From the NCBI GenBank assembly GCA_050732875.1, contig JBOHRQ010000008.1, positions 1,384-65,383 on the forward strand: a DNA stretch of 64,000 bases. The letters run 5' to 3'. Below, piece by piece: positions 1-64,000 of this stretch. How positions within the stretch are numbered: the first letter of the stretch is position 1; every line of letters starts with the position of its first letter. This DNA comes from Gemmatimonadota bacterium. Lineage in GTDB: Bacteria; Gemmatimonadota; Gemmatimonadetes; JACCXV01; JAHWKZ01. The translations under genes and the position numbers were made by a program. Under the pieces are notes generated by a model. It searched no databases. It saw only the letters and a program-made list of their open reading frames with translations, and was not told the origin of the DNA.

Positions 1-387
1 GGAACCGACTTCGTTCCCCCGGCCACTCATGACCAATCCATCCACGCGTACGACAACGTGCGTCCCCAGACCGTCGTCATCGCCGTCGGCGGGAGCGTCA
101 CCTTCGAGATCTCGTTCGCGAACCACCAGGTCGCGATCTTCGAGCCGGGGACCCGACCCGAGGACATCGACGTCACCCAGACCGAGCCGATCCCCGCGGC
201 CCCGTTCGCCCGCCGCATCACCGACGACGACGGGCTCGTAGTCCGGGGACCCGACCAGCAGTTCACGGCCCTCATGTGGACCACCCCTGCCGGCACCTTC
301 GACGAGCCGGGGAAATATCTCGTGATCTGCACGACGTTCAACCACTTCGTGATCGCCAACATGTACGGCTGGGTCATCGTCCAGTAG
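1..387 (+). CDS. cupredoxin-like (type-1 copper) domain protein, 5'-truncated at the window start
   Basis: The frame is open from position 1 and stops at 385-387. The C-terminus 'YLVICTTFNHFVIANMYGWVIV' has the Cys...His...Met copper ligands, and there is an upstream His in 'FANHQ'. Confidence 0.6.
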   Translation, partial: GTDFVPPATHDQSIHAYDNVRPQTVVIAVGGSVTFEISFANHQVAIFEPGTRPEDIDVTQTEPIPAAPFARRITDDDGLVVRGPDQQFTALMWTTPAGTFDEPGKYLVICTTFNHFVIANMYGWVIVQ

Positions 388-529
388 ATCGATGACGCCG
401 GTCGGCGAACGACGGGGTCTTTCCCGGGAGCACCCTTCCGTGCTTGACAAAACCGGGCCTCGAAGCAATGCTTGAAGTCCCCTCGGTGTCCCCATCCGCT
501 CGACTACGAACCCGGCGACGAAGGTCTGC

Positions 530-1573
530 ATGCGGGTCCTGCTACCGTCTTTTCTCGTTCTCGTCTGCGCCGCGGCGGCGGCCGCCGGGCGGGCGAACGA
601 TGGGCTGCGCCTTGCGGACCGTCTCGAGGTGGTGGTGGAGGAGACCGTCCTCAAGTGGAGCGCGACGGGGCGGCTGCTCGGCCACCTGAACCGCGGCGCC
701 GATCTCGAGCGGCTCGGCGGCCGGGGCGACTGGACGCGCGTCGGCGTCCGGGGCTGGATGTGGCGACCGTCCCTGGAAAGGAGCGGCGACGAATGGCGGG
801 TCACGCCGGTCCGCGAGAACCTGAGGGCCGAGCCCAACGGCGCGATCCTCGGCACCCTCGAGCGGGGGGTGAGGGTGCGGCGCGTCGCCGGGAACGGGAG
901 GTGGTTCGAGATCGAGATGATCGGCTGGCTCCCCGACTCGGCCGTCCGCTCGACGGCGGCCGCGACGGAAGGCAGTTCCGAAGCGCCCGCCCCGCCAGAG
1001 ACCTCCGATAACAGCGAGGGGAAGGGGGCGACCGAGGCCCGGCCCGAGCCGGCCACCGCTTCCCTCTCTCCGGCGAGCGGTCGCGGGACGGCGAGCCGCG
1101 TGGACGAGGAGATCGACCTCCGCTCCGCTCCCGGAGGGACCGTCCTGACGCGCGTCCCCCCCGGCACCGTGCTGCGGGCCGTGGAGCGTCGAGGCGCCTG
1201 GACGCGCGTGCAGATCGAGGGCTGGGTACCGAGCGAAGCGGTGCGCACCGACGGGTCGACCGCATCCGGGCCCGAGGCGGTCGCGCTCGCGCCCGACCGG
1301 TTCGCCGGCCGCCGCGTCCAATGGACTCTGGAGCACGTGGCGCTACAGCGGGCGGAGGAGTGGCGCTCCGAGTTCGAGACCGGCGAGTGGTATGGCCTGG
1401 CGCGAGTTCCGGACCGCACCGCCTACGTCTATCTTGTCATCCCGCCGGCGATGCTCGACGACTTCCGCGGCTTCTCCCCCTTCGAGACGATTCGCGTCGA
1501 GGGGAAGATCCGGACCGGCAAGAGCGAGCTCACCGGCAATCCCGTGCTGGAGGTCGCGCGGCTCCTGCCATGA
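530..1573 (+). CDS. secreted protein with three bacterial SH3 (SH3b)-like repeats
   Basis: N-terminal signal peptide. A roughly 60-aa motif recurs three times: 'GDWTRVGVRGWMWRPS', 'GRWFEIEMIGWLPDSAV', 'GAWTRVQIEGWVPSEAV'. Confidence 0.6.
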   Translation: MRVLLPSFLVLVCAAAAAAGRANDGLRLADRLEVVVEETVLKWSATGRLLGHLNRGADLERLGGRGDWTRVGVRGWMWRPSLERSGDEWRVTPVRENLRAEPNGAILGTLERGVRVRRVAGNGRWFEIEMIGWLPDSAVRSTAAATEGSSEAPAPPETSDNSEGKGATEARPEPATASLSPASGRGTASRVDEEIDLRSAPGGTVLTRVPPGTVLRAVERRGAWTRVQIEGWVPSEAVRTDGSTASGPEAVALAPDRFAGRRVQWTLEHVALQRAEEWRSEFETGEWYGLARVPDRTAYVYLVIPPAMLDDFRGFSPFETIRVEGKIRTGKSELTGNPVLEVARLLP

Positions 1574-2001
1574 GGGTCTGGGCGCGGCGCGGAGCGCACG
1601 TGCTGATCGTCCTGCCGCGCGGGAGCGAGATCCTGGAAGGTGTTCGCGAAGCGGCTCGCGAGGCGGCCATCGAGAGCGCCTCCTTCGTCGGCCTGGGGGC
1701 CGTCGAGCAGCTCCGGCTGGCCTGGTTCGACCGCTACGAGACGCGGTACCGGGAATCGACCCTGGAAGGGGTCTGGGAAATCGCCAGCCTGATCGGGAAC
1801 GTTACCCGCTACGAGGGCGCGCCTCGCGTCCACGCCCATCTCGTGGCGTCCGACCGTTCCTGCCAGGTACGGGCCGGGCACCTGGCCGGAGGCGTGGTGG
1901 CGGTCACCTGCGAGATCACGCTCACGCCGTTCGACGCGCCGCTCGAGCGCCGCTTTGACGACGCCTTCAATCTTCCCTTGATCGAACTGTCAAGGCGTTG
2001 A
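1570..2001 (+). CDS. PPC/DUF296 domain protein (AT-hook-associated PPC fold)
   Basis: The ATG at 1570 overlaps the upstream stop (ATGA). The sequence 'VLIVLPRGSEILEGVREAA...FVGLGAVEQLRLAWFD...RYEGAPRVHAHLVASD...AGHLAGGVVAVTCEITLTPF' is typical of DUF296. Confidence 0.65.
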   Translation: MRVWARRGAHVLIVLPRGSEILEGVREAAREAAIESASFVGLGAVEQLRLAWFDRYETRYRESTLEGVWEIASLIGNVTRYEGAPRVHAHLVASDRSCQVRAGHLAGGVVAVTCEITLTPFDAPLERRFDDAFNLPLIELSRR

Positions 2002-2029
2002 ACGCCCTGCGGGCTTTTTCGGCCTCCGC

Positions 2030-2527
2030 CTACCGCCAGGAGGTGCCGATCGCCGTCCGCGCTTCCCTCAGCGCCTCCGGCGCGCTCGGCGGCAGCACCC
2101 CGTAATCCCACTCGGAGATCGTGATCGCCGCCTGGTCGGGCTCCTTCTGGAATATGATCACGTCCTTCGCGCGGACCATCCGCCATCCGGGAAGGCTGTC
2201 CTTGTAGAAGGCCGCCACGCGGTCCCAGGAGTCGGGCGTGAAGGCCTGGACGCGGAACGTGGAGGAGGGGGTCCGGCTGAGCATCCAGACGGTCGCGCCG
2301 GGATACGGAGGGATTCCGGCCGCCGCCTCGGCGGCGGGCATCGGTTCGCCGTCCGGGGTTGGGGGCGCGAGCGTGTCGGGGTCCACCGCCGCAACGGTCG
2401 ACGGCGGTGCGGGCGTCTCTTCGGACACGGAGCCGCCACGATCCCGGTCGCAGGCCATCAGGAAGGCCGGCAGAAGAACGGCGAGCAGGCCCGGAGCTAG
2501 AAGTCCTGGACGGTGAACGAGGGCCAC
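2030..2527 (-). CDS. lipoprotein, function unknown
   Basis: Signal peptide with a lipobox ('LPAFLMAC'). It is Pro/Ala-rich after the Cys. Confidence 0.5.
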   Translation of the reverse strand: MALVHRPGLLAPGLLAVLLPAFLMACDRDRGGSVSEETPAPPSTVAAVDPDTLAPPTPDGEPMPAAEAAAGIPPYPGATVWMLSRTPSSTFRVQAFTPDSWDRVAAFYKDSLPGWRMVRAKDVIIFQKEPDQAAITISEWDYGVLPPSAPEALREARTAIGTSWR

Positions 2528-3411
2528 TTTTCGACGGTCTGGTCCACGAGCGACACGAACTGGCCGTCGGTCAGCCGGATCTCCCAGCGCTTCAGCTCAC
2601 CGGTCTGCGGGTGCCACGTGTAGAAGCTGACCCGATAGTCGTCGATACCGGCCCGCTGGACGCGGGGCGGGCTCACGGTGCCGCGCACGGTGTCGGGGAT
2701 CTTCCCGTACAGGAGGGCATCTCCCTCATCGGCATCGAAGCGTCGCAGTCCCTGCGGGATCTCGTCGATCGAGCTGAGCACTCGAACGACGTTCAGCTCG
2801 GCGAACGTGATCGAATCCACGCTCGAGCGCGTGTAGCGGTAGTCGAAATTGTAGAATGCCTCGATCACGAAGCGGGCCAGCCCAAGCGCCTCGTCCGCCG
2901 AGGTCGGCTTGACGCGCTCGCGATCCAGCAGGGCGTTGAGGGCGTCGATGTAGCCGCGGTTCATGACGTGGTTGAACGCGCCCGGCTCCATCCGGTTGAC
3001 GAGCGGCCAGGCGCGGTCGTTCTCGGTCACCACGAACAGCCCCTGATACAGATCGCCCTCGGTGGTGACGCTGTAGAGCGAAACGTCACCCACCGCCGGG
3101 TTCAGGATCCGGCCGAGGATGATGATTTCGTGGAAGAAGTCGTCCGGCGTGGGCTCGGGAAGCGCGATCCTCCCCGCGTCGTCCGGCGTGTTGTGGAGGA
3201 AGTCCCGCATCAGGCGCTCGTAATGCGGCCACCACAACGCGAAGGCGGCCTGCCGGACGAGCAGCGTCTCGGCGGCCGGGGTCACCGGTCGCACGTCCTG
3301 CGCCGCGGCCGGCGTAGCCAGAGCCGCGAGAACCAGGCAGAACAGGAGCAGACCGGGCGCACGGAGGCGAGGCCTGGCGTGGGGGATCCCGTACCGCATG
3401 AGACGATTCAA
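2497..3411 (-). CDS. secreted hypothetical protein
   Basis: A 304-aa ORF with an N-terminal signal peptide ('LLLFCLVLAALATPAAAQ'). I recognised no known domain. Confidence 0.5.
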   Translation of the reverse strand: MNRLMRYGIPHARPRLRAPGLLLFCLVLAALATPAAAQDVRPVTPAAETLLVRQAAFALWWPHYERLMRDFLHNTPDDAGRIALPEPTPDDFFHEIIILGRILNPAVGDVSLYSVTTEGDLYQGLFVVTENDRAWPLVNRMEPGAFNHVMNRGYIDALNALLDRERVKPTSADEALGLARFVIEAFYNFDYRYTRSSVDSITFAELNVVRVLSSIDEIPQGLRRFDADEGDALLYGKIPDTVRGTVSPPRVQRAGIDDYRVSFYTWHPQTGELKRWEIRLTDGQFVSLVDQTVEKWPSFTVQDF

Positions 3412-3505
3412 TGTACGTGCGGGCGGTGGCCGGGGGCAACCGGCGGCGGGCGGGCCTAGAGGAGGCCGTTGCTCCGACCGGCGCCGGCCCTAACTTGGGC
3501 CCGCC

Positions 3506-4756
3506 GTGTCCTCTCCCTGGAGCTATCGCGAGGGTGATCTCGCCGCCGGCGGGATGCCGCTCGCGCACCTGGCCGACCGTCACGGCACGCCGCTTTACGT
3601 GTACCATCGCCCCACCATCGCCGAGCGGGTCTCCCGGGTCCGCAGTGCCTTTCGCGACCATCCGACGCGTCTGTGCTACTCGGTCAAGGCGAACTCCAAC
3701 CTGCGCCTGCTGAAGTGGCTGGCGCAGCTCGGGGTCGGCTTCGACGTGGTCTCCGGGGGCGAGCTCGAGCGGCTGGAGGCGGTCGGGGTACCTCCCTCCG
3801 AGGTCGTTTTCGCCGGCGTCGGCAAGACACCCGGGGAGCTGTCGCGAGCGGTCGGCGGGGGCCTCTGGATGATCAATCTCGAGTCCGTCGAGGAGGCCCG
3901 GCGCGTGGCGGAGCTCGCCCGCGGCCACGCTCGCCCCACACCGGTCAGCCTGCGTCTCAACCCTGACGTGGATGCACGCACGCATCGCCACATCACCACC
4001 GGCCGCAAGGTCGACAAGTTCGGCATCGCCATCGGGGAGTTCGAGCCGTTGATCGAGTGGCTCAGCGCCGACCCGCACGTGGAGGTGGTCGGGCTCCACA
4101 TGCACATCGGAAGCCAGATCACCGATCCGGAGCCCTATCGGGACGGCCTCCGGGTCCTTCTGGATTGCGGACGGACCGCGCGCTCGGCCGGCGCCCCGGT
4201 CCGTTGGATCAACGCCGGGGGCGGCTTCGGAATCTCGTACGACGGCGACCCGGTGCCGTCCGCCGAGGACTACGCCCGCGCGATTCTGCCCGGCGTGCAG
4301 GATTTCGGCGCGGAGCTCCTGCTGGAGCTCGGCCGCTATCTGGTCGGACCGGCCGGCTGCCTCCTGACCCGGGTCCTCTACCGGAAGGAGCGAAGCGGGC
4401 GGGCGCTCGTCGTGGTGGACGCCGGGATGAACGATCTCGTCCGTCCGGCCCTGTACGAGGCCAAGCATCGGATCTGGCCGTTGACGGAGCGGGACGGGAG
4501 CCGGCCTACCGACATCGCCGGACCGATCTGCGAGTCGACCGACTTCCTGGGACGCGATCGCCCCCTGCCGCCGCTCGAGCCCGGCGACCTGCTGGCGGTC
4601 CTCGACACGGGCGCCTACGGGATGGCGATGGCCAGCCACTACAACACGCACCCGCGTGCCGCCGAGGTGTGGATCACGGAAGACGGCGTGGCCGAGACGA
4701 TCCGTCGCCGCGAGACCGTCGACGACGTGCTGGCCATCGAGCGCGAAGCGCTCTGA
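3506..4756 (+). CDS. lysA: diaminopimelate decarboxylase
   Basis: Motifs of the Orn/DAP/Arg decarboxylase fold: 'GTPLYVY', 'YSVKANSN', 'GFDVVSGGEL', 'EPGRYLVG', 'CESTD'. It is 416 aa. Confidence 0.9.
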   Translation: MSSPWSYREGDLAAGGMPLAHLADRHGTPLYVYHRPTIAERVSRVRSAFRDHPTRLCYSVKANSNLRLLKWLAQLGVGFDVVSGGELERLEAVGVPPSEVVFAGVGKTPGELSRAVGGGLWMINLESVEEARRVAELARGHARPTPVSLRLNPDVDARTHRHITTGRKVDKFGIAIGEFEPLIEWLSADPHVEVVGLHMHIGSQITDPEPYRDGLRVLLDCGRTARSAGAPVRWINAGGGFGISYDGDPVPSAEDYARAILPGVQDFGAELLLELGRYLVGPAGCLLTRVLYRKERSGRALVVVDAGMNDLVRPALYEAKHRIWPLTERDGSRPTDIAGPICESTDFLGRDRPLPPLEPGDLLAVLDTGAYGMAMASHYNTHPRAAEVWITEDGVAETIRRRETVDDVLAIEREAL

Positions 4757-4757
4757 G

Positions 4758-4783
4758 CCGGGCTCAGGGATCGGAGAGCCCGG
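4758..4783 (+). terminator. GC hairpin downstream of lysA, a possible U-tract-less terminator
   Basis: 8-bp inverted repeat CCGGGCTC (4758-4765) / GAGCCCGG (4776-4783) with a 10-nt loop, right after the lysA stop. There is no T-run. Confidence 0.3.
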
Positions 4784-4941
4784 ACCGAGGGGAGGCCCGC
4801 GCCCTGCCCGCGAGTGCCACGAAACCCGGCGCGGGATACAATGGTAGTAGGAAGGCACGCTGATCTCGATGTCCGGCGAGCTGCCCGACCATCCTCGCCG
4901 CGGCCACGGCCGGCGCATCCGCTTCGAATCGGAGGAACCCC

Positions 4942-6069
4942 ATGTCACGCATGTCGATGATCGTCCTGGCGGCCTCAGCCTGCCTCGCCTGGCCGAGCGT
5001 GGAGTTGGCGGCCCAGGAGCCGTCCGCGGCGGCCGAGCCGGCCCCCACCGCTGGAACCACCTCCGACGGGCCGTCAGGCTACGTCCTCTTCGTCGGGTTG
5101 GAGTCGGAGGACGCCGTGGCGATCGTCGACCCCGCGGCGGGCGAGGTCGTCAAGAAGATCCCGGTCGGCGTCTCGACCGAGGACATCGAAGGCGTCCACG
5201 CGCTGACTCTCGCGCCCGACGGGAAGTACTACTACCTCTCCATCGCCCATGGCTGGCCCTACGGATCGATCTGGAAGATGACGACCGCGAACGATAGCCT
5301 GGTCGCGCGGACGGACGTCGGCCTCTTTCCGGCCACGACGGCGATCACGCCGGACGGTATGTGGCTCTTTGTCGCCAACTACAACCTGCATGGCGACCCG
5401 CAGACCGACACCATTTCGGTGGTGCACACGCCGACGATGACGGAGGTCAAGCAGATCCCCGTCTGCACGAAGCCGCACGGCCTGGTCGCCTCCAACGACG
5501 GAACCACCGTGTACGTCTCCTGCACGCGGGACAACGTGCTGAAGAAGATCAGCCTGTCCACGCTCTCGGTCGTCGACTCGACAAGCACGCTGACCGAGGA
5601 GGACCGTGCCGAGGACAAAGTGTGCTATCCGGCCGGACTGGCGCTCTCGAAGGACGACGGCGAGCTCTACGTCGCGTGCCACAAGCACGCCGAAATCCGG
5701 GTCATGCCCACCGATCGGTTCGGCACCTTCACCAACGCCATCCCGGTGGGCGACGGTCCCTATCTCATCAAGGTGGATCCGGGCGGCGAGAGGCTGTATG
5801 TCCCCAACCGCGACAGCCAGTCGTTCTCGGTGATCGACCTGGCGAGCGAAATCGTCATTGCCACCAAGCCCTCGAGCGCAACGCATCCGCACACGTTCAC
5901 GTTCGGTCCGGACGGGACAGCGTTCCTGTCGATGGAGAGCCACGCCGTCGTGCCCGGCGCGATCGACGTGATCGACCCGGAGACGCTCGAAACGATCCGG
6001 TCGATCCCGGTCGGGCTGCAGGCCACCGGGGCCGGCGCGGTGGCCCTGCCGCCCTCGCACTTCGACTGA
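4942..6069 (+). CDS. YVTN-family beta-propeller repeat protein (secreted)
   Basis: Signal peptide, then repeated ~40-aa units with 'DG..LYV.N..S..VSVID' signatures ('LFVANYN', 'VYVSC', 'LYVACHKH', 'LYVPNRDSQSFSVID'). Confidence 0.75.
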   Translation: MSRMSMIVLAASACLAWPSVELAAQEPSAAAEPAPTAGTTSDGPSGYVLFVGLESEDAVAIVDPAAGEVVKKIPVGVSTEDIEGVHALTLAPDGKYYYLSIAHGWPYGSIWKMTTANDSLVARTDVGLFPATTAITPDGMWLFVANYNLHGDPQTDTISVVHTPTMTEVKQIPVCTKPHGLVASNDGTTVYVSCTRDNVLKKISLSTLSVVDSTSTLTEEDRAEDKVCYPAGLALSKDDGELYVACHKHAEIRVMPTDRFGTFTNAIPVGDGPYLIKVDPGGERLYVPNRDSQSFSVIDLASEIVIATKPSSATHPHTFTFGPDGTAFLSMESHAVVPGAIDVIDPETLETIRSIPVGLQATGAGAVALPPSHFD

Positions 6070-6113
6070 CCGCGCGGCAGCTCGGTTCGTCCAGCGTTGC
6101 CTCGACCCTGCGT

Positions 6114-7556
6114 CTATCTCCGGAACCGCGCGAGCGCGGCGACGATCGAATCCTGAACCGCCCGCCGCGGCCCGGTCGGTCCGGGGAAGAACTCCATGAC
6201 CATGCTGAAGGCCAGCGGCTCTCCGCCGGCCGACATGACGTACCCGGAAAGAGCGGAAACGCCGGACAGGGAACCGGTCTTCGCGCGCGCGTTTCGTTCC
6301 GCGGCGGTTCCTCGCATACGCTCCTCGAGAGTGCCGTCCACGCCGGCGATCGGAAGCGCGCTGAAGAATGACGGCGCGAGATCCTCGCGCCGCGCGACGT
6401 ACGCGAGCAAGTGCACGATCTGTCGCGCCGTGACGAGGTTGTAACGCGAGACGCCGGAGCCGTCGGCCAGCACCATGGCGGTCGTGTCGATCCCCACCTC
6501 GCTCGCCAGGAAGCGCCGCTCCGCCGCTAGACCGGTCTCGTAGTCTCCGGGTGGCCCTGCCACCTCGGCACCGATCACTTTCACGAGCTGCTCCCCCGTG
6601 AGGTTGTCGCTGACCTTGAGGAAGTTGCGTACGCTCACGGAGAGAGAGTCGCTGCGATGGCGGGCGATCGGATGCAGGACCTCGGGGCGGGATGGACGGC
6701 CCGCGGTCAGTGCCGGATCCGCGGGCCCGAGCACGGTCACCCCGCGTCGCGCGAGCAGCTCCCCGAAGACGACCGCCGCGTAAAGGGCCGGGTCCTCGAC
6801 GGTCCGGACCTCGATCACCGGATCGCTTCCGATCGGCAGCACCCCTCGGACGTCGATCACGTTCTCCTTGGGCGTCCAGTGACGTTCGACCGTCAACGTC
6901 GATTCTCCACCAGACGGTCCGGTGCGCGCGCTGACACGCATCTCGATGAACGCGGTCGGCGGATCCAGCGCGGCCCGGACCGGGTCGCCGGCGGCGGCAC
7001 CCGGCTCGACGCGCACCGTGACCGCGTTGTCGTTCAGCGTGAGCGCGCTGCTGTAGGGCCAGTACCAGTACGGGCCGTCGTCCCACATCCATCCCGATCC
7101 CCAGGCCGGCCCGGCGAAGTAATCCGTCACCGGCCGGATGCGTCCTTCGACCGCGCGAACGCCAAGCGAGGCGAGGCTGTCGGCGAGCGCCGCGAGGTCC
7201 TCCGTGACCAGATCGGGGTCGCCACGCCCCACGAGATAGAGATCGCCGCGCAAGGTGTCGCCGGTGACCCGGGCGTCCGAAGCTAGGGTGGTGACGAAAC
7301 GATGGTCGGGACCCAGATAGTGAAGCGCCGATGCGGCGGTGAAGAGCTTGAGGTTGGAGGCCGGCGTGTAGAGGCGATCCGCCTCGCGGGCGTAGATGGT
7401 GTCACCCCGATCCAGCGACACGACGAGCAGGGCGGTCCCGGAGTGGCGGAGACCGGGATCCGCGAGAAGCCGATCGAGTGTCTCGACGACGATCTCGCTG
7501 CCGGCCCCCCGGGCCGAGGACAACGCGCACGCCGCGGGCAGGCCGAGACAGGCCAT
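6114..7556 (-). CDS. dacB: D-alanyl-D-alanine carboxypeptidase/endopeptidase, PBP4 family (peptidase S13)
   Basis: Active-site 'SNLK' context ('ASNLKLFTAASAL'). The C-terminus 'VLADGSGVSRYN', 'IAGVDGTLE..R' and 'AKTGSLSGVSALSGYV' matches PBP4/DacB. Start set at ATG 7556 ('MACLGLPAAC'). The upstream part of the long ORF is the reverse-frame shadow of the lysine-rich gene. Confidence 0.8.
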   Translation of the reverse strand: MACLGLPAACALSSARGAGSEIVVETLDRLLADPGLRHSGTALLVVSLDRGDTIYAREADRLYTPASNLKLFTAASALHYLGPDHRFVTTLASDARVTGDTLRGDLYLVGRGDPDLVTEDLAALADSLASLGVRAVEGRIRPVTDYFAGPAWGSGWMWDDGPYWYWPYSSALTLNDNAVTVRVEPGAAAGDPVRAALDPPTAFIEMRVSARTGPSGGESTLTVERHWTPKENVIDVRGVLPIGSDPVIEVRTVEDPALYAAVVFGELLARRGVTVLGPADPALTAGRPSRPEVLHPIARHRSDSLSVSVRNFLKVSDNLTGEQLVKVIGAEVAGPPGDYETGLAAERRFLASEVGIDTTAMVLADGSGVSRYNLVTARQIVHLLAYVARREDLAPSFFSALPIAGVDGTLEERMRGTAAERNARAKTGSLSGVSALSGYVMSAGGEPLAFSMVMEFFPGPTGPRRAVQDSIVAALARFRR

Positions 7557-7642
7557 GACGACGAAAGCCCGCAGGAGCGGGCTTTCGCGAAAGCGTCGAA
7601 GCGGTCCGAGCCGATCGATCGGCAGTAAGGCTTGCTCGAAGG

Positions 7643-7792
7643 TTACTTCTTCTTTCTCTTCCTTGAAGCCTTCTTCTTCTTGGAGCCCTTCTTTTTCGAG
7701 GCCTTCCTCGAGGCCTTCTTCCTTGAAGCCTTCTTGCGGGCCTTCTTCTTCGAGGCCTTCTTTCTGGTCGACTTTCTGGCCATTGCAGCCAT
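7643..7792 (-). CDS. small lysine-rich histone H1-like basic protein (49 aa, KKAS repeats)
   Basis: 'MAAMARKSTRKKASKKKARKKASRKKASRKASKKKGSKKKKASRKRKKK'. An AGGAGG Shine-Dalgarno (SD) sequence sits 7 nt upstream of the ATG at 7792. The upstream region is AT-rich, which is unusual in this genome. Confidence 0.55.
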   Translation of the reverse strand: MAAMARKSTRKKASKKKARKKASRKKASRKASKKKGSKKKKASRKRKKK

Positions 7793-7892
7793 ACCGTTTC
7801 CTCCTGGTCTGAGCGTCACGACGGTCGGACCGCTCGACAAAAAAAAGTCTATCACAACAATGTGAACGTGCGCAATAGTTTGAACGAGAAAA

Positions 7893-7933
7893 AGAAAGTA
7901 GAAAAAGACTCATCCGGCGAGCGTGTTGACGAG
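7893..7933 (-). terminator. putative intrinsic terminator of pfkA
   Basis: On the minus strand, 'CTCGTC'-13 nt-'GATGAG' forms a 6-bp stem (one GU) spanning the pfk stop. It is followed by 'TCTTTTTCTACTTTCTTTTTCTCG', a T-rich run that is rare in a 70% GC genome. Confidence 0.4.
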
Positions 7934-8902
7934 CTCGAGCAGCGATCGATCGATCTCTTTGTTCTCGGCGACCGCTTCGGCGATCGGTGTCGCGCACACG
8001 GCTTGTCCACGCAAACCGAAGAGCAGGTCGCGCCGGCCTTCGATCGCCGCTCGAGTGGCAGCCGACGCGAGACGGCTGGCAAGAACGCGATCCCGCACGG
8101 TCGGGTTGCCGCCGCGCTGGATGTGCCCGAGGATCGTTACACGCGGGCCGGCTCCGGGCAGATCCCTCAAGCCTGGCGAGCGATCATCGAGCTCCTGGAG
8201 GAGCCCTCGAGCCCCACCGGGATGAGCGCCTTCGGCGACCACGACGATGCACGAGAGCTTCCCGCGACTATAGTTGCCACGGATCACCTCCACGAGCGCG
8301 GCCGGATCGAGCTCCACCTCCGGCAGCACGACCGCCTCCGCGCCACCGCCTACCGCGACCTCGAGCGCGATGAAGCCGCGATTTCGTCCCATGACCTCGA
8401 TGAAGAAGAGACGTTCGAGGGCGTGCGCGGTGTCGCGGACTCGATCGATGGCCTCGAGCGCGGTGTTGCAGGCCGTATCGAAGCCGATCGACTGATCCGT
8501 TCCGCCGAGGTCGTTGTCGATCGTCGAGGCGACGCCGAGGACGGCGCCGTCCCACATCGACTGGAGGTGCGTGGCGCCGTTCTGGGTACCCTCTCCCCCG
8601 ATCGTGATCAGCGCGCTGCAGCGCCGGCGGGTGAGGACGTCGCAGGCGGCACGCCGAACCGCCTCGTCGCGGAAGCGGACCTCGCGCGCGGTGTCGAGCA
8701 CAGACCCTCCACGCTGCAGGACGTTGGCCACGCTGCGCGGCGTGAGCGGGATCGCGTCGTCGTCGATCAGGCCGCAGAAGCCCCTGCGAAACCCGATGAC
8801 GTCCCAGCCGGCGTGCGCGGCGGTGCGCACGACGGCGCGAATGGCCGCGTTCATTCCGGGCGCGTCGCCCCCGCTGGTCAGGACGCCTAGACGCGAGGCC
8901 AT
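7910..8902 (-). CDS. pfkA: ATP-dependent 6-phosphofructokinase
   Basis: 'GVLTSGGDAPGMNAAIR', 'ITIGGEGT', 'STIDNDL', 'MGRNRGFIALE' and 'LGHIQRGG' are canonical PFK motifs. Confidence 0.9.
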   Translation of the reverse strand: MASRLGVLTSGGDAPGMNAAIRAVVRTAAHAGWDVIGFRRGFCGLIDDDAIPLTPRSVANVLQRGGSVLDTAREVRFRDEAVRRAACDVLTRRRCSALITIGGEGTQNGATHLQSMWDGAVLGVASTIDNDLGGTDQSIGFDTACNTALEAIDRVRDTAHALERLFFIEVMGRNRGFIALEVAVGGGAEAVVLPEVELDPAALVEVIRGNYSRGKLSCIVVVAEGAHPGGARGLLQELDDRSPGLRDLPGAGPRVTILGHIQRGGNPTVRDRVLASRLASAATRAAIEGRRDLLFGLRGQAVCATPIAEAVAENKEIDRSLLELVNTLAG

Positions 8903-9160
8903 GGACGGAAGTCGGGAGGGGAGGGGAGTCGCATGTGGGGGGCGAAGGTAGCCGGCGCATCGGGTCGTGTCAGCGTGCGGCAGGCGTCCTCGCGGGTGTG
9001 GTTTGGCGAGGACGATCGCTGGAGTACGGGGGGCCGGCGCCGGTTCAGCGTGGGGCGGGACATTGCCAAGCCCCGCAGTGAGTTAGGGGGGAGACGGAAC
9101 CTTTCGGCACGTCCCGTGCTAGGATAGATCAGCGACCCTATTCCCAAAGTGGAGGAACCC

Positions 9161-9964
9161 ATGCGGACGCAGCGTTCGATAGAGAGATGGCTCCTGATCC
9201 TGACGGTCGGCTCGATCGGGATCGCGGCGCTGGCCTGCGGCGGCGAGGGCGCCGACGAGGTCGACGACGATCTTCCGATCGTGGTCGAGGACAGTGGCCC
9301 GATCGCACTGTCTGATTCGGTCGGTCCGACCGCCGATGAAATCGATGTGGTGGAAGAGCAGCCGCGTGTCGTAGAGCGGACCGTCGTCGTCCGCGAGCGG
9401 CCTCGTGAGGAGCCGACCCGGACCCCGAGCCCGGAGCCCGCGCCGGCACCATCCCGACCGAGTTCGATCCCGGCCGGAACGTCGATCTCGTTCTCCACGC
9501 TCCACCAGGTGGATTCGGAGCACAACGATGTCGGTAGCACGTGGACCGGTCGCGTGACTCGCAACGTCGTGGTCGGCGGGCAGGTCGTGATTCCGGCCGG
9601 AGCGACGGTCACCGGCGTGGTGACGAACATGAACGAGGGCGACGACAACGGCGGCAACGGCTCGATCACGCTCGAGGCGCGCTCGGTGGAGACCGCCTAC
9701 GGGTCGCGCTCCATCGCCGCCGCGCCGGTGGCAGGAGGTCATTCGTACGCCGACAAGGGCTTCCCGACCAAGGAGACGGCGATCGGCGCCGGGGCCGGGG
9801 CGGTGCTGGGTGGCATCATCGGCGGCAAGAAGGGCGCGGCGATCGGCGCCGGGGTCGGCGGAGCCGGTGGCGCGGCCATGGGGCAAGCGCGCGATGACTA
9901 CGAGGTGGCGCTGGACGCCGGCAGCAATCTCACCGTGCGTCTGTCGAACTCCGTGGGCCTGTAA
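9161..9964 (+). CDS. lipoprotein with C-terminal glycine-zipper domain
   Basis: GGAGG then 5 nt then ATG at 9161. Lipobox 'IAALACGG'. The C-terminus 'AIGAGAGAVLGGIIGGKKGAAIGAGVGGAGGAAMG' is Gly-zipper-like. Confidence 0.6.
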   Translation: MRTQRSIERWLLILTVGSIGIAALACGGEGADEVDDDLPIVVEDSGPIALSDSVGPTADEIDVVEEQPRVVERTVVVRERPREEPTRTPSPEPAPAPSRPSSIPAGTSISFSTLHQVDSEHNDVGSTWTGRVTRNVVVGGQVVIPAGATVTGVVTNMNEGDDNGGNGSITLEARSVETAYGSRSIAAAPVAGGHSYADKGFPTKETAIGAGAGAVLGGIIGGKKGAAIGAGVGGAGGAAMGQARDDYEVALDAGSNLTVRLSNSVGL

Positions 9965-10094
9965 AACGAACGAGCCGAACACGGCTTTTCCGGGAGCGCC
10001 GGGGCTGGCCAGAGAGCGGCCCCGGCGTTTCTTTTTGCCCGCTGGTCGATTCCTCGATAGCGTTCCCGCCGATGGTCGGACCGGACGGACGTTG

Positions 10095-10892
10095 ATGGAA
10101 GAACGCGAGCTCGCCGAGCTCCGCGCATTCGCGCTCGAGGCGGCCCGCGCGGCGGGCCGGTTGACGCTCGAGTACTTCGGAAGCGCGCTCGACGTCGAGC
10201 GAAAGGCCGACCGGTCGCTGGTGACCTCGGCGGACCGCCGTGCCGAGGAGCTGCTCCGCGAGCGGCTCGCGGCGCGCTGCCCGGGGGACGGCGTGATCGG
10301 TGAGGAGTTCGGGGTCGAGGAGGGCTCGAGCGGGAGACGCTGGACGCTGGATCCGATCGATGGGACGTTCGGGTTCGTTCACGGGGTGCCGCTCTTCTCC
10401 GTCCTGATCGGGCTGCTGGACGGCGAGGAGGCGGTGCTCGGCGTCGTCCATCTCCCGGCCCTGAGAGAGACGGTGGCCGCGGTCCAGGGGTCGGGCTGCT
10501 GGATGTGGAGAGGAGACGCGGATCCGGTCCCGTCGCGGGTCTCGTCCGAAGCCGCCCTCGCGGACGCGCTCGTCCTGGCCACCGACTTCCGCCGTCTTCC
10601 GGGCGCGGCCGGGGCCGGGTACGAGCGGTTCGCGGACGCCGGAGAGCTCAGGACCTGGGGGGACGCCTACGGCCACGCGCTGGTCGCCACCGGTCGGGCC
10701 GACGCGATGATCGACCCCCGCATGAAGCCCTGGGATTCGGTCCCCCTGCAGCCGATCGTCGAGGAGGCGGGAGGCCGCTTCAGCACGCTGGCGGGCGCGG
10801 CACTGCCGGCGGGCGGAAGCGCCGTGTCGACCAACGGGCTCCTCCACGACGAGGTGCTCGAGCGGCTGGCCGACCCGTCGACCATGGGGTAG
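10095..10892 (+). CDS. inositol monophosphatase family protein (IMPase/HisN-like)
   Basis: 'WTLDPIDGT' and 'VVHLPALRETVAAVQGSG' are IMPase signatures. The upstream reading frame stops at 10085-10087, so the ATG at 10095 is the first start. Confidence 0.85.
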   Translation: MEERELAELRAFALEAARAAGRLTLEYFGSALDVERKADRSLVTSADRRAEELLRERLAARCPGDGVIGEEFGVEEGSSGRRWTLDPIDGTFGFVHGVPLFSVLIGLLDGEEAVLGVVHLPALRETVAAVQGSGCWMWRGDADPVPSRVSSEAALADALVLATDFRRLPGAAGAGYERFADAGELRTWGDAYGHALVATGRADAMIDPRMKPWDSVPLQPIVEEAGGRFSTLAGAALPAGGSAVSTNGLLHDEVLERLADPSTMG

Positions 10893-11049
10893 TGGGCGCC
10901 CCCCGGCTGGATGGCCGGCCCGCCGCGGCCCTTGGCCATCAGCTTCTCGAGTCGCTCCTTCAGGACGATGGGTTGTTGTGCTTCAGGTCGCGCGTACCGA
11001 AGACGAGCGTGACGTCCGTGTCGCGGGCAGCGCGGGCCAGTCCACACCC

Positions 11050-11646
11050 CTACTCCGGGGCGATCCGGACGATCTTCTCGCGCATGATGCGGTCCACCGG
11101 CGGGAAGGTCTTCCGCGCGGCTTCCGGCACGGGCCGCCAGTCACCGGTGCCGGGGCGGCTGGCGTACCAGTCGAAGGGGCGCGTTCCCGGACCCTGCCCC
11201 GGCTCCCCGACCACGATCCGGCCGACCATGCCGCCGGCCTCGTGCGGCAGGCAGAAGTAGTCGTAGACACCGGGGACGGTGAGCGACACCTCGAAAGCCT
11301 GCCCCGGCGTGGTGAGAATTCCGGAGTCCCAGGGCTCCGCATCCTCCGGAATCCGCAGCGAGTGACTGGTGTTGGCCGGATGATAGGCCGTCGTCGAGTG
11401 GACGCTCTCGTCGACTACCCAGCGGACCGTCCTCCCCGGCTCGATCAGCACGCCGACGGGATCGAACCAGACTTTCGAGCCGAGCGCGTCGCTCTTCATG
11501 TGGATCTCGACGGGGGAGCCCGGAGGCGCCCCTGCGCCGCCCTCGAGCCCGAGCAGCGCGCCGAGGGAAGACCGCGCCGGACCCGGCGCGGCGAGGCCGG
11601 CGAGCGCGAGCCCGCCGGCCTGCAGGAAGATCCGCCGCGTGACCAC
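11050..11646 (-). CDS. Tat-exported plastocyanin/azurin-like cupredoxin
   Basis: Twin-arginine motif 'TRRIFLQAGGLALAG'. Copper ligands 'HSTTAYH' ... 'YDYFCLPHEAGGMVGRIVV' (His, Cys, His, Met). Start proposed at GTG 11646, overlapping the upstream stop as GTGA. The alternative is ATG 11724. Confidence 0.7.
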   Translation of the reverse strand: MVTRRIFLQAGGLALAGLAAPGPARSSLGALLGLEGGAGAPPGSPVEIHMKSDALGSKVWFDPVGVLIEPGRTVRWVVDESVHSTTAYHPANTSHSLRIPEDAEPWDSGILTTPGQAFEVSLTVPGVYDYFCLPHEAGGMVGRIVVGEPGQGPGTRPFDWYASRPGTGDWRPVPEAARKTFPPVDRIMREKIVRIAPE

Positions 11647-11653
11647 GATTCCG

Positions 11654-12109
11654 CTACTTGAGCGCCGCGGCCGTCTCGGGCGAGACGTACCACACCACGA
11701 AGTGGTAGTGCGGCTCAGCGACACCCGGATGGCCGGCGTTGTAGTAGATGTCCACGTGATCGGCCTTCGCCGCGGCCACGTCGAGCCCGTTGAAGTTCTG
11801 CTGCTCGTTCATCGACGAGAGCGGGATCATGTAGACCGAGCTGACCAGATTGCCCTCGCGGTCGTAGGCCAGGAAAGGGCCCGCCGGCAGGGTCGCCGGA
11901 TCCACGTACAGGGTGCCGATTCCGGGCAGGAAGTCCGGGAGCTCGACGAGCTCGCTGACCGGCTGGAAGGCGCCGCCCGGGGGCGCGGTCATCATCTCTC
12001 CGTGCATGGCCTCGTGCCCGGCGGCCACTTCCTCCTCCTGCGCCTGGGCCGTGCCGGCCAGGAAGGCGAGGGCGGAGGCCGCGAGGGCGAGCGTGAAGAG
12101 CCGTTTCAT
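11654..12109 (-). CDS. secreted protein with His/Met-rich N-terminus (putative periplasmic metal binder)
   Basis: AGGAGG then 8 nt then ATG (12109). Signal peptide 'MKRLFTLALAASALAFLAGTAQA', then 'AGHEAMHGEMM'. The C-terminus is 'HYHFVVWYV'. Confidence 0.6.
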   Translation of the reverse strand: MKRLFTLALAASALAFLAGTAQAQEEEVAAGHEAMHGEMMTAPPGGAFQPVSELVELPDFLPGIGTLYVDPATLPAGPFLAYDREGNLVSSVYMIPLSSMNEQQNFNGLDVAAAKADHVDIYYNAGHPGVAEPHYHFVVWYVSPETAAALK

Positions 12110-12183
12110 GATTGGATCCTCCTGATAAGGGTTGACAGCGTAGGGGGTTGCTTCCTTTCGAGTATACACCTAAATTGATTGTT

Positions 12184-12861
12184 ATGCAAGTCGAAACTAT
12201 CAAAACAGCCCTGCCCTCGGGCACCAAACGGGAGATTCTCGACTTTCTCATCCGTAAGGAGCTGAGCGCGCAGGAGCTCGCCGACAGGCTGGGGGTCAGC
12301 TCAGCCGCCGTCCGCCAGCATCTGGCCATCTTGCAGAGCGGCGGCCTGGTCATGCGCGGGAAAGCGGACTCCCAGCCCGCCGGTCGCCCGACCTACGTCT
12401 ATGCTCTCTCGCCGCTCGCCCGCCGCGCCTATCCCAAGCGGTACGACGTGCTCGCGAGCGAGCTGTTCGAGGTTCTGCAGGACCGGCAAGGCGAAGCGAC
12501 CGCGCTCGAGCTGGTCGCGACGGCCGCGCGGCGCGTGGCGCGCCGGGCCCGCGACGGGATGGCCATCGACGACGCCGAGCGACGCTGGGACCTCCTGCTG
12601 GCCTGGCTGGATGAGACCTTCGCCCTGGAGGCCGAGTGGGAGCCCCTCGGCGATGGCCGCCGGCGCATCGTCGTCCACCATTGCCCCTTCCAGGACATCG
12701 CCGCGGACCGTCCCCGGGTCTGCGGGACCTTCTTCACCAACCTGGTCGGGGAGCTCCTGGGCACGGACGGGGTGAGCCACGTGCCGCTCGACGATCGCCT
12801 GCGCTGCTGCGCCATCGACATCGAGGACGGCTCGATCGACCGGGCGCAGGCCGGCGCGTGA
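12184..12861 (+). CDS. ArsR/SmtB-family winged-helix regulator with Cys-rich C-terminal domain
   Basis: The helix-turn-helix 'ILDFLIRKELSAQELADRLGVSSAAVRQHLAILQSGGLV'. C-terminal 'HHCPF', 'CGTFF' and 'CCAID' cysteines. It is divergent from the copper-protein operon. Confidence 0.7.
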   Translation: MQVETIKTALPSGTKREILDFLIRKELSAQELADRLGVSSAAVRQHLAILQSGGLVMRGKADSQPAGRPTYVYALSPLARRAYPKRYDVLASELFEVLQDRQGEATALELVATAARRVARRARDGMAIDDAERRWDLLLAWLDETFALEAEWEPLGDGRRRIVVHHCPFQDIAADRPRVCGTFFTNLVGELLGTDGVSHVPLDDRLRCCAIDIEDGSIDRAQAGA

Positions 12862-12873
12862 CGACCGCGAGCC

Positions 12874-14241
12874 TCACTCGATCCACACCGACTTGATGTT
12901 GACGAACTCGCGGATCCCGAAGGCAGACAGCTCGCGCCCGTAGCCGCTCTCCTTGATGCCGCCGAAGGGGAGGCGCGGATCCGACCTCACCAGGCCGTTC
13001 ACGAAGCACGCCCCCGCGTCGAGCTCCTCAGCCGCGATCCGCCGCCCGCGCTCGAGGTCGCGGGTGAAGACCGCCGCCCCCAGGCCGAACGAAGTGTCGT
13101 TGGCGACCTGGATCGCCTGGGCCTCGTCGGTCACCGGGATGATCGACGCCACCGGCCCGAATAATTCCTCCTGGTATCCGGGCGAGGCCGGCTGGACGTC
13201 CGTCAGCACGGTCGGCGGGTACCACGCCCCGTCGCGATCGGGGATCTCGCCGCCCAGGAGGCAGCGTGCCCCGAGCGCGATCGTCTCCTCCACCTGGCGG
13301 TGGAGGCCGTCCCTTAGATCCGCCCGCGCCTGGGGTCCGACGTCGGTTGCCTCGTCCATCGGGTCGCCGACGACAGCGCTCCGCATGCCCTCGACGAAGC
13401 GCCGCTCGAAATCCTTCCGGACCGGCTCCACGACGATGAACCGCTTGGCGGCGATGCAGCTCTGGCCGGAATTGATGAGCCGGCTCTTCACGCAGGTCGC
13501 GACGGCCTGGTCGAGGTCGGCGTCCTCCAGGACGACGTAGGGGTCGCTGCCGCCCAGCTCGAGCACCGTCTTCTTGAGGCTCTTCCCGGCCGCCTGCGCG
13601 ACCGCGCGGCCCGCCGGACCGCTGCCGGTCAGGGTGACGGCCCGCACGCGGTCGTCCGCGATCAGCGGTGCGACGCGTGCGCTGCCGACGAGGAGAGCCC
13701 GAAAGAGGTCCTCGGGGAAGCCCGCCTCGCGGAAGATCGCTTCGATCGCCAGCGCCGACCCGGGAACGTTCGAGGCGTGCTTGAGAAGCGCCGCGTTCCC
13801 GGCCATGAGCCCCGGCGCGGCGAAGCGGAAGACCTGCCAGAAGGGGAAGTTCCACGGCATGACGGCCAGGACGACGCCGAGCGGCCGGAAGGCGACGAAG
13901 CTCTCCCGGGCGTCGGTCTCGACCGGCTCGTGAGCGAGGAAGCGCTCCGCGTTCTCCGCGTAGTACTCGCAGACCCAGGCGCACTTCTCGGCCTCGGAGC
14001 GGCCGTCCCGGACGGGCTTGCCCATCTCCTCGGCCATGAGACGCGCGTACTCGCCGGCGCGTTCCTTCAAGACGGCCGCGGCGCCTCGCATCCGACGGCT
14101 CCGCTCCTCGAACGAGGTCTCCCGCCACGCCATGAAGGTCTGGTGGGCGCGCTCGACGATCTCATCCAGCTCGTCGGCGGGTGTCTCCGGGACGGTGCGC
14201 AGGGTCTTTCCGGTGGCGGGGTTCACGACTTCGATCGGCAT
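12874..14241 (-). CDS. gabD: NAD(P)+-dependent succinate-semialdehyde / aldehyde dehydrogenase
   Basis: ALDH motifs 'VLELGGSDP', 'INSGQSCIAAKRF' (catalytic Cys), 'MPWNFPFWQV', 'ELFGPV'. ATG at 14241 ('MPIEVVNP'). Confidence 0.85.
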   Translation of the reverse strand: MPIEVVNPATGKTLRTVPETPADELDEIVERAHQTFMAWRETSFEERSRRMRGAAAVLKERAGEYARLMAEEMGKPVRDGRSEAEKCAWVCEYYAENAERFLAHEPVETDARESFVAFRPLGVVLAVMPWNFPFWQVFRFAAPGLMAGNAALLKHASNVPGSALAIEAIFREAGFPEDLFRALLVGSARVAPLIADDRVRAVTLTGSGPAGRAVAQAAGKSLKKTVLELGGSDPYVVLEDADLDQAVATCVKSRLINSGQSCIAAKRFIVVEPVRKDFERRFVEGMRSAVVGDPMDEATDVGPQARADLRDGLHRQVEETIALGARCLLGGEIPDRDGAWYPPTVLTDVQPASPGYQEELFGPVASIIPVTDEAQAIQVANDTSFGLGAAVFTRDLERGRRIAAEELDAGACFVNGLVRSDPRLPFGGIKESGYGRELSAFGIREFVNIKSVWIE

Positions 14242-14342
14242 GCGCCTTCCTTTCCGGACGTGCAGGGAATCCAACGTCGCCGGGGCAGCGCGCCGGATCA
14301 AGTTCCCGCGGCTTCCGGCCTCTCGACTGGGCCGCCCGGCGG

Positions 14343-14927
14343 TCAGCCCGGGGACGGCAGAAGCTCGAGCCCAGCCGACTCGGCGGCGGCGCGATACCAG
14401 CGGCCCAGCTCCGGGACTTGATAATGGGCGTTGAGACCGCTCGGATTGGGCAGCGCCCAGAGCTCGGCCCCCGACAGCCGTTCCTCCTGCCTGCCCACTT
14501 CCGCTCCCGGCCGCTGGAAGGCCGCCCGGTAGGCGGTGAGCCCGACCACGGCGACCACGCGCGGCTCGAGTCGCGCCACCTTCCGGATCAGCCCGCGCGC
14601 CCCCGCGCGCAGCTCGTCGGTCCCGAGCTCGTCCGCCCGCGCCGTGGCCCGGTCGACCAGGTTGGTGATGCCGATCCCCCGGTCGAGAAGCGCAGCCCGC
14701 GAGAGACGGTCGAAGCCGCCCCGGACGTCCAGCTCCTTGGCGACCAGCCCACCGGCGTGAAGGGCCTTGTAGAAGCGGTTCCCGGGGCGCGCGAAGTGGG
14801 CCTGCACGGCGGCGGTCCAGAGGCCGGGATTGATCCCGACGAAGAGTAGCCGGACGTCCGTGCGGACCAGGTCGGGCACGCCGCGTCCGCGAGCGGCCTC
14901 GAGATCGGCGCGAGAAGGCCTCGTCAC
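14343..14927 (-). CDS. mug: G/U mismatch-specific uracil-DNA glycosylase (Mug/TDG family)
   Basis: 'LLFVGINPG', 'GNRFYKAL' and 'LPNPSGLNA' align to E. coli Mug. Start proposed at GTG 14927, which leaves a 160-nt divergent regulatory region. Confidence 0.7.
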   Translation of the reverse strand: MTRPSRADLEAARGRGVPDLVRTDVRLLFVGINPGLWTAAVQAHFARPGNRFYKALHAGGLVAKELDVRGGFDRLSRAALLDRGIGITNLVDRATARADELGTDELRAGARGLIRKVARLEPRVVAVVGLTAYRAAFQRPGAEVGRQEERLSGAELWALPNPSGLNAHYQVPELGRWYRAAAESAGLELLPSPG

Positions 14928-15004
14928 GCCTTCAACATCGGACCGACCGAAGCCGGCCGCCAACCCGCCTGCGCCGGTGGAGCGGGCCGCGTATACTCGG
15001 GCGC

Positions 15005-15085
15005 CGACAGGGGTGCTGGGTTCGCTCCCGGCTGAGATCACACCCTCAGGACCTGATCCGGGTAATGCCGGCGAAGGGAGGTCGC
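15005..15085 (+). ncRNA. TPP (THI-box) riboswitch
   Basis: 'GGGGUGCUGGG...GCUGAGAUCACACCCUCAGGACCUGAUCCGGGUAAUGCCGGCGAAGGGAGG' matches the THI element (GGGGUGC, CUGAGA, ACCUGAUC.GG.UAAUGCC.GCG.AGGGA). It ends in the GGGAGG SD sequence of tenA. Confidence 0.8.
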
Positions 15086-15087
15086 GC

Positions 15088-15753
15088 ATGGGATTCTCCG
15101 CCGATCTGATCGAACGGGTGGGACCGCTCTGGAGGCGGATGCTCGACCACCCCTTCCTGCTCGAGACGCGCGACGGTTCGCTCCCCGACTCGACGTTCGC
15201 ACGCTGGATGCGCCAGGACTACCTGTTCGTCGAGGCGGCGATCCCGTTCATGGAGGCGCTGGTCGCGAAGGCCCCGGCCGGGCATCGAAAACCCCTGACC
15301 GACGCGATCAAGGCATTCCACGGCGAGCTCGAGATCTTCCGCGAGCGCGCCGGCGCGGCAGGTGTCGACCTCAAGGACATCGCGCCGGCCTTCGTCTGTC
15401 ACGCCTACGTCCAGTTCCTGCTCTCCACCGCTTCCTACGCCGGCTATCCGGAGGGGTTCACCGTCCTCTATGCGGCCGAGAAGGCGTATCACGAGTCGTG
15501 GAAGGTGGTGAGGTCGGGAATCGCCCCGGACTCGCCGTGGACAGGTTTCGTCGAGAACTGGGCGGGCGACGCGTTCGCCGGATGGGTGGCCTGGCTGGAG
15601 GCCGAGCTGGACGCGCTGGCCGATGAGGCCGGGCCGGCGGCGGGCGAGCGGATGGCGCAGCTCTTCGATCTCACCGTCCGCTACGAGATCGCGTTCTGGG
15701 AGCTGGCTTACGGCCGCGCCGACGGCTGGCCGGGGGTCGAGACGAAGCCGTGA
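15088..15753 (+). CDS. tenA: TenA/thiaminase II family (aminopyrimidine aminohydrolase)
   Basis: GGGAGG then 6 nt then ATG. 'FARWMRQDYLFVEA', 'HAYVQFLL' and 'YEIAFWELAY' are TenA signatures, including the catalytic Cys context 'FVCHAY'. Confidence 0.85.
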   Translation: MGFSADLIERVGPLWRRMLDHPFLLETRDGSLPDSTFARWMRQDYLFVEAAIPFMEALVAKAPAGHRKPLTDAIKAFHGELEIFRERAGAAGVDLKDIAPAFVCHAYVQFLLSTASYAGYPEGFTVLYAAEKAYHESWKVVRSGIAPDSPWTGFVENWAGDAFAGWVAWLEAELDALADEAGPAAGERMAQLFDLTVRYEIAFWELAYGRADGWPGVETKP

Positions 15754-16418
15754 CCGCCTTCACCGACGAGCTTTTCGAGGCCGGACGGCTGATCTGGGAG
15801 GCCCAGCTCGAGCACCCTTTCGTGAAGGGAATCGCGGCCGGCGGCCTCGACGAGGACCGGTTCCGGCGCTGGGTCGTCCAGGACTACCTGTACCTGAAGG
15901 AGTTCGCGCGCGTCTTCGCGTGGGCGGCGGCGAAGGCCGACCGTCTCGAGGGGATGTCCTGGTACGCGGCGGCCCTCGACCTGACGCTCAACAGCGAGAT
16001 GGACCTCCACCGCACGTACGCCGCCCGCTTCGGGCTGTCGGCGGCGGACCTGGAGGCGGGCGAGATGTGGCCGACCACCCGCGCCTATACGGACTTTCTC
16101 GTGCGCACGGCGGCTGACGGTGATCTGGCCGAGCTGGTCGCGGCGCTCCTTCCCTGTGCCTGGGGGTACGCGTGGATCGGGAAGCGCCTCGCCGAGGAGG
16201 GGCGTCCGGCCGATGCGCGCTACGCGGACTGGATCGAACAGTACGCCGCGCCGGAGTTCCAGGCGGCGGCGGAGTGGCTGAAGGCGGAGATGGACCGGCT
16301 GGCGGCGGATGCGTCCTCCGAGAAGCGTGAGCGACTACGCGCGCTCTTTGTCCTCTCCAGCCGTTACGAGTGGCTGTTCTGGGACATGTGCTGGCGGGGC
16401 GAGGCGTGGCCGGTGTAG
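15750..16418 (+). CDS. TenA/thiaminase II family paralog
   Basis: The GTG at 15750 overlaps the upstream stop (GTGA). 'FRRWVVQDYLYLKEF', 'LPCAWGYAWIG', 'YEWLFWDM'. Confidence 0.8.
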   Translation: MTAFTDELFEAGRLIWEAQLEHPFVKGIAAGGLDEDRFRRWVVQDYLYLKEFARVFAWAAAKADRLEGMSWYAAALDLTLNSEMDLHRTYAARFGLSAADLEAGEMWPTTRAYTDFLVRTAADGDLAELVAALLPCAWGYAWIGKRLAEEGRPADARYADWIEQYAAPEFQAAAEWLKAEMDRLAADASSEKRERLRALFVLSSRYEWLFWDMCWRGEAWPV

Positions 16419-16470
16419 GATAGCGCCACCGTTCGGGAGCCTGACCTGGACACACAGCCCGGAGCCCGCC

Positions 16471-19038
16471 CTGCCGAAGCGGCTCGCGATCACCGCCGCG
16501 CTCCTCCTCGGCGCCGCCCCGCTGGCCGCGCAGACGATCCCGTCCCCCTCCGTATACCTGGGGATCGAGATCGGCGCCGACCGGACGCTCGCCGACTACC
16601 ATCAGATCCGCCGCTACTTCGCGATGCTGGACTCGGTCTCGGAGCGGGTCGTGGTCGAGGACTTGGGCCCGACCACGCAGGGCGAGCCGATGATCGTGAC
16701 GGTCATCTCGAGCGCGGAGAACATCGCCAACAGGGAGCGCATCAAGGATATCGCGCGCCGGCTCGCCGACCCGCGGGGCCTCGCGGACGACGAGGCGGAG
16801 CGGCTGATCGCCGAGGGGCGAGCGGTCGTCATCGTCACCGGCAACATCCACTCGACCGAGATCGGGTCCAGCCAGATGGCGATGGAGTGGGCGCACGACC
16901 TGGCCGCGGCCGAGGATCCGGAGACGCTCAGCCGACTCGAGAACGTGGTGCTCCTGCTCGTCCCTTCGGTCAATCCGGACGGCCAGATCATGGAGGTCGA
17001 GTGGTATCGCCGCTGGCTGGGGACGCCGTACGAGGGGGGCCGCATGCCGTGGCTCTATCACGAGTACGTGGGCCACGACAACAATCGTGACTGGTTCATG
17101 CTGACCCAGGCCGAGACGCGTCACCTGACGCGGGCGGTCTACCACGAGTGGTTCCCTCAGGTGTGGGTCGACCATCACCAGATGGGCGACCAGACCCCGC
17201 GCATGTTCATCCCGCCCTTCTCCGACCCTATGGACCCCGGGATCCATCCCCTGATCTGGCGCGAGATCAATTTGATCGGAGCGAACATGGCGTACCGGCT
17301 CGAGCAGGCCGGGAAGGCGGGAGTCATTTACGGCTATTCGTACGACGCATACTGGATCGGCGGAACGCGCAACACGGGATGGTGGAAGAACATCACCGGG
17401 CTCCTGACGGAGACGGCTTCGGCGCGGATGGCCAGTCCGCTCCGCGTCTACCCGGGCGAGCTCGAGGGTGGGCGGAAGGGCCTCGTCGAGTACGGCCCAC
17501 AGATCAACCACCCGAACCCCTGGCCAGGTGGGGAATGGCGTCTGCGGGACATCATGGAGTACCAGCGGGTCGCCTCCGACGCGCTCCTCGAAACCGCGGC
17601 GACCCGGCGCGAGGATCTGCTCCGCGACATGCTCGAGCGCGCCCGGGACGCGATCGCGAAGGCCGAGCCGGACGAGGCGTACCTGATCCGGCGCGACCAG
17701 CGCGACTACCCGACCGCGAGACGGCTGGCGCAGCTCCTGGCCGACCACGGCGTGGAGGTGCGGCAGGCGGGGAACGGCGACTACTGGATTCCGCTCGCCC
17801 AGCCCTACGCGCGGTTCGTGCGCGAGATGCTGGAGCCTCAGCGCTATCCCGAGATCACGCCCGTACAGGGAGCGGAGTTCCTTCGACCCTACGATGTCTC
17901 GGCGTGGACGCTCCCCCTCATGATGGGGGTCGAGGTGGAACGGACGCGGCTCCCCGGGGGCCTCACCGCGAAGCGGCTTCCGCACGCGCTGGGCGGGACC
18001 GTGCCGAAGCCCATCCTGACCCCCGACCGCTTCGGCGCCATGCCCGAGGATTCCGCAGCCGACCCGCCCGGACCGATGACGGTCCCGAGGACTTCCCCCG
18101 AGTCGGCCAGGATCGTGAATTCGGCGCTGGCCGGGGGTACCAGCGTGCATGTCGCTCCGGACGGGACCTTCTATGTGGGTGAGCCGACGGCCGCCGGGAT
18201 GCGCACGATCGACGGAACCGTGATCGGCGACGCGGAGGGAGGGCCTTATGCCTGGACGTTTCCTCCCGACGCCTGGACCCTCCGCGCCCCCCGCGTGGCC
18301 ACCTACAAGCCGTGGCTCGCCTCGATGGACGAGGGCTGGACGCGATGGGTGCTGGAGACCTACGGATTCGACGTGACCGCGCTCGAGACGGACGCGATCC
18401 TGCGGGGCGATCTGTCCGGATTCGACGCGCTCATCCTCCCCGACATCGACCCCCCCGTCATCGCCAGCGGAAAGCCGGAGCGTGAAGGAGACGAGATGCG
18501 CTACTGGCGGGAGCTGCCGCCCGAGTACGGTGGAGGCCTGGGCGAAGAGGGCGCCCGGGCGATCCGCGAGTTCGTCGAGCAGGGCGGCACGCTGATCGCG
18601 TTCGACTCGTCGATCCAGTACGTGGTCGACGAGTTCAACGTGCCCGTCCGGAACGCCCTGGCCGGCGTCTCGCGCGGCGACTTCGACGCTCCGGGGGCGC
18701 TGCTCCGGGTCGACGTGGACTCCACCCACCCGCTCGGCCACGGCCTCCCCGAAGCGGTCGCTGTGTTCCTGGACGACGCGACCGCGCTGGCCACCGAGCC
18801 GCCGGGACCGGAGCTGGAGCGATGGGTGGTGGCGAGCTACCCGGCCGACGACCGCGACATCCTGCTCTCGGGCTGGATCGAGGGCGCCGAGCGGCTGGAG
18901 CGCCGCGCCGCGGCGGTCGCCCTCACCTATGGCAGAGGGCGGATCGCGCTCTTCGCCTTCCGTCCCCAGCATCGCGGGCAGACCCACGCCACCTTCCCGT
19001 TCCTCTTCAATGCCATCTGGTGGTCGGTGGCGCCCTAG
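16471..19038 (+). CDS. M14-family zinc carboxypeptidase with long C-terminal extension (secreted)
   Basis: M14 motifs 'HSTEIGS' (Zn His/Glu), 'VNPDG', 'HDNNRDW', 'WVDHHQMG'. The signal peptide 'PKRLAITAALLLGAAPLAAQ' has no ATG/GTG/TTG before it. Start proposed at CTG 16471, preceded by GGAG then 6 nt. The alternative is ATG 16309, overlapping tenA by 110 nt. Confidence 0.7.
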   Translation: MPKRLAITAALLLGAAPLAAQTIPSPSVYLGIEIGADRTLADYHQIRRYFAMLDSVSERVVVEDLGPTTQGEPMIVTVISSAENIANRERIKDIARRLADPRGLADDEAERLIAEGRAVVIVTGNIHSTEIGSSQMAMEWAHDLAAAEDPETLSRLENVVLLLVPSVNPDGQIMEVEWYRRWLGTPYEGGRMPWLYHEYVGHDNNRDWFMLTQAETRHLTRAVYHEWFPQVWVDHHQMGDQTPRMFIPPFSDPMDPGIHPLIWREINLIGANMAYRLEQAGKAGVIYGYSYDAYWIGGTRNTGWWKNITGLLTETASARMASPLRVYPGELEGGRKGLVEYGPQINHPNPWPGGEWRLRDIMEYQRVASDALLETAATRREDLLRDMLERARDAIAKAEPDEAYLIRRDQRDYPTARRLAQLLADHGVEVRQAGNGDYWIPLAQPYARFVREMLEPQRYPEITPVQGAEFLRPYDVSAWTLPLMMGVEVERTRLPGGLTAKRLPHALGGTVPKPILTPDRFGAMPEDSAADPPGPMTVPRTSPESARIVNSALAGGTSVHVAPDGTFYVGEPTAAGMRTIDGTVIGDAEGGPYAWTFPPDAWTLRAPRVATYKPWLASMDEGWTRWVLETYGFDVTALETDAILRGDLSGFDALILPDIDPPVIASGKPEREGDEMRYWRELPPEYGGGLGEEGARAIREFVEQGGTLIAFDSSIQYVVDEFNVPVRNALAGVSRGDFDAPGALLRVDVDSTHPLGHGLPEAVAVFLDDATALATEPPGPELERWVVASYPADDRDILLSGWIEGAERLERRAAAVALTYGRGRIALFAFRPQHRGQTHATFPFLFNAIWWSVAP

Positions 19039-19091
19039 CTGCCCGGCTCCCGTTCGTTGGCGGGGCGAGCGGGGAGCGGTATCGTGATGAC

Positions 19092-20843
19092 GTGCGCCGA
19101 TCGCTGTTCGCCCCCGCGCTGATCCTCGGGCTGGCGGCGAGTCCAGCCATCGCTTTCCAGCAGCCGAGCGACTCCATCGACGTCCTCCAGGAGGCCCGGG
19201 CCGCCCAGGTCGAGTTCGAGCGGGTGCGCATGGCCCACCTCCCCTGGGGCTCGAGCCGGGCCGGCTCCGCTCGCGACGAGATCGTGGGACGACTGGTTCT
19301 GCTGGGCGACGAGGGGGAGGAGTGGCGGGCGCCGCCCGATCCGTCGCCGGTGGTCGAGGCGCGGCGGGAGCTCCTGGGGGCGCTCTCCGGAGCCGCCGCC
19401 GACCTCCCGGGCGACGGATGGATCGCGGGCCAGCGTGTTTTCTACCACGTCGAGGCTGGGCGCGCCGACGCCGCCCTCGCGGCGGCGCGCGAGTGCCGGG
19501 GGGAGGCATGGTGGTGCCACGCCCTGGCTGGCTACGCCCATCACGCGGCGGGTGACTTCGTGGCCTCTGAGGCCGCGTTCGAGGAAGCGCTGGCGGGAAT
19601 GCCGTCCACCGACCGGCGGCGCTGGCTCGATCTCGACGATCTCATTGAGGGCGAGGCGGAGCAGGCGTACCGGGACTCCGAGGATGGAGACCGTGCCGCC
19701 TTTCTCGGCCGCTTCTGGTGGCTCGCCGATCCGCTCTGGAGCCTGTCCGGCAACGACCGCCGCACCGAGCACTTCTCCCGGCACGTCCTGGACCGGATCC
19801 TCAGGGACGCCCGGACGCCGTTCGAGCTGGGATGGGGGAGCGACCTGCGCGAGGTCCTGATCCGCTACGGCTGGCCGACCGGCTGGGAGCGGATCCGGGC
19901 CCGGACGTGGGCGCTGGGAGCCGGAGGCGGGTCGGGCGTGGTCGGCCACGATCCGCTCGGCGAGCGGCGCTTCGTGGCGAGCGGGGACGCGTTCGCGCGG
20001 CCGACGGAGCGCGACTTCGTACAGGGGAGCCTCGAGGATGACGGGGCCCGCTCCACCTACGCGCCGGCCTACGCCGAGCGGTTCGTCGACCTCGACCACC
20101 AGCTCGCGATCTTCCGGCGCGGGGATTCCGCGCGGGTCGTGGCGGGGTGGAGCCTGCCTCCCGATTCGCTCGGCGGATCGACGCGTGGCCCGTCAGCGGA
20201 CTCGTCCGCTGGCGACGTCGAGGCGGCCCTCGTCGTGTCTACGGATCCTGAATCGCCTTTCCGACTCGTCCGGTCGAGGGAGTCGGGCGTCTCCGGCACC
20301 CTGGCCCTGACCGTGGCGTGGTCCCCCGCCGTCGTCAGCGTCGAGGCGCTGGCCCGGGAGGCCAGCCTGGCCGCGCGCGCCCGCTACGGACTGCCGATCG
20401 ACGGACCGGCGGGCAGGCGTCCCGCGCTCTCGGACCTGCTGCTCGTGGACCCCGCCGGAGGGTTGCCCCGCTCGCTCCGGGAAGCCACCTCGCGGGCGAG
20501 GGCAAGCGTGCGCGTCGAGCCGGATCGATCCGTGGGGGTCTTCTGGGAGATCTACCCTCCGGGGGGCGGACCCTACGAAGCGCGGCTCTCGATGCGCCTC
20601 AAGGACGAGCAAGGGGGCTTCTGGAAGGGCCTCGGAGCGGCGCTCGGCCTGACCGATCGAGCGGGAGGCTCGGTCGCCCTCGAATGGATCGAAACGATTC
20701 CGGCCCGCCAGGAGGTCTATCCGCGCGCGCTGGTCCTGAGTCTCCCGGACCTTCCGCCGGGCCGCTACGCGCTGGAGCTGGAGGTCGTGCTCCCGGACTC
20801 GCGGAGGGCGTGGGTGGAGCGGCCGATCGTGGTCGAGGAATAG
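19092..20843 (+). CDS. secreted hypothetical protein (583 aa), possibly GWxTD-like
   Basis: GTG 19092 gives the signal peptide 'MRRSLFAPALILGLAASPAIA'. Trp-rich motifs 'FWWLADPLW', 'YGWPTGWERI'. No assignable catalytic domain. Confidence 0.5.
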   Translation: MRRSLFAPALILGLAASPAIAFQQPSDSIDVLQEARAAQVEFERVRMAHLPWGSSRAGSARDEIVGRLVLLGDEGEEWRAPPDPSPVVEARRELLGALSGAAADLPGDGWIAGQRVFYHVEAGRADAALAAARECRGEAWWCHALAGYAHHAAGDFVASEAAFEEALAGMPSTDRRRWLDLDDLIEGEAEQAYRDSEDGDRAAFLGRFWWLADPLWSLSGNDRRTEHFSRHVLDRILRDARTPFELGWGSDLREVLIRYGWPTGWERIRARTWALGAGGGSGVVGHDPLGERRFVASGDAFARPTERDFVQGSLEDDGARSTYAPAYAERFVDLDHQLAIFRRGDSARVVAGWSLPPDSLGGSTRGPSADSSAGDVEAALVVSTDPESPFRLVRSRESGVSGTLALTVAWSPAVVSVEALAREASLAARARYGLPIDGPAGRRPALSDLLLVDPAGGLPRSLREATSRARASVRVEPDRSVGVFWEIYPPGGGPYEARLSMRLKDEQGGFWKGLGAALGLTDRAGGSVALEWIETIPARQEVYPRALVLSLPDLPPGRYALELEVVLPDSRRAWVERPIVVEE

Positions 20844-20853
20844 GCGCCCCTGC

Positions 20854-21450
20854 GTGACCATCGATCCACGCATCGAGCTTCTGGAGGCGGTCCTGGCGGT
20901 AAGGGCGCCTCGTCGCCTGACTCGCGGGGCGAAGGATCAGGAGGCCGCGGTCGCCCTGGTGGTTAGGCCAGGCGAGGACCTCGAGATCCTGCTCGTCCAG
21001 CGCGCCCTGCGGGACGCCGACCCGTGGTCGGGTCATGTGGGCCTACCCGGCGGTCGGATGCACGCCGAGGACCGGGACTTGCTCGCGACGGCCCTCCGCG
21101 AGACCGAGGAGGAGACCGGTGTGTCGATCGCGAACCATGGTCGAACCCTGGGATTCCTCGACGACGTCGAGCCGGCCACCCCGCGGCTGCCGCCGATCGT
21201 CATCGCGCCGCTGGTCGCCGCGGTCGGCCCCGGGACCGTCGCCGTCCCCGACGGGCGCGAGGTGACGGCGACGATGTGGGTGCCGCTCGACGCGCTTCGC
21301 GACCCCGGGGCCCGGGCGGAGCATCTCGTCGAGCAGGAGGACTTCCGCCGCGTCTTCCCCGCGATCCGTCACGGCAAGCGCGTCGTCTGGGGGCTGACGC
21401 ACCGGATCCTGATGGGGTTTCTGGACGTGGCCGCGAGCGCGGGGCTCTGA
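20854..21450 (+). CDS. NUDIX hydrolase (CoA pyrophosphatase-like)
   Basis: Nudix box 'GGRMHAEDRDLLATALRETEEETGV'. Upstream 'LLVQR' is typical of NudL. Confidence 0.8.
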   Translation: MTIDPRIELLEAVLAVRAPRRLTRGAKDQEAAVALVVRPGEDLEILLVQRALRDADPWSGHVGLPGGRMHAEDRDLLATALRETEEETGVSIANHGRTLGFLDDVEPATPRLPPIVIAPLVAAVGPGTVAVPDGREVTATMWVPLDALRDPGARAEHLVEQEDFRRVFPAIRHGKRVVWGLTHRILMGFLDVAASAGL

Positions 21451-21459
21451 GCAGGGAGG

Positions 21460-22137
21460 ATGTCGACGCCGATCGTCCCGCGGTCGACCCGACCGGTCCG
21501 GCGCCGGTACGACCGGCTGGCGGAGGTCTACGACCGGCGCTGGGCGACGTACCTCGTGGCCAGCGTCCAGAAGACCCTGCACCGAGCGGATGTCCGGGAA
21601 GACGATGCGATCCTGGACGTCGGGTGCGGGACGGGAGCCCTGCTGGAGGCGGTCGCGACCCGCGTCCCCGGTGCCCGGCTGGTGGGGGTCGACCTGAGCC
21701 CGGCCATGCTGGCGGTCGCGCGCCGCAAGCTGGGAGACCGGGCCTCGCTGGTCGCGGGCGAGGCCGGCCGCCTGCCCTTCCCGGATCATCATTTCGATCT
21801 GATTCTCTCCTCGAGCTCCCTTCACTACTGGCCCGATCCCGCCGCGGGGCTGGCCGAGACCGCGCGCGTCCTGAAGGCCGGTGGAAGGGTCGTGATCACC
21901 GACTGGTGCGACGACTACCTGGCCTGCCGCGTCGTCGACTTCCTCCTTCGGATTCTCGAACCCGCCCATCACCGGACCTACGGCACGAAGGCCTGCGAAC
22001 GGCTCCTCCGGGAGGCCGGATTCGAAGAAATCCAGGTCGAGCGCTACCGGATCGGCCGGCTGTGGGGTCTCATGACGGCTACGGGATTTCGCGGGGCGAA
22101 CGGTCGCGCGGCGCCTCATAGGTCCGCGCAGCCGTGA
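21460..22137 (+). CDS. class I SAM-dependent methyltransferase
   Basis: 'ILDVGCGTG' (motif I), 'GVDLSPAML', 'FDLILSSSSLHYWPD'. Confidence 0.8.
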   Translation: MSTPIVPRSTRPVRRRYDRLAEVYDRRWATYLVASVQKTLHRADVREDDAILDVGCGTGALLEAVATRVPGARLVGVDLSPAMLAVARRKLGDRASLVAGEAGRLPFPDHHFDLILSSSSLHYWPDPAAGLAETARVLKAGGRVVITDWCDDYLACRVVDFLLRILEPAHHRTYGTKACERLLREAGFEEIQVERYRIGRLWGLMTATGFRGANGRAAPHRSAQP

Positions 22138-22398
22138 TCATCGCCGTGACGGAGCGAGCCAGTAGATCCAGTGGGCCGACCAGACATTGGCGAGAAGCGC
22201 TGGGCCCAACGAGCGCGCCAGGTTCATCGACCCTCTCGTCAGGGGGCCGCCCATCAACGCCGCCTGGCTGGGTTCTGGGGGATGCACTCGCCGGATGGCT
22301 ATTTTGGCCCTGGGTCCGGTAGCCATGGAGGCATGCGAACGCCGCCCCTTCGCGCACGTGTTGACGCGACTCCCCGACGATCTATCTTGAAAGACACA

Positions 22399-22743
22399 AT
22401 GTCTCGCAGACCGATCCCCCGCCTCGCGCTCCTCGCGATCTTCGGGCTCTCCCTGACGGCTCCCTGCTTCGCCATGGGAATGCAGGGCGACGTCCCGATG
22501 GAGACCATGAACGGATGTGCGAACGGGGAAGCTCCGCGGGCCGATTTCGTCTGCGCGACGAGCTTCAAGCCCGCGCCACCGGCCGATGGGCTTCGGCCGG
22601 CCACGCTCACGGTCGCGAGGGCTCCGTTGGAGCCGCAGGCCGTGCTATCCACGAGCAGCGGCGTCGACCCTTCCGGGGCGAACCCCAGCGCGCGAAACCA
22701 AGGCCCGCCGACCTATCTGCTTCATAGCGTCTTCCTGATCTAG
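22399..22743 (+). CDS. small secreted hypothetical protein (114 aa)
   Basis: ATG 22399 followed by the signal peptide '[25 protein letters not shown]'. An upstream TTGACG-16-TATCTT promoter-like pair leaves about 4 nt of leader. Confidence 0.35.
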
Positions 22744-22835
22744 CTGCCTCCAGCAACGCGTTCTTTTCCCGCGACCGGCCGTCTCCTGCGGCCCGCGCGG
22801 GGAGTGGCTTCGTGTCTCTGCGGAGGTAAGTCATC

Positions 22836-24179
22836 GTGAAAGCACACCCGAAGGCCCCGGCGATCGTGACCGGGATCCTCCTGATCTTCCTGACCGGGCC
22901 TCGCCTGGGAGCGGGGCAGGAGGCCCCAGCCACGCGCCTGGAAGCTCTCCTCGAGATCGCGCGGACCGAAAGCCCCGAGATCGAGGCCGCGGCCCAGGCG
23001 GTGGAGGCGGCCCGAGCCCGTGCGCGAGCCGCCGGGCTTCTCCCCGATCCGACGCTCGGTGTCGGGCTCGTCAACGTGCTCGTCTCAGATCCTCTCTCCT
23101 CCGAGGACTTCATGACGATGCGCATGGTCCAGATCGGCCAGCGTATGCCGTATCCCGGCAAGCTCGATCTCGAGCGCGAGGCGGCCCGCTGGGACCTGGC
23201 GGCGGCCGAGGCGGAGCGGGAACGAGTGGAGCTGGAGGTCGTCGCGTCCATCCAGCGGGACTATTACGAGATCTTCCTCATCGACCGGGCGCTCGAGATC
23301 GTGCGCCACAACCGCGCGCTCCTCGGCGACTTCCTATCGGTGACCCAAGCGCGCTACGGTGTCGGCACCGGCAGCCAGCAGGACGTGCTGAAGGCGCAGG
23401 TCGAGCAGAGCCGGCTCGGGAACGAGGTGCTCGCGCTCCATGAGCGCCGCGAGGAGGCGCTCGCCAAACTGAACGCTCTCCTCGCCCGCCCCAGCCGGAC
23501 ACCGCTCGGCGAGCTCTCGATCCCCGATCACGTCATCGCAGCGGCTCTTCCCGAGCCCGATGCAGAAGTCCGCTTCACGGCCGCCGCTCTGGAAGAGTCG
23601 GACGGAGGGCCGATCCCCGCTCTCGGGACCTTGCAGAGTCGGGCGGAGGCGGAGAACCCGATGCTGAGGGCCCACGCGGCACGGATCGCCTCCCAGCGCG
23701 CCCAGGCCGAGCTGGCGGGGAAAGCGGTGCTGCCGGATTTCGACCTGTCGGTAGGCTACGGTCAACGCGGCGGGCGCGAGGACATGATCACGGCGATGGT
23801 CTCGGTGCCGATCCCGATCTTCAAGGCGAAGAAGCAGGACGCGCTGGCGGCGGCGGAGCGCTCCGAGCTCGCGAGCTTGGAAGCCCGGCACAGCGCGATG
23901 GTGAACGGCATCCACGCTGAGGTCGCGGATCTCCACGCCTCGCTCGTCCGAGCCCGCAATCAGCTCGCGCTCCTGAAGGAGGGGATCCTGCCCCAGGCCC
24001 GGGCTTCGCTCGAGTCGGCGGTGGCTGGCTACCCGGTCGCGAGAGTCGACTTCCTGACTCTGATCGACAACCAGGCGACGCTCTTCCGTCACGAGATCGA
24101 CTACTACCGGCTCCTGAGCAAATTCGCGCAGGATCTGGCCGAGCTGGAGCGGGTGGTCGGAGGCGAGGTGCTGCGATGA
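22836..24179 (+). CDS. cusC: TolC-family outer membrane efflux protein of heavy-metal RND system (CusC/CzcC-like)
   Basis: GGAGG then 9 nt then GTG. Signal peptide. Two coiled-coil/barrel repeats typical of outer-membrane factors (OMFs) ('QARYGVGTGSQQDVLKAQ', 'RVDFLTLIDNQATLF'). Confidence 0.85.
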   Translation: MKAHPKAPAIVTGILLIFLTGPRLGAGQEAPATRLEALLEIARTESPEIEAAAQAVEAARARARAAGLLPDPTLGVGLVNVLVSDPLSSEDFMTMRMVQIGQRMPYPGKLDLEREAARWDLAAAEAERERVELEVVASIQRDYYEIFLIDRALEIVRHNRALLGDFLSVTQARYGVGTGSQQDVLKAQVEQSRLGNEVLALHERREEALAKLNALLARPSRTPLGELSIPDHVIAAALPEPDAEVRFTAAALEESDGGPIPALGTLQSRAEAENPMLRAHAARIASQRAQAELAGKAVLPDFDLSVGYGQRGGREDMITAMVSVPIPIFKAKKQDALAAAERSELASLEARHSAMVNGIHAEVADLHASLVRARNQLALLKEGILPQARASLESAVAGYPVARVDFLTLIDNQATLFRHEIDYYRLLSKFAQDLAELERVVGGEVLR

Positions 24180-25402
24180 GCGGAGACCGGCGGGGCTCCA
24201 GATCCACGATCGCGATCGTGGTCGTTGCGGCGCTGATCGCCGCCGCGGTCCTCACGTTCAGCATGTTGGCCAAGCAAGGGGGAAAGGACACGGTGCCGGG
24301 CGTGGCGGACGGCGTGCAGAACGGCGAGTCGATGGCCGGGATGGAAGGAATGGGAATGGGGGAGGGGGGGACCGTCCGCCTCACGGCCGACCAGATCCAA
24401 AACTTCGGCGTCACGTTCGGAGCGGCCGAGGTCCGGCAGCTCCAGAAGTCGATCCGCGCCGTGGGTTTCGTCGACTTCGACGAGACCCAGATGGCGTACG
24501 TGGCGCCCAAGTTCGGAGGCTACGTCGAGCGGCTCTACGTGGACTTCACCGGACAGCTGGTCTCACGCGGCCAGCCGCTCCTCGAGATCTACTCGCCCGA
24601 GCTCGTCTCGGCGCAGGAGGAGCTGCTCCTCGCGCGAAGCCTGAAAGAGAAGATCGGCGAGAGCCGTGTCGAGGGTGTGGCCGTGGGATCGACCGATCTC
24701 CTGGAGTCCGCGATGCGGCGCCTCCGCTACTGGGACATCTCCCAGGCCCAAATCGAGCAGGTTCTCGAAACGGGGCAGGTGCAGAAGACGCTCACTCTGC
24801 ACGCGCCGGTTTCGGGGATCGTCATGGAGAAGGACGTCCTCGAGGGCCAGGCGGTCCAGCCCGGCGACAACCTCTACATGATCGCCGACCTCTCGGAGGT
24901 GTGGGTCGAGGCCGAGCTCTTCGAGGCCGACGCCGCGCTGGTCGAGGAGGGAATGCCGGCCGCGATCGAGGTCGCGGCGCTGCCCGGTCGCACGTTCGAG
25001 GGCCGGATCGAATACGTCTATCCGACTCTCAAGGAGGCGACGCGGTCGATGACCGCCCGGATCGCCCTTCCCAACCCTGGCGGACGCCTCAAGCCCGGCA
25101 TGTACGCGACGGTCCGGCTGGAGAAGGACCTCGGCCAGATTCTCGCGGTCCCACGCTCGGCGGTCGTGAGGACGGGCGAGAAGGCGATCGCCTTCGTGGA
25201 CGCGGGCAGCGGCCGGCTGATGCCCCACGAGCTGACGCTGGGCATCACGGGCGAGCGGTACGTCGAGGTCCTCGAGGGCCTCGATCCGGGCACCCGCGTC
25301 GTGACCAGCGCCCAGTACCTGCTGGACAGCGAGTCCAACCTGGCCGAGGTCATGCGGGCGATGATGGCCCAGATGAGCCTGCCCGACATGCAGGATGACT
25401 GA
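24176..25402 (+). CDS. cusB: efflux RND periplasmic adaptor subunit, Cu/Ag type (CusB-like)
   Basis: ATGA overlap with cusC. Met-rich 'MAGMEGMGMGEGG' and 'MRAMMAQM' tails flank membrane-fusion-protein (MFP) beta-barrel/lipoyl motifs. Confidence 0.85.
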   Translation: MSGDRRGSRSTIAIVVVAALIAAAVLTFSMLAKQGGKDTVPGVADGVQNGESMAGMEGMGMGEGGTVRLTADQIQNFGVTFGAAEVRQLQKSIRAVGFVDFDETQMAYVAPKFGGYVERLYVDFTGQLVSRGQPLLEIYSPELVSAQEELLLARSLKEKIGESRVEGVAVGSTDLLESAMRRLRYWDISQAQIEQVLETGQVQKTLTLHAPVSGIVMEKDVLEGQAVQPGDNLYMIADLSEVWVEAELFEADAALVEEGMPAAIEVAALPGRTFEGRIEYVYPTLKEATRSMTARIALPNPGGRLKPGMYATVRLEKDLGQILAVPRSAVVRTGEKAIAFVDAGSGRLMPHELTLGITGERYVEVLEGLDPGTRVVTSAQYLLDSESNLAEVMRAMMAQMSLPDMQDD

Positions 25403-25405
25403 GCC

Positions 25406-28400
25406 ATGCTGAAGCGCGTCATCGAGTGGTCCATCCACAACAAGCTCCTCGTCCTTCTGGCAACGGCGGCGGTCGCCGTCTTCGGCCTCGCGGCGATGCT
25501 GACGACGCCGGTCGACGCGATCCCCGACCTTTCCGACGTCCAGGTCATCATCGTGACTGACTGGGCGGGCCAGGCGCCCCAGGTGATCGAGGATCAGGTC
25601 ACCTATCCCCTGTCGACCGAGATGATCAAGGTGCCGCGCACGAAGTTCGTCCGCGGCGTGAGCCAGTTCGGCCGCTCGTACGTCTACGTCGTCTTCGAGG
25701 ACGACGTGGACCTCTACTGGGCGCGCTCGCGGGTGCTCGAGTACCTGAACACGGTCCGGGACAGGCTGCCGGCGGCGGTCCAACCGCAGCTCGGCCCCGA
25801 CGCCACGGGGGTCGGATGGGTTTACCAGTATCTCCTCGTCGACACGACCGGCACCTACAACCTGGCTCAGCTCCGCTCGCTCCAGGACTGGACCGTTCGC
25901 TTCCAGCTTCAGGCGGTCGACGGAGTGGCCGAAGTGGCCACCCTCGGCGGCTTCGAGAAGCAGTACCAGGTCGACATCGTCCCGGAGCGGTTGCTGGCCT
26001 ACGGCATCCCGGTCTCGCAGATCGTCCAGGCGATCCGGGAATCGAACCAGGACGTGGGCGCGCGCGCCATCGAGCTCGGCGGCGCGGAATTCATGGTGCG
26101 CGGCCTGGGGTACATCGGCGGCCTCGAGGACATCCGGGCGATCTCGGTCGGGTCGACCCCCGCGGGAGTACCCCTGACGGTGGACGATGTCGCCGACGTC
26201 CATCCGGGCCCGCAGGAGCGCCGAGGGATCGCCGATCTCAGCGGCAAGGGCGAGGTCGTAACCGGCTTCGTCGTCATGCGCTACGGCGAGAACCCGCTGG
26301 CCGTCATCGAAGCGGTGGAAGAGAAGATACGCGAGGTCGAGAAGGGGCTGCCGGCGGGCGTGACGATCGTGGCCGGCTACGATCGCAGCAACCTGATCCA
26401 TCGCGCGATCGACACGCTCAAGGAGAAGCTCCTCGAGGAGTCGGTGATCGTCGCCCTGGTCGCGATGGCGTTTCTCCTCCACGCCCGCTCGGCGCTGGTC
26501 GCGATCGTGACCCTGCCGCTCGGGATCCTCATGGCGTTCATCGCCATGCGCTGGCTCGGAGTCAACGCGAACATCATGAGTCTGGGCGGGATCGCGATCG
26601 CGATCGGGGCCATGGTCGACGCGGCGATCGTCATGATCGAGAACATGCACAAGCACATCGAGCGGAACGAACGCGAGGGCGGGCGCCTGTCCATCTGGCA
26701 AATGGCCGCCGACAGCGCCGGCGAGGTCGGTCCGTCGCTCTTCTTCTCGCTCCTCATCATCACGGTGAGCTTCGTTCCTGTCTTCGCGCTGACCGGCCAG
26801 TCGGGACGCCTCTTCGAGCCGCTCGCCTGGACGAAGACGCTGGCGATGGCGGCGGCGAGCCTCCTCTCCGTCACCCTGGTCCCCGTCCTCATGGGGTACT
26901 TCATCCGCGGCCGGATCCGGGCCGAGGAGGAGAATCCGGTGAACCGCGCTCTCCTCCGGATGTACCGGCCGACGATCGGCTGGATCCTCGACCGGCGGAG
27001 CTGGGTGATCGTCGGTGCGGCGGCGCTCCTTCTCGTGACCGTCATTCCGTGGACTCGCCTCGGCTCCGAGTTCATGCCCCCCCTGAACGAGGGCGCGATC
27101 ATGGACATGCCGTCCCTTTTCCCCGGCGTCGGAACGGCCCAGGCCCGGCGGATCTTCCAGCAGCGCGACTCCGCCATGGCGACCGTGCCCGAGGTCGAGA
27201 TGGTGCTCGGCAAGATCGGCCGCGCAGAGTCGGCGACCGACGCCGCGCCCATGTCGATGATCGAATCGGTCGCGATCCTGAAGCCCGAAGAGGAGTGGCG
27301 TGAGGGAATGACGCAGGAGGAGATCGAGGCCGAGCTCGACCGCGTCACGAAGACGCCCGGTGTCGCCAACATGTGGTCGCAGCCGATCAAGAACCGGCTG
27401 GACATGCTGGCGACGGGGATCAAGACGCCGGTCGGGATCAAGGTCTTCGGGCCCGACCTGGCCACGCTAGAGCGGATCGGGAAGGAGATCGAAGGACTCC
27501 TTCCGACGGTCAAGGGGACGCGCTCGGTCTACGCCGAACGGGCGGTCGGCGGCCGCTACCTGGAGATCGAGGTCGACCGGGCCACGATCGCACGCTACGG
27601 GCTCTCGGTCGAGGACGTCCAGGAAACGCTCATGACCGCGGTCGGCGGTGTGGAGGCGACCGAGACAATCGAGGGACGGGAGCGCTATACCGTCCTCGTC
27701 CGCTATCCTCGCGGCCTGCGGAACGATGCGGAGGCGATCGCCCGCGTGCTGGTTCCGACCCCGGCCGGCGCCCAGGTTCCGCTCGGGCAGCTCGCCGAGA
27801 TCCGGTTCGATGACGGGCCGGACATGATCAAGAGCGAGGACGCACGGCTCAACTCGATCGTCTACGTCGACATCGGGGACCGCGACATCGGCTCCTACGT
27901 CGAGGAGGCGCGGGAGCTCCTCGACCGCTGGCTGGACCTTCCTCCAGGCTACACTCTCGAGTGGTCCGGCCAGTTCGAGTACATGCAGGAGGCCAACCGC
28001 AACCTTCGGTACATGGTCCCCGTCACGGTGGGGATCATCTTCCTCCTCCTCTTTCTAAACTTCGGCTCGCTCATCGAGAGCCTGATCGTGATGGTCTCGC
28101 TTCCGCTGGCACTGGTCGGCGGGGTGTGGCTCATGTGGGCGCTGGGGTACAACCTGAGCGTCGCGGCCGGTGTGGGGTTCATCGCGTTGGCCGGGGTCGC
28201 GGCCGAGATCGGAATCGTCATGCTCGTCTACCTCGACCAGGCCTACCACCGGGGCGTGCTGGCGGGCACGATGCGGGATCGGCGCGATGTCTTCGCGGCC
28301 GTGCGGGAGGGTGCTGGGGAGCGGGTCCGGCCGATCATGATGACCGCCACCGCGGTGATCGGCGGGCTCCTGCCGATCCTATGGGGCCACGGAACCGGCG

Positions 28401-28594
28401 CCAGCGTCATGAAGCGGATCGCCGCGCCCATGGTCGGCGGGATGGTCTCGGTCACGGTGCTGGCGCTCCTCGTGATCCCCGCCCTGTACTCGTTCTGGCG
28501 CGAGCGTCAGCTAGTGCGGCAGAGCCGCCGCCAGCGGGTGACGGATGCGATGGGCGACGAAGCCGCCACACCGGCCCTCACAGGTCTATCTTGA
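25406..28594 (+). CDS. cusA: CusA/CzcA-family heavy-metal efflux RND transporter
   Basis: 1062 aa with 12 transmembrane helices (TMs) and two large periplasmic loops. 'MLKRVIEWSIHNKLLVLL' is a classic CusA/CzcA N-terminus. Confidence 0.95.
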   Translation: MLKRVIEWSIHNKLLVLLATAAVAVFGLAAMLTTPVDAIPDLSDVQVIIVTDWAGQAPQVIEDQVTYPLSTEMIKVPRTKFVRGVSQFGRSYVYVVFEDDVDLYWARSRVLEYLNTVRDRLPAAVQPQLGPDATGVGWVYQYLLVDTTGTYNLAQLRSLQDWTVRFQLQAVDGVAEVATLGGFEKQYQVDIVPERLLAYGIPVSQIVQAIRESNQDVGARAIELGGAEFMVRGLGYIGGLEDIRAISVGSTPAGVPLTVDDVADVHPGPQERRGIADLSGKGEVVTGFVVMRYGENPLAVIEAVEEKIREVEKGLPAGVTIVAGYDRSNLIHRAIDTLKEKLLEESVIVALVAMAFLLHARSALVAIVTLPLGILMAFIAMRWLGVNANIMSLGGIAIAIGAMVDAAIVMIENMHKHIERNEREGGRLSIWQMAADSAGEVGPSLFFSLLIITVSFVPVFALTGQSGRLFEPLAWTKTLAMAAASLLSVTLVPVLMGYFIRGRIRAEEENPVNRALLRMYRPTIGWILDRRSWVIVGAAALLLVTVIPWTRLGSEFMPPLNEGAIMDMPSLFPGVGTAQARRIFQQRDSAMATVPEVEMVLGKIGRAESATDAAPMSMIESVAILKPEEEWREGMTQEEIEAELDRVTKTPGVANMWSQPIKNRLDMLATGIKTPVGIKVFGPDLATLERIGKEIEGLLPTVKGTRSVYAERAVGGRYLEIEVDRATIARYGLSVEDVQETLMTAVGGVEATETIEGRERYTVLVRYPRGLRNDAEAIARVLVPTPAGAQVPLGQLAEIRFDDGPDMIKSEDARLNSIVYVDIGDRDIGSYVEEARELLDRWLDLPPGYTLEWSGQFEYMQEANRNLRYMVPVTVGIIFLLLFLNFGSLIESLIVMVSLPLALVGGVWLMWALGYNLSVAAGVGFIALAGVAAEIGIVMLVYLDQAYHRGVLAGTMRDRRDVFAAVREGAGERVRPIMMTATAVIGGLLPILWGHGTGASVMKRIAAPMVGGMVSVTVLALLVIPALYSFWRERQLVRQSRRQRVTDAMGDEAATPALTGLS

Positions 28595-28710
28595 CCTGGG
28601 ACAGGCGGGCCTCAAAGAACCGCGTGAGCGCCTCGCACAGCGCGATCCGCACTCCTGGCTTCGTGCTCGAGCTATCGAAGCGACTGCGCGAGGCGAGATT
28701 CACGGCGCAA

Positions 28711-29183
28711 TCAAGTCAGAATCCCCGACTTCTGATAGATTGGGGTCTTCCAAACCGTCGCGACGGCTCTCATCCGGAACCGCCTCTTCAGGTATTGTTC
28801 GATCGCGGCGACGTAGCGCGGGAAGACCTCCCGTGCCTTGCCGACTGCCTGCAGGATGATCCCGTCGTCGATGTTCTCGTACTCGTGGATGATTCGGTTT
28901 CGAAGGCCGGCGGACGGGGGCAGGGATTCTGCAAGTTGGCTTGGAATCACCTTCTCACGTCCCACGGCGATAAAGCTCTCGAAGTAGTCCAGGGGAGTCT
29001 TCGCGTCCCGGTCGCGCAGGATGTGCAGGTTGATATCGACGGCCGCTTCGACAGTTTCCTGGAGGGCGCGCTCCGTACCTTTCAGCCGGAAGAAGTCCCC
29101 GATGTACTCCTCCAGCGTGAGTCCCTCAATCCCTCGAGATGATCCACATTTCTGCCTATAACGGCGAGCTTCCGCCGCACCAT
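28711..29183 (-). CDS. hepT: HepT-like HEPN toxin (DUF86), apparently disrupted by a 1-nt deletion (-1 frameshift)
   Basis: HEPN R-x4-HxY motif 'LRNRIIHEYENID'. Strong similarity to characterised HepT ('AVDINLHILRDRDAKTPLDYFESFIAVG'). The HepT-like N-terminus 'MVRRKLAVIGRNVDHLEGLRD' (ATG 29183) is in another frame and joins the main frame near 29120. In the main frame only a TTG at 29235 is available as a start. Confidence 0.6.
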
Positions 29184-29200
29184 GGCTGCGTCCAGTGGGG

Positions 29201-29635
29201 TCACGTCCGTTCCGCTGTTCGCCCGATGAAGTCAAGAACCTCTTCTCGCTCCGCCAGGCGGAACTTCCTGGTGTCGGCGTACCGACGGACCGCCAGCGAG
29301 CAGAAGCGAGCGAATGCTCCCGATTCGGCCTCGTACAGTGGCAATCCGTCCTTTGCCACGAACATCATGAGGAGCGGATCGGCCCGGCGGAGGTCTGCGA
29401 TGTCGACTTCCTGGACTCCGAGCACCTGGATAAAACGATTCGTCGCATGCACCGTGTCGAGCTCATCACGCGAGACGATCGCCAGGTCGATGTCTTCGGT
29501 GAACGCTTCATTGCGTGCCGTGGATCCGAACAGGATGATCAGACGGACCTCGAGCTCGCGTCCGATCTCGTTGGCCGCAACCCGGAGACGCTCAATCGAA
29601 ACGGTAGGGCTCGGAGGTTTCATCTCGCGCTGCAT
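29201..29635 (-). CDS. mntA: MntA-like minimal nucleotidyltransferase antitoxin
   Basis: NTase motif 'LFGSTARNEAFTEDIDLAIV' (GS...DxD). It lies immediately upstream of hepT with a 17-nt gap. Confidence 0.7.
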   Translation of the reverse strand: MQREMKPPSPTVSIERLRVAANEIGRELEVRLIILFGSTARNEAFTEDIDLAIVSRDELDTVHATNRFIQVLGVQEVDIADLRRADPLLMMFVAKDGLPLYEAESGAFARFCSLAVRRYADTRKFRLAEREEVLDFIGRTAERT

Positions 29636-29784
29636 GATGCTTGAAGATACTATGCGGAGGAGGAACAAGGATCGGCTGCCCTCGACGCCGCTCACTCCTC
29701 GTGGGGCGGTGAGTCGGTTCCTTCATGCGGCGGGCTCCGTCCTGGCGATCATCGTCGGTAGGGAGCCGCCGGCGGTGGTCCTCT

Positions 29785-29813
29785 TGACCTGGATACCCTA
29801 CAATGGTATAGTA
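29785..29813 (+). promoter_or_regulatory. csoR-copA promoter (TTGACC-16-TATAGT) with overlapping CsoR operator
   Basis: 'TACCCTACaatgGTATAGTA' (29794-29813) closely matches the B. subtilis CsoR box TACCCTACggggGTATgGTA. -35 TTGACC at 29785-29790. -10 TATAGT at 29807-29812, ending 8 nt before the csoR ATG, so the transcript is leaderless. Confidence 0.55.
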
Positions 29814-29820
29814 TAGAATC

Positions 29821-30129
29821 ATGGTCCAGCGCAAGTCTCACGGATACGAACGGGCCCGGGTCAAGCCGGACCTGGAGAACCGCCTCAAGCGGATCGAGGG
29901 GCAGGTGCGGGGGGTCCAGCGGATGGTGGAGGAGGGCCGCTACTGCGTGGACATTCTGACCCAGATCGACGCCGTCACGGCGGCGCTCGCCCGGGTGCAG
30001 GACCGGATCCTCGAGGCCCATCTCAACCATTGCGTCATTGACGCCCTCGAAGGGAGCGACACCGCGAACGTACGAGAGAAAGTCGACGAGGTGGTCGGGC
30101 TGCTCAGGAAGTTCCGGCGGACCGGATGA
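29821..30129 (+). CDS. csoR: copper-sensing transcriptional repressor CsoR (CsoR/RcnR family)
   Basis: Cu(I) ligands in the C...H-x3-C pattern: 'RYCVDIL' and '[10 protein letters not shown]'. The 102 aa are typical of the DUF156 fold. Confidence 0.85.
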
Positions 30130-32498
30130 GCACGAGAACCGCCGCCCCCGTGGCCCCAGAGCGGGAGATCGAGCTCGCCGTCGAGGGAATGCACTGCGCC
30201 TCCTGCGTGAGCCGGGTCGAGTCCGAGCTGACCGCTCTTGCCGGGGTGACGGCCGCCTCCGTCAACCTTGCCACCGACTCCGCGCTGGTGCGGACGGTCT
30301 CCGGGGGGCTGCGCGCGCGGGACCTGGTCGAGGCGGTCCGCCGGGCGGGCTACGAGGCGTCGGTCGTGACCGGGGCCACCCGCGAAGAGGAGGCCCGGCG
30401 GGCCGAGCGCGTGCGCGAGGAGGCGCGGCTCGGGCGCCGCTTCTGGGTCGCCCTGGCGTTCACCGCGCCACTCGTCGTCTTCGAGATGATCCCGCATCTC
30501 CTGATGCCGCTGGGGCTTGACCTCGGCTGGCCGGTTCTCGACCCGCGGGTCCAGCTCCTCCTCGCGACCCCGGTCGTTCTCTACAGCGGACGGCGGTTCT
30601 TCCGCGGGGCCTGGAGCGGTCTCCGCCACCGCTCGGCCGACATGAACACGCTGATCGCAGTCGGAACCGGAACCGCGTACGGCTACAGCGCGGTCGCGAC
30701 CATGGCACCGGGCCTCTTCCGCGCGGCGGGGATCACGCCGTCGGTCTACTTCGAGGCGGCGGCAACGATCGTCACGCTGATCCTGCTCGGCACCTGGCTC
30801 GAGACACGAGCCCGCGGGCGGACGGGGCAGGCGATCCGCGCGCTGCTCGACCTCCGGCCCGAGGTCGCCAGCGCGCGCCGCGACGGGCGCGAGGTCGAGG
30901 TGCCGGTCGAGGACCTGGAGCCGGGCGACGTGCTCGTCGTGCGGCCCGGAGAGCGCATTGCCGTGGACGGCGAGGTCCTCGAGGGCCGGACCACCGTCGA
31001 CGAGTCGATGCTGACCGGCGAGTCCATGCCGGTCGAGAAGGCCCCCGGCGACGCGGTCGTGGGCGGGACGATGAACCGCACCGGAGTGATCGCGTTCCGG
31101 GCGACCAGGGTCGGTTCCGAGACGGCCCTGGCGCAGATCGTCCGTCTGGTCCGCGAGGCGCAGGCGTCGAAGGCGCCCGTCCAGCGGCTCGCCGACACGG
31201 TGGCCGCATACTTCGTGCCCATCGTGATCGCCATCGCGATCGCCACCTTCGTGGTCTGGTTCGTAGTGGGTCCCGAGCCCTCACTGCCCTACGCGGTCGT
31301 GACGGCCGTGGCGGTCCTGATCATCGCCTGCCCGTGCGCGCTCGGGCTGGCGACGCCGACGGCGGTCATGGTGGGCACCGGCCGCGGCGCCGAGCTGGGG
31401 ATCCTGATACGGGACGCCGAGAGCCTCCAGAAGGCCCACGAGCTGGACACCGTGGTGCTGGACAAGACCGGCACGGTGACACGCGGCGCGCCCGCCGTGA
31501 CCGACGTTCTCCCAGCGGCTGGCGTGAGCGACGCCGAGCTCCTCGCGCTAGCCGCCGCTGTGGAGCGGGGCTCGGAGCATCCGATCGGCGAGGCGATCGT
31601 GCGCGCCGCCGAAAGCCGCGCCGCCGCGCCGCCGCCGGCCGCCGACTTCGAGGCGCTGGCCGGCCAGGGCGTCCGGGCCTCGGTGGATGGCCGCGAGGTC
31701 GTGATCGGAACCGCCGTGCTGCTGGCGGAGCGAGACATCGATCTTGTAGATCTGGCTGGAGAGACCGCGCAGGCCGTGGTCGAGCGGTTGGCGGACGCCG
31801 GCAAGACGCCCGTGCTGGTGGCGCGCGCCGGGAAGTTGCTCGGCGCGATCGCCGTGGCCGACACTGTCCAGGAGGGGGCCGCCGAAGCGGTGGCGGCGCT
31901 CCGCTCGCGCGAGCTCGACGTCATCATGATGACGGGCGACAACCCGCGCACCGCCGAGGCCATCGCTCGTCAGGTCGGGATCGAACGCGTCCTGGCCGAG
32001 GTCCTGCCGGAAGAGAAAGAGGAGCGGATCCGCGCCCTCCAGGAGGAGGGCCGGGTGGTGGCGATGGTGGGCGACGGGATCAACGATGCCCCGGCATTGG
32101 TCCGGGCCGACATCGGGATCGCCATCGGCACCGGGACCGACGTCGCTATCGAGGCCGGCGACATCACGCTTATCAAGGCCGACCTGCGCGGCGTCGTCCA
32201 GGCGATCGCGCTCTCCAGAAAGACCATGCGGACGATCCGCCAGAACCTCTTCTGGGCGTTCGTCTATAATGTGCTCGGGATCCCGCTGGCAGCGGGCGTC
32301 TTCTATCCATGGACCGGCCTCCTTCTCGCTCCGTGGGTCGGTGCCCTGGCGATGGTCCTGAGCGACATCTTCGTGATGGGAAACTCGCTGCGGCTGAGGA
32401 CGGTGCGGCTCGGCGGCGCGAGGCGCGGTCCGTCTACAGCGATGACGGGGAACGGGGTTTCCGGCGGAATCGTGACCTCCGGGAGCGCCACGGCATGA
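30126..32498 (+). CDS. copA: copper-translocating P1B-type ATPase
   Basis: ATGA overlap with csoR. Heavy-metal-associated (HMA) domain 'GMHCASC'. 'CPC' in '[13 protein letters not shown]'. 'DKTGTVT', 'MTGDN', '[10 protein letters not shown]'. Confidence 0.95.
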
Positions 32499-32605
32499 CG
32501 CCGGTCGAATGGGCGGTTGCCGTTGGCGGGCTGACGCTCATCGCCTTCGAGTTGTGGTTCTTCCTGGGCGGCGCGCCGGGGCGGAACCGGGGGCCTCGGC
32601 CATGA
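32495..32605 (+). CDS. small hydrophobic ORF (36 aa) translationally coupled to copA
   Basis: The ATG at 32495 overlaps the copA stop (ATGA). '[28 protein letters not shown]' is a single predicted TM helix. Confidence 0.35.
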
Positions 32606-33081
32606 CCGGCTCGCGCCGCTCGGCGCTCAGGCTCGCGATGCCCGCCCTCCTCCTGGCGCTTCTCGTCCCGGCGCGGGCGATCTCCCTCTGCTGCCTCGAC
32701 ATGGTGGGGACACAGACTCCAGCCGCCCGCCACTCGACCCATGGGTCGATGCCACATCATCGGTCGGAAGCGGAGTCCGTGCCGGTCGGCCAGGCCTTGG
32801 CGCCCCTCCCTACGTCCGTTTGCGTCATTCTGGCCACCCCCGCCCCCGTTTTGCGCGAGCGTGGCCGCTCGGGCGACGCGGCGGCCGGGGTGGGCGACCT
32901 CGCTCTCGCGTCGACGGCTGGGCTCGGCTACCCCCCGACGCGCGATCGCCCCGTCCATCCCTGGCTCACGTCCGTCCCTCAGCCTGCCGGGCTAGAGAGC
33001 CCGCATCCCCTGCGGTTGTAGGCCGCGCGGTCTTTCGCTTTTCGCGAGCGACCCCGTCCCATCAACCATGCAGGTGAAACG

Positions 33082-34428
33082 ATGCTCAATCCTCGACTCG
33101 CTAACGCGCTCGCCGCGCTCGCGCTCTTTCTCCTGGCCTCCCGGCCGACGGCCGCGCAGGAGCACCGCCACCCGGCGCCGCCGCCCGCCGATTCGGCGGC
33201 GATGGTTTCGATGCCCGAAATGGCCATGCGGCCGGGCCTGCTCGGTATCCCTCGCACGCGCGAGGGCTCGGGCACGGCCTGGCTCCCCGACGCGAGCCCC
33301 ATGCATGCCCTGCACCGCCGGGCCGGCGACTGGGAGCTCATGCTCCACGGCAGCCTCTTCGTCCACTACCTCGACGACGGCGGCGATCGCGGCCGGGAGC
33401 AGTTCGGGGCCACCAACTGGATCATGGGGATGGCCCGCCGGCCGGCGGGGGGGGGCGACCTGACGCTCCGTGCCATGTTGAGCGCCGATCCCTTGACCGC
33501 GGACGAATGCGGCTACCCTGACCTCCTCGCGACCGGCGAGTTCTGCGACGGCGAACCGCTCCACGACCGGCAGCATCCGCACGACCTCTTCATGGAGCTG
33601 GCCGGCGTCTACGAGCGGGCGCTCGCGGAGGGTCTCGCGCTCCAGGTCTACGGGGGGCCGGTCGGCGAGCCGGCGCTGGGGCCGGTCGCCTTCCCCCATC
33701 GCGTCTCCTCGTTCCCCAACCCGATCGCCCCGATCGGCCATCACTGGCTCGACTCGACCCACATCGCGTTCGGCGTCGCGACGGCCGGGATCTACGGCTA
33801 CCGCTGGAAAGCCGAGATGTCGCTCTTCAACGGCCGCGAGCCGGACGCCGAGCGCTACGACTTCGATCTCGACGCGCTCGACTCGTACGCGGGACGATTC
33901 TGGCTCCTGCCGAACGACCGGTGGGCGCTCCAGGTCTCGGCAGGACGGCTGAACGAGGCGGAAGTGCACGAAGCCGGCGGCCCGCGCATCGACGTCACGC
34001 GCGTGACCGCGTCGGCGACCTACCACCGCCCGCTGGCGGAGGAAGGGGTCTGGGCCGGCACGATGGCCTGGGGACGAAACCGCGAAGGAAGCGAGGCGAC
34101 CCATGCCTTCCTCGCCGAGGCCAGCCTCAACCTCGCCGACCGCGACGTCTTCTACGGCCGGGTCGAGGTCGCGGAGAAGACCGGCGGAGATCTGGTTCTG
34201 CCGGAGGAGCTCGAGGAGCGGTCGTTCACGGTCGGGAAGCTCGGGCTCGGCTACGTACGCCAGCTCGATCCCGTGGCCGGCCTCGTGCCCGGCATTGGCG
34301 CCGGCATCAGCGTTTCGCGCGTGCCCGACCAGCTCGAAGCGTTCTACGGCTCGACGACCCTGACGGGATTTCAGGCCTTCTTCCGGCTGCGGCCGGCGCC
34401 GATGACGGCGGGAGGCCACGCGCACTGA
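33082..34428 (+). CDS. secreted His-rich hypothetical protein downstream of copA (possible outer-membrane/periplasmic copper-handling protein)
   Basis: Signal peptide 'MLNPRLANALAALALFLLASRPTAAQ'. 'EHRHPAPPP', 'MVSMPEMAM' and 'DRQHPHDLFMEL' are His/Met motifs. 448 aa. No terminal aromatic residue. Confidence 0.55.
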   Translation: MLNPRLANALAALALFLLASRPTAAQEHRHPAPPPADSAAMVSMPEMAMRPGLLGIPRTREGSGTAWLPDASPMHALHRRAGDWELMLHGSLFVHYLDDGGDRGREQFGATNWIMGMARRPAGGGDLTLRAMLSADPLTADECGYPDLLATGEFCDGEPLHDRQHPHDLFMELAGVYERALAEGLALQVYGGPVGEPALGPVAFPHRVSSFPNPIAPIGHHWLDSTHIAFGVATAGIYGYRWKAEMSLFNGREPDAERYDFDLDALDSYAGRFWLLPNDRWALQVSAGRLNEAEVHEAGGPRIDVTRVTASATYHRPLAEEGVWAGTMAWGRNREGSEATHAFLAEASLNLADRDVFYGRVEVAEKTGGDLVLPEELEERSFTVGKLGLGYVRQLDPVAGLVPGIGAGISVSRVPDQLEAFYGSTTLTGFQAFFRLRPAPMTAGGHAH

Positions 34429-34503
34429 TGGCCGCCGTGGGGCATTGTGCCTGGCGGGCGCCGGGGGTGGATCCGGCACCCACCACGTAGACAGGAGAGG
34501 CGG

Positions 34504-35652
34504 CTACTCGATCAGCTGGACGCCCTTGATGCCTGGCGCGCTCACCTCGCCGCCCACGATCCCGGTGGCGTAGAGGATGCGCCCGAACAATTGCTGGTTG
34601 TTGCCGTTCCCGGAGACGCCCTCGAAGAACACCGCGATGAAGTTGGTGAAGACGAGCTCCTTGCGGCCGGGCAGGAACGAGCGTGAGGGATCGAACGTCG
34701 GCACGATGCCGATCCGCGGGCTCCCCTCCCACGGATCCCAGGCGCTCCCGACGACCTGGTTCTCGACGGGATCCCAGGAGGCGGCGGAATCCAGCGCGAT
34801 GAGATCCTCGACGCCTTTCACGGTGTTCCCGAACATGTTGCCCGGCTCGGTCTCGTACTCGTCGCCGACCGTGATGATCGCGGGGTTGCAGAACGCGATG
34901 TTGTCCCTGTACCACCGGCCCCCGATACCGCCCGGAATCACCCACGGGTAATACCAGCTCGGGCCTGTCCCCGGGCAGCAGCCGTCACCCTGCTTCACGT
35001 TCCCCTTCAGGACGATCGGGCGGCCGAAGTCGTTGATGTAGCCCAGCCCGTCATCTCCCGGCTGGCCGGGATTTCTCCAGCTCGACCCGTACCCCGTCAC
35101 GGCCGGGTCGTATACGTCGACGCCGGGATCGAACGTGTCGTTCCCGTCGTTGCTGTCGTAGCGGTCATAGATCGAGAACGGCTTCACGCAGGTAGCCGCC
35201 CCCGCCGGCGCCACGCGCGCCGTCGCATCCGCCCCGATGTTGACGACATCGACACCGAAGATCCGGGCGAACCATGTGGCGACCGGTCCCCCGCGGACAT
35301 CGTCGCGATGCGCGCGAACCGTCACCGTGTAGTCGACGAGGTCGACGTCCACGTCCTCGACGGGGTCGATGTCGATCGCCCCCTGGACGTCGTTCATCTC
35401 CCCGAATCGCTCCGCTTCCGAGCGGGCGAATCCATCATCGTCGAAGTTGTTTCTGAGCGCCCCGGCCCCGGCCATCGCCGCGGCATCGGCGGTCCGCTGA
35501 GCCTCGGTCTTGGCGGTGAGCAGCATGCCGACGTCGACGGCCAGGGCGACGACCGAGAGGAGTGCGGTCATCGCGATGGCAACGACGACGATCGTCGCCC
35601 CGCGCTCCGAGCGCCGGATCCCGAACGAGTTTTGCATGGGCATACCAACCCC
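34504..35652 (-). CDS. TadE/TadG-like (Flp pilus-associated) protein
   Basis: GGAAGGGG then 5 nt then ATG 35652. The N-terminus 'RGATIVVVAIAMTALLSVVALAVDVGMLLTAKTEAQRTADAAAMAGA' matches the TadE-like family. No other tad genes are nearby. Confidence 0.7.
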   Translation of the reverse strand, partial: GVGMPMQNSFGIRRSERGATIVVVAIAMTALLSVVALAVDVGMLLTAKTEAQRTADAAAMAGAGALRNNFDDDGFARSEAERFGEMNDVQGAIDIDPVEDVDVDLVDYTVTVRAHRDDVRGGPVATWFARIFGVDVVNIGADATARVAPAGAATCVKPFSIYDRYDSNDGNDTFDPGVDVYDPAVTGYGSSWRNPGQPGDDGLGYINDFGRPIVLKGNVKQGDGCCPGTGPSWYYPWVIPGGIGGRWYRDNIAFCNPAIITVGDEYETEPGNMFGNTVKGVEDLIALDSAASWDPVENQVVGSAWDPWEGSPRIGIVPTFDPSRSFLPGRKELVFTNFIAVFFEGVSGNGNNQQLFGRILYATGIVGGEVSAPGIKGVQLIE

Positions 35653-35753
35653 TTCCGCATCAGATGCGTGCGGGTTGGCCCGGGGGAGGATCGGTAGCTT
35701 ACAACGTCCGGAGTCAGCCGCGCAAGGGCAGGACATGTGGTAGATTACGATCT

Positions 35754-36278
35754 GTGCGACCGCTGACGATGCTTCTCACGCTCCTCGCCGCCTGCGGCGG
35801 GGCGGAGCCGGCCACCACCCGCGTTCCGTCCACGCCGGGGACCGGCGACCCCTGGATCACGATCGAGGGGGTGCTGTTCCCGGACGTCTTCGCCGAGGCC
35901 CCGGACGAGATCGTCGAGGCGTACGTGTTCGCCGCCAAGCACCCCGAGGTCCTGAGCTACATGCCGTGCTACTGCGGCTGCGAGCGCGAGAGTCCGCCCC
36001 ACGACTCCAACTACGACTGCTTCGTCGACGCGATCGACCGGACCGGCCCGCTCCCGCGCGTGAGCCCGGACCCGATGGGGTTCGGCTGAACGATCTGCGT
36101 GGATATCGCCCGGGAGGCGAAGAGGCGGTACGAGGCGGGCATGCCGCTCCCCGAGATCCGGGAGATCGTCGAGGAGAAGTACAGCCAAGGCCGGCCGGGG
36201 ACGCCGACCCCCCACCCGCCGGCCGACGAGGCCGCGCTGAACGGAGCCGGTCCGTCGGACGAGCTTACTGGCGGGTGA
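35754..36278 (+). CDS. PCYCGC-motif family lipoprotein with in-frame TGA at 36087-36089 (candidate selenoprotein, or a nonsense-mutated gene)
   Basis: Lipobox 'LLAACGG'. 'YMPCYCGCERE...NYDCF' then an in-frame TGA then 'TICVDIAREAKRRYEAGMPLPEIREIVEEKY'. This continues in the same frame with coding-like composition for 62 more codons. The TGA sits where this six-Cys family has its CxxC. Confidence 0.5.
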
Positions 36279-36870
36279 AGATCAGCTCGACGTCGTCGAC
36301 GTAATAGGTGCGGGCCGTTTCGAAGGTGCCCCACACGCCGAGAGCGACCCAGATGGAGCCTTCCGGGTCGGCGGTCACGGCACCCAGTTCGTAGCGCCGG
36401 GCGGTCCAGACGTGCCCCACATCCTCGTCGGCGCCGTTCCCCGTATCGTCGTCCTGGAACGTCAGGTCGTCGGCCGTCTCCGGGTCGACCGCCGTGGCGC
36501 CGGCGATGATTCGCCACAGGTTGACGTTTCCGAAGTCTGCGCTGGCGAAGTCGAACGACACCTCGATCCCATAGGTGATACCGGGAGCCAGCTGGAACTC
36601 CCGCTCCATCCAGATCTTCCCGGCGTCGTTCAGGTTGTCGAGCGACAGCCGCACCGACCATTCCCCGCGCTCGGCCAGCTCGTTCGAGCGTTCGACCGAC
36701 CAGGTGACCGGAGGATCGTCGACGTCGGTCGCGTCCGCCATCCACTCACCAATGTTGTTCTCGAAGGTGAACTCGAACGTCCGGCGAACGAACGGCTCGC
36801 TGGTCGAGACGTCGCAGGCGGCGGCCAGCACACCGACCGCTACCGCGATCGGCACCTGGTGGAGCCTCAC
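36265..36870 (-). CDS. lipoprotein/secreted hypothetical protein
   Basis: The GTG at 36870 overlaps the upstream stop (GTGA). 'MRLHQVPIAVAVGVLAAACD'. The mature part is Asp/Glu/Trp-rich. Confidence 0.5.
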   Translation of the reverse strand: MRLHQVPIAVAVGVLAAACDVSTSEPFVRRTFEFTFENNIGEWMADATDVDDPPVTWSVERSNELAERGEWSVRLSLDNLNDAGKIWMEREFQLAPGITYGIEVSFDFASADFGNVNLWRIIAGATAVDPETADDLTFQDDDTGNGADEDVGHVWTARRYELGAVTADPEGSIWVALGVWGTFETARTYYVDDVELIFTRQ

Positions 36871-37067
36871 CGGGTGTGGGGGAGGGGGATCAGAAGGAGA
36901 CCCAGCCCGCCGCCGAGGGGCAATGCGCCGATCACGGCCAGCCACAGGTCGTGCAGATAGAAGGCGGGAATCGTGATCAGAAGCCCCAGCACCAGGGAGG
37001 CGAGGGCGAGCTTTCCCCGCACGGGAATGAAGCGGGCGAGTGCCGCGCTGATCCGGTCGGAAGCCAT
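36867..37067 (-). CDS. small membrane protein (66 aa)
   Basis: 'MASDRISAALARFIPVRGKLALASLVLGLLITIPAFYLHDLWLAVIGALPLGGGLGLLLIPLP' has two hydrophobic helices. It is coupled to the downstream lipoprotein. Confidence 0.4.
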   Translation of the reverse strand: MASDRISAALARFIPVRGKLALASLVLGLLITIPAFYLHDLWLAVIGALPLGGGLGLLLIPLPHTR

Positions 37068-37135
37068 GGCGGAGGCCACGCTAGCCTCGTCTTCGGGCCT
37101 TGGCAACCGGCGCCGGCCGGGAGTAAGCTCCGGCC

Positions 37136-37687
37136 ATGCTCGTGGCCGGTATCGCCGTGCTCCTGTCGTTCGGGATGTTCCTCGGCGTGCTGGCCGTTCT
37201 GGTCCTGGTACGCCGGGGCGATGCGCCCCGGTATCGGGCAAGTCCCGAGTACGACGCCTGCCGGCGCGAGGCGGTCCGGTTGATGGCGGGAACTGAGGCG
37301 GAGACCGGGATTCGGCCCTGGTACCGAAAGGGTCGCCGGAACCCGAATCCCGACGACCCTCTGCGGGAGCCGTTCCGTTCGGCGGCGGCCGAGGCCCTGC
37401 GCATCGCCATCCCGACAGAGCGACAGGTCCGGATCGAGCCCGATGGGACGGCCCTGCTCTCCGGCGGCGTCCGCATTCTTCCGGAGGTGTCCACCGCCGA
37501 CCTCCGGCAGAGAGCCCGCGACGGCTCCGGACTCGAAATCGGTCTGGTGCTCGTCAACCCCGAGCCGCCGGGAAACTACCCCCGGCGGGTCTCCCTGCCC
37601 GTCCAGATCCTGTTCCCGGCTCTCGAGCGGGCGGGCCGCTCCGACCTGGTGGAACGGTTCCGGGGCCTGGCGGAGCGGATCCGGTGA
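37136..37687 (+). CDS. membrane-anchored hypothetical protein
   Basis: N-terminal TM 'MLVAGIAVLLSFGMFLGVLAVLVLV'. 183 aa. Confidence 0.5.
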   Translation: MLVAGIAVLLSFGMFLGVLAVLVLVRRGDAPRYRASPEYDACRREAVRLMAGTEAETGIRPWYRKGRRNPNPDDPLREPFRSAAAEALRIAIPTERQVRIEPDGTALLSGGVRILPEVSTADLRQRARDGSGLEIGLVLVNPEPPGNYPRRVSLPVQILFPALERAGRSDLVERFRGLAERIR

Positions 37688-38442
37688 CCCGGTCGCGAGT
37701 CCGGGCCGCGAAGAACCGCGAGTACTGGGACGACGCCGCCGACGACTACCAGGCCACGCATCGCCGCCGGCTCTCGATCGGCCGGCCGGCCTGGGGGGTG
37801 TGGCGGATTCCGGAGAGCCGCCTTCTGGCGCTCGGAGAAGTGAGGGGCAGGTCCGTCCTCGAGCTGGGGTGCGGGGCGGCTCAATGGTCGATCGCCCTGG
37901 CGCGCCTGGGGGCCCATCCGGTCGGGTTGGACAACTCCGGACGGCAGCTCGACCATGCCCGCCGGCTCATGGTCCGGGCGGGCATTGGGTTCCCGCTCGT
38001 GCAGGCCAGCGCCGAGGAGGTGCCGCTCACCGGCGAAAGCTTCGACATCGTCTTCTGCGACCACGGGGCGATGTCGTTCGCGGATCCGCGGCGCGCGGTC
38101 CCCGAGTGCTCGCGGCTTCTTCGCCCGGGCGGGCTGCTGGCGTTCACCCACGAAAGCCCCCTCTCCTACTTGTGCTCCAGCGCGGGACGACCTCACGTCA
38201 CGCGGCTCCAGCGCGACTATTTCGGGATGCGGCGCTGGGAGACGGAGGAGCACGTCGAGTATCACCTGGGGTATGGGGATTGGATTCGCCTCTTCCGGAA
38301 GCATGGCCTCATCGTCGAGGATCTGATCGAGCTGCGACCCGGGCCAGGCGCGACGACGTCGTACGACGGCTGGAGCCGCGAATGGTCGCGGCGGTGGCCG
38401 GCCGAGAACCTGTGGAAGGTACGCAAGGAGGATCGACCATGA
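37684..38442 (+). CDS. class I SAM-dependent methyltransferase
   Basis: GTGA overlap with the upstream gene. 'VLELGCGAAQW', 'GLDNSGRQL', 'FDIVFCDHGAMSFADP'. Confidence 0.75.
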   Translation: MTRSRVRAAKNREYWDDAADDYQATHRRRLSIGRPAWGVWRIPESRLLALGEVRGRSVLELGCGAAQWSIALARLGAHPVGLDNSGRQLDHARRLMVRAGIGFPLVQASAEEVPLTGESFDIVFCDHGAMSFADPRRAVPECSRLLRPGGLLAFTHESPLSYLCSSAGRPHVTRLQRDYFGMRRWETEEHVEYHLGYGDWIRLFRKHGLIVEDLIELRPGPGATTSYDGWSREWSRRWPAENLWKVRKEDRP

Positions 38443-39506
38443 GGAAATCCACTGAGACCGCTCTGTTGATGCTGGTGATGGGGTCTCTGGCGGCCTGCGG
38501 CGGCGAGGGATCGGCCTCCGGCCAGGCGGAGGCGCTGCCCGACTCGGCCGCGCGGGACGCGGACGCAATCACCGTCGCGACGGAAGTCGAGATCCGCGAG
38601 TGGGAGGTCCCCTGGGCGTCTACCCGACCCCGCGATCCGTACGTGGGCCCCGAAGGACAGGTGTGGTTCGTCGGCCAGACCGGCGACTACATCGGGGTGC
38701 TCGATCCGTCGACGGGCGAGTTCCGGCGCTTCGAGCTCTATCCCGGCGCCGGCCCGCACAACCTGATCGTCGGCGAGGACGGGAGCGTCTGGTACGCCGG
38801 GAACCGGGCCGCGCACATCGGACGGCTGGATCCAGAGAGCGGTGAGATCATCAAGTTTCCGATGCCCGATCCGGCGGCGGAGGACCCGCATACGCTGGTG
38901 TTCGACGATCAGGGAGACATCTGGTTCACCGTTCAGGGTGGCAACCGCGTCGGGCGGCTCGACCGGGAGACGGGCGAGGTCCGTCTCATCGAGGTCCCGA
39001 CCCCGAACGCGCGTCCCTACGGGATCGTGGTGGACGGCGAGGGACGGCCCTGGTTCACTGAGTTCGGGACCAACAAGATCGGCCGGATAGTCCCCGCCAC
39101 CATGCAGATCGAGGAGATCGTGCTCCCGCGCGGCGACACCCGGCCACGCCGTCTCGAGATCGACGCCGCCGGGCGCGTCTGGTACGTGGACTTCGCAAAA
39201 GGGTTTCTCGGCAGGATCGAGCCATCGGGCGAGATCCGCGAGTGGCCGGCGCCGGGCGGCGAAGCCGCGCGCCCCTATGGGATGGCGATGGACGACGAGG
39301 GGCGGCCCTGGTTCGTCGAGACGGGTCCCGATCCCAACCGGCTGGTCGGCTTCGATCCGGCCACCGAAGAGTTCTTCGCGATGGCGGAGATTCCGAGCGG
39401 CGGCGGCACCGTGCGCCACATGTTCTATCATGCGCCCGACAACGCGATCTGGTTCGGAACGGACGCGGGGACGATCGGCCGCGCGGTGATTCCCGAAGGG
39501 AGCTAG
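38439..39506 (+). CDS. Vgb-family (streptogramin B lyase-like) beta-propeller lipoprotein
   Basis: ATGA overlap. Lipobox 'LAACGG'. Repeated 'GP.G..W(F/Y)....G..IGR.DP.TGE' units. Confidence 0.75.
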   Translation: MRKSTETALLMLVMGSLAACGGEGSASGQAEALPDSAARDADAITVATEVEIREWEVPWASTRPRDPYVGPEGQVWFVGQTGDYIGVLDPSTGEFRRFELYPGAGPHNLIVGEDGSVWYAGNRAAHIGRLDPESGEIIKFPMPDPAAEDPHTLVFDDQGDIWFTVQGGNRVGRLDRETGEVRLIEVPTPNARPYGIVVDGEGRPWFTEFGTNKIGRIVPATMQIEEIVLPRGDTRPRRLEIDAAGRVWYVDFAKGFLGRIEPSGEIREWPAPGGEAARPYGMAMDDEGRPWFVETGPDPNRLVGFDPATEEFFAMAEIPSGGGTVRHMFYHAPDNAIWFGTDAGTIGRAVIPEGS

Positions 39507-39507
39507 G

Positions 39508-41103
39508 TCACTCGCCCAGAAACTGCTCGGCGAAAGTCTCCGCCCCGACCGGCTCCCCGGTGGCGTCCTTCGCTAGCGCGTCATAGTGGAGCCGGGCGCC
39601 GGGGCGGAAGATGCGCTCCAGGAGCCACGGTCCGATGGCGCGCTGGCCGGCGTAGCTGGCCCCCCCATCGAGGACGTCCTTGCGCAGCCGCCCGTCGATC
39701 TGGGAAGCCAGACACTCCCCGAGCAGGTAGTTGTGGTAGTAGACCGGGGCGACGACGACGTGGATCTTGGCCGCGAAGTCGGCCGCTCCCGGCGGCCGCT
39801 CGGGCCGCGGCACCTCCTGAAAGCGCTCGACGAAGTCCCACCACAGCGTCTGGAGGTCCTGGTCCGGATCGGCGTAGAGGTTGCGCTCGAAGTGGGCCAT
39901 CACCAGGATCCATCGAGTCACGACCCGCATGGTGGCCTTGATCTCGGCGCGCGTCGCGGCCGCCAGCCGCTCCGCCGAGGTCGTGTCCACGACCCCCATG
40001 TCGCGCATCCAGGCCGCGTCTCGCGAGAGCCGGCCAAAGAGCATCGCGATCGCCTCGGTGACGAGGATGTGCGAGGGCCGTCGCAGGTCCCAGGGCAGCG
40101 AGCTCTCGATGCCCAGGTCGTAGACCGCGTGCCCGAGCTCGTGAAGCGTGGTCCCCATCCAGCGCTCGTTCGCCCGCAGGTTCAGCAGGATCCGGACATC
40201 CCCCTGCCGGTCGATGTCGGTGGCGAACGCGTGAGGATCCTTCCCCTCCGTCTCGTGGAGGCTTGACCGCGCCAGCACCTCGGAGACTGGGAGGCCGATG
40301 TCCTCGTAGAAGCGCTCGGCCACGGCCGTCAGGTCCACGCCCGCGTAGACGTGGTCCAGATCGGCGCCGAAAACGTCCGGCACCTCCTGGAAGAACTGGT
40401 CACTGTAGTGCCAGGGCTCCAGCCGATCGGCCGAGCGGCCGAAGCGCTCGGCGAGTGCGGCGTCGACCCGGTTCTTGGTCTCGAGATACGGCTCGCGGGA
40501 GAGGTCGTCCAGAGTCCCGAGGAGACGGTACAGGCTCTCCGGGTCCTGCTCCTGGAGCGACAGGCGCATGGCATAGAAATCGGGGAAGCCAACCTGTCGA
40601 GCGGCCCGGTTCCGGAGCCCGACCAGCTCCCGTAGATCATCGACCACGACCGGCCCGACCGACTTGAGCGCCTCCCAGGCCTCGCGGCGCAGCTCCTCGT
40701 CGGGCTCCCCCTTGAGCACCCGGTCCAGGTCGTTGGCCGAGACTCGGCGGCCCTGGAACAGGGGCCGGAAGGTGGCGAAGGCGCGCTCGCTCTCGGCGGC
40801 CAGCCGATTGATCCGTCGGCTCAGCGCGTCATCGACCTGCCGCGGGAGGGCCTCCAGATAGAGGAGCTCGATCCGCCGTGCCAGGAGGGGATCGTCCACA
40901 CCCGCCTGGCGCGCCGCCGCCAAGCCATCGAAGAGGCCGGGCCGGGCATACAGCCGGTCGATCCGGTTCCGACATCGCTCGACCTGCCGGTAGGCGTCCA
41001 CGGCTCCGGTCACCGCCGCCTCCCACCAGGCCAGGTTGGCGGCTGTCTCCAGGGGCTGGAGACCCGCCACGATGGAGTCCACGAGTTCTCGAGGTCCGCG
41101 CAT
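39508..41103 (-). CDS. M32-like zinc carboxypeptidase (HExGHAxY)
   Basis: 'TTLHELGHAVYD' matches the HEXXH signature of carboxypeptidase Taq (M32). 531 aa. Confidence 0.65.
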   Translation of the reverse strand: MRGPRELVDSIVAGLQPLETAANLAWWEAAVTGAVDAYRQVERCRNRIDRLYARPGLFDGLAAARQAGVDDPLLARRIELLYLEALPRQVDDALSRRINRLAAESERAFATFRPLFQGRRVSANDLDRVLKGEPDEELRREAWEALKSVGPVVVDDLRELVGLRNRAARQVGFPDFYAMRLSLQEQDPESLYRLLGTLDDLSREPYLETKNRVDAALAERFGRSADRLEPWHYSDQFFQEVPDVFGADLDHVYAGVDLTAVAERFYEDIGLPVSEVLARSSLHETEGKDPHAFATDIDRQGDVRILLNLRANERWMGTTLHELGHAVYDLGIESSLPWDLRRPSHILVTEAIAMLFGRLSRDAAWMRDMGVVDTTSAERLAAATRAEIKATMRVVTRWILVMAHFERNLYADPDQDLQTLWWDFVERFQEVPRPERPPGAADFAAKIHVVVAPVYYHNYLLGECLASQIDGRLRKDVLDGGASYAGQRAIGPWLLERIFRPGARLHYDALAKDATGEPVGAETFAEQFLGE

Positions 41104-41200
41104 GCGCCGTCAATCTAGATCCGGCTTCCGGAGACCGGGTAGACCGAGGCCACGCACACACGCGAAGATGTTAGGTTGTCGTCTCGAAGGAGGTCTCCGC

Positions 41201-41461
41201 ATGGAGAAGGAGTTCGTGAATTTCCGCGTCGGGATGGCCCACAGGCTGCGTCAGGCCCGAGGGGATCTCACCCAGGCTCAGCTAGCCCAGTTGACAGGGT
41301 ACACCCAGCAGATGATCAGTCGCTACGAGAGCGGGCGCATTCCGCGCTCGTTCTGGTTCCTGGCCAACCTTTCGTCGGCCACCGGCCTGGATATCGATCA
41401 CGTTCTCACCGGTCGCCGCCGCAGGAAGCCGGGATCGACCCGGCTCAAGCGCCCGGCTTGA
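41201..41461 (+). CDS. XRE-family helix-turn-helix transcriptional regulator
   Basis: GAAGGAGG then 7 nt then ATG. The helix-turn-helix 'LTQAQLAQLTGYTQQMISRYESG'. Confidence 0.75.
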   Translation: MEKEFVNFRVGMAHRLRQARGDLTQAQLAQLTGYTQQMISRYESGRIPRSFWFLANLSSATGLDIDHVLTGRRRRKPGSTRLKRPA

Positions 41462-41499
41462 CCACCGGGCGGGAGGGTGAGCGCGGTCCACCCCGCTTC

Positions 41500-41625
41500 G
41501 TGAACTGCGGGACGCTGCTCGCCTTGTTCGGCCTCGGCATCTTCGTGCTGCTGGGGTACGTCCTGCTCCAGATCCTCTGCCACGGTCCGGGGGGCGCCGT
41601 CCCGACCCCGAGCTTTCCCGCGTGA
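41500..41625 (+). CDS. possible hydrophobic micropeptide (41 aa)
   Basis: GTG 41500, 'MNCGTLLALFGLGIFVLLGYVLLQILCHG'. Its stop overlaps the GTG of the next gene (GTGA). Confidence 0.25.
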   Translation: MNCGTLLALFGLGIFVLLGYVLLQILCHGPGGAVPTPSFPA

Positions 41626-42836
41626 GCCAGCCCGTCGGGGTCGACTCGGCGTGGATCACCGATCCGACGGGTGTCTTCGTCTACCTGGCGAGCCTCCTGG
41701 GGGCGGCGTACTGGCTCTCCGGGCTGGCGCCGCTGCGCAGGATCTTCGACGTCGCCCCGGCGATCCTCTGGGCGTACTTCCTGCCGATGGTCTCCACCAC
41801 GGTCGGGATCATCCCGAACGACTCGGTCGCCTACGACTGGATCGTCCGCTACCTGCTCCTCGTCGCCCTCGTCCTGCTCATGGTGACGGTGGATGTGCCC
41901 GCGGTCCTGCGCCTCGGGCGGCCGGCCATGATCATGATGCTGACCGGGACCGTGGGGATCATCCTCGGCGGTCCGCTGGCGCTGGCCGTGTTCGGCCGCT
42001 GGCTCCCGCCCGACGCCTGGCAGGGAATGGCGGCCCTGTCGGGCTCGTGGATCGGCGGATCCGCGCAGCTCGTCGCCGTCGCCGAGTCGGTCGGCACCTC
42101 CGACGCCATGCTGGGCCCGATCATCGTCGTCGACACGGTCGTGGGGTACGGCTGGATGGGCGTCCTCCTCTTCCTGTCCGCCTATCAGGCCCGTTTCGAC
42201 CGCTGGAACCGCGCCGACACGCAGCTGATCGAGGAGACCAACGCCGCCCTGGCGGCCAAGTACGAGACGATCCGCCAACCGATCACGGTCCGCGACCTGG
42301 CGATGATCCTGGCGGTCGGTTTTCTCGGCGCTTACCTGTGCCGGGTGATCGGCGACGCGCTTCCGGAGCTCGGCGACCCCCAGATCATCAGCCATACGAC
42401 CTGGGCGGTCGTTCTCGTGACGACGGTCGGCGTGGGGCTCTCCTTCACGCCGCTCCAACGACTCGAGGGTCCCGGGGCTTCCCGTGTGGGGACGGTCGCG
42501 CTCTACCTGCTGGTCACCGCGATCGGCGCCCAGGGGGACCTGAAGGCGATCGCCGAGGCGCCGGTCTTCCTGGCAGCGGGAGCGCTCTGGATCGCCTTCC
42601 ATGCGTTGCTGCTCGTGCTCGTGGCGCGGTGGATCCGGGCGCCGCTCTTCTTCCTCGCGACGGGCTCGATGGCCAACGTCGGCGGAGCCGCGAGCGCGCC
42701 GGTCGTGGCCGGCGTCTACCATCCCGCGATGGCGCCGGTCGGCGTGCTGATGGCCGTCGTCGGCTACATCATCGGGATCTACGGCGGGCTGACGTGCGCG
42801 TGGCTGCTGAGCCTGGTGGCGGCCTACGTGAGCTGA
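41622..42836 (+). CDS. DUF819-family integral membrane protein
   Basis: About 10 TM helices. 'GSMANVGGAASAPVVAGVYHPAMAPVGVLMAVVGYIIG' is typical of DUF819. Confidence 0.7.
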   Translation: MSQPVGVDSAWITDPTGVFVYLASLLGAAYWLSGLAPLRRIFDVAPAILWAYFLPMVSTTVGIIPNDSVAYDWIVRYLLLVALVLLMVTVDVPAVLRLGRPAMIMMLTGTVGIILGGPLALAVFGRWLPPDAWQGMAALSGSWIGGSAQLVAVAESVGTSDAMLGPIIVVDTVVGYGWMGVLLFLSAYQARFDRWNRADTQLIEETNAALAAKYETIRQPITVRDLAMILAVGFLGAYLCRVIGDALPELGDPQIISHTTWAVVLVTTVGVGLSFTPLQRLEGPGASRVGTVALYLLVTAIGAQGDLKAIAEAPVFLAAGALWIAFHALLLVLVARWIRAPLFFLATGSMANVGGAASAPVVAGVYHPAMAPVGVLMAVVGYIIGIYGGLTCAWLLSLVAAYVS

Positions 42837-42919
42837 CCCAGGCTCGATCTCGATCCCCCGATTCGCTGGCCATCAGCGCGCAGCGCCTGGGCCGGGGAGC
42901 GGGGGTTTCCTCGAGGCTC

Positions 42920-43423
42920 CTACCGGCAGATCGCCTCGAAGTCGAACACGTCCACGATCACGTCGCCATTGGCGTTGACCGTGACCTTTTCCTTCACACG
43001 GATGTCCAGATTCGGCGTAGTGCCCTGGCCGATCAGGCGCGTGTGATCGTTCAGGATGAACGTGAACGCTCCCTCGGGTGCGACGTTCGTGATGTCGAGG
43101 AGCCGGTCGTTCCACTGGTAGGTCGAGCCGGTCGACTGGCCGACGCCGGTCCCCTTGGCGTTGATGTGGAACCGGAACAGGACCTTCCCGTTCGGCCCAA
43201 AGAGAAATTTGGAGTTGTCGTGGAAGGTGCCGCTCAGGTCGACATCCTCGGTACAGCCGGGGAAGGTGAAGTCGAAGGGTTGGAAGGACGGGTTGGGGAC
43301 AGCGGCGAGACGGGGCTCGTCGAACGCCAATTGATCCACGGACGAGGGGGATCCGTCGCAGCCGAGCACCACGGCGAGCGCGGCCAGGGCCACAGCTGAG
43401 GGCCGTACGGGCGACATGTGCAC
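42920..43423 (-). CDS. lipoprotein, function unknown
   Basis: GGAGG then 3 nt then ATG 43423. Lipobox 'VVLGCDG'. Confidence 0.55.
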   Translation of the reverse strand: MHMSPVRPSAVALAALAVVLGCDGSPSSVDQLAFDEPRLAAVPNPSFQPFDFTFPGCTEDVDLSGTFHDNSKFLFGPNGKVLFRFHINAKGTGVGQSTGSTYQWNDRLLDITNVAPEGAFTFILNDHTRLIGQGTTPNLDIRVKEKVTVNANGDVIVDVFDFEAICR

Positions 43424-43453
43424 CTCCGGATAGGGACGGGGTTGACCTTCCCG

Positions 43454-43462
43454 ATTATATCA
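43454..43462 (-). promoter_or_regulatory. extended -10 promoter element (TGATATAAT) for the lipoprotein gene
   Basis: A perfect TATAAT with a TG at -15/-14 on the minus strand, 30 nt upstream of the ATG. Confidence 0.4.
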
Positions 43463-43530
43463 CACGCGCCCCCGGGCGTGTTCGGGGATTGGGGAAGGAG
43501 TTCCCGGCGCGACGGGCTCGGATGGTTCCT

Positions 43531-43899
43531 TCAGGCGCCCGCGGGCGCCCGTCCGCCGACCACCTCCCCGATCAGCCCGCCGACGGCCCCTGTGAACGCG
43601 GAGCTCAAGGTTCCCAGGAAGATGATCCATGCCGTGATGTCGCCCAGCATGTACGAGACGACGATGCCGATCAGCGCGCACACCCCGCCCACGATCGCGC
43701 CGCCGATCACGGAGTCCCGTCTTGGGGCCCGCGCCCAGCGGGCGTAGAGGAAGCCCGCGATCAGCGAGATCGCCATCCCGAGGGGAGCGAAGAGCGAGGC
43801 CACCGCGACGGTGTAGTGCCCGATCACGACCATCGCGACCTGGAGCAGGATTCCCAGCAGGAGCGCCAGGATCATCGCGTTGCGGGACGAGCTGGCCAT
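43531..43899 (-). CDS. small membrane protein (122 aa)
   Basis: GGAGG upstream. Three or four hydrophobic helices. Downstream of tetR in the same orientation. Confidence 0.5.
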   Translation of the reverse strand: MASSSRNAMILALLLGILLQVAMVVIGHYTVAVASLFAPLGMAISLIAGFLYARWARAPRRDSVIGGAIVGGVCALIGIVVSYMLGDITAWIIFLGTLSSAFTGAVGGLIGEVVGGRAPAGA

Positions 43900-43924
43900 C
43901 TGACCTCCGGGTCGGGGTTACGGT

Positions 43925-44545
43925 TCAGTGCCCCGGGCGCGTGGCGGTCGCCACGATCCCGGTGTCGGCTTCGAGGCGGTCGAAGTAGTCGCGAATAAGG
44001 GCCACGCCCGCGTCGAACGGCGCCAAGTCGCGGTGCGTGCGGGCCTGCATGACCCCACCCTCCATCGTCGTCAGGACGAGCTGCGCCAGCGCGTGACGGT
44101 CCAACTCGGCGGGGAGCCGGTCGCCCGCCTCCTCGAGGCAGCGCTCCACCGCCGCTACCCAGCCGGCGAAGTTGGATGCGAGCCGCTCCCGGACCGGCGG
44201 ATCCGGCTCGTGGAGCTCGAGCGCCAGGCTGCCGATCGGGCAGCCGTAGAAGCACTCGGTCATCTCGAGCAGCTCGCGGTACTTCGCGAGCAGGGCGAAC
44301 ACGCGGTCGATCGGATCGTCCACGCCTTCCCAGGCAGGCTCGAGGAGCATCGGCCCGATTGCCTGTTGATAGCGGTCGAGGACCGCCATCAGCAGGTCCT
44401 GCTTGGTGGGGAAGAAGTGGTACAGGCTCCCGCTGTTGGCGTCGGCCGCCGCCAGGATGTCGGCCACGCTGGTCGACTGGTAGCCCTTCTCCCAGAACAG
44501 GCGCATGGCGGAGTCGATCAGGCGTTCGCGGGTCTCGGCGGGCAT
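43925..44545 (-). CDS. TetR/AcrR-family transcriptional regulator
   Basis: The helix-turn-helix 'RERLIDSAMRLFWEKGYQSTSVADILAAADANSGSLYHFFPTKQDLLMAVL'. Confidence 0.8.
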   Translation of the reverse strand: MPAETRERLIDSAMRLFWEKGYQSTSVADILAAADANSGSLYHFFPTKQDLLMAVLDRYQQAIGPMLLEPAWEGVDDPIDRVFALLAKYRELLEMTECFYGCPIGSLALELHEPDPPVRERLASNFAGWVAAVERCLEEAGDRLPAELDRHALAQLVLTTMEGGVMQARTHRDLAPFDAGVALIRDYFDRLEADTGIVATATRPGH

Positions 44546-44619
44546 CGGCCACAGGGCCTCCAGTTGAATGAGCGATCAAGAATAGCGGAGGCGGTTACAC
44601 GAACGCAAGACGGGAGCTC

Positions 44620-44649
44620 TTGACACAGCGTACGGATTAGCGTACGCTC
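44620..44649 (+). promoter_or_regulatory. yefM-yoeB promoter with paired palindromic operator
   Basis: TTGACA (44620-25), then two GCGTACG(C) palindromes with GTAC cores 12 bp centre-to-centre (44628-34, 44640-47), as in the E. coli yefM operator. They lie immediately before the ATG. Confidence 0.5.
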
Positions 44650-44654
44650 TACAC

Positions 44655-44897
44655 ATGAAGACGATTTCGGCCACCGAGGCCCGACGCCTCCTCTACCGTC
44701 TCCTCGACGAGGTGACGGTCACGAGCGAGCCGGTCCAGATCACCGGGAAGCGCGGCAGCGCTGTGCTCCTCTCGGACGCGGACTATCGCTCTATCCAGGA
44801 GACTCTCTACCTGCTCTCCATCCCCGGCATGCGCGAGTCGATCCGGGAAGGTATGGCGGAGCGCATCGAAGACTGCCTCGAGGAGCTCGACTGGTGA
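44655..44897 (+). CDS. yefM: Phd/YefM-family antitoxin
   Basis: 'MKTISATEARRLLYRLLDEV...PVQITGKRGSAVLLSDADYRSIQETLYLLSIPGMRESI'. Confidence 0.85.
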   Translation: MKTISATEARRLLYRLLDEVTVTSEPVQITGKRGSAVLLSDADYRSIQETLYLLSIPGMRESIREGMAERIEDCLEELDW

Positions 44898-45160
44898 AGC
44901 CCTGGCGGGTCGTCTTCACCCGCCAGGCTCGAAAGGACGCGAAGAAGCTGACGGCTGCGGGGCTGAAGCCCAAGGCCGAGTACCTGCTTGACATCCTTCG
45001 CAGAGATCCTTTACAAAGCCCGCCCCCGTTCGAAAAGCTCCTCGGCGACCTGTCGGGAGCGTATTCGCGCCGTATCAACGTGCAGCACCGTTTGGTCTAT
45101 CAGGTTCTCGAAGCCGAGAGAACCGTCAAGGTTCTGCGGATGTGGACGCACTACGAGTAG
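44894..45160 (+). CDS. yoeB: Txe/YoeB-family toxin (mRNA interferase)
   Basis: GTGA overlap with yefM. 'WRVVFTRQARKDAKKL', 'LSGAYSRRINVQHRLVYQV', 'VKVLRMWTHYE'. Confidence 0.85.
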   Translation: MKPWRVVFTRQARKDAKKLTAAGLKPKAEYLLDILRRDPLQSPPPFEKLLGDLSGAYSRRINVQHRLVYQVLEAERTVKVLRMWTHYE

Positions 45161-46167
45161 GAACGTCGGGGAAACCCTCTCTTCCAGACCCCCTCCATCA
45201 GCATAAGACCTCGCTTGATCGACCTCGTGGCATGCGACGCTTGCGACTCAAAATCATTCCCTCGCGGAACGCGAATGGAAACGCCGTTTTCAGACAGTTG
45301 GATGACCTGGAGGAGAGATGACTGGTGCAGCAGCATGGAATCCTTGCTATAGGTCAAGGACGCCCACGGCATGCCCATCGAGCGTAGCTTTCCCTTCACC
45401 CCGCCTGCCGACTTGCTGGATCCCTGAGATGATTCGAAAAGGTCAGTGAAAGGAAGGTACGTTCTCTTCTTTCGTTGCTTACGAATGCGGTCGACCCATT
45501 CGGAGAGATCGAGGTCCTTGATCAGCCGCTCGGTCATGGCCCTCCGCGCATCCAGGGCCTTTTCATACCGCTCGCGGTCCAATTTTGCCTCCGCGTCGCT
45601 GACGATCTCGATCTCGCCCAACTCTCGTTCGTGATGCTCTCGATAGGGGCCCATGGCGCGAACTAACTCGCGCTGCCAGCGATAGTCGAACAGCATGTCA
45701 AGCATGCCAGGTTCGAGGCGATTCTCCAGTAGTAGAACATCCTCTTCCAGACACCAGGCGCAGTAAGCTTTCAGGCGATCGCGGATTTCCTCCGGGGGTT
45801 CATCCACAGGGATGTCAGCGAAATCCCGGCTCTCCGGATCGCCACCTCGCCAGCGCGGGTTGCCGATGGTTCCGATGTGAAGCTCAAGTTCAAAGAGCGG
45901 GCGGTTGAGAAGATCGAGCAGTAAAGAGCTCTCTTCCCTGAGCGCACTGCGCACGGCGCTCAGCAAGAGGAAATGCTTCGCCCAAAGGGCATACCATCCT
46001 ACCGAGGGGCCGCTTATGGGCGCCTGCTTGAGGAACTGCGCGATTCGGAAAGACCATTCGCTGGCCTTTAGCAACTCGCGCTCGAGACCTTCCGTGTTCT
46101 GTAGCTTTTCCTCGAGTTTGGATCTGTCCCACGGCGGGATTACGAAATCACCAGGAATGGGCGTCAT
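45151..46167 (-). CDS. hypothetical protein (338 aa) in a low-GC island
   Basis: ATG 46167 ('MTPIPGDFVIPPWDRSKLEEKLQ'). GC is visibly lower than the flanks. No recognisable domain. Confidence 0.5.
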   Translation of the reverse strand: MTPIPGDFVIPPWDRSKLEEKLQNTEGLERELLKASEWSFRIAQFLKQAPISGPSVGWYALWAKHFLLLSAVRSALREESSLLLDLLNRPLFELELHIGTIGNPRWRGGDPESRDFADIPVDEPPEEIRDRLKAYCAWCLEEDVLLLENRLEPGMLDMLFDYRWQRELVRAMGPYREHHERELGEIEIVSDAEAKLDRERYEKALDARRAMTERLIKDLDLSEWVDRIRKQRKKRTYLPFTDLFESSQGSSKSAGGVKGKLRSMGMPWASLTYSKDSMLLHQSSLLQVIQLSENGVSIRVPRGNDFESQASHATRSIKRGLMLMEGVWKRGFPRRSYS

Positions 46168-46204
46168 CCCGCCCACTCGTACCTGAGTGGCACCATCACC
46201 GTGG

Positions 46205-47125
46205 CTATTCCCCGCGCTCAGGCACGAGGCGTGCTGCGCGAACGAACTCGGCCAGGTCCTGGTTGAACCGGTCCGGGTCCTCGAAGAACGGGGCGTGGCC
46301 GGAGCCCTCATAAACGAGCAGCCTGGCGCCGGGGACGGTCCCGGCGATGTGCTCGCCCGAGCTCAACATGACGACCCGATCCCCTCCGCCGTGGACGACG
46401 AGGGTCGGCACGCCGATCGAGGCGAGCACATCGTCGTTGTCGAGCTGGCGGCTGAAGAGCGCGAGCCGTACCTCCGGCGGAATCATCATAGCGCTGGCGA
46501 GGGCGATATCGAAGGTTTCATCGTCCATCGGCTGCGCGGTGATCAGACCCAGGAAAGCGCGGGTCGCGTCGATGCTGGTGCGGACGTCTGTGGAGAACAC
46601 GCCGCCCATCAGTTGCAGCAGCTCTTCCCCGAGATCGGCCTGGGCTTCCTCAGTCCCGGCTCTGGACGACACGCCCACGAAGACGATGCCGCCGAGCGCA
46701 TCGTCGCCGTGCGAACGCAGGTAGTCGGCGATGACGTAGCCGCCGTAGGACCAGCCCACGAGCACGGGTCGCTCGATCGCCCTGGCCTCGATCACCGCGG
46801 CGATGTCCTCGGCCCACAGGGCGGAGTCGGTGTAGGCTGCCGCGTCCAGCGGCTTGTCGGATGCGCCATGCCCGCGGAGGTCGAGCGCGACCAGCCGGAA
46901 CTCGTCGGCCAGAGGCCCGGAGAATTGCCGCTCCCAGGTGAGGTGGTTCTGGCTGAAGCCGTGGATGAACAGGATGGGCGGTCCGTCCGGGTTGCCGGCT
47001 TCGTAGATCGCCAGATCGAGCCCGCCGCCTCCGGAGATCATCTCCGGGCCCTGGGCGTGAGCCTTCGACCCGGCCGCGAGCGCCAGGCTCACCGCCAGCA
47101 TCGTCATGCCTGCCAGCCTGTGCAT
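46205..47125 (-). CDS. secreted alpha/beta hydrolase
   Basis: GGAAGGGAG then 8 nt then ATG. Signal peptide. 'ILFIHGFSQN', nucleophile elbow 'GWSYGG', 'LVVHGGGDRVV', 'GHAPF'. Confidence 0.8.
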   Translation of the reverse strand: MHRLAGMTMLAVSLALAAGSKAHAQGPEMISGGGGLDLAIYEAGNPDGPPILFIHGFSQNHLTWERQFSGPLADEFRLVALDLRGHGASDKPLDAAAYTDSALWAEDIAAVIEARAIERPVLVGWSYGGYVIADYLRSHGDDALGGIVFVGVSSRAGTEEAQADLGEELLQLMGGVFSTDVRTSIDATRAFLGLITAQPMDDETFDIALASAMMIPPEVRLALFSRQLDNDDVLASIGVPTLVVHGGGDRVVMLSSGEHIAGTVPGARLLVYEGSGHAPFFEDPDRFNQDLAEFVRAARLVPERGE

Positions 47126-47163
47126 GGATTCTGCTCCCTTCCGTTCGCGCACGACCGCGGAGG

Positions 47164-47631
47164 TCAGTTTCCCTGGCCACCGCCTTCATCCAGGTACTGG
47201 ACCGTGAACGGACCCTGGCCTTGGACGTCCACGATCACCTCCTCCTCGCCGGTGTAGGGGCGCATCGGGATCCCTGCAGGAAGGGCCACGAAGGCGCCGG
47301 GTCCGAAGCTCCTGGCGGCCTCCCGGCTCAGGTCGTCCCCGTAAGCGAACAGCATGGTGCCGGAATACACCGTGACGATCTCGGCCCCGCCGTGGGTGTG
47401 CGGGCGTCCGGCCCAGTTCGGCGGCAGCTTGAAGCGGAGCACGTAGTGGCCCTCGGCAGCCGGATTGCCGTAGAGAACGGCCATGAGCGATCCATCGTCC
47501 CTTTCCTGCCAGGCAAGCTCGCCCGGCTGGACGGCGACGATGCCCGCTGCGGCGCTGTCCTGTCCATGAAGAAGCGCGGGCGTGGGAAAAAGCAGAAGGA
47601 GGGCGATGAGAGCGCGAAGGAAGAGTTGCAT
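47164..47631 (-). CDS. secreted cupin-domain protein
   Basis: Signal peptide. 'GRPHTHGGAEIVTVYSGTMLF' is a cupin motif. Paralog of 51879-52406. Confidence 0.65.
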   Translation of the reverse strand: MQLFLRALIALLLLFPTPALLHGQDSAAAGIVAVQPGELAWQERDDGSLMAVLYGNPAAEGHYVLRFKLPPNWAGRPHTHGGAEIVTVYSGTMLFAYGDDLSREAARSFGPGAFVALPAGIPMRPYTGEEEVIVDVQGQGPFTVQYLDEGGGQGN

Positions 47632-47704
47632 GTTACCTCCTCGGCAAGAGAATCATCGCCACTGATAACATCGGCTCTGGAAACGAGCAAATCGCAGGGC
47701 GCGC

Positions 47705-48913
47705 CTACTCGTACCTGAGCGCCACGATCGGATCGAGCCGCGCCGCGCGATTGGCGGGCCAGAGACCGAAGAAGAGTCCGACCACCCCCGAGAACAGGAC
47801 GGCCAGCCCGATCGCTAGGGCCGAGACGTCGGTGTTCCAGTTCGCCGCGCGGGAAAGCCCCACCGAGGCCCCGATCCCGATCCCGATACCGACCAGCCCA
47901 CCCAGGACGCACAGGACCAGCGCCTCCAGCAGGAACTGCACCAGGATCGCCCGGCGGGTCGCACCCAGCGCTTTCCGGACGCCGATCTCGCGGGTCCGCT
48001 CGGTGACCGACACGAGCATGATGTTCATGATCCCGATCCCGCCCACGATCAAGCTCACCGCCGCGATCCCGGCCAGCAGCCAGCTGAAGGTGCGGGTCGT
48101 CTCCTGCTGGGTTCCCAGAAGCTCGGTCCGGTCCTGGATCCAGAAGTCGTTCTCGTCGCCGACCCGCAGCCGGTGCTGGCGACGGAGGACCTGCTCGATC
48201 TGAGCCATCGCCGCGGTCATCATCGCGGGATCGGTCACCGACGCGTTGAAGCGGTCGATCGTCTCGTCCCCCTTGATGCGGAAGCGCGCCGTCTGAAGCG
48301 GCACCAGGATGACCTCGTCCTGGTTGAACCATCCGGTGCCGCCCTTCTCCTCGAGCACGCCGACGACCTCGAACGGGATGTTGTCGATCCGGATCGAGCG
48401 CCCGACGAGCTCGACCGGCTCGGCCGCCAGGACCTCGGGCACGGCGCCTCCCAGGACCGCGACACGGCGCCGTCCCTGGTCCTCCTCGGCGGTGAAGAAG
48501 CGCCCCAGCGCCAGCGGGAAGCGGTTGACCTCGGGATAGTTGGCCGTCGTGCCCATGATGCGGACGTTGGCGTTCGTGGCGCCGTTCTCGACCTGCTCGC
48601 TGCTCGTCATCTCCGGCGCGACATCCCTCACGAGCGGAGCCCCCCGGACGACCGCCTCGGCGTCGTCCATGGTGAGGTCGGCTTCCATGGAGCGGGCGCC
48701 TCGGAACCATCCCTGCCCGGGACGTATGGTGAGAACATCGGTGCCGAGCTGGGCGATCTGCTCCTGGACGGCACGCTGGGCGCCCGAGCCCAGCGCCAGC
48801 ATGGTGATCACAGCCGCCACGCCGATGATGATCCCCAGCATGGTGAGGAAGGATCGCAGCTTGTTGGCGCGCAGGGAGTCGAGCGCGACGCGGATGATCT
48901 CGAGGAGCAGCAT
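47705..48913 (-). CDS. ABC transporter permease, FtsX/MacB family (no fused ATPase)
   Basis: 'FLTMLGIIIGVAAVI', a periplasmic domain, and C-terminal 4-TM FtsX with 'ERTREIGVRKALGA'. Confidence 0.85.
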   Translation of the reverse strand: MLLLEIIRVALDSLRANKLRSFLTMLGIIIGVAAVITMLALGSGAQRAVQEQIAQLGTDVLTIRPGQGWFRGARSMEADLTMDDAEAVVRGAPLVRDVAPEMTSSEQVENGATNANVRIMGTTANYPEVNRFPLALGRFFTAEEDQGRRRVAVLGGAVPEVLAAEPVELVGRSIRIDNIPFEVVGVLEEKGGTGWFNQDEVILVPLQTARFRIKGDETIDRFNASVTDPAMMTAAMAQIEQVLRRQHRLRVGDENDFWIQDRTELLGTQQETTRTFSWLLAGIAAVSLIVGGIGIMNIMLVSVTERTREIGVRKALGATRRAILVQFLLEALVLCVLGGLVGIGIGIGASVGLSRAANWNTDVSALAIGLAVLFSGVVGLFFGLWPANRAARLDPIVALRYE

Positions 48914-48921
48914 CTACGATC

Positions 48922-50382
48922 CTACTGTCTCTGGACGCCGGGGATCCCGCTCCGCTTCCGGACCCGGTCCAGCATCTCCCGCTGCTGGATGAGGGACTGG
49001 GGAACGATGACGACCTGATCGCCCTCCGCGAGCCCGGAGACGATTTCGGTGCGCTCCCACGTGCTGAGGCCGATCGTCACCGGATGGAGCACGAGGCGCC
49101 CCTCGCCGTCGCGCTGGAACACATAGCCGGGCCGGTGCCGACCTGGGTTCCGGCGGGCTGCCGTGACCTCCTGCTCGCGGGCGGAGCCCGCCCGCTGCAT
49201 GAGCTCCCGCCGCTCGGCCGGGGTCAGGCTCTCGAAGTAACGCCGGCGCTCCTCGGCGCTCATGTTCCGCAGCCGCTCCCGCAGCTCCTGTCCACCTTCC
49301 CCATCCTGCGCGGGGGTCGCCTGTGCTGGGGCCGCCTGGGCGGTCCCAGATTCCGTCGATTGCCCGTCCGCCTCGGGTGTGGGGGACGGGGGGGTCTCCG
49401 CGCCCGCTTGGCCGGGGGCGGGCTCCTCCGCGGCAGGCTCCGGAAGCTCCAGGCCGAGGGCCTCGGCGAGCTGACGCGCCTCGTCCTCGGCCTTGACCGC
49501 CCCGTTCACCAGCGCGAGGACGTCGTCCTGGCGGCCGGTCACCATCTCCACGTCGGCGTTCATGCCGGGACGAAGCAGATCCTCCTCGTTCTGGATCCGA
49601 ACGAGGACGGCGAACATGGTGACGTTCTGCTCGACGACCGCCTGCGGCTCCACCATCAGGACGCGGCCGCGGAACTCGCGGTCGGGGTAGGCCTCGACGC
49701 GGATCGTCGCCGGCAGCTCGGCGGTGATCGAGCCGACGTCGGTCTCGTCGACCAGGGTCCGCACCTGGACTTCGGAGAGGTCCGCCATTCGGACCAGGGT
49801 GGTTCCGCCGGTCACTTCGCGCGTGGAGGTCACGATCTGACCGTCCTCGACGTTCTTCTCGACGACGATGCCGCGGATCGGGGCCCGGACCACGACGTCG
49901 TTCAGCCGCTCGCGGGCGAGCTGCAGATTGGTCCGCGCCTTGACCAGGTTGGCCTGGGCGTCGGCATTCTCGAGGATCGCGCCCTCGAGCTCCTCGTCGG
50001 TGACGATGGCGGAGTCGTGCAGGGACTGGACCCTCTCGAGCTGGCGCTCGGCGACCTGCATCCGCGCCTGGGCGACCTGAAGGTCGGCCTCGGCCTGATC
50101 GTACGCGTTCTGGACATCGCGCGGATCGATGCGGACGAGAAGGTCGCCCTGCTCCACGCGGTCGCCGAGCTCGACCGCCACCTCGAGGATCTCCCCAGAC
50201 GCCTGCGACTTGACGTCGATCACCCGGATCGGCTCGACGGTCCCGGTGGCGGCGACGCTGGAGACCAGGTCCGTGCGCTCGACCGTCGCCGACTCGAGGC
50301 CGGTCTGAGCCTCGTCGCTGGAGCCGCCGCAGGCCATGAGCGCAGCCAGCGCGACCGCGGCGAGGATCGCCCGCATCCTCAT
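48922..50382 (-). CDS. macA: efflux periplasmic adaptor, HlyD/MacA family, with Pro/Ala/Glu-rich C-terminal extension
   Basis: ATGA overlap with tolC. Lipobox 'LMACGG'. Coiled-coil, lipoyl and beta-barrel motifs ('VRAPIRGIVVEKNVEDGQIV'). Confidence 0.85.
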   Translation of the reverse strand: MRMRAILAAVALAALMACGGSSDEAQTGLESATVERTDLVSSVAATGTVEPIRVIDVKSQASGEILEVAVELGDRVEQGDLLVRIDPRDVQNAYDQAEADLQVAQARMQVAERQLERVQSLHDSAIVTDEELEGAILENADAQANLVKARTNLQLARERLNDVVVRAPIRGIVVEKNVEDGQIVTSTREVTGGTTLVRMADLSEVQVRTLVDETDVGSITAELPATIRVEAYPDREFRGRVLMVEPQAVVEQNVTMFAVLVRIQNEEDLLRPGMNADVEMVTGRQDDVLALVNGAVKAEDEARQLAEALGLELPEPAAEEPAPGQAGAETPPSPTPEADGQSTESGTAQAAPAQATPAQDGEGGQELRERLRNMSAEERRRYFESLTPAERRELMQRAGSAREQEVTAARRNPGRHRPGYVFQRDGEGRLVLHPVTIGLSTWERTEIVSGLAEGDQVVIVPQSLIQQREMLDRVRKRSGIPGVQRQ

Positions 50383-51689
50383 GGCAGGCTCGTCCCGAGC
50401 AGGGCCTCCAGCCGGGCCAGGCCGAGCGCGTAGTCGAAGCGCCGCTGGACGAGGTCGACCTCGGCCTGGCGGAGCGCGATCTGGGCGCTCTGGAGGTCGA
50501 GGATCGTCGCCAGACCGAGTCGATAGCGCTCTTCGGTGACGCGTAGGTCCTCGCGCGCCAGCTCGACGGTCTCCCGGGCCAGGTCGAGGCCAGCCGAAGC
50601 CAGATCGATCTGGCCGAAGGCCTCGTCGGCCTGGGCGCGGAGCTCCAGCTCCACGCTCCGGGCCGCCGCCTCGGCCGCCCGCGCCTGGGCGCTGGCCCGG
50701 TTCACCGAACTCTCGCGGTCGAATCCGTCGAAGAGTGGATAGCTGGCCTGGAACGACAGGCTCCAGCTGTTGTCCTCGGGCGGGAACTCGTCGTTCCGCC
50801 ACGCCTGGCCGAGGCCCATGGACAAGGTCGGCAGATACGCCGAGCGGGCGCTCGAGACGCCGACCCGCGCCGCGTCCGCGGACAGCCGCGCGGCAGCCGC
50901 TGCCGGGCTCGAGTCGACCACGCGCTCCACGAACTCCTGCCGCGCCCAAGGGACCGGCTCCAGAGCGAGCTCGGCCTCCGGCTCGGGAGCCACCGGCTCG
51001 TCGAGACCGATCGCCGCGGCGAGTTGGAACGAGGTCTGGCGCACCGCGTTCTCGGCGGTCAGAACGGCCAGCCTGGCGTTGTTCAGGTCCACGCTGGAGC
51101 GGAGCTCGTCGGACCGGGTGGCGCTCCCCCGCGCGACCATCTCGCGGACGAACGCGAGCTGGTCGGTCTGGCGCTCGAGCCGGTCGGCCTCCACCCGGGC
51201 CAGGTCTCGCGCGGCGACGGCGGCGTAGTAGGAAGCTTTGACCTGAAACCGGGTTGCAAACTCCTGCTCGAGAACGGCGGCGTCTTGGGCGTCGAGCCGG
51301 AGGGCGGAGGATCGCAGATCGCTCGTCCGCCTGAGGCCGGTGAAGATGTCGTACGAGCCGGCGAGCTGGAGGGTGTGGCTGGTCTGCGAGATCGACTGGC
51401 CGATCGCGTCCAGGCGCCCCTGATTGGAGTGCTGGTAGCCGTAATTCAGCCGCACGCTGGGCAGGAAGGATCCCCAGACCCCCAGCCGGTCGGCGCCCAC
51501 GGCGGCGCGGTCGGCGCGGGCGATGTCGAGCTGGGGGTTTCGCTCGAGCGCGATCGAGAGCGCCTCGTCGAGCGAGATCCGGCGCGGCTCCTGCGCGCCG
51601 AGCGGGGCGGCCAGGGCGAGTATCGCGATCCCGCACGTCAGCCCCAAACGCCAACCTGGACAGGATCTTCGGTCGTTGGGAAAGGTCAC
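50379..51689 (-). CDS. tolC: TolC-family outer membrane channel
   Basis: Signal peptide and two TolC repeats ('LDEALSIALERNPQLDIARA', 'RYRLGLATILDLQSAQIAL'). Confidence 0.8.
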   Translation of the reverse strand: MTFPNDRRSCPGWRLGLTCGIAILALAAPLGAQEPRRISLDEALSIALERNPQLDIARADRAAVGADRLGVWGSFLPSVRLNYGYQHSNQGRLDAIGQSISQTSHTLQLAGSYDIFTGLRRTSDLRSSALRLDAQDAAVLEQEFATRFQVKASYYAAVAARDLARVEADRLERQTDQLAFVREMVARGSATRSDELRSSVDLNNARLAVLTAENAVRQTSFQLAAAIGLDEPVAPEPEAELALEPVPWARQEFVERVVDSSPAAAAARLSADAARVGVSSARSAYLPTLSMGLGQAWRNDEFPPEDNSWSLSFQASYPLFDGFDRESSVNRASAQARAAEAAARSVELELRAQADEAFGQIDLASAGLDLARETVELAREDLRVTEERYRLGLATILDLQSAQIALRQAEVDLVQRRFDYALGLARLEALLGTSLP

Positions 51690-51878
51690 AATAGCTATGG
51701 ACGGGTAAGAGGAGTCCCTCGTTAAAGTCTCGATGACCGACCATGTACGCGGTGAGCGCCGGGTCCATTCCCGGTTCGAAGTATGGTGGGCGAATCGATG
51801 CCTCGCAAAGTCACCTCAAAAACAGAGGCCGAAGCGCGATGGCTCCGGCCTCCGTCTGGACCATCCTTTGTCGCGGCT

Positions 51879-52406
51879 TCAGCGTCCCTGCGGCGCCGCG
51901 CCCTCCCCGGCGGCATTCCGCGGATCGTCTTCGGGGTTCACGTAGTTCAGGCCCCACATGCCGCTGCCATGGACCTGGATGATGGTCTCACCCTTGGACC
52001 ATACGAAGTGAGGCGTCTCCGCCGGCAGGACGACGAGGGCGCCGGGGCCGAGCTCGCGCCCGGCGGCAGGGTCCAACGTCTCCCCCATCCCGATCCCGAA
52101 GGTCCCCGAGAGCACGGTGACGCTCTCGACGAGCGGGTGCCAGTGCGGGGCGACCCGGTAACCGTCGGGAATCTTGACCCGGAACACGAACGGTCCTTCC
52201 TTGGTGAGGTCTCCGGCGAGGACCGCGATCTCGGCTCCGCTGGGGAGCACTGCCGGGGCCGGCTGCCAGGCGATCTCTGAAGCGTCCAGAATGACGTGGG
52301 TCGCTGCGGCAGTGGCGGTGGCGGCCTCCTCGGCCTCCTGGGCGATCGCCGGCCCGGCGATCAGCACGAGCGCGAAGGCGAACAGCGCCCTTCGAAGAAC
52401 GCTCAT
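51879..52406 (-). CDS. secreted cupin-domain protein (paralog)
   Basis: ATGA overlap with the upstream gene. 'VAPHWHPLVESVTVLSGTFGIG'. Confidence 0.65.
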   Translation of the reverse strand: MSVLRRALFAFALVLIAGPAIAQEAEEAATATAAATHVILDASEIAWQPAPAVLPSGAEIAVLAGDLTKEGPFVFRVKIPDGYRVAPHWHPLVESVTVLSGTFGIGMGETLDPAAGRELGPGALVVLPAETPHFVWSKGETIIQVHGSGMWGLNYVNPEDDPRNAAGEGAAPQGR

Positions 52407-53125
52407 CGGTTCTGGTTCTCCTCTCCTGGTTGACGCGGCCCGGCCTCCGGTAAGCCCGGGAACCCGAGGACGACTCCGCCAGAGAGTTCGAGGTGCCCCA
52501 GCGTGGAGCCGTCCTCGCATCGGAAGCCGTCCCGGAAGATATCCTCCCGGCAGGGTTGGGAAAAGGCGCGCAGATCCGCCCGCAGGCTGATCAGCCGGTC
52601 GAGCCTCACTGATCCGCCGATGCCAAGCCCGAGAAGCAGATCCGTGAACGCGGGGTCGTCGCTGGCCGATCCGTCGAACGTGATCCCTCCGATCGCGCCG
52701 GAAAGAAAGAGGTTCGTTCTCTCGGTCCGCCGCAGCGCGTACGTGAGGGCTCCATAATAGAGATGCGCGTTGACGTTGAACGGAACATTCTCGGTATCCG
52801 TGAACGTCGCGCCGGAGCCTTCCCTCTGATCGACCGGAACGGGCACGCCGGGGCCCGATTTGATCGGCGAGGCCCCGTACGTGACCTCCAGGCCCCACGG
52901 ATCGCGCAGCGTCATCGACAGGCGCGCCCCGGCGACGACGGTCGGATCGCCGTTCGCGAAGCGCCCCTCGCATCCCCCATCCTCCCAGTTGACGCAGCTC
53001 CCGTCGAACCAGAGAGCGCCGAGGTAGGGACTGAAGCCGACATCGGATTGCGCGCTGGCGGAGGCGGGCAGGGCGGCCAGCCACGCCGCCAGCCAGAGAC
53101 CGGCTCTCCCGCAGCGCCATGTCAC
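52403..53125 (-). CDS. outer-membrane beta-barrel domain protein
   Basis: GTG 53125. Signal peptide 'LAAWLAALPASASAQS'. Alternating beta-strand pattern. Ends with a Gly/aromatic-rich barrel. Confidence 0.5.
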   Translation of the reverse strand: MTWRCGRAGLWLAAWLAALPASASAQSDVGFSPYLGALWFDGSCVNWEDGGCEGRFANGDPTVVAGARLSMTLRDPWGLEVTYGASPIKSGPGVPVPVDQREGSGATFTDTENVPFNVNAHLYYGALTYALRRTERTNLFLSGAIGGITFDGSASDDPAFTDLLLGLGIGGSVRLDRLISLRADLRAFSQPCREDIFRDGFRCEDGSTLGHLELSGGVVLGFPGLPEAGPRQPGEENQNR

Positions 53126-53133
53126 GTTACGCG

Positions 53134-54111
53134 CTACGCCTCTCCGCGATAGATGTCGATGACCGTCCCGATGAACTCCTGCGACTCGTCCCACGGGCGC
53201 TGGAACGTGTTGCGGCCGATGATCGAGCCGTAGCCGCCGCCGTCGCGGATGCCGCGGATGTCCTCGTAGAAGGCCACCTCGCTCGCCTTGGAGCCTCCCG
53301 AGAAGATGACGATTCGCCGGCCGTCGAAGGCGGCCTGAACGACGTGCTGCACCCGTTCCGTGACCGAGGACCGGGGGATCTCGAGCTCCTCGTAGGCCTT
53401 CTTCGCCTTGTCCTGGTAGAGATAGTCGGAGGGGAGCTTCACCTTGACGACATGGGCTCCCATCTGACAGGCCAGGTGGGCGGCGTAGGCGATGACGTCG
53501 AGTGCGGTCTCGCCCTTCGATTCGGTGATCCCCGAGCCCCTGGGGTACGACCACACCACCACCGCGAGGCTGGCCGTCTTCGCCTCCTCGGCCAGAAACT
53601 GCAGCTTCTCGTACATCTCGGTGCAGTGCGCCGACCCCGGGTAGATCGTATAGCCGATCGCCACGCAGCCGAGTCGCATGGCCGCTTCGACCGACCCCGT
53701 GACGGCCGGCATCGGATCGCCTTCGTCGTACAGGAGGTCGTGGTTGTTGACCTTCAGGATGAGCGGCAGATGTCCCGCGTAGTTGCCGGCGATCGCTTCG
53801 ATGAAGCCGAGCGGCGCCGCGTAGCCGGACATCCCGGCGGCCAGCGCGAAGCGCGGGTGGTACTCGGGATCGTAGGCCGGCGGATTGACCGCGAACGAGC
53901 GGTGCGGTCCGTGCTCGAAGCCCTGGTCGACGGGGAGGATGACCAGCCGCCCTGTGCCGGCCAGACGCCCCTGAGTGAGGAGCCGCCGCAGGTTGGCCTT
54001 CGTGCCGGAGTTGTCGCTCGGGTAATAGGAGAGGATCTCCTCGACGCGTCCGCCGACGACCTCGCCGGTCGCCGGCTCCGCGACCGCGGCGGCGTGCTCG
54101 TGATGGGTCAT
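53134..54111 (-). CDS. fbaB: class I fructose-bisphosphate aldolase (DhnA/FbaB type)
   Basis: 'LVILPVDQGFEHGP', 'GAHVVKVKLPS' (Schiff-base Lys), 'IVIFSGGSK'. Confidence 0.85.
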   Translation of the reverse strand: MTHHEHAAAVAEPATGEVVGGRVEEILSYYPSDNSGTKANLRRLLTQGRLAGTGRLVILPVDQGFEHGPHRSFAVNPPAYDPEYHPRFALAAGMSGYAAPLGFIEAIAGNYAGHLPLILKVNNHDLLYDEGDPMPAVTGSVEAAMRLGCVAIGYTIYPGSAHCTEMYEKLQFLAEEAKTASLAVVVWSYPRGSGITESKGETALDVIAYAAHLACQMGAHVVKVKLPSDYLYQDKAKKAYEELEIPRSSVTERVQHVVQAAFDGRRIVIFSGGSKASEVAFYEDIRGIRDGGGYGSIIGRNTFQRPWDESQEFIGTVIDIYRGEA

Positions 54112-55163
54112 GCCCGCACTCCTTTCGATGCGATGGCTTGCGATGGGATGTGCTTCGATGCCGCTGACGGCTCGGCTCCCGTCAGTCGATTCTGGATCTC
54201 CGCGACCTCGGTCCGACTGCCGATGACTAGCGGGGTCCGCTGGTGGAGCTCCTCGGGAACGATGTCGAGAATCGGGCGCCTTCCGTCGGTCGCCGCCCCG
54301 CCCGCGGCCCGGGCCAGAAAGGCCAACGGCGCGGCTTCGTAGAGAAGACGCAGCTTGCCGTTCGGATTATTCGCGTCTCCGGGATAGAAGAACACGCCGC
54401 CACGAAGCAGGATGCGGTGAAAGTCGGCCACCAGCGCGCCGATGTAGCGCAGGGAATAGCTCCGTCCGTCGCCGCCCTGGCTGTGGTCGTCGATGAACGA
54501 GCGAAAGCCCGGGTCCCAAGCGTTCAGACGAGCCAGGTTGGCCGAGAATTCCTTCCCCCGCTCGGGCATCCGGATGTTCGGATGCGAGAGGAAGAACTCG
54601 CCCACGGCGGTGTCGAGCGTGAACCCGTGGACGCTGCCGCCGACCGCGTAGACGAGCATGCACTGGGGGCCATACAGCACGTAACCGGCCGCAACCTGCT
54701 CGGTGCCCGCGCGGAAGACCTCGCGCGGCGTGGCGTGGTCGGGCCCCTCCACCCTGCGCCGCAGCGAGAAGATCGTACCCACCGCCCCGTCCACGTCGAG
54801 ATTGGACGAGCCGTCCATCGGATCGTAGCAGAGCACGTACTCGGACCGCTCGCAGTCGTCTTCCAGGTGCGCGACGTCCTCCATCTCCTCGCTGATCAGC
54901 GAGCAGATCAACCCGAGGCCCGAGAAGTGCTTCTCGAGGACCCGGTTGGCGAACCAGTCGAGCTTGTGGACAGCCTCGCCCTGGACGTTCACGCCGCCCT
55001 GCATCCCGGCCAGCGGGCCCAGCCCCACTTGCGCGAGCTGGGCGCGGATCTCCTTGCAGGCGGCGGCGATCCCGGCGATGATTGATGCCACGGCGCCGCC
55101 ACCGGGGGTGTGCTCCTCCATTTCGTGCAGGAGATGCTGGGTCAGGGTCAAGCGACGATCCAT
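54108..55163 (-). CDS. fbp: class I fructose-1,6-bisphosphatase
   Basis: ATGA overlap with fbaB. 'YDPMDGSSNLDVDGAVGTIFS' and 'GKLRLLYEAAPLAFL' are FBPase class 1 signatures. Confidence 0.9.
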   Translation of the reverse strand: MDRRLTLTQHLLHEMEEHTPGGGAVASIIAGIAAACKEIRAQLAQVGLGPLAGMQGGVNVQGEAVHKLDWFANRVLEKHFSGLGLICSLISEEMEDVAHLEDDCERSEYVLCYDPMDGSSNLDVDGAVGTIFSLRRRVEGPDHATPREVFRAGTEQVAAGYVLYGPQCMLVYAVGGSVHGFTLDTAVGEFFLSHPNIRMPERGKEFSANLARLNAWDPGFRSFIDDHSQGGDGRSYSLRYIGALVADFHRILLRGGVFFYPGDANNPNGKLRLLYEAAPLAFLARAAGGAATDGRRPILDIVPEELHQRTPLVIGSRTEVAEIQNRLTGAEPSAASKHIPSQAIASKGVRA

Positions 55164-55335
55164 GACGGAAAGCTTAAGGTTGGGCCAATCCTCTTGCCAG
55201 CGGGGGTTGTGCCCGTGTCCGCCATTTGACAGGGGAGATCCATCCGGCGTGATATGATTTCTCCGTGAGAAGTGGCGGAATCGACCCCCTCAATGTGGCC
55301 GCCGGGCGCGCCTGCACGCGGTCGAGAGGCGGCTC

Positions 55336-56883
55336 ATGAAAAGGAGCCGTCACGCGGGCAGCCCATGGCAGGAGGTTCCGATGCCCGCGGCGGACCCCCT
55401 TCGCGAGGACATCCGGGTCGATGTGTGTATCGTCGGCGGGGGCATCGCCGGCATCAGCACCGCCCACCGGCTCGCCGGGGAGGGCAAATCGGTCGCGGTG
55501 CTCGATGCCGGACCTCTAGGCGGCGGGGAGACCGCACGGACAACTGCCCACCTGTCCAGCGCGATCGATGACCGTTTCTCCGAGATCGAACGGCTGCACG
55601 GATTGGAAGGAGCACGGATCTGCGCCGAAAGCCACGGGACGGCGATCGACGCCATCGAGCAGATCGTGTCGGACGGCAGGATCGATTGTGACTTCGAGCG
55701 CGTGGACGGTTATCTGCTCGATGGAGGAAGGGAAGCGACCGTTTCGATCCCGGAGGAGCTGGAGGCCGCTCGTCGCGCGGGACTGGAGGGTGTCGAGTTG
55801 CTGCCTCGCGCACCATTGGAGTCCTTCCCCCCTGGCCCCTGCCTTCGATTCAGCCGGCAGGGACAGTTCCATCCGCTGAAGTATCTGCACGCCCTGGCGC
55901 TGGCGATTGCGAGGAAAGGCGGGCGACTCCATAGCCAGACCCTGGTCGAGGAGGTGGAGGAGGACCAGCCTGCCAGAGTCATGACTGCCCGCGGCCCGGT
56001 CGTCACGGCAGACGACGTCGTGGTCGCCACCAACTCCCCCTTCATCGATCGTTTCGCTGTCCATACCAAGCAGGCCCCCTACCGGACGTACGCCCTGGCC
56101 GCGGAGCTTCCGCGTGGGGCAGTGCCGCATGGTCTCTACTGGGACACGCTCGATCCCTATCATTACGTCCGACTGGCGCCGTCAGGAAAGGAAGGGGAGG
56201 AGCTCCTGATCGTCGGAGGCGAGGACCGGAAGCCCGGCGACGATGAGGATCACGAAGGGCGGTTCGAGGCGCTGGAGCGATGGGCACGAGAGCGGTTTCC
56301 CCTGCCGGAAGGTGTCGCCTTCCGCTGGTCGGGGCAGGTCATGGAGCCTGTCGATGGCGTGGCGTTCATCGGGCGGAGTCCCGGTCGCCATTCGAACATC
56401 TACGTGGCGACCGGCGATTCCGGCATGGGGATGACGCATGGCACGATCGCCGCCCTTCTCCTCACCGATCTCATCCTGGGCCGGCCCAACCCCTGGTCCC
56501 GCCTTTACGATCCCTCGCGGATCACGCTGGGAGCCCTGGGCCGATTCCTGCGAGAGGGCGCCGGCGTGGTCGGCACGATGGCCGAGTGGTTCCGCGCCGG
56601 TGATGTCGAGTCGTCCGACCAGATCGCTCCCGGCTCGGGAGCCATCGTCCGCCGCGGGCTCAGGAAAGTCGCCGTTTACCGCGACCCGGAGGGGCGCCTC
56701 CACGAGCGTTCGGCCGCCTGCACCCATCTCGGGTGCGTGGTCGCCTGGAATCCCATCGCCGGCTCATGGGACTGTCCATGTCACGGGTCCCGGTTCGACC
56801 CGTACGGTCGCGTGCTGGCGGGCCCGGCCGTGGCCGAGCTGAAACCCGCGACCACCGGCGAGAACGAGGCGTCAGGATTATGA
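55336..56883 (+). CDS. FAD-dependent oxidoreductase fused to a C-terminal Rieske [2Fe-2S] domain
   Basis: 'VCIVGGGIAGISTA' is a Rossmann fold. Rieske 'CTHLGC' and 'CPCHGS'. An alternative start is ATG 55381. Confidence 0.8.
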   Translation: MKRSRHAGSPWQEVPMPAADPLREDIRVDVCIVGGGIAGISTAHRLAGEGKSVAVLDAGPLGGGETARTTAHLSSAIDDRFSEIERLHGLEGARICAESHGTAIDAIEQIVSDGRIDCDFERVDGYLLDGGREATVSIPEELEAARRAGLEGVELLPRAPLESFPPGPCLRFSRQGQFHPLKYLHALALAIARKGGRLHSQTLVEEVEEDQPARVMTARGPVVTADDVVVATNSPFIDRFAVHTKQAPYRTYALAAELPRGAVPHGLYWDTLDPYHYVRLAPSGKEGEELLIVGGEDRKPGDDEDHEGRFEALERWARERFPLPEGVAFRWSGQVMEPVDGVAFIGRSPGRHSNIYVATGDSGMGMTHGTIAALLLTDLILGRPNPWSRLYDPSRITLGALGRFLREGAGVVGTMAEWFRAGDVESSDQIAPGSGAIVRRGLRKVAVYRDPEGRLHERSAACTHLGCVVAWNPIAGSWDCPCHGSRFDPYGRVLAGPAVAELKPATTGENEASGL

Positions 56884-56890
56884 TATCCGT

Positions 56891-57523
56891 ATGCGCACTC
56901 TTCTGGAGTTCCACCGCTCCCCCAACTCCGTCAAGGTCCGGGTAGCCTTGGGCTACAAGGGTCTCGAGTACGAGATTCGGGAAATGATGGCCGCCGACCG
57001 CGCGCCCATGATCGAGGCGGCCGGCTGGCCGCTGGTGCCGATCCTCTTGGACGGAGACGTCGTAATGCGGGACTCGGCGGCGATCCTGCACTACCTGGAA
57101 GCCAACTACCGCGAAGCGCCCAGCCTGACGCCTGATTCGCGCGACGACATTCTCGCCGCCGAGTCGTTGCTCGGGCGGCTGGCTCCCGAGCTTCTTCGAA
57201 TCCAATGGAGCCTGAACGACGAGATCGGGAAGCCCGAGCCGGAGCGGGACCGCGAACGAATCGCGGAGGCGCGGTCGGCGATGGTGGGGGCGCTGGGGCG
57301 GCTCGAAAAGCGGCTAGCCATGCAGCCGTGGGTGGTCGGCGACGCGATGTCGATCTACGACATCATCCTGGCGTCCAACCTGCTCCCGACGAGACCGCCC
57401 CGCCGCTTCGTCGAGGCGAGCCCGGTCTGGCGGTTTTTCGCGGACCATTTCCGGCTGGCGGGAGAGCGTCCGGCCGTCGAGACGTGGATCGACCGGGTCG
57501 TCGCGCACGACGGCAAGCTGTAG
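56891..57523 (+). CDS. glutathione S-transferase family protein
   Basis: N-terminal thioredoxin-like 'LEFHRSPNSVKVRVALGYKGLEYE' and a C-terminal helical domain. Confidence 0.75.
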   Translation: MRTLLEFHRSPNSVKVRVALGYKGLEYEIREMMAADRAPMIEAAGWPLVPILLDGDVVMRDSAAILHYLEANYREAPSLTPDSRDDILAAESLLGRLAPELLRIQWSLNDEIGKPEPERDRERIAEARSAMVGALGRLEKRLAMQPWVVGDAMSIYDIILASNLLPTRPPRRFVEASPVWRFFADHFRLAGERPAVETWIDRVVAHDGKL

Positions 57524-57530
57524 CCAGAGG

Positions 57531-59027
57531 CTACCCCGCCCTTTGCGCGCGACCGATCGGTACGATATCCGAGTCGACCGAGAAGTCCTCGACCCGCAAC
57601 GGGATCGTGAACCAGAAGATGGCGCCCCGGCCGGGCTCGCTGTCCACGCCGATCTCCCCTCCGTGCGCGACCACCATCTCGCGCGCGATGGCGAGGCCGA
57701 GGCCGGCCCCCAGGGCCCGCGCCGAGGTCTGCCCCTGATAGAACTTTTCAAAGACGAGCGGGCGGTGCTCCGGGGAGATCCCCTCGCCGGTATCCCGCAC
57801 CTCTACCCGCAGGCCGCGGTGGTCCGAGGCGGCCGCCACCGTCACCCTCCCTTCGGCAGGGGTGAACTTGACCGCGTTGGATACCAGGTTTCCGAGGACC
57901 TCGTTACGCAGCCGCTCGACATCCCCCCAGACGACGGCCGGCGCCGACGGGGCGATCTCGATGGCCAGGTCGATCCCCCGTTGCCGGGCCAGGGTCTCGA
58001 ACGAGCGCACGACCCCTTCGAGCAGGTCGGGCACCGAGACCGCGTCCCGCTGGAGGTCGAGAGCGCCGGCTTCGTAGCGGCCCAGGTCCAGCAGCTGGTT
58101 GACGAGACGCGTCAGCACCGACACCTGATCGTTGATCGTCCGCAGGGAGCGCCGCTGCTCGTCGTTCAGCTCCCCGAACTGGCCTTCGTCCAGGATCTCG
58201 GCGTAGCCTCCGATCACGTTGAGCGGGTTCTTGAGCTCGTGGCTCGCCATGCTCACGAACTCGGCACGCAGCCGCTGGAGCTTGGCGAGCTCGGCGGTCA
58301 TCGAGCGGAACGAGCGGCTGGCGTCCCCGATCTCGTCGCGCCTCCGGTAGGGTAGCGTGTCGGGCACCGAGAAGTCTCCCGCGGCCACGTCTGCCATGGC
58401 GTCCCGGAGGTCGCGGATGGGACGGCTGACGACCCGGACCATCCAGAGTGCGAGCCCGACCGCGAAGCCCAGTGCGACGAGGGCGGTCGTGCCGAGGGTG
58501 GACTGCGCCGCGGCGATGTACCCTCCGGTCTCGGAAAGCGCGCGCGCGCTCTCGTGCTGGATCGCCCCGGAGACCTCCTCGAGCCGGCCGTCGGTCTCGT
58601 CGAAGGTCTTCTTGACGGACTGGAAATAGGCGGTGGCCCGGTCGCGGGCGCCCGCCTCCACCAGAGAGTCCACCCGCGCCGACACCCCGGCCAGCCCTTC
58701 CACGCTGGCGGCCAGGTCCGACCCCGGCTTCGCGTAGCCGGTTCTCTCGAGCGTCCCCAAGGCCTCCTCGGCCCGATGGAGCGAGAGCCACATCGACCGC
58801 CGGGACAGCGAGTCGCCGGCCACGATATAGGCGCGCTGGTGCCGATCCAGCTCGGCGAGGGCCGTCCGGGCCTTCCCGACGGCCGCCGCGGCACTGGCCT
58901 GGGGGCCCTCGAGCCGTTCCGCCACGTCGCGGATCTGGACCAGCCGGTTCAACCCGTAGAGGGCAGGATAGATGAGCAGCAGCCCCATCGCGGTCAGCGA
59001 GACGAGGAGGTGGGAGCGCAGGCTCAT
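57531..59027 (-). CDS. HAMP-domain sensor histidine kinase
   Basis: Two TMs, HAMP. H-box 'ASHELKNPLN'. N/G boxes 'LVSNAVKFT', 'DTGEGI', 'GLGLAIA'. Confidence 0.85.
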   Translation of the reverse strand: MSLRSHLLVSLTAMGLLLIYPALYGLNRLVQIRDVAERLEGPQASAAAAVGKARTALAELDRHQRAYIVAGDSLSRRSMWLSLHRAEEALGTLERTGYAKPGSDLAASVEGLAGVSARVDSLVEAGARDRATAYFQSVKKTFDETDGRLEEVSGAIQHESARALSETGGYIAAAQSTLGTTALVALGFAVGLALWMVRVVSRPIRDLRDAMADVAAGDFSVPDTLPYRRRDEIGDASRSFRSMTAELAKLQRLRAEFVSMASHELKNPLNVIGGYAEILDEGQFGELNDEQRRSLRTINDQVSVLTRLVNQLLDLGRYEAGALDLQRDAVSVPDLLEGVVRSFETLARQRGIDLAIEIAPSAPAVVWGDVERLRNEVLGNLVSNAVKFTPAEGRVTVAAASDHRGLRVEVRDTGEGISPEHRPLVFEKFYQGQTSARALGAGLGLAIAREMVVAHGGEIGVDSEPGRGAIFWFTIPLRVEDFSVDSDIVPIGRAQRAG

Positions 59028-59641
59028 GGCCGAAGCGTGGCGCGGATCCGATCGAGCTCCGCCTCGAGCTCGGCGATCCGGTTCTTGAGGCGTTGGCTCT
59101 CGTCGCCCGGGCGGGAGCCGGACCCCGGCCGCGAGTCGAGGGATCCGCCTCCCAGGCTCGGGGGTTCGCCGCCTCCCACGACGCTCCAGTCCGAGCGCTC
59201 GCAGGCCTCGGGCGCGCTCTCCCGGGACGCGATCTCTTCCAGGAGCGGATCGGCCGCTCCCGAAGCCGGCTCGCCTCCGAGACGAAGGGCCTGGAGATAG
59301 AGCTGCTCGGCCACCGGTCGAGTCCAGGGAAACGTTTCGGGCCGGGCCAGGTAGAGCGCGGCGTAGGTGGCACCGAGGTCGGGATCGCCGGCCGGATTCC
59401 GCGGATCCAGCTCCATGGCCGAGAGCAGCAGCAGCGCCTGGCGCCCCAGGCGGGCTTCCCCGCAGATCTGCCGGACCGAGACGAGCCGTTCGCGGGCGGC
59501 CTCGAACTCGGCCTGCCGGAGCGCGAGGGCCCCGGCGTCGAGCCCGGCGCCCGGGCTGTTCCGACCGCCGGCCGAGGCGCACGCCGAAAGGATCAGGAGC
59601 AGCGGCAGGGCCTGGAACGGCAGGAGGTGCCGGGGGCTCAC
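59024..59641 (-). CDS. lipoprotein, unknown function (coupled within the two-component operon)
   Basis: ATGA overlaps at both ends. Lipobox 'ILSACAS'. Confidence 0.5.
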   Translation of the reverse strand: MSPRHLLPFQALPLLLILSACASAGGRNSPGAGLDAGALALRQAEFEAARERLVSVRQICGEARLGRQALLLLSAMELDPRNPAGDPDLGATYAALYLARPETFPWTRPVAEQLYLQALRLGGEPASGAADPLLEEIASRESAPEACERSDWSVVGGGEPPSLGGGSLDSRPGSGSRPGDESQRLKNRIAELEAELDRIRATLRP

Positions 59642-60687
59642 TCCAGGCCCTCCAGGTAGACGTTCAGAAACGCCTTCACGACGGCCGGCTCGAACTTGTC
59701 CCCGGACTGCCGCTCGATCTCCTTCAGCGTGTCGAACACGGACCAGGCCTCTTTGTAAGAGCGGACGTGGGTCAGGCTGTCGAAGACGTCGGCCAGGCTG
59801 ACGATCCGCGCCTCGAGCGGGATCGACTCGCCGGAGGCGCCCGCCGGATAGCCGCCCCCGCCCCAGCGTTCGTGATGGAAGAGCGCGATGCCGGCGGCCA
59901 TGTCGAGCAGCTCGATGCGGCTGCCCGAGAGGATGCGGCCCCCGATGGTCGTGTGGACCTTCACCTGCTCGAACTCGTCCTCGCTGAGCGGCCCGGTCTT
60001 GCGGAGGAGGTCAGCGCTGATCCCGATCTTCCCTACGTCGTGGAGAGGCGCGGCCCGGCGCACCAGCTCGACCTCGCGGCGCGACATCCCCATCTGGCGG
60101 GCGATCCGGCTGCTCAGCTCCCCCACCCGGCGAGTGTGGGCGGCGGTCTCCGGATCGTGGTACTCGGCGGCGATCGCGAGACGCTCCAGGATCTGGACTC
60201 GGGCGTCTTCCAGCTCTTCGGTGCGGACCTCGACCATCTGCTCCAGGGCCTCGTTCTGACGGACGAGCGCCCGTTGCAGCAGATGGTGGTCGATGGCATT
60301 GGCTACGCGCATGCGCACTTCGTAAGGGCTCAGCGGCTTGGCGATGAAGTCGAACGCGCCGCTCGCCAGCGCCTGCTGCTTCGCCTGCCGGCTGTTGTCG
60401 GAGGTGAGGACGATGATGGCAGGGAAGTCCTGCGGCGCGAGCCCGGTGCGAAGCGTCTGGATCACCTCGAGGCCGTCTACGTGTGGCATGCGGAGATCGA
60501 GCAGGATCAGGTCGGGGGCCTGCTCCGTGCAGCGGGAGACGGCGGACCGCGGATCGGTGACCGCCTCGACGTTCCGGTAGCCTTCGGGCTCGAGGATGCG
60601 GGCGAGCAGCTCGACGTTCGGCCTGTCGTCGTCGACCACGAGGATGCGTGCGTCGGCTCGCTGGGTGTCCATCGGCAGAACCATCAT
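59638..60687 (-). CDS. response regulator with HD-GYP domain (c-di-GMP phosphodiesterase type)
   Basis: Receiver 'ILVVDDD...DLILLDLRMP' plus HD-GYP 'HHERWGGGGYP'. Start ambiguous among ATGs at 60687, 60684 and 60672. Confidence 0.8.
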   Translation of the reverse strand: MMVLPMDTQRADARILVVDDDRPNVELLARILEPEGYRNVEAVTDPRSAVSRCTEQAPDLILLDLRMPHVDGLEVIQTLRTGLAPQDFPAIIVLTSDNSRQAKQQALASGAFDFIAKPLSPYEVRMRVANAIDHHLLQRALVRQNEALEQMVEVRTEELEDARVQILERLAIAAEYHDPETAAHTRRVGELSSRIARQMGMSRREVELVRRAAPLHDVGKIGISADLLRKTGPLSEDEFEQVKVHTTIGGRILSGSRIELLDMAAGIALFHHERWGGGGYPAGASGESIPLEARIVSLADVFDSLTHVRSYKEAWSVFDTLKEIERQSGDKFEPAVVKAFLNVYLEGLE

Positions 60688-60824
60688 CCGGTCGAAGGCC
60701 GGGCCCGCCGTCAACGGGGGGATCCGTGCGGGCGTTTCTGGGCTGCCGGGACGCGGTTGGCGGGCCCCGGCGGGCATGGTCAGGGGCGGCACGAGGTTCG
60801 CATCGCCCCGCGTGTGGGGGAACC

Positions 60825-61853
60825 TCAGTCCGTCGTACGAAAGAATCGGGCCATGATGGCCCGTTGGGCGGCCCCGAGCAGGGCCGCCCGGGGCTCGAGG
60901 ATCACGTGGATCGGGACATCCGCCAGGAGCTCCCGCAGGCGGCCCTTGTCCCGGAACGCGGCCGCGAACGCGCCGTCCTGGAGGACCGGGAGGATCTCCG
61001 GCGCGATCCCGCCCCCCACGTAGACCCCGCCGAGGGCGAGGCAGGAGAGGGCCAGATTGCCGGCCGCGGCGCCATAGGCGACCACGAACCTGGCCAGCGC
61101 GGCTTCGCAGATCGGCGCCTCGCTCCTCAGGGCGGCCTCCGTGATCACGGGCCCCCCATCGTCGCTCGCCGCGAGCCGCTCGGCGAGCCAGCCGGGCTCC
61201 TTCTCGCGACCGGTGTCCCGCAGAAACTCGTAGATCGCCACGATCCCCGGTCCCGAAACCACGCGCTCCACGCTCACCCGGCCGTGGCGGGCGCGAAGAA
61301 ACGCGAGGAGCGCCCCCTCTTCGTCGTCCCGCGGCGCGAAGTCGACGTGGCCAAACTCGGTAGGGAGCGCCCGCGGCCAGCCGTCGACCTCGCTGAGGAT
61401 GGCTCCCCCGAGCCCCGTCCCGGCGGCGATCACCGCCCGGGTCGATCCGCGGACACGGCCGCGATGGACCGGGGAGAGCCGGTCCTCGGGAAGAGCGGAG
61501 AGACCGTAGGCGGTCGCCTCGAGGTCGTTGAGAAAAAGGATCTCGTCGATTCCCAGCTCGCGCTCGAGCGTATCCTCGTCGAGCCGCCAGGGCAGGTTGG
61601 TGAGAACCGAGCGCTCCCCCAGGACCGGCCCGGCGACGCCGAAGCAGGCCTGCTCGATCCTCCCGCCCGAGAGGTCGTCCTCGCGCTCCCCGAGGAACGA
61701 CCTGACCGCCGCCGCCAGGCCGTCGAAGTCGTCGCTTTCGTAGCGCTTCTCGGCGATCACCTCCACACCTTCCCCGCGCGTCCTGGCGAGCCCCAGGTTG
61801 AGCTTGGTGCCGCCCACGTCGCCTGCCAGGACGAGCGACCGGGGGGCGCTCAC
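60825..61853 (-). CDS. glk: glucokinase
   Basis: GTGA overlap with pgl. 'LAGDVGGTK' ATP-binding motif. C-terminal 'GGVYVGGGIAP'. Confidence 0.8.
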   Translation of the reverse strand: MSAPRSLVLAGDVGGTKLNLGLARTRGEGVEVIAEKRYESDDFDGLAAAVRSFLGEREDDLSGGRIEQACFGVAGPVLGERSVLTNLPWRLDEDTLERELGIDEILFLNDLEATAYGLSALPEDRLSPVHRGRVRGSTRAVIAAGTGLGGAILSEVDGWPRALPTEFGHVDFAPRDDEEGALLAFLRARHGRVSVERVVSGPGIVAIYEFLRDTGREKEPGWLAERLAASDDGGPVITEAALRSEAPICEAALARFVVAYGAAAGNLALSCLALGGVYVGGGIAPEILPVLQDGAFAAAFRDKGRLRELLADVPIHVILEPRAALLGAAQRAIMARFFRTTD

Positions 61854-62617
61854 CGGGCCAGGTCCGTCGCGGCCGGACGGTCCAGCAGCCAGACCGGAGG
61901 AGCGAGGGGAGGGTCGATCCGTTGCGCTGGGTAGCGCTCCGGATCGGCCGGTCGCTCGAGGACGGCCTTGACGGCCGCCGCCTTCCGGGCCCCGCTGACC
62001 ACGAAGAGGGTGGCGCGGCCCGCGTTCAGGGCCGGGGCGGTCAGCGAGAGCCGGTCCACGCGTGGTGGAGGATCGATGTCGTGCTCGACCGCGATCACCA
62101 GGCGGTCTTCGATCATCCCCTGGGGGTCGCCCGGAAACAGCGACGCCACGTGCGCATCGGGCCCCAGCCCCAGAAGGACCAGGTCGAAGCAGGGCGGCTC
62201 GCCCCGCGCGAGGTCCAGGACGCTCCGGATCCGGTGCTCGTAGCCGATCGCCGAGCGCTCGTGGTTGGGGTCTTCCCCGCGCATCCGATGGATTCGCTCG
62301 CAGGGGATCGGGACCCGATCGAGGAGCGCGGCGCTCGCCATCCCGAAGTTGCTGTCCGGGTCGTCCGGGGGGACGCAGCGCTCGTCGGTGAAGAAGACGT
62401 CGAGCGCGTCCCAGGCAATGTCCGAGCGCCAGGGCTTCCCGGCCAGGCACTCGTAGACCGGCTTCACCGTAGAGCCGCCGGTCAGGAGGAGGAGGAACCG
62501 GCCGCGCTCGGAGACGGCGCGCGCGCCTTCCCGGGCGATGCGTTCGGCGGTGGCTTCGTGGAGCGCCTGGGGGTCATCGAAGACCAGGGTGAGGGGCTCG
62601 GATTTCTGCTCCGTCAC
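61850..62617 (-). CDS. pgl: 6-phosphogluconolactonase
   Basis: GTGA overlap with zwf. 'LLLTGGST', 'WDALDVFFTDER', 'FDLVLLGLGPDAHVASLFPG'. Confidence 0.8.
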   Translation of the reverse strand: MTEQKSEPLTLVFDDPQALHEATAERIAREGARAVSERGRFLLLLTGGSTVKPVYECLAGKPWRSDIAWDALDVFFTDERCVPPDDPDSNFGMASAALLDRVPIPCERIHRMRGEDPNHERSAIGYEHRIRSVLDLARGEPPCFDLVLLGLGPDAHVASLFPGDPQGMIEDRLVIAVEHDIDPPPRVDRLSLTAPALNAGRATLFVVSGARKAAAVKAVLERPADPERYPAQRIDPPLAPPVWLLDRPAATDLAR

Positions 62618-64000
62618 TGTTGCGGACCGCCGTCGCCGGCGGCCGCCGCTGAGACCTCGGGCGGAACCGGCTCCGTCGGCGCGGCGCGGTCCGCCGCGGC
62701 GACGATGTCGCGCCAGGCGTGGCCGTTCCTTGCGGTCAGTCGCGCGGCGGCCTCGGGCCCCTGGCTCCCGGCGGCGTAGTTGGGGAGATCGGGGGGCTCC
62801 TGCTCGCTCCAGGCATCCAGGATCGGCGTGATCAGCCGCCACTGGGCCTCGGCCTCGTCGCCCCGCGTGAACAGCGTCGCATCGCCCTCCATGGCGTCCA
62901 GAAGGAGCGTACGATAGGCGTCCGGGAGCTCGACCCCGAAGGCCTCCTCGTAATCGAATTCGAGGCGCACCCGCGAGGTTCGCATCCCCTGGCCGGGCAC
63001 CTTGGCGCTGAAGGTGGCGTCGATGCCTTCGTCCGGCTTGAGACGGATCACCAGCACGTTGGGGGGGACGCGGTCGTCGGTGGACTGGAAGAGCGTGTGC
63101 GGCGTGGGTTTGAAGATGACCGCGATCTCGGTCAGGTCGCGCGCCAGCCGCTTGCCGGTCCGGACGTAGAAGGGCACGCCCGCCCAGCGCCAGTTCTCGA
63201 CCCGCAGCTCGACGGCGGCATACGTCTCGGTGATCGAGTCGTCCTCGATCCCCTCCTCCTGCCGGTAGCCCAGGACGTCCTCGCCGCCGACCTCGCCGGG
63301 TCCGTACTGGCCGCGCACCGTCCGGCGCTGGACCTGGGCCGGGGACAGGACCGGAATGGAGCGCAGGACCTGGACCTTTTCCTCGCGCACCGAATGCGCG
63401 TCGTAGGCGATGGGAGGCTCCATGGCGGTCAGCGTGACGAGCTGGAGCAGATGGTTGGCGATCATGTCACGCACGGCACCGGCGCCGTCGTAGAATCCAC
63501 CCCGATCGCCGACGCCGATCGTCTCCGCGGCGGTGATCTGGACGTGGTCGACGTAGTTCCGGTTCCAGATCGGCTCGAACATCGTATTCCCGAACCGGAA
63601 GGCGAGGATGTTCTGCACCGTCTCCTTGCCCAGGTAGTGGTCGATCCGGAACACCTGCCCCTCGCCGAAGAAGCGCGCGATCTCCGCGTTTAAGCGCTGC
63701 GCTGATTCCAGATCACGTCCGAACGGCTTCTCGATAACGATCCGCGTGAATCCCTTCCCCTCCTCGGTCAGGTTCACCGCGGCGAGCCCGCGGATGATCT
63801 CCGGCGCCAGGGAGGGCGGGACGGCGAAGTAGAAGAGGTGGTTCTCGGCGGCCGCCTCGCCGGCGCCGAGATCGTCCAGGCGGCCTGCCAGCTCCCGGTA
63901 GGCCTGGTCGTCCTTCAGGTCGGCGGCCATGTAGTGGAGGCCCTCGGCGAAGCGGTCCCAGAGCCCGGCGTCGAACTGGTGGACGTGCTCGCGAACCGCC
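62614..64000 (-). CDS. zwf: glucose-6-phosphate dehydrogenase, N-terminus beyond window end
   Basis: 'RIDHYLGKE' active site, 'DYEEAF' and the C-terminal domain. The frame runs open to position 64000. Confidence 0.9.
   Translation of the reverse strand, partial: AVREHVHQFDAGLWDRFAEGLHYMAADLKDDQAYRELAGRLDDLGAGEAAAENHLFYFAVPPSLAPEIIRGLAAVNLTEEGKGFTRIVIEKPFGRDLESAQRLNAEIARFFGEGQVFRIDHYLGKETVQNILAFRFGNTMFEPIWNRNYVDHVQITAAETIGVGDRGGFYDGAGAVRDMIANHLLQLVTLTAMEPPIAYDAHSVREEKVQVLRSIPVLSPAQVQRRTVRGQYGPGEVGGEDVLGYRQEEGIEDDSITETYAAVELRVENWRWAGVPFYVRTGKRLARDLTEIAVIFKPTPHTLFQSTDDRVPPNVLVIRLKPDEGIDATFSAKVPGQGMRTSRVRLEFDYEEAFGVELPDAYRTLLLDAMEGDATLFTRGDEAEAQWRLITPILDAWSEQEPPDLPNYAAGSQGPEAAARLTARNGHAWRDIVAAADRAAPTEPVPPEVSAAAAGDGGPQQ

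What the first reader, a model, noticed from the sequence alone, without database searches (positions are those of the whole stretch)
14928..16418. TPP riboswitch controlling two tandem, translationally coupled tenA paralogs
The 5' UTR contains a textbook THI box ending in the tenA Shine-Dalgarno (SD) sequence, giving an SD-sequestration mechanism. Two TenA/thiaminase-II paralogs follow with a 4-nt GTGA overlap. This points to a thiamine-responsive pyrimidine salvage unit with a duplicated enzyme. The two copies are clearly diverged, one with 'FVCHAY' and the other 'LPCAWGY'. Divergence on this scale suggests the copies may differ in substrate. That is a guess from sequence alone.
Basis: seen in the sequence. 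Interest (0 to 1): 0.55.

Follow-up and report, generated by a model that had tools for sequence, protein, structure and literature searches.

The report
Thiamine riboswitch controlling TenA_E–TenA_C salvage operon
A genuine thiamine-pyrophosphate riboswitch sits directly on the ribosome-binding site of a two-gene operon whose products belong to two ancient, different branches of the TenA family and probably recycle broken-down vitamin B1 in two steps; all the parts are of known kinds.

Summary
Rfam TPP (RF00059) matches 14999-15097 at 65.1 bits, above the 54.3 threshold, and is the only Rfam hit in the window. The fold shows covariation in P1, P2, P3 and P5 across 41 related elements.

Two TenA-family ORFs follow: 15088-15753 and 15750-16418, with a GTGA overlap.

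The interpretation needs one correction. These are not a recently duplicated enzyme.
- ORF1 is TenA_E. It has no catalytic Cys, carries Glu131, and its closest solved structures are P. furiosus PF1337 and Arabidopsis At3g16990.
- ORF2 is canonical TenA_C, thiaminase II, with Cys136. It passes TIGR04306.

The tenA_E→tenA_C pair is conserved in 69 of 80 related loci, almost all Gemmatimonadota MAGs. A TPP element precedes it in 39 of them.

Most likely function: TPP-repressed, translationally coupled two-step salvage of formylamino-HMP → amino-HMP → HMP.

In the window and its four closest relatives the riboswitch has no expression platform. The aptamer's own 3' AGGGAGG is the Shine-Dalgarno, 6 nt before the ATG, which implies direct occlusion. 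More distant relatives carry a classic anti-SD/SD hairpin. Platform-less riboswitches were already described in Actinobacteria.

Verdict: real, well formed, and a new member of known kinds. Interest is moderate to low.

The parts
14992..14997 (+). Putative -10 promoter box TATACT. It lies 7-8 nt upstream of the P1 5' strand, which would place the transcription start at about 15004, so the whole 5' UTR would be the aptamer.
   Evidence: Invariant at the same distance in the window and L001-L004, while the flanking sequence varies. The sigma-70 consensus scan found no full promoter, so this is an inference.
14999..15097 (+). TPP riboswitch aptamer (THI element, RF00059). Helices: P1 15005-15008/15081-15084; P2 15009-15014/15040-15046; P3 15015-15019/15028-15032; P4 15052-15054/15075-15077; P5 15058-15061/15068-15071. 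P3a is absent.
   Evidence: Rfam 65.1 bits against a gathering score of 54.3. My own model scores it 88.9 bits. Covariation across 41 homologous elements.
15076..15082 (+). Shine-Dalgarno GGGAGGU, embedded in the aptamer. G15076-G15077 pair in P4, G15078-A15079 are the conserved junction GA, G15080 is a lineage-specific inserted G, and G15081-U15082 pair in P1.
   Evidence: Spacing to the ATG at 15088 is 6 nt. SD-like motifs occur before some other genes of this contig.
15088..15753 (+). tenA_E, 221 aa: a Cys-less TenA subfamily protein and predicted formylaminopyrimidine amidohydrolase / aminopyrimidine aminohydrolase. In its own numbering the key residues are Asp44, Phe47, Tyr107, Ala130 (at the catalytic-Cys position), Glu131, Trp158 and Glu200.
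   Evidence: Pfam PF03070 at 70 bits. It fails the TIGR04306 cutoff, 41.8 against 130. Best PDB matches are 1RTW PF1337 (6e-42) and 2F2G At3g16990 (1.5e-18). Diagnostic residues are shared by 79/79 orthologues. Tree split supported 188/200.
15750..15753 (+). GTGA overlap: the tenA_C start GTG overlaps the tenA_E stop TGA. This is a translational coupling site.
   Evidence: The same 4-nt overlap occurs in 16 of 69 related loci, and the median gap is 4 nt. There is no SD-like motif before the GTG.
15750..16418 (+). tenA_C, 222 aa: canonical thiaminase II / aminopyrimidine aminohydrolase, with the catalytic Cys136 in LLPCAWGY.
   Evidence: TIGR04306 at 182 bits against a cutoff of 130. Pfam 184 bits. 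PDB matches 3IBX H. pylori (1e-41) and 1TYH/1YAF B. subtilis TenA (1e-37). Residues matching B. subtilis Asp44, Tyr47, Tyr112, Cys135, Tyr163, Glu205 and Phe208 are all conserved.

Best explanation
This is a TPP-repressed, bicistronic thiamine-pyrimidine salvage operon from a Gemmatimonadota MAG. A short leader, apparently starting at about 15004, consists only of a TPP aptamer.

When TPP is abundant it binds the aptamer. The P1, P4 and P5 helices and the three-way junction close over the Shine-Dalgarno (15076-15082), which is part of the aptamer's own conserved 3' strand. P1 then ends 3 nt before the AUG. The 30S subunit cannot bind and tenA_E is not translated. This is direct occlusion, with no separate expression platform. 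When TPP is scarce the weak 4-bp P1 and the junction open, and the SD becomes available.

tenA_C has no SD of its own. Its GTG overlaps the tenA_E stop codon (GTGA), so it is translated by ribosomes terminating on tenA_E, and both proteins follow the same switch.

[quoted passage not shown] TenA_C (Cys136) is predicted to hydrolyse amino-HMP to HMP, which re-enters thiamine synthesis through ThiD and ThiE.

Shown here: the aptamer, its covariation, the geometry of the SD and start codon, the subfamily assignment of both proteins, and the conservation of the gene pair. Inferred: TPP binding, the direction of regulation, direct occlusion, translational coupling, and the substrates.
For: Aptamer:
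- Rfam score is above threshold.
- 33 related loci have an Rfam gathering-score TPP hit in the same position, and 39 do with a clade-specific model.
- Compensatory changes occur in P1, P2, P3 and P5. 95.6% of cells are paired against at most 60% when the partners are slid.

Geometry:
- The aptamer core ends 9 nt before the ATG in the window and L001, and 8 nt before the GTG in L002-L004. One inserted G turns AGGGAG into GGGAGG.
- An invariant TATACT box sits 7-8 nt before P1.
- With the aptamer fold imposed, P1 extends to 15087.
- The start codon is fixed by N-terminal conservation, M-G-F from residue 1, in the A1 alignment and against PF1337.
- More distant relatives have a 45-110 nt platform in which an anti-SD (CCCTCTCTGC) can pair with a downstream SD (GCAGGGAGG) that mimics the aptamer's 3' strand. 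The same sequence therefore has a regulatory role there.

Proteins:
- Reciprocal PDB best hits and the NCBIfam cutoffs.
- Subfamily-discriminating residues in 79/79 upstream copies and 66/66 downstream copies.
- A tree split supported 188/200.

Pathway:
- The literature reports TenA_E as an amidohydrolase doing the job of YlmB, and TenA_C as the amino-HMP hydrolase (PMC5635689, PMC10470507, both citing Zallot 2014).
- A JGI record names a 64%-identical orthologue 'formylaminopyrimidine deformylase / aminopyrimidine aminohydrolase'.

Operon:
- tenA_E→tenA_C occurs in 69/80 loci with a median gap of 4 nt.
- No other neighbouring gene family is conserved in more than 14 loci.
Against: - No experiment bears on this locus.
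- Secondary-structure thermodynamics do not discriminate the two states. The unconstrained MFE is not the aptamer fold. In the free ensemble the SD is already mostly paired with codons 3-4, with mean unpaired probability 0.17 against 0.50 under the aptamer constraint. This is common in 67% GC RNA and ignores tertiary and ligand energy.
- No bacterial TenA_E has, to my knowledge, been assayed. The plant enzyme also performs the second step, so a strict division of labour is not proven.
- PMC10470507 reports that some marine bacteria with TenA_E could not use exogenous FAMP.
- About half of the related loci keep the gene pair without any TPP element.
- The promoter is inferred from one conserved hexamer; the consensus scan found none.
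Confidence: 0.7

Rival explanations
1. Redundant isozymes. Both proteins act as amino-HMP aminohydrolases (thiaminase II). The tandem arrangement only raises dosage or widens operating conditions, and there is no sequential pathway.
For: The Arabidopsis and maize TenA_E enzymes also hydrolyse amino-HMP, though less actively (abstract of Zallot 2014 as I recall it; PMC10470507 Fig. 1 context). PMC10470507 states that the advantage of having both forms is unknown.
Against: The two proteins differ at every subfamily-discriminating active-site position in 79/79 and 66/66 orthologues. The heterotypic pair and its gene order are kept in 69/80 species-level loci, which is not expected for simple dosage. 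ORF1 lacks the nucleophilic Cys that TenA_C uses.
Confidence: 0.15
2. Hetero-oligomer. TenA_E and TenA_C are subunits of one mixed complex. Overlapping genes would deliver 1:1 stoichiometry, and the substrate would be channelled between the two kinds of site or have a new specificity.
For: Gene order is strictly conserved, and overlaps or gaps are very short (median 4 nt). That pattern is typical of subunit pairs. The PDB entries for TenA proteins hold 2 to 8 chains.
Against: No heteromeric TenA has been reported in the literature I could search. 16 of 69 loci have gaps above 40 nt, and 7 loci have tenA_E without tenA_C nearby. Not testable with the tools here, which predict single chains only.
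Confidence: 0.1
3. The main regulatory output is transcriptional, by Rho-dependent termination or mRNA decay after translation is blocked, or the aptamer is a non-functional relic.
For: TPP riboswitches with dual translational and Rho-dependent control are known (PMC10907184). About half of the related operons function without a riboswitch.
Against: There is no room for an intrinsic terminator, since the aptamer core ends 9 nt before the ATG, and none is predicted. Every nucleotide that is invariant across the 33 aligned relatives is also present in the window, and the score is 11 bits above threshold, which argues against decay. A Rho effect would be additional to SD occlusion, not an alternative to it.
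Confidence: 0.1

Closest known systems
B. subtilis tenA-operon and E. coli thiM TPP riboswitches (RF00059)
   Same: The aptamer architecture is the same (P1-P5, with the CUGAGA and ACCUGAUCNGG...CGNAGGGA cores). The ligand class and the kind of regulated gene are the same: tenA is a classic member of the THI regulon.
   Different: B. subtilis tenA uses an intrinsic terminator. E. coli thiM uses a separate anti-SD/SD platform, a strand-exchange mechanism (PMC10907184). Here there is no platform at all and the aptamer's 3' strand is the SD. P3a is deleted.
Platform-less riboswitches of Actinobacteria, in which the base stem overlaps the translation initiation site
   Same: The SD and start codon lie directly in or beside the base stem P1, 'without additional regulatory hairpins' (PMC1262725).
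   Different: That paper said Actinobacteria seemed to be the only group with this arrangement. Here it occurs in Gemmatimonadota. Sister lineages still have the full anti-SD/SD platform, so the loss of the platform can be traced within one gene family. It appears to have arisen a second time in L047.
TenA_E subfamily (Arabidopsis At3g16990, maize GRMZM2G080501, P. furiosus PF1337)
   Same: ORF1 lacks the active-site Cys. It keeps the Glu equivalent to PF1337 Glu129 / At Glu140, and shares Phe47 and Trp163 with these proteins. PF1337 is its best structural relative, at 36% identity.
   Different: ORF1 has only one of the two PF1337 glutamates (Ala130-Glu131 against Glu128-Glu129), as in plants. 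It is not biochemically characterised. It is encoded in a riboswitch-controlled operon with TenA_C.
B. subtilis / B. halodurans YlmB + TenA base-degraded-thiamine salvage pathway (Jenkins et al. 2007)
   Same: The predicted chemistry is the same two steps, FAMP → amino-HMP → HMP, and the second enzyme is the same (TenA_C).
   Different: The first step is predicted to be done by a TenA_E paralogue instead of the unrelated amidohydrolase YlmB, as in plants. The two genes are fused into one translationally coupled operon.

Membership tests
TPP riboswitch (Rfam RF00059) | Covariance-model score at or above the curated gathering score of 54.3 bits | tested here: met
   65.1 bits, E 1.6e-10, model positions 1-105.
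TPP riboswitch (Rfam RF00059) | P1-P5 helices supported by covariation in homologues | tested here: met
   Across 41 elements, 10 of 22 pairs have changes on both sides (P1 3/4, P2 2/5, P3 4/6, P5 1/4). P4 is invariant. 0 of 500 shuffles reach the observed score, and slid controls pair at most 60% of cells. The alignment was fitted to the model, so it leans towards the structure. RNAalifold on a plain MAFFT alignment independently recovers P2-P5.
TPP riboswitch (Rfam RF00059) | Conserved ligand-contacting cores (CUGAGA in J3-2; ACCUGAUC...GCG.AGGGA in P4/P5) | tested here: met
   All are present and invariant in the window and 32 relatives.
TPP riboswitch (Rfam RF00059) | Binds TPP and changes gene expression | not testable with these tools
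   Needs in-line probing or ITC, and reporter assays.
TenA_C / thiaminase II (TIGR04306) | HMM score above the equivalog cutoff (130 bits) | tested here: met
   ORF2 scores 182.1 bits. ORF1 scores 41.8 bits and is not a member.
TenA_C / thiaminase II (TIGR04306) | Active-site Cys (B. subtilis Cys135), plus Asp44, Tyr47, Tyr112, Tyr163, Glu205 and Phe208 | tested here: met
   All are conserved in ORF2 and in 66/66 downstream copies.
TenA_E subfamily | TenA fold (PF03070) without the active-site Cys | tested here: met
   PF03070 at 70 bits. Ala130 occupies the Cys135 position; across the 79 orthologues it is Ala in 77, Gly in 1 and Ser in 1.
TenA_E subfamily | Conserved glutamates: the PF1337 Glu129 / At Glu140 equivalent and the B. 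subtilis Glu205 equivalent | tested here: met
   Glu131 and Glu200 in ORF1 are invariant in 79/79 orthologues. This is the criterion stated in PMC5635689.
TenA_E subfamily | Groups with characterised TenA_E proteins rather than TenA_C in a phylogeny | tested here: met
   The NJ split {upstream copies + PF1337 + At3g16990} against {downstream copies + Bs, Hp, Ph TenA} is found in 188/200 bootstraps. This is a simple distance tree on 27 sequences.
TenA_E subfamily | FAMP amidohydrolase activity | not testable with these tools
   Needs an enzyme assay.
Direct-occlusion (platform-less) translational riboswitch | The ribosome-binding site is embedded in or abuts the aptamer, with no alternative hairpin between aptamer and start codon | tested here: met
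   The SD at 15076-15082 is inside the aptamer. There are 3 nt between the end of P1 (15084) and the ATG (15088). The layout is the same in L001-L004.
Direct-occlusion (platform-less) translational riboswitch | SD accessibility depends on the ligand | tested here: inconclusive
   ViennaRNA gives a mean SD unpaired probability of 0.17 in the free ensemble and 0.50 with the aptamer imposed, with ddG +6 kcal/mol. A secondary-structure model cannot represent burial in the junction or ligand energy.

The most novel reading that the evidence does not exclude
Within one orthologous operon of Gemmatimonadota, a TPP riboswitch has moved from the strand-exchange mechanism to direct occlusion. Strand exchange, with an anti-SD/SD platform, is the mechanism under which a 2024 review files the whole TPP class. 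The change came about by deleting the platform and inserting a single G, so that the aptamer's universally conserved AGGGAG strand became the Shine-Dalgarno itself. It seems to have happened at least twice (the window clade and L047).

The operon it controls would be a bacterial TenA_E→TenA_C two-enzyme route for FAMP salvage that replaces YlmB. This could explain why organisms keep both TenA forms, which PMC10470507 describes as unknown.
Probability: 0.45. Interest if true: 0.5.

Novelty: new member of a known kind. Interest (0 to 1): 0.33.

Why it matters
It gives a clean natural test case in two respects.

1. The whole 5' UTR appears to be a TPP aptamer of about 84 nt with the ribosome-binding site built in. 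Sister species carry the same aptamer with a classic platform. That makes a ready-made comparative series for asking how expression platforms are gained or lost.

2. The conserved, co-regulated TenA_E–TenA_C pair is genomic evidence that the two TenA subfamilies are not redundant in bacteria. It points to specific proteins for testing FAMP salvage, a process now under discussion in marine and soil vitamin B1 cycling.

None of this overturns current understanding.

Tried and rejected
- **Unconstrained folding of 14985-15125.** The MFE is not the aptamer and the z-score is +0.71. This says nothing about the switch.
- **Constrained against free ensemble SD accessibility.** Inconclusive.
- **Sigma-70 promoter and terminator scan of 14800-16700.** It found no promoter. 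The only terminator-like hits lie inside coding sequence. An intrinsic-terminator mechanism is rejected for lack of space.
- **RNAalifold on the MAFFT alignment A2.** It missed P1, because the inserted G in the window clade shifts the register. This was solved with a hand-given structure and a covariance-model alignment.
- **Zallot et al. 2014.** Could not be read, by DOI or by PMC id. Its content is cited only through PMC5635689, PMC10470507 and PMC10277260, or marked as recollection.
- **First tree script.** Timed out. A first rerun gave NaN distances and a misleading 91/200. The corrected rerun gave 188/200.
- **Conserved third gene (transporter, thiD, thiE, ylmB) next to the pair.** None is shared by more than 14 of 81 loci.
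- **thiC or a third TenA copy in the window.** None found.
- **Antisense and overlapping ORFs in 15038-16010 and 15988-19509 (minus strand).** These are Arg/Pro/Gly-rich, typical of high-GC shadow frames, and were not pursued.
Full report
**1. The observation**

The Rfam scan of the whole 64-kb window returns a single hit. It is the TPP riboswitch RF00059 at 14999-15097 on the + strand, at 65.1 bits against a gathering score of 54.3, E 1.6e-10, covering model positions 1-105 with the optional P3a stem deleted.

From the alignment and the sequence the helices are:
- P1: 15005-15008 / 15081-15084
- P2: 15009-15014 / 15040-15046
- P3: 15015-19 / 15028-32
- P4: 15052-54 / 15075-77
- P5: 15058-61 / 15068-71

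Two ORFs follow: 15088(ATG)-15753 (221 aa) and 15750(GTG)-16418 (222 aa). The GTG of the second overlaps the TGA of the first, as GTGA at 15750-15753. Both match Pfam PF03070 TENA_THI-4.

**2. The riboswitch is real and conserved**

A scan of GTDB species-representative genomes with an alignment of ORF1 homologues gave 80 loci. Almost all are Gemmatimonadota MAGs. ORF1 itself is 100% identical to a protein from a Gemmatimonadota MAG.
- Rfam at gathering threshold finds a TPP element upstream of the ORF1 homologue, on the same strand, in 33 of them.
- A clade-specific covariance model raises this to 39 of 80.

On the 41 aligned elements:
- 95.6% of cells form standard pairs, against 33-60% when the partners are slid.
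- 10 of 22 pairs show changes on both sides: P1 3/4, P2 2/5, P3 4/6, P5 1/4.
- P4 is invariant.
- No shuffle out of 500 reaches the observed covariation score.

That alignment is fitted to the model. RNAalifold on an unfitted MAFFT alignment still recovers P2-P5, with compensatory changes in P3.

**3. The two proteins are not a recent duplicate**

They are 28% identical.

*ORF2*
- It passes the NCBIfam thiaminase II equivalog TIGR04306, at 182 bits against a cutoff of 130.
- Its best solved relatives are H. pylori TenA (1e-41) and B. subtilis TenA (1e-37).

*ORF1*
- It scores only 41.8 bits on TIGR04306.
- Its best solved relatives are P. furiosus PF1337 (1RTW, 6e-42) and Arabidopsis At3g16990 (2F2G, 1.5e-18).
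- At3g16990 is the TenA_E protein characterised by Zallot et al. 2014, as reported in PMC5635689 and PMC10277260.

*Diagnostic residues.* These come from a joint alignment of 79 upstream copies, 66 downstream copies and five PDB sequences, in B. subtilis numbering.

| Position | Upstream copies | Downstream copies |
|---|---|---|
| 47 | Phe, 79/79 | Tyr, 66/66 |
| 135 (catalytic Cys) | Ala 77, Gly 1, Ser 1 | Cys, 66/66 |
| 136 | Glu, 79/79 | not Glu |
| 163 | Trp, 79/79 | Tyr, 66/66 |

The upstream pattern matches PF1337 and At3g16990 at positions 47, 136 and 163, and none of them has Cys at 135. The downstream pattern matches B. subtilis, H. pylori and P. horikoshii TenA. ORF1 Glu131 is the equivalent of PF1337 Glu129 / At Glu140, the residue used to define TenA_E.

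A neighbour-joining tree separates {upstream copies + PF1337 + At3g16990} from {downstream copies + the three TenA_C structures} in 188 of 200 bootstraps.

ORF2 Cys136 in LLPCAWGY aligns with ORF1 Ala130 in LYAAEKAY, and the Cys of FVCHAY lies in a different helix.

**4. The gene pair is the conserved unit**
- tenA_C lies immediately downstream of tenA_E, on the same strand, in 69 of 80 loci. Four of the other eleven are cut by contig ends.
- The gap is -4 in 16 loci, between -8 and -1 in 19, between 0 and 40 nt in 32, and has a median of 4 nt.
- No other neighbouring gene family recurs in more than 14 of 81 loci.

In the window the flanks are unrelated to thiamine:
- a divergent UDG-family glycosylase upstream;
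- an M14 peptidase downstream;
- aldehyde dehydrogenase, an HTH regulator, NUDIX and RND efflux genes further out.

There is no thiC and no third TenA copy in the window. A close relative, L004, has thiC with its own TPP riboswitch lying convergent to the pair. That lineage at least can also make HMP-P de novo.

**5. How the switch most likely works**

The aptamer's conserved 3' sequence CGAAGGGA is followed by one extra G, giving GGGAGG (15076-15081). Next come UCGCGC and the ATG at 15088. P1's 3' strand (15081-15084) includes the last SD bases, and P4's 3' strand includes the first. There is no room for a terminator or an anti-SD hairpin.

The start codon is fixed by conservation of the N-terminus, M-G-F, across the family and against PF1337.

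The same layout holds in the four closest relatives, L001-L004. They also share an invariant TATACT box 7-8 nt upstream of P1. The transcript probably begins at P1, so the leader would be nothing but the aptamer.

More distant relatives carry a 45-110 nt platform instead. In it a pyrimidine tract (for example CCCTCTCTGC) can pair either with the aptamer's GCAGGGAG or with a downstream look-alike SD, GCAGGGAGG. That is the classic strand-exchange design.

The window clade has therefore collapsed the platform and uses the aptamer strand itself as the SD. L047, a more distant locus, shows the same collapse. I infer direct occlusion of the ribosome-binding site by the TPP-bound aptamer.

Secondary-structure thermodynamics could not confirm this. 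The aptamer fold lies 6 kcal/mol above the free ensemble, and the SD is predicted to be largely paired in both states.

tenA_C has no SD-like motif upstream, while several other genes of the contig do. Together with the GTGA overlap this supports translational coupling.

**6. Predicted function**

According to the literature I could read:
- TenA_E acts as the amidohydrolase that converts FAMP to amino-HMP, the job YlmB does in Bacillus. It can also carry out the second step.
- TenA_C hydrolyses amino-HMP to HMP (PMC5635689, PMC10470507).

A conserved, co-translated TenA_E→TenA_C pair under a TPP OFF-switch fits a two-step salvage route that is turned on when TPP is scarce.

This part is inference. 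No bacterial TenA_E has been assayed that I know of, and PMC10470507 notes that the benefit of having both forms is unknown.

Rival readings cannot be excluded here. They are redundant isozymes, a hetero-oligomer, or an additional Rho-dependent output.

**7. Comparison with what is known**
- TPP control of tenA is textbook.
- The TenA_E / TenA_C split dates from 2014.
- Riboswitch base stems that overlap the translation start 'without additional regulatory hairpins' were described for Actinobacteria in 2004-2005 (PMC1262725).
- A 2024 review files the TPP class under strand exchange and does not list it among direct-occlusion riboswitches (PMC10907184).

What is possibly new is modest:
- this architecture occurs in Gemmatimonadota;
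- the loss of the platform can be traced within one operon family;
- the TenA_E–TenA_C operon is conserved across the phylum.

**8. Verdict**

This is a real, correctly recognised TPP riboswitch controlling a thiamine-pyrimidine salvage operon. It is a new member of known kinds, and interest is 0.33.

Noticed in passing
window 16309-16630 (start region of the M14 peptidase gene, 16309..19038 +): Between the tenA_C stop (16416-16418) and the signal-peptide-like stretch KRLAITAALLLGAAPLAAQ there is no in-frame ATG, GTG or TTG. Canonical starts exist only inside the tenA_C 3' end (ATG 16309, GTG 16327, TTG 16348), or there is a CTG at 16438. The public gene call instead starts at ATG 16624, which cuts off the signal peptide. 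No terminator follows tenA_C, so the peptidase may be co-transcribed or use a non-canonical start.
   Followed up: partly
L045:1880-1925, L049, L050, L051, L029 (and partly L057, L033), about 60-100 nt upstream of tenA_E: tenA_E–tenA_C loci without a riboswitch share a conserved motif, CTTGCGAC-N13-TTGCGGTTCCCTTT, with TGTCAACG further upstream (alignment A5). No Rfam family matches there at gathering threshold. It could be a promoter or an undescribed cis-regulatory element that replaces the riboswitch.
   Followed up: no
L010:1681-3001: Here the TPP aptamer (1681-1778) is followed first by a zinc-dependent medium-chain alcohol-dehydrogenase-like ORF (motif GVCHTELH) and only then by tenA_E–tenA_C. 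This is an unexpected gene to find under TPP control.
   Followed up: no
L004:2037-4024 (minus strand): thiC (HMP-P synthase) with its own TPP riboswitch (3906-4024, 61.4 bits) lies convergent to the pair and ends 11 nt after tenA_C. De novo and salvage routes to HMP therefore sit side by side, each under a separate riboswitch.
   Followed up: partly
L008, L013, L030, L038, L053 and others (13 loci), upstream of tenA_E: In one subclade the pair sits directly after succinate dehydrogenase / fumarate reductase flavoprotein and Fe-S subunit genes, with no TPP element. The salvage pair has been relocated repeatedly as a two-gene cassette.
   Followed up: partly
L047:2916-3010: A more distant lineage (61% protein identity) also has a platform-less TPP element...GGCGGAGGGAGTCGAAC|ATG. 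It scores below the Rfam gathering score but 47.6 bits with the clade model. This suggests independent loss of the expression platform.
   Followed up: partly
window 15093-15099: Codons 3-4 of tenA_E (UUC UCC) can pair with the SD (GGAGGUC / GA.UCUCC), forming a small hairpin around the start codon in the unconstrained fold. L003 and L004 keep a CUUCC there and L002 a weaker UUUCC. It is unclear whether this is functional or only a consequence of the Phe-Ser codons.
   Followed up: partly

What the first reader, a model, noticed from the sequence alone, without database searches (positions are those of the whole stretch)
28595..29820. MntA/HepT toxin-antitoxin cassette inserted between cusCBA and csoR-copA, with hepT apparently frameshifted
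A minimal nucleotidyltransferase (GS...DIDL) and a HEPN R-x4-HxY toxin lie on the opposite strand, wedged between the two copper-export operons. The stretch looks lower in GC than its flanks. The HepT N-terminus (MVRRKLAVIGRNVDHLEGLRD, ATG 29183) and the rest of the protein (LTLEEYIGDF...RNRIIHEYENID...) are in different frames. A single-base deletion in the GGGAC run near 29120 would restore a contiguous ~155-aa HepT. So the toxin is either inactivated while the antitoxin is retained (toxin-antitoxin decay on a metal-resistance island), initiated from an unusual TTG with a non-homologous N-terminus, or this is a homopolymer sequencing error.
Basis: partly seen in the sequence, partly recalled or inferred. 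Interest (0 to 1): 0.6.

Follow-up and report, generated by a model that had tools for sequence, protein, structure and literature searches.

The report
Decayed HepT toxin beside intact MntA
A small, foreign-looking toxin-antitoxin gene pair sits between two copper-resistance operons of a Gemmatimonadota genome; its toxin gene is broken by a real one-base deletion (and probably a second one-base insertion) while the antitoxin gene is intact, which is an ordinary case of toxin-antitoxin decay.

Summary
On the minus strand lie mntA (29635-29201) and hepT, which starts at GTG 29204 in a 4-nt GTGA overlap with the mntA stop. They form a Class I type VII HEPN/MNT pair.

A profile of 12 intact 144-145-aa homologues matches two reading frames. 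Positions 2-27 match the start frame (E 8e-7) and positions 23-142 match another frame (E 2e-53).

One base is missing at GAGGG (29135-29131).

New here: a TGA in the start frame lies exactly 144 codons from the GTG. This implies a second lesion, a +1 insertion in 28787-28773, and it explains the 20-aa C-terminal tail of the annotated ORF.

The same sequence occurs in two MAG contigs and in Logan assemblies of two SRA runs, so a random error is unlikely.

The cassette has GC 0.61 against 0.69 for the window. It is flanked by an 11-nt direct repeat and fills a slot that holds other cargo, or nothing, in relatives.

Verdict: hepT is a pseudogene next to a retained MntA. GenBank's 174-aa TTG-start "toxin" is a mis-call. 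Low novelty.

The parts
25406..28594 (+). cusA (RND copper/silver efflux pump), full length. Its stop TGA (28592-28594) lies inside the left direct repeat.
   Evidence: ORF of 1062 aa. Aligns over residues 1-1055 at 83% to L009 with no indel. PF00873 listed for the same gene in L001.
28589..28599 (+). Left copy of the 11-nt perfect direct repeat TCTTGACCTGG. It contains the cusA stop codon.
   Evidence: Family D11. These are the only two copies in the 64-kb window. Chance expectation is 0.0014 for both copies within 15 nt of the two borders.
28600..28769 (-). 3' spacer of the cassette, downstream of the canonical hepT stop. It includes a 12-nt inverted repeat (28629-28640 / 28684-28695) and the 20-codon read-through tail of the annotated ORF (28711-28769).
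   Evidence: Inverted repeat I5. No intrinsic-terminator match. Nucleotide homology to other mntA-hepT loci stops at about 28785.
28770..29204 (-). hepT pseudogene at its canonical extent: GTG 29204 to TGA 28772-28770. That is 435 nt, the same length as the intact homologue genes.
   Evidence: The start-frame TGA falls at codon 145. Homologue genes L004, L006 and L008 are all 435 nt.
29136..29204 (-). hepT codons 1-23 in the start frame (MTPLDAAMVRRKLAVIGRNVDHL). This is helix alpha-1.
   Evidence: Profile positions 2-27 match at E 8e-7. The AF2 model of intact homologue P0002 places alpha-1 at residues 3-24, pLDDT 94-98.
29131..29135 (-). Lesion 1: one base missing within GAGGG. The exact position cannot be resolved. 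It moves the reading frame by -1.
   Evidence: Single 1-nt gap in the DNA alignment against three intact homologue genes. The protein alignment places the junction between DHLE and IEGLTLEEY.
28788..29130 (-). hepT body in the second frame (IEGLTLEEY...RNRIIHEY...EQYL). It carries the RX4HXY catalytic and AMPylation motif.
   Evidence: Profile positions 23-142 match at E 1.7e-53. PF01934. PDB 7AE9 E 4.6e-36 and 5YEP_B 1.8e-19.
28773..28787 (-). Lesion 2 (inferred): one extra base within AGAGGCGGTTCCGGA. It removes the canonical stop from the reading frame. For example, an extra T in GGTTCC would give an ancestral ...YLKRRSG*.
   Evidence: Start-frame stops lie at codons 139 and 145, and total gene length is conserved at 435 nt. 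The frame-2 match ends at profile position 142 of 144.
28711..29235 (-). The 174-aa ORF from TTG 29235, as annotated in GenBank (P0001). It has a non-homologous Arg-rich N-terminus and a 20-aa C-terminal tail, and is probably not a real product.
   Evidence: The TTG lies inside mntA, with AGG only 3 nt upstream. The next in-frame start is at codon 91.
29201..29635 (-). mntA, an intact minimal nucleotidyltransferase antitoxin (GS-X9-DID, then a further conserved Asp). Its stop overlaps the hepT start as GTGA.
   Evidence: It is 53-55% identical to the MntA partners of the intact homologues over its full length.
29636..29781 (-). 5' spacer of the cassette. The mntA promoter region is presumed to lie here but is not identified.
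   Evidence: No sigma-70-type match on the minus strand. The region lies inside the low-GC segment.
29782..29792 (+). Right copy of the 11-nt direct repeat TCTTGACCTGG. It contains the csoR -35 box TTGACC (29784-29789).
29784..29812 (+). csoR promoter: TTGACC, 17 nt, TATAGT. A CsoR-type operator ATACCCTACAATGGTAT (29793-29809) sits between and over the two boxes. The ATG follows 8 nt after the -10 box.
   Evidence: Promoter scan gives 10 of 12 matches, against 0.2 expected. Equivalent operators are ATACCCCTTGGGGGTAT in L027 and ATACCCCATTAGGGTAT in L009.
29821..32498 (+). csoR (29821-30129) and copA (30126-32498), a copper-sensing repressor and a P1B-type ATPase. These are the right-hand flank.
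   Evidence: PF02583 at 1e-30. HMA, E1-E2_ATPase and Hydrolase domains for the same gene in L001.

Best explanation
A 1.18-kb, horizontally acquired Class I type VII toxin-antitoxin cassette (mntA-hepT) was inserted between the cusA stop codon and the csoR promoter. An 11-nt sequence that contains both signals was duplicated in the process.

**How an intact pair works.** MntA neutralises the HepT HEPN RNase by oligo-AMPylating the tyrosine of RX4HXY. hepT is translated by coupling to mntA termination at the GTGA overlap.

**What has happened here.** hepT has lost one base at codon 24-26, immediately after helix alpha-1. Ribosomes starting at GTG 29204 therefore make only a 40-residue peptide. 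The RNase body is no longer in frame with any credible start. A second one-base insertion at codons 140-144 has probably also removed the canonical stop.

hepT is therefore a recently inactivated pseudogene. mntA persists as an intact orphan antitoxin gene.

**Shown:** the identity of both genes, the frame split and its position, the conserved total gene length, identity of the sequence across four assemblies, the composition, and the variability of the slot.

**Inferred:** loss of toxin activity, the second lesion, the direction of the event (insertion rather than loss in relatives), and continued MntA activity.
For: **Family membership.**
- Pfam, NCBIfam and PDB matches.
- Motifs RNRIIHEY in HepT and GS-X9-DID in MntA.
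- The neutralisation mechanism is taken from PMC7641770.

**Frame split.**
- The two-frame profile match gives E 8e-7 and 1.7e-53, with the junction at profile positions 23-27.
- The DNA alignment shows a 1-nt gap.
- All 12 close homologues are contiguous at 144-145 aa.
- Their genes overlap mntA by 4 nt, as here.

**Second lesion.** A start-frame TGA lies at codon 145. That gives a 435-nt gene, identical in length to L004, L006 and L008.

**A real allele.**
- 100% identity in GCA_973786185.1 and in Logan contigs of SRR27067780 and SRR27067781.
- cusA and copA flank the cassette without indels.
- The 90% cluster of the annotated protein has a single member, so no intact near-identical allele is on record.

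**No rescue route.**
- Frame 2 has no in-frame start between TTG 29235 and codon 91.
- No stable RNA structure follows the shift site (z = 0.51).
- There is no meaningful Rfam match.

**Helix alpha-1 is a core element.** The AF2 model has alpha-1 at residues 3-24 with pLDDT 94-98.

**Insertion.**
- GC is 0.607 against 0.689, and GC3 is 0.72-0.77 against 0.86-0.91.
- The 11-nt direct repeat sits exactly at the cusA stop and the csoR -35 box.
- In L027, cusA runs directly into the csoR promoter.
- The same slot holds unrelated cargo in L009, L091, L093 and L096.
- Homologous TA pairs sit in unrelated contexts.
Against: - No reads were inspected. The four assemblies are 100% identical and may all derive from one project and one sequencing chemistry. 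A systematic error is therefore not formally excluded.
- Apart from the indels, hepT shows no decay. There are no in-frame stops across about 115 codons. All catalytic residues are kept. It departs from family-invariant columns at only 3 positions, which is within the range of intact members. The lesion is therefore either very recent, or the body is still expressed in some way.
- The second lesion rests on a length coincidence. I estimate roughly a 5% chance of a stop at that exact out-of-frame position.
- An 11-nt repeat somewhere in 300-nt flanks occurs by chance in 9.5% of random trials. Only its placement is unusual.
- The homologous TA loci show no flanking repeats above chance.
Confidence: 0.8

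Rival explanations
1. The missing base is a sequencing or assembly artefact, and hepT is intact in the organism.
For: - The gap lies next to a short G run (GAGGG).
- The rest of the gene is undamaged and keeps every invariant residue.
- All assemblies that carry it are 100% identical and could share one data source.
Against: - The sequence is identical in two MAG contigs and in two independent Logan assemblies from different run accessions.
- A 3-nt run is not a typical error site.
- The 3.2-kb cusA and 2.4-kb copA on either side align to relatives end to end without indels.
- Repairing this base alone gives a 164-aa protein with an atypical 20-aa tail. A second, independent error would be needed to recover the 144-aa family form.
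Confidence: 0.07
2. The 174-aa ORF from TTG 29235, as annotated in GenBank, is a functional HepT variant with a replaced N-terminus.
For: - The ORF is open.
- It still scores above the NCBIfam cutoff (82.6 bits against 60).
- It keeps RX4HXY.
- AGG lies just upstream of the TTG.
Against: - It lacks the whole of helix alpha-1, one of the three long core helices. In its place are 35 non-homologous, Arg-rich residues.
- The homologous N-terminus is still recognisable in the other frame, directly after the mntA stop (E 8e-7). That is expected for a recent frameshift and not for an evolved alternative start.
- The TTG lies 32 nt inside mntA, with only 3 nt of spacing to AGG.
- All 12 close homologues use the 4-nt stop-start overlap.
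Confidence: 0.06
3. Full-length HepT is made at a low level by -1 ribosomal slippage. A P-site tRNA-Gly would slip from GGA to GGG at G_GGA, ahead of a TTG codon. This would give a deliberately attenuated toxin.
For: - The required shift is -1.
- G GGA allows re-pairing of a single tRNA.
- The downstream frame is intact.
Against: - There is no X XXY YYZ heptamer.
- There is no stimulatory structure (z = 0.51; 141 of 200 shuffles fold at least as well).
- There is no Rfam element.
- None of the homologues has a shift, so it is not a family trait.
- The slippage product would still carry the aberrant C-terminal tail.
Confidence: 0.03

Closest known systems
Aphanizomenon flos-aquae HEPN/MNT toxin-antitoxin pair (PDB 7AE2, 7AE6, 7AE8, 7AE9)
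   Same: - It is the best solved relative. The HepT family profile aligns to the HEPN toxin over residues 1-140 (E 4.6e-36), including the N-terminal helix and LRNRxVHEYD.
- MntA matches the MNT antitoxin (E 2.3e-5).
- The arrangement is two genes with the antitoxin first.
   Different: - Here the toxin gene is split between two reading frames after helix alpha-1, and its canonical stop is out of frame.
- The host is Gemmatimonadota rather than a cyanobacterium.
- No biochemistry is available.
Shewanella oneidensis HepT/MntA (SO_3166/SO_3165; PDB 5YEP, 6M6U/V/W), the founding type VII system (PMC7641770)
   Same: - It pairs PF01934 with PF01909/PF18765.
- HepT carries the RX4HXY motif and MntA the GS...DXD motif.
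- The expected mechanism is oligo-AMPylation of the motif tyrosine.
   Different: - The relationship is more distant (E 1.8e-19 and 1e-4).
- The MntA spacer is 9 residues rather than 10.
- The toxin is not intact.
Degenerate chromosomal toxin-antitoxin loci with orphan antitoxins (reviewed for type II in PMC7354431)
   Same: - The toxin is inactivated by a frameshift while the antitoxin stays open.
- The locus sits at a variable junction between operons.
   Different: - This is a type VII pair with an enzymatic antitoxin rather than a type II pair.
- Whether MntA still serves any purpose here, for example against incoming HepT toxins, is unknown.

Membership tests
Type VII (Class I HEPN/MNT) HepT/MntA toxin-antitoxin system | The toxin belongs to the HepT/DUF86 HEPN family (PF01934 / NF047751). 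| tested here: met
   PF01934 at 3.2e-22 and 78.9 bits against a cutoff of 23.5. PDB HEPN toxins at E 4.6e-36.
Type VII (Class I HEPN/MNT) HepT/MntA toxin-antitoxin system | RX4HXY RNase/AMPylation motif in the toxin (PMC7641770). | tested here: met
   RNRIIHEY is read directly in frame 2. R, H and Y are invariant columns in alignment A1.
Type VII (Class I HEPN/MNT) HepT/MntA toxin-antitoxin system | The antitoxin is a minimal nucleotidyltransferase with a GSX10DXD motif (PMC7641770). | tested here: met
   NF047752 at 65.2 bits against a cutoff of 60. PF18765 and PF01909. The motif reads GS-TARNEAFTE-DID, so the spacer is 9 residues, not 10. Two of the three aligned MntA partners of intact homologues (L004, L006) also have a 9-residue spacer; L008 has 10.
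Type VII (Class I HEPN/MNT) HepT/MntA toxin-antitoxin system | Adjacent genes on the same strand, with the antitoxin upstream. | tested here: met
   The mntA stop and hepT start overlap as GTGA at 29204-29201. The same 4-nt overlap occurs in L004, L006 and L008.
Type VII (Class I HEPN/MNT) HepT/MntA toxin-antitoxin system | A contiguous toxin reading frame encoding the complete HEPN domain. | tested here: not met
   Profile positions 2-27 and 23-142 lie in different frames. There is a 1-nt gap against intact genes. The canonical stop is in the start frame only.
Type VII (Class I HEPN/MNT) HepT/MntA toxin-antitoxin system | Toxicity of HepT and its neutralisation through AMPylation by MntA. | not testable with these tools
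   This needs expression, toxicity and mass-spectrometry assays.
Insertion sequence / transposon | Target-site duplication, terminal inverted repeats and a transposase. | tested here: not met
   An 11-nt direct repeat is present. No terminal inverted repeats appear at 28600 or 29781 in the repeat scan. No ORFs other than mntA and hepT have family matches.
Programmed -1 ribosomal frameshift site | A slippery X XXY YYZ heptamer, a downstream stimulatory structure, and conservation among relatives. | tested here: not met
   The sequence CTC GAG GGA TTG has no such heptamer. The downstream fold gives z = 0.51. All homologues are unshifted.

The most novel reading that the evidence does not exclude
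The 1.18-kb mntA-hepT unit may be a minimal mobile cassette that lacks a transposase. It would insert, or be captured, with an 11-nt duplication (TCTTGACCTGG) at operon junctions. The cusA|csoR boundary would then be a recurrent landing site that takes different cargo in different Gemmatimonadota lineages. Alternatively, the broken hepT may still be expressed at a trace level by single-tRNA -1 slippage.
Probability: 0.06. Interest if true: 0.5.

Novelty: new member of a known kind. Interest (0 to 1): 0.13.

Why it matters
Its main value is as an annotation correction and a small evolutionary snapshot.

- GenBank lists this ORF as an intact 174-aa type VII HepT toxin. It is better described as a pseudogene with one certain and one probable indel. 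Counts of 'active' HepT toxins or defence systems in this MAG would therefore be inflated.
- The locus shows an enzymatic-antitoxin TA pair caught just after toxin loss.
- The junction between cusCBA and csoR-copA is a variable cargo slot in Gemmatimonadota.
- Nothing here changes what is known about HEPN/MNT systems.

Tried and rejected
Rejected in favour of GAGGG 29135-29131. Frame 2 already matches the homologues from IEGLTLEEY.
- **ATG 29183 as the start.** Rejected. GTG 29204 gives MTPLDAA..., which matches the homologue N-termini and the GTGA overlap.
- **Structure prediction of the repaired protein.** I modelled intact homologue P0002 instead.
- **Relaxed constraint on hepT.** The window protein has 3 unique departures from family-invariant columns, against 0-4 for intact members. 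This is not informative.
- **A closer intact allele.** None exists. The next-best protein is 63% identical, and the 90% cluster has one member.
- **An empty-site or near-identical relative.** I looked through CusA relatives in genomes and CsoR relatives in metagenomes. No relative is closer than 83% (CusA) or 82% (CsoR). None of the 160 loci carries MntA/HepT.
- **Flanking repeats around homologous TA pairs.** Only 8-9-nt matches were found, which is chance level. The TA family as such shows no duplication signature.
- **Integron cassette reading.** The 12-nt inverted repeat downstream of hepT has no GTTRRRY-type core on inspection. Dropped.
- **RNA elements or terminators in the region.** Nothing was found.
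- **Literature search for the run and assembly accessions.** No paper was found.
Full report
**What is in the sequence**

On the minus strand between cusA (25406-28594, +) and csoR (29821-30129, +) lie two small genes.

The upstream gene is mntA.
- It spans 29635-29201 and encodes 144 aa.
- It is a minimal nucleotidyltransferase: Pfam Polbeta 8e-11 and NTP_transf_2 4e-6.
- It matches the NCBIfam MntA_antitoxin equivalog at 65.2 bits against a cutoff of 60.
- It matches the solved MNT antitoxins 7AE2_B (2e-5) and 5YEP_A (1e-4).
- It aligns end to end at 53-55% identity with the MntA partners of three intact homologous pairs. The GS...DxD motif and a further Asp are conserved.

The downstream gene is a HepT-type HEPN RNase.
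- It matches PF01934 (3e-22) and NF047751.
- The family profile matches the HEPN toxin 7AE9 at E 4.6e-36 over residues 1-140, and 5YEP_B at 1.8e-19.
- It carries RNRIIHEY, the RX4HXY motif whose tyrosine MntA oligo-AMPylates in characterised systems (PMC7641770).

**The frameshift is real, and where it lies**

- The window's own annotated product, P0001. It is 174 aa with a TTG start and is labelled 'type VII toxin-antitoxin system HepT family RNase toxin' from a Gemmatimonadota MAG.
- Twelve close homologues at 48-63% identity, all 144-145 aa and contiguous.

Their consensus N-terminus is MTPLDAALVRRKLAVIxRNLxDLA. It matches MTPLDAAMVRRKLAVIGRNVDHLE, read from GTG 29204. From IEGLTLEEY onward the match continues in a second frame.

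I built a profile from the twelve homologues only and searched all 1272 six-frame fragments of the window.
- Profile positions 2-27 hit the start frame at E 8e-7.
- Profile positions 23-142 hit the other frame at E 1.7e-53.

The N-terminal similarity is significant.

A nucleotide alignment with three intact homologue genes contains a single 1-nt gap at CTCGA-GGGATT. The missing base therefore lies in GAGGG, 29135-29131.

The true start is GTG 29204. It forms a GTGA overlap with the mntA stop, and all three examined homologous operons have the same 4-nt overlap.

**A probable second lesion**

In the frame of the GTG start, a TGA lies at 28772-28770, which is codon 145. From start to this stop the gene is 435 nt. 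The intact genes in L004, L006 and L008 have exactly that length.

The homologous body, however, is in another frame at that point. It reads on for 20 extra codons (…KRRFRMRAVATVWKTPIYQKSGILT). No homologue has that tail.

The simplest account is two indels that cancel in length.
- A one-base deletion at codons 24-26.
- A one-base insertion somewhere in AGAGGCGGTTCCGGA (28787-28773).

An extra T in GGTTCC, for example, would give an ancestral C-terminus of …YLKRRSG*. That is the same length as …YLTKQGL* in the homologues.

This is an inference from a length coincidence. I estimate the chance of a stop at that exact out-of-frame position at roughly 5%. Nucleotide homology to other mntA-hepT loci ends at about 28785, which is the canonical gene end.

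**Is it an error?**

The annotated 174-aa protein is encoded on three further contigs.
- A 30-kb contig of a second MAG, GCA_973786185.1.
- Logan assemblies of two separate SRA runs, SRR27067780 and SRR27067781.

The two Logan contigs are 100% identical to the window across the cassette, from 28415 to about 29910. The MAG contig is identical from 18711 to about 33500.

The 3.2-kb cusA and the 2.4-kb copA on either side align to relatives without indels. Random error is therefore very unlikely.

A systematic error shared by one project cannot be excluded without the reads. No intact near-identical allele exists in the protein collection, because the 90% cluster has one member.

**Consequences for expression**

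In this family hepT is translated by stop-start coupling at the overlap. Here, ribosomes that start at GTG 29204 terminate after 40 codons.

The body frame has no start codon between TTG 29235 and a GTG at codon 91. The TTG lies 32 nt inside mntA, with AGG only 3 nt upstream.

An AlphaFold2 model of the closest intact homologue, P0002, has mean pLDDT 93.8. It places helix alpha-1 at residues 3-24. The break therefore falls exactly after alpha-1, and any product of the body frame lacks one of the three long core helices.

There is no slippery heptamer. The RNA downstream of the shift is no more structured than shuffled sequence (z = 0.51). Rfam finds nothing meaningful. Programmed frameshifting is therefore improbable, and none of the homologues needs it.

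The body of hepT is otherwise undamaged. It departs from family-invariant columns at only three positions, within the 0-4 range of intact members. The inactivation is therefore recent.

**Is the cassette an insertion?**

*Composition.*
- The segment 28595-29820 has GC 0.607 against a window mean of 0.689 (sd 0.027). That is in the lowest 1.8% of equal-sized windows.
- GC3 is 0.72-0.77 against 0.86-0.91 for cusCBA, csoR and copA.

*Direct repeat.*
- A perfect 11-nt direct repeat, TCTTGACCTGG, occurs only twice in the window.
- One copy is at 28589-28599 and includes the cusA stop codon.
- The other is at 29782-29792 and includes the csoR -35 box TTGACC.
- From the density of repeats of 11 nt or longer in the window, I expect 0.0014 such pairs within 15 nt of both borders. 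I expect about 0.025 anywhere in the two spacers.
- An 11-mer shared anywhere between 300-nt flanks occurs in 9.5% of random trials. The placement, not the length, is what stands out.

*Relatives.*
- In L027, cusA runs directly into a csoR promoter with the operator ATACCCCTTGGGGGTAT. There is nothing in between.
- In other relatives the same slot holds unrelated cargo:

| Locus | Slot size | Contents |
|---|---|---|
| L009 (83% CusA, 78% CsoR) | 3.5 kb | membrane protein, channel and phosphoesterase genes |
| L091 | about 4 kb | a second P-type ATPase |
| L093 | 0.86 kb | a 151-aa ORF with a hydrophobic N-terminus, opposite strand, no family assigned |
| L096 | 1.6 kb | a flavoprotein reductase |

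- None of the 160 related loci carries MntA or HepT.
- The homologous TA pairs sit in unrelated neighbourhoods.

The cassette is therefore one of several alternative fillers of a variable junction. It preserves both the cusA stop and the csoR promoter and operator: TTGACC, 17 nt, TATAGT, with ATACCCTACAATGGTAT between and over the boxes.

It has no terminal inverted repeats and no transposase. The homologous TA loci have no flanking repeats above chance. The insertion mechanism remains open.

**Comparison with what is known, and verdict**

By sequence, motifs and gene order this is a Class I type VII HepT/MntA module. Its closest solved relative is the Aphanizomenon flos-aquae HEPN/MNT pair.

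It fails one membership criterion, an intact toxin frame. Toxin decay with a retained antitoxin is a familiar fate of chromosomal TA loci.

The corrections concern the start codon, the lesion site, the ancestral length and the second lesion.

The label 'metal-resistance island' goes beyond the evidence. Only the two copper operons are metal-related, and the other neighbours are ordinary or unknown genes.

Novelty is low. The practical point is that the database entry calls a pseudogene an intact toxin.

Noticed in passing
window 44655-45160 (+), with 45151-46311 (-): The other low-GC spot of the window (GC 0.577, the minimum) holds an intact YefM/Phd antitoxin (44655-44897, PF02604 6e-18). A YoeB/ParE-fold toxin (44894-45160, PF06769 3e-10) overlaps it by 4 nt. 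Next to them is a 386-aa ORF with no family match. This is a second, undamaged TA pair in foreign-looking DNA.
   Followed up: partly
window 33500-34481 vs L001 1-1000: The second MAG contig (GCA_973786185.1) is 100% identical to the window for 14.8 kb. It then drops to about 85% identity (139 differences) over its last ~1 kb. That stretch lies inside a 448-aa ORF (33082-34428) with no Pfam match. The cause could be strain-level recombination or a chimeric contig end.
   Followed up: no
window 29784-29821: The csoR promoter ends only 8 nt before the ATG, so the csoR-copA mRNA is probably leaderless or nearly so. The CsoR-type operator spans the -35/-10 spacer and overlaps the first bases of the -10 box, and the pattern is conserved in L009 and L027.
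   Followed up: partly
L027 5640-5790: In this relative the cusA reading frame appears to continue through the csoR -35 box and operator. It ends at a TAA inside the -10 box TATAAT. The efflux-pump gene and the next operon's promoter therefore overlap (frame read by eye).
   Followed up: no
L089-L098 (for example L091 5369-5557), compared with window 30126-30129: The closest metagenomic relatives have a separate short HMA-domain (CopZ-like) gene between csoR and copA. In the window, csoR overlaps copA directly (ATGA) and no separate chaperone gene is present (tblastn only).
   Followed up: no
window 28711-29235 (-), GenBank product P0001: The public annotation calls the 174-aa TTG-start ORF an intact HepT toxin. 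The first 35 residues and the last 20 have no counterpart in any homologue.
   Followed up: yes

Follow-up and report, generated by a model that had tools for sequence, protein, structure and literature searches.

A probable copper-inducible efflux operon from Gemmatimonadota that encodes a membrane peptide related to CupA-like anchors

What do the small reading frames behind a copper ATPase gene encode, and do they take part in copper handling? The question is raised by a locus in a 64-kb stretch of DNA from a Gemmatimonadota bacterium (referred to as the window, which all coordinates refer to), where the genes for the repressor CsoR and the ATPase CopA are followed by frames encoding 36, 139 and 448 residues, here called p36, p139 and p448. 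None of these three products found a family in Pfam or NCBIfam. The best overall explanation, which we hold with moderate confidence, is that csoR, copA, p36 and p139 form an efflux operon that is induced by copper and probably extends into p448. Its features are:

29784..29789, forward strand: -35 hexamer TTGACC, from a promoter scan; TTGACC or TTGACT is equally placed in the related loci L085 and L088
29793..29809, unstranded: predicted CsoR operator ATACCCTACAATGGTAT, TAC-N9-GTA with arms ATACC/GGTAT, which fills the promoter spacer and enters the -10 with its right arm
29807..29812, forward strand: -10 hexamer TATAGT, with 8 nt between its end and the csoR start codon at 29821
29821..30129, forward strand: csoR, 102 aa, Cu(I)-sensing repressor that carries Cys42, His67, Cys71 and, for DNA binding, the motif RLKR
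30126..32498, forward strand: copA, 790 aa, P1B-type copper ATPase
32495..32605, forward strand: p36, 36 aa, single-pass membrane peptide, relative of CupA-like membrane anchors without the soluble domain
32602..33021, forward strand: p139, 139 aa, with signal sequence, Cys/His-rich, predicted mostly disordered
33072..33077, forward strand: AGGTGA, read from the sequence as a Shine-Dalgarno-like element 4 nt upstream of the p448 start codon
33082..34428, forward strand: p448, 448 aa, predicted porin-like outer-membrane beta-barrel with signal peptide

All features described in an earlier, sequence-only reading of this DNA were found where it had placed them, the spacer of the promoter being the only correction. 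The chain of coupled overlaps which that reading proposed for csoR-copA-p36-p139 is borne out: ATGA is shared by csoR and copA (30126-30129), copA and p36 (32495-32498), and p36 and p139 (32602-32605), with the copA/p36 junction being ATGA in 16 of 17 loci and the p36 stop lying in ATGA, GTGA or TTGA in related loci. Related loci repeat these junctions, so the overlaps do not result from chance, and the conserved geometry suggests that the three genes following csoR would be translated by termination-reinitiation at the 4-nt overlaps. Co-transcription of p448 in this window is uncertain, as its frame starts 60 nt after p139, has its own AGGTGA Shine-Dalgarno and is preceded by a weak hairpin. 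In some lineages p139 is dispensable, and in the two loci from which it is absent p448 begins right after p36: in L095 its called start shares 4 nt with the p36 stop, and in L085, where an overlapping GTG is also present, the start is called 18 nt downstream of p36. An Rfam scan of positions 28500-35000 gave no match.

Repressor, promoter and ATPase

Judged from their sequences, csoR and copA are ordinary members of their families, as had been proposed for both. The csoR product matches PF02583 (DUF156, “metal-sensitive transcriptional repressor”) with an E-value of 1.1e-30 and a score of 106 bits (cut-off 22.8), and its best solved relatives, 4M1P (E 3e-23) and 4ADZ (E 5e-20), are both CsoR proteins. 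Cys42 (in RYCVD), His67 and Cys71 (in NHC) align with the same residues in both structures, and the x-Cys-His-Cys fingerprint is present.

CopA exceeds the curated cut-offs of two copper-ATPase models (TIGR01511, 626.6 bits vs 397; TIGR01525, 664.3 vs 346) and carries the Pfam domains E1-E2_ATPase, Hydrolase and HMA (PF00403, E 9e-15). One N-terminal HMA domain (GMHCASC), the CPC of TM4, DKTGT and the YN of TM5 can be read in the translation, and by its family membership the protein would export Cu(I) from the cytoplasm. The signature of P1B-1 copper ATPases in TM6 is MxxSS. This was not found in TM6 of CopA, which reads MVLSD, the first Ser being kept and the second replaced by Asp. The 14 CopAs of the main p36 clade all read MVLSD, and M[AST][FL]S[ST] stands in the remaining CopAs of the loci retrieved; the co-variation of MVLSD with p36 was considered as independent evidence and rejected, as it tracks a single clade, with locus L099 as an exception.

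The promoter, TTGACC-17-TATAGT, agrees with the consensus at 10 of 12 positions, a TG extending its -10; the spacer had previously been given as 16 nt, and is actually 17 nt. As a rule, type-2 CsoR operators are inverted repeats of the form TAC-N9-GTA that contain C/G tracts (PMC3902906). The putative operator agrees with this rule, and the claim that it overlaps the -10 is strengthened by a conserved placement in related loci, the motif being predicted over the -10 upstream of csoR in L010, L085 and L088, and also upstream of cupA-copA-csoR in L028. A 20-mer at 29794-29813 had originally been proposed; the predicted operator is better defined as the 29793-29809 element listed above. The pattern ATAC-N9-GTAT occurs once in the 64 kb, with 0.03 occurrences expected by chance.

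Related loci carry TATCAT or TATATT at the place of the -10, and a distance of 6-11 nt between -10 and ATG in four loci fits the suggestion that csoR is leaderless. The data are consistent with an mRNA that is leaderless or nearly so, and a longer leader arising from an upstream promoter may also occur. From the conserved geometry, the transcript would begin at the csoR ATG or a few nucleotides away from it. From what is known of the family, CsoR would sit on the operator in the absence of copper, blocking RNA polymerase, and would be released when Cu(I) binds to Cys42, His67 and Cys71.

As a whole, the unit is a variation on known CsoR-regulated copper efflux operons. With csoR/copZA of B. 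subtilis and the CsoR regulon of Streptomyces lividans it shares a PF02583 repressor with a Cys-His-Cys Cu(I) site, a TAC-N9-GTA operator over the promoter, and a P1B copper ATPase as target. It differs from them in that csoR opens the operon and is apparently leaderless, there is no CopZ gene, the operator G-tracts (CCC/GG) are shorter than the Streptomyces consensus, and three extra coupled genes follow copA.

A constrained peptide and its ancestry

The two small frames, originally proposed from the window alone, are real and conserved genes, as a synteny check across related copA loci indicates; their absence from orthologous copA loci would have spoken against them, and they are present there. 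The p36 family has 22 members that range from 33 to 52 aa, all but one of them within 33-36 aa, and in every locus the peptide is encoded directly after copA. Overall pN/pS is 0.25-0.28, falling to 0.07 in the core codons 14-25 (pS 0.49), compared with 0.35 for the 3' end of copA and 0.33 for p448; these p36 estimates use an uncorrected pS of about 0.5, which is near saturation. Variable sites are distributed over the three codon positions as 11, 8 and 19. On these substitution patterns, p36 is a conserved gene constrained about as strongly as copA, with a limited evolutionary depth of conservation as the family is confined to one clade of Gemmatimonadota. The gene is also found in a different setting, as in L099 copA is followed by a 35-residue version (p35) and then by a two-component system, with neither p139 nor p448 behind it.

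The peptide had been described as having no obvious homologue, which is wrong: its homologue is the membrane helix at the N-terminus of CupA-like (PF13473) chaperones. A metagenome scan with a p36 pattern had returned six loci, two of which (L093 and L094) were rejected as chance matches to a membrane helix of undecaprenyl-diphosphatase, and the link to CupA was therefore tested with an independent HMM and with shuffled sequences. This HMM was built from the N-termini of 12 cupredoxin proteins from at least nine phyla, with p36 left out. It matched all p36 members at 29-48 bits (E 5e-13 to 4e-7) and the peptide of the window at 34.9 bits (E 6e-9), the next match having an E-value of 0.09. Shuffled p36 cores did not exceed 17 bits, and in 2000 shuffles per sequence the real score was never attained.

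The alignment to the CupA-like helix is ungapped from Met1, with the pattern GxxLIAFxxW[FWY]F. The aligned cupredoxin proteins are CupA homologues (PF13473; PDB 2MRY/4F2E, E 3e-21), and their helix is conserved across many phyla. In Gram-negative bacteria they also share the genomic position of p36. CupA-like cupredoxin genes lie immediately downstream of an ATPase gene in Burkholderia (with a 4-nt overlap), Deinococcus, Hymenobacter and Alteromonas, full-length members adjoin a P1B ATPase gene in L100, L102, L104 and L107, and in Streptomyces and Manganitrophus the cupredoxin protein is fused to the ATPase. A further origin was rejected. A frameshift or read-through extension of CopA does not account for Met1 of p36 aligning with Met1 of the CupA-like proteins, and a ninth CopA helix would, in addition, place the Arg-rich tail outside.

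A cupredoxin domain with the Cys...CxMxM Cu(I) ligands was not found in p36, which ends 10 residues after the helix and has no PF13473 match. A tblastn search of five loci with five cupredoxin proteins matched residues 1-34 (corresponding to p36) only, revealing no cupredoxin remnant downstream in any frame; the possibility that p139 is such a remnant, shifted in frame, was rejected on this result. As domain and ligands are absent, we do not file p36 as a member of CupA; by its alignment it is a derivative of a CupA-like anchor, and descends from the membrane helix of a chaperone, having kept helix and gene slot and lost the whole copper-binding domain. Compared with CupA of Streptococcus pneumoniae and the PF13473 family, it thus shares the helix from Met1 and the slot directly after the ATPase, but has neither the cupredoxin fold nor the ligands, and carries an invariant Glu19 within the helix where the CupA-like family has V, I, L, N or Q. 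A functional microprotein has apparently arisen here by domain loss, the membrane anchor of a chaperone outliving the chaperone.

Possible roles of the peptide

We infer that p36 is a single-helix subunit bound to CopA. Most likely it would pack against the membrane domain of the ATPase with its N-terminus outside and its Arg-rich tail in the cytoplasm, and the newly acquired Glu19, predicted to lie in the inner leaflet, may be its functional residue. The case suggests that anchors of the CupA type contact the pump directly. A chimera that joins CopZ to the membrane helix of CupA fails to substitute for CupA (PMC7558416), and the helix alone is therefore insufficient for chaperone function in that system.

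Of the other possible explanations, it is unlikely that p36 is inert, whether as the decaying 5' stub of a truncated cupA-like gene or as a relay frame that passes ribosomes onward. The peptide is indeed a stub, from the N-terminal end of a larger gene family, the lack of any downstream cupredoxin remnant fits this explanation, and 4-nt overlaps at both ends are what would be expected of a coupling element. However, a stub or relay would not preserve amino acids as the core codons do, with changes concentrated at third positions, nor would it account for the length uniformity of 21 of the 22 members, the fixation of a new invariant Glu, or the persistence of the peptide in L099, where there is neither p139 nor p448 to pass ribosomes to. 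We consider it quite unlikely that p36 is a partner of p139 and p448 instead of CopA, for example in the inner membrane or as an insertion helper. Such a role would suit most loci, in which the p36 stop overlaps the start of p139 or the start of p448 lies at this stop or within 18 nt of it; yet the invariant neighbour is copA, again with L099 as the telling case, most p448 homologues in 80 genomes occur without p36, and the ancestral CupA-like family is tied to the ATPase, even by fusion.

The sequence-only reading had drawn an analogy to the assembly peptides CcoS/FixS, which suits p36 in that it is tiny, has a single helix, and is encoded directly after a copper P1B ATPase. The analogy finds no support in sequence, as none of the 22 members matches FixS (PF03597) or any other Pfam family even at an E-value of 10, and the neighbours are csoR, copA, p139 and p448 with no adjacent cbb3 oxidase genes. 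Given also the specific match to another family, the CupA-like proteins, it is extremely unlikely that p36 is a peptide of this type.

KdpF is a single-helix partner of a P-type ATPase. Together with PacL1-3 (DUF1490) of M. tuberculosis and CcoS/FixS it resembles p36 in being a very small membrane protein from a P-type ATPase operon, while p36 has no sequence relationship to any of them. PacL proteins, on which their P1B ATPases depend for stability and localisation (PMC13460109), further differ from p36, which lies almost entirely within the membrane, by a cytoplasmic region and its optional metal-binding motif.

The Cys/His protein and the outer-membrane barrel

The Cys/His protein p139 evolves fast and is predicted to be mostly disordered; it starts with a signal sequence, and PLRL is conserved at its C-terminus. 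An exhaustive search gave 14 representatives, and among the orthologues, seven loci have the overlapping start, pN/pS is 0.75 and the reading frame is preserved. Motifs comprise LLVPARA-I(A/S)LCC, a His cluster, a third Cys, PALRER and a C-terminal HPLRL; in an AF2 model the N-terminal helix alone is confident, the rest being predicted as disordered. PcoE/SilE and the chaperone CusF are disordered periplasmic metal-binding proteins with Met/His ligands. Like these, p139 is small, has a signal sequence, is rich in metal ligands, is predicted to be disordered and lies within a copper resistance cluster; it differs in its Cys/His ligands, its C-terminal PLR[LIV], its PALRER motif and the lack of a family match.

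For p448 the model points to a porin-like outer-membrane barrel. Its N-terminus has a signal peptide and a His/Met-rich tail, and its invariant motifs, DRQHPHD and HHWLDSTHI, are accompanied by two Cys. The AF2 model (pLDDT 75.6, pTM 0.76) is all-beta with about 20 long strands, and a Foldseek search of the PDB retrieved Omp32, OmpF and OprP with E-values of about 4e-9 and a probability of 1.00, at TM-scores of 0.46-0.64 when normalised on the target. No family, including CopB (PF05275) and the porin models, was matched in Pfam and NCBIfam at E ≤0.1, and the p448 profile found no match among PDB sequences at E ≤1. Similarity to PcoB/CopB and to porins of 16-18 strands (Omp32, OmpF and OprP) thus consists of the signal peptide, a flexible His/Met-rich N-terminus and a porin-fold barrel, as well as a genomic linkage to copper resistance genes; p448 differs in having no sequence-family match and in its unique invariant His/Cys insert.

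Over 80 loci, the neighbours of p448 homologues include CopA (28), CusA (14), CopC (9), multicopper oxidase (9) and CusB (7), and many homologues do not adjoin copA. In Acidobacteria, 17 of 42 loci have the p448 gene preceded by a small Cys/His frame ending in PLR[IV], against a background of 0.7%. Homology of these small proteins to p139 was not statistically supported (E 0.7), and we retain the resemblance as a shared architecture only.

We suggest that p139 would be a periplasmic, disordered Cys/His protein and p448 an outer-membrane barrel with a His/Cys insert, the two together probably handling copper beyond the inner membrane, in either direction. A more far-reaching reading, which we put forward tentatively and as a rather improbable whole, is that the CupA-like helix is a specific ATPase-binding element which in this clade has become a free-standing CopA subunit of 33-36 residues with a membrane-embedded Glu, and that the PLR[LIV] Cys/His protein and the porin with His/Cys motifs add to it an undescribed periplasm-to-outer-membrane copper module, widespread in Gemmatimonadota and Acidobacteriota. 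If this is true, the free-standing p36 would be the counterpart of KdpF or sarcolipin for P1B-ATPases.

It is also possible, though doubtful, that p448, with or without p139, is not the outer-membrane leg of efflux and serves as a channel for uptake or exchange of copper or other metals, supplying cuproenzymes or acting as a general porin. Diffusion porins, whose fold p448 shares, are passive and bidirectional; the neighbours found elsewhere (CopC, multicopper oxidase and cytochrome c) include users of copper as well as detoxifiers, and some homologues are nowhere near copA. Within this clade, however, p448 is coupled to an efflux operon repressed by CsoR, its start overlapping the p36 stop in L095, and would therefore be induced by excess copper, an odd moment to open an import route.

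The p448 family consists of at least 8000 clusters, all “hypothetical” among the matches listed. With thousands of unannotated clusters, a predicted outer-membrane barrel with invariant His/Cys motifs and a setting among copper genes of soil phyla, which are rarely cultured although they dominate metagenomes, it is a candidate for the poorly understood step by which copper crosses the outer membrane. Peptides such as p36 are missed by genome annotation; in its own genome p36 is without a GenBank accession, and p139 is annotated as hypothetical protein ACREMK_03030.

The peptide encoded downstream of copA

The genes csoR and copA and the two small ORFs that follow them are chained by three ATGA overlaps, which lie exactly where the sequence-only reading had placed them. 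The unit and the ORF next to it are laid out as follows.

29784-29812, + strand: promoter and operator
29821-30129, + strand: csoR
30126-32498, + strand: copA
32495-32605, + strand: 36-aa ORF (p36)
32602-33021, + strand: 139-aa ORF (p139)
33082-34428, + strand: 448-aa ORF (p448)

The 36-aa ORF singled out by that reading proved to be conserved, being found directly 3' of copA in every locus recovered, and in 16 of 17 loci its start and the stop of copA share an ATGA (the exception, L010, has a 13-nt gap). Sequence searches gave a family of 22 members of 33–52 aa, and the exact peptide of the source MAG is present in a protein collection, without accession or name. In the 11 distinct DNA versions, codons 1–25 have a pN/pS of 0.25, with 11, 8 and 19 variable sites at the first, second and third codon positions. 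When the genes are compared over the same loci, p36 has a pN/pS of 0.28 and its core (codons 14–25) one of 0.07; the values are 0.35 at the 3' end of copA (last 200 codons) and 0.33 in p448. Residues W6, G12, L15, E19, L20, W21, F22, F23, L24 and G25 are invariant. The peptide is kept in two loci (L085, L095) where p139 is absent; in L099, copA and the p36-family peptide p35 are followed by a two-component system, with neither p139 nor p448 after p35. p36 is thus a real gene.

The view that this peptide has no obvious homologue was mistaken. A weak match led to copA-adjoining proteins in two loci (L028, L006), in which a Cupredoxin_1 domain (PF13473) comes after a membrane helix at the N-terminus. 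They are homologous to CupA, the Cu(I) chaperone that S. pneumoniae anchors in its membrane (PDB 2MRY/4F2E, E 3e-21), and keep the Cys...CGMxM ligands. The N-termini of 12 CupA-like proteins from at least 9 phyla align with p36 without gaps, starting at Met1, and share with it the pattern [IV]x[LV]xGxxLIAFxxW[FWY]F. When an HMM built from these 12 N-termini, with p36 excluded, was scanned against 14,401 ORFs, every p36 member scored 29–48 bits (E 5e-13 to 4e-7), the next unrelated match being at E 0.09. Composition-preserving shuffles of p36 reached at most 17 bits, and none of 2000 per sequence attained the real score. The control was needed, since a pattern scan had also matched the p36 core, by chance, to an undecaprenyl-diphosphatase helix, WALLLGGIALIAFELWY (L093 1057-1830; L094 690-1478), a match that was rejected and that serves as a warning on pattern scans of membrane helices.

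The two families also share a position. The CupA-like gene lies immediately 3' of the ATPase gene, in the slot of p36, in B. thailandensis (with a 4-nt overlap of the two genes), Deinococcus, Hymenobacter and Alteromonas; in Firmicutes it lies upstream of the ATPase. In a Streptomyces plasmid (L101 3001-5535) and in Manganitrophus (L105 2801 onward) the module of membrane helix and cupredoxin is part of the ATPase polypeptide, at its N-terminus. CupA-like genes were found by tblastn in 110 plasmid records. Downstream of p36 there is no remnant of a cupredoxin domain in any frame. The HMM and shuffle scores, the shared slot and this lack of a remnant identify p36 as what is left of a CupA-like chaperone after loss of the soluble domain, namely its anchor helix. 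The earlier interpretation as an orphan peptide needs correction in this sense, and its analogy with CcoS/FixS has no sequence support.

As to function, a helix that was a mere tether would not be expected to stay conserved across phyla, nor to be fused to the ATPase, so the CupA-type anchor probably contacts the pump. The soluble domain of CupA lies on the cytoplasmic side. By analogy with CupA and by the positive-inside rule, p36 would have an outward N-terminus and a cytoplasmic Arg-rich tail, and Glu19 would lie within the inner leaflet; this residue is invariant and lineage-specific, the CupA-like family having V, I, L, N or Q at the position. We propose that p36 may bind CopA as a small subunit and stabilise or tune it. 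KdpF is a comparable small ATPase subunit. The PacL proteins, small partners of P1B ATPases in mycobacteria (PMC13460109), are a further case. Caution is called for by the finding that CopZ tethered to the CupA helix is unable to replace CupA (PMC7558416).

The one unusual feature of CopA is its sixth transmembrane segment (TM6, 32340-32360), which reads MVLSD, as against M[AST][FL]S[ST] in the other CopAs of the fetched loci. MVLSD is common to the CopAs of the main p36 clade (14 related loci); in L099, p35 occurs alongside the canonical MAFSS, and the correlation of MVLSD with p36 may for this reason simply reflect shared ancestry.

Promoter, operator and genomic setting of the csoR unit

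Apart from the length of the promoter spacer, all features that had been described for the unit are present in the sequence. The promoter TTGACC-N-TATAGT is found on the + strand with a spacer of 17 nt rather than 16; 10 of the 12 positions agree with the consensus, the -10 is preceded by TG, and 8 nt separate it from the csoR ATG, as in the sequence-only reading. In the 64 kb of the window there is a single copy of the repeat ATAC-N9-GTAT (0.03 expected), namely ATAC-CCTACAATG-GTAT. Type-2 CsoR operators are TAC-X9-GTA inverted repeats flanking C/G tracts (PMC3902906). Operators were found at the same site upstream of csoR in three related loci:

L085: ATACCCCCGTGGGGTAT
L088: ATACCCCCATGGGGTAT
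L010: ATACCCCATTAGGGTAT

A fifth copy precedes the cupA-copA-csoR operon of L028. In the window and these three loci the right arm GGTAT extends into the -10 (TATAGT, TATCAT, TATATT), and the distances from -10 to ATG are 8, 9, 6 and 11 nt (window, L085, L088, L010), with no Shine-Dalgarno sequence before csoR in any of the four; a -35 of TTGACC or TTGACT lies 17 nt upstream of the -10 in the window, L085 and L088. The csoR ORF cannot be extended upstream, and its start codon is fixed, as conserved residues begin at residue 4–6. This geometry of promoter and ATG supports a leaderless or near-leaderless csoR mRNA. A second promoter-like match, TGGATA-18-TAGAAT (29790-29819, +), reaches to within 1 nt of the csoR ATG and is not kept in the related loci.

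The csoR and copA genes are ordinary members of their families, and this core is known biology. CsoR matches PF02583 (E 1e-30) as well as two CsoR proteins of solved structure (4M1P and 4ADZ), with which it aligns at the Cys, His and Cys that bind Cu(I). CopA passes two curated models for copper ATPases (TIGR01511, TIGR01525) and carries the motifs GMHCASC, CPC, DKTGT and YN. The region is a metal-resistance island, since a complete efflux operon lies a short way upstream of the unit (22836-28594, +), with cusC-like (OEP), cusB-like (HlyD_D23) and cusA-like (ACR_tran, 1062 aa) genes. On the minus strand between cusA and csoR (28711-29695) lies a toxin-antitoxin pair, the ribonuclease HepT with the nucleotidyltransferase MNT. 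Located 3' of the unit are a TadG-like gene and a gene for a PCYCGC-domain protein (PF13798, function unknown; 35562-36089, +). The PF13798 family recurs in related loci, where it adjoins p448 or p36 (L097 2393-2704; L099 2559-3191), a recurrence that suggests a link to copper.

The p139 and p448 proteins

Together, p139 and p448 belong to a putative envelope module that is linked to copper and carries no annotation. Among 1.84 billion representative proteins, searched exhaustively, p139 had 14 matches, most of which have the signal sequence (LLVPARA-IALCC), the His cluster, the third Cys, PALRER and a C-terminal HPLRL. Orthologues are 129–139 aa long, and their start overlaps the p36 stop (ATGA, GTGA, TTGA or TGATG). 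With a pN/pS of 0.75 and an AF2 model in which the N-terminal helix is the sole confident part, p139 is a real, weakly constrained and largely disordered protein with short conserved motifs, lost in some lineages. A weak terminator-like hairpin with a T-rich run (33020-33033, +) lies right after its stop, before the Shine-Dalgarno sequence of p448, and might attenuate read-through into p448.

The sequence of p448 is that of ACREMK_03035, annotated as a hypothetical protein in a Gemmatimonadota MAG; it has no match in Pfam, NCBIfam or PDB sequences. Its AF2 model is a large beta-barrel (pLDDT 75.6, pTM 0.76), the best structural matches being 16–18-strand porins; the invariant columns, which include DRQHPHD, HHWLDSTHI and two Cys, fall in a poorly modelled insert between strands. 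The family comprises at least 8000 clusters at E 1e-3 (named ones all "hypothetical") from Gemmatimonadota, Acidobacteriota, Myxococcota, Verrucomicrobiota and other phyla, and its recurrent neighbours in 80 genomes are CopA (28 loci), CusA (14), CopC and multicopper oxidase (9 each) and CusB (7).

Acidobacteriota encode, ahead of their p448 homologue, a 115–126-aa protein of p139-like build: its N-terminus is hydrophobic, it carries the motifs CxxxC, CHE and HxCH, and it ends in PLR[IV]. Its gene, always directly before the porin-like gene, lies about 100–400 nt upstream in L008, L009, L014, L021-L023, L027 and others, and the family has no Pfam match. An upstream ORF ending in LR[LIVR] is found in 17 of 42 loci, compared with 0.7% of background ORFs. 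Sequence statistics do not join this family to p139, and we therefore call the likeness architectural. We infer that p448 is an outer-membrane copper channel, partnered by the small Cys/His protein.

More distant p448 loci, of Verrucomicrobiota and other Gemmatimonadaceae, differ in the small Cys-rich ORFs that lie upstream (L070 9083-9634, L078 9195-9632, L032 33-395), for example "SNHCA...CPFH...CCK" and one with "HPLSRI". A conserved unannotated trio, absent from the window, follows p448 in L085 (11421-12932), L087 (4857-6324), L095 (2661-4159) and L097 (2880-4304), with proteins of about 199 and 62 aa on the opposite strand and then one of about 198 aa. Some p448 homologues (P0094, P0115, P0118) have a length of about 600 aa and an additional domain, either YHS (PF04945) or PF17830.
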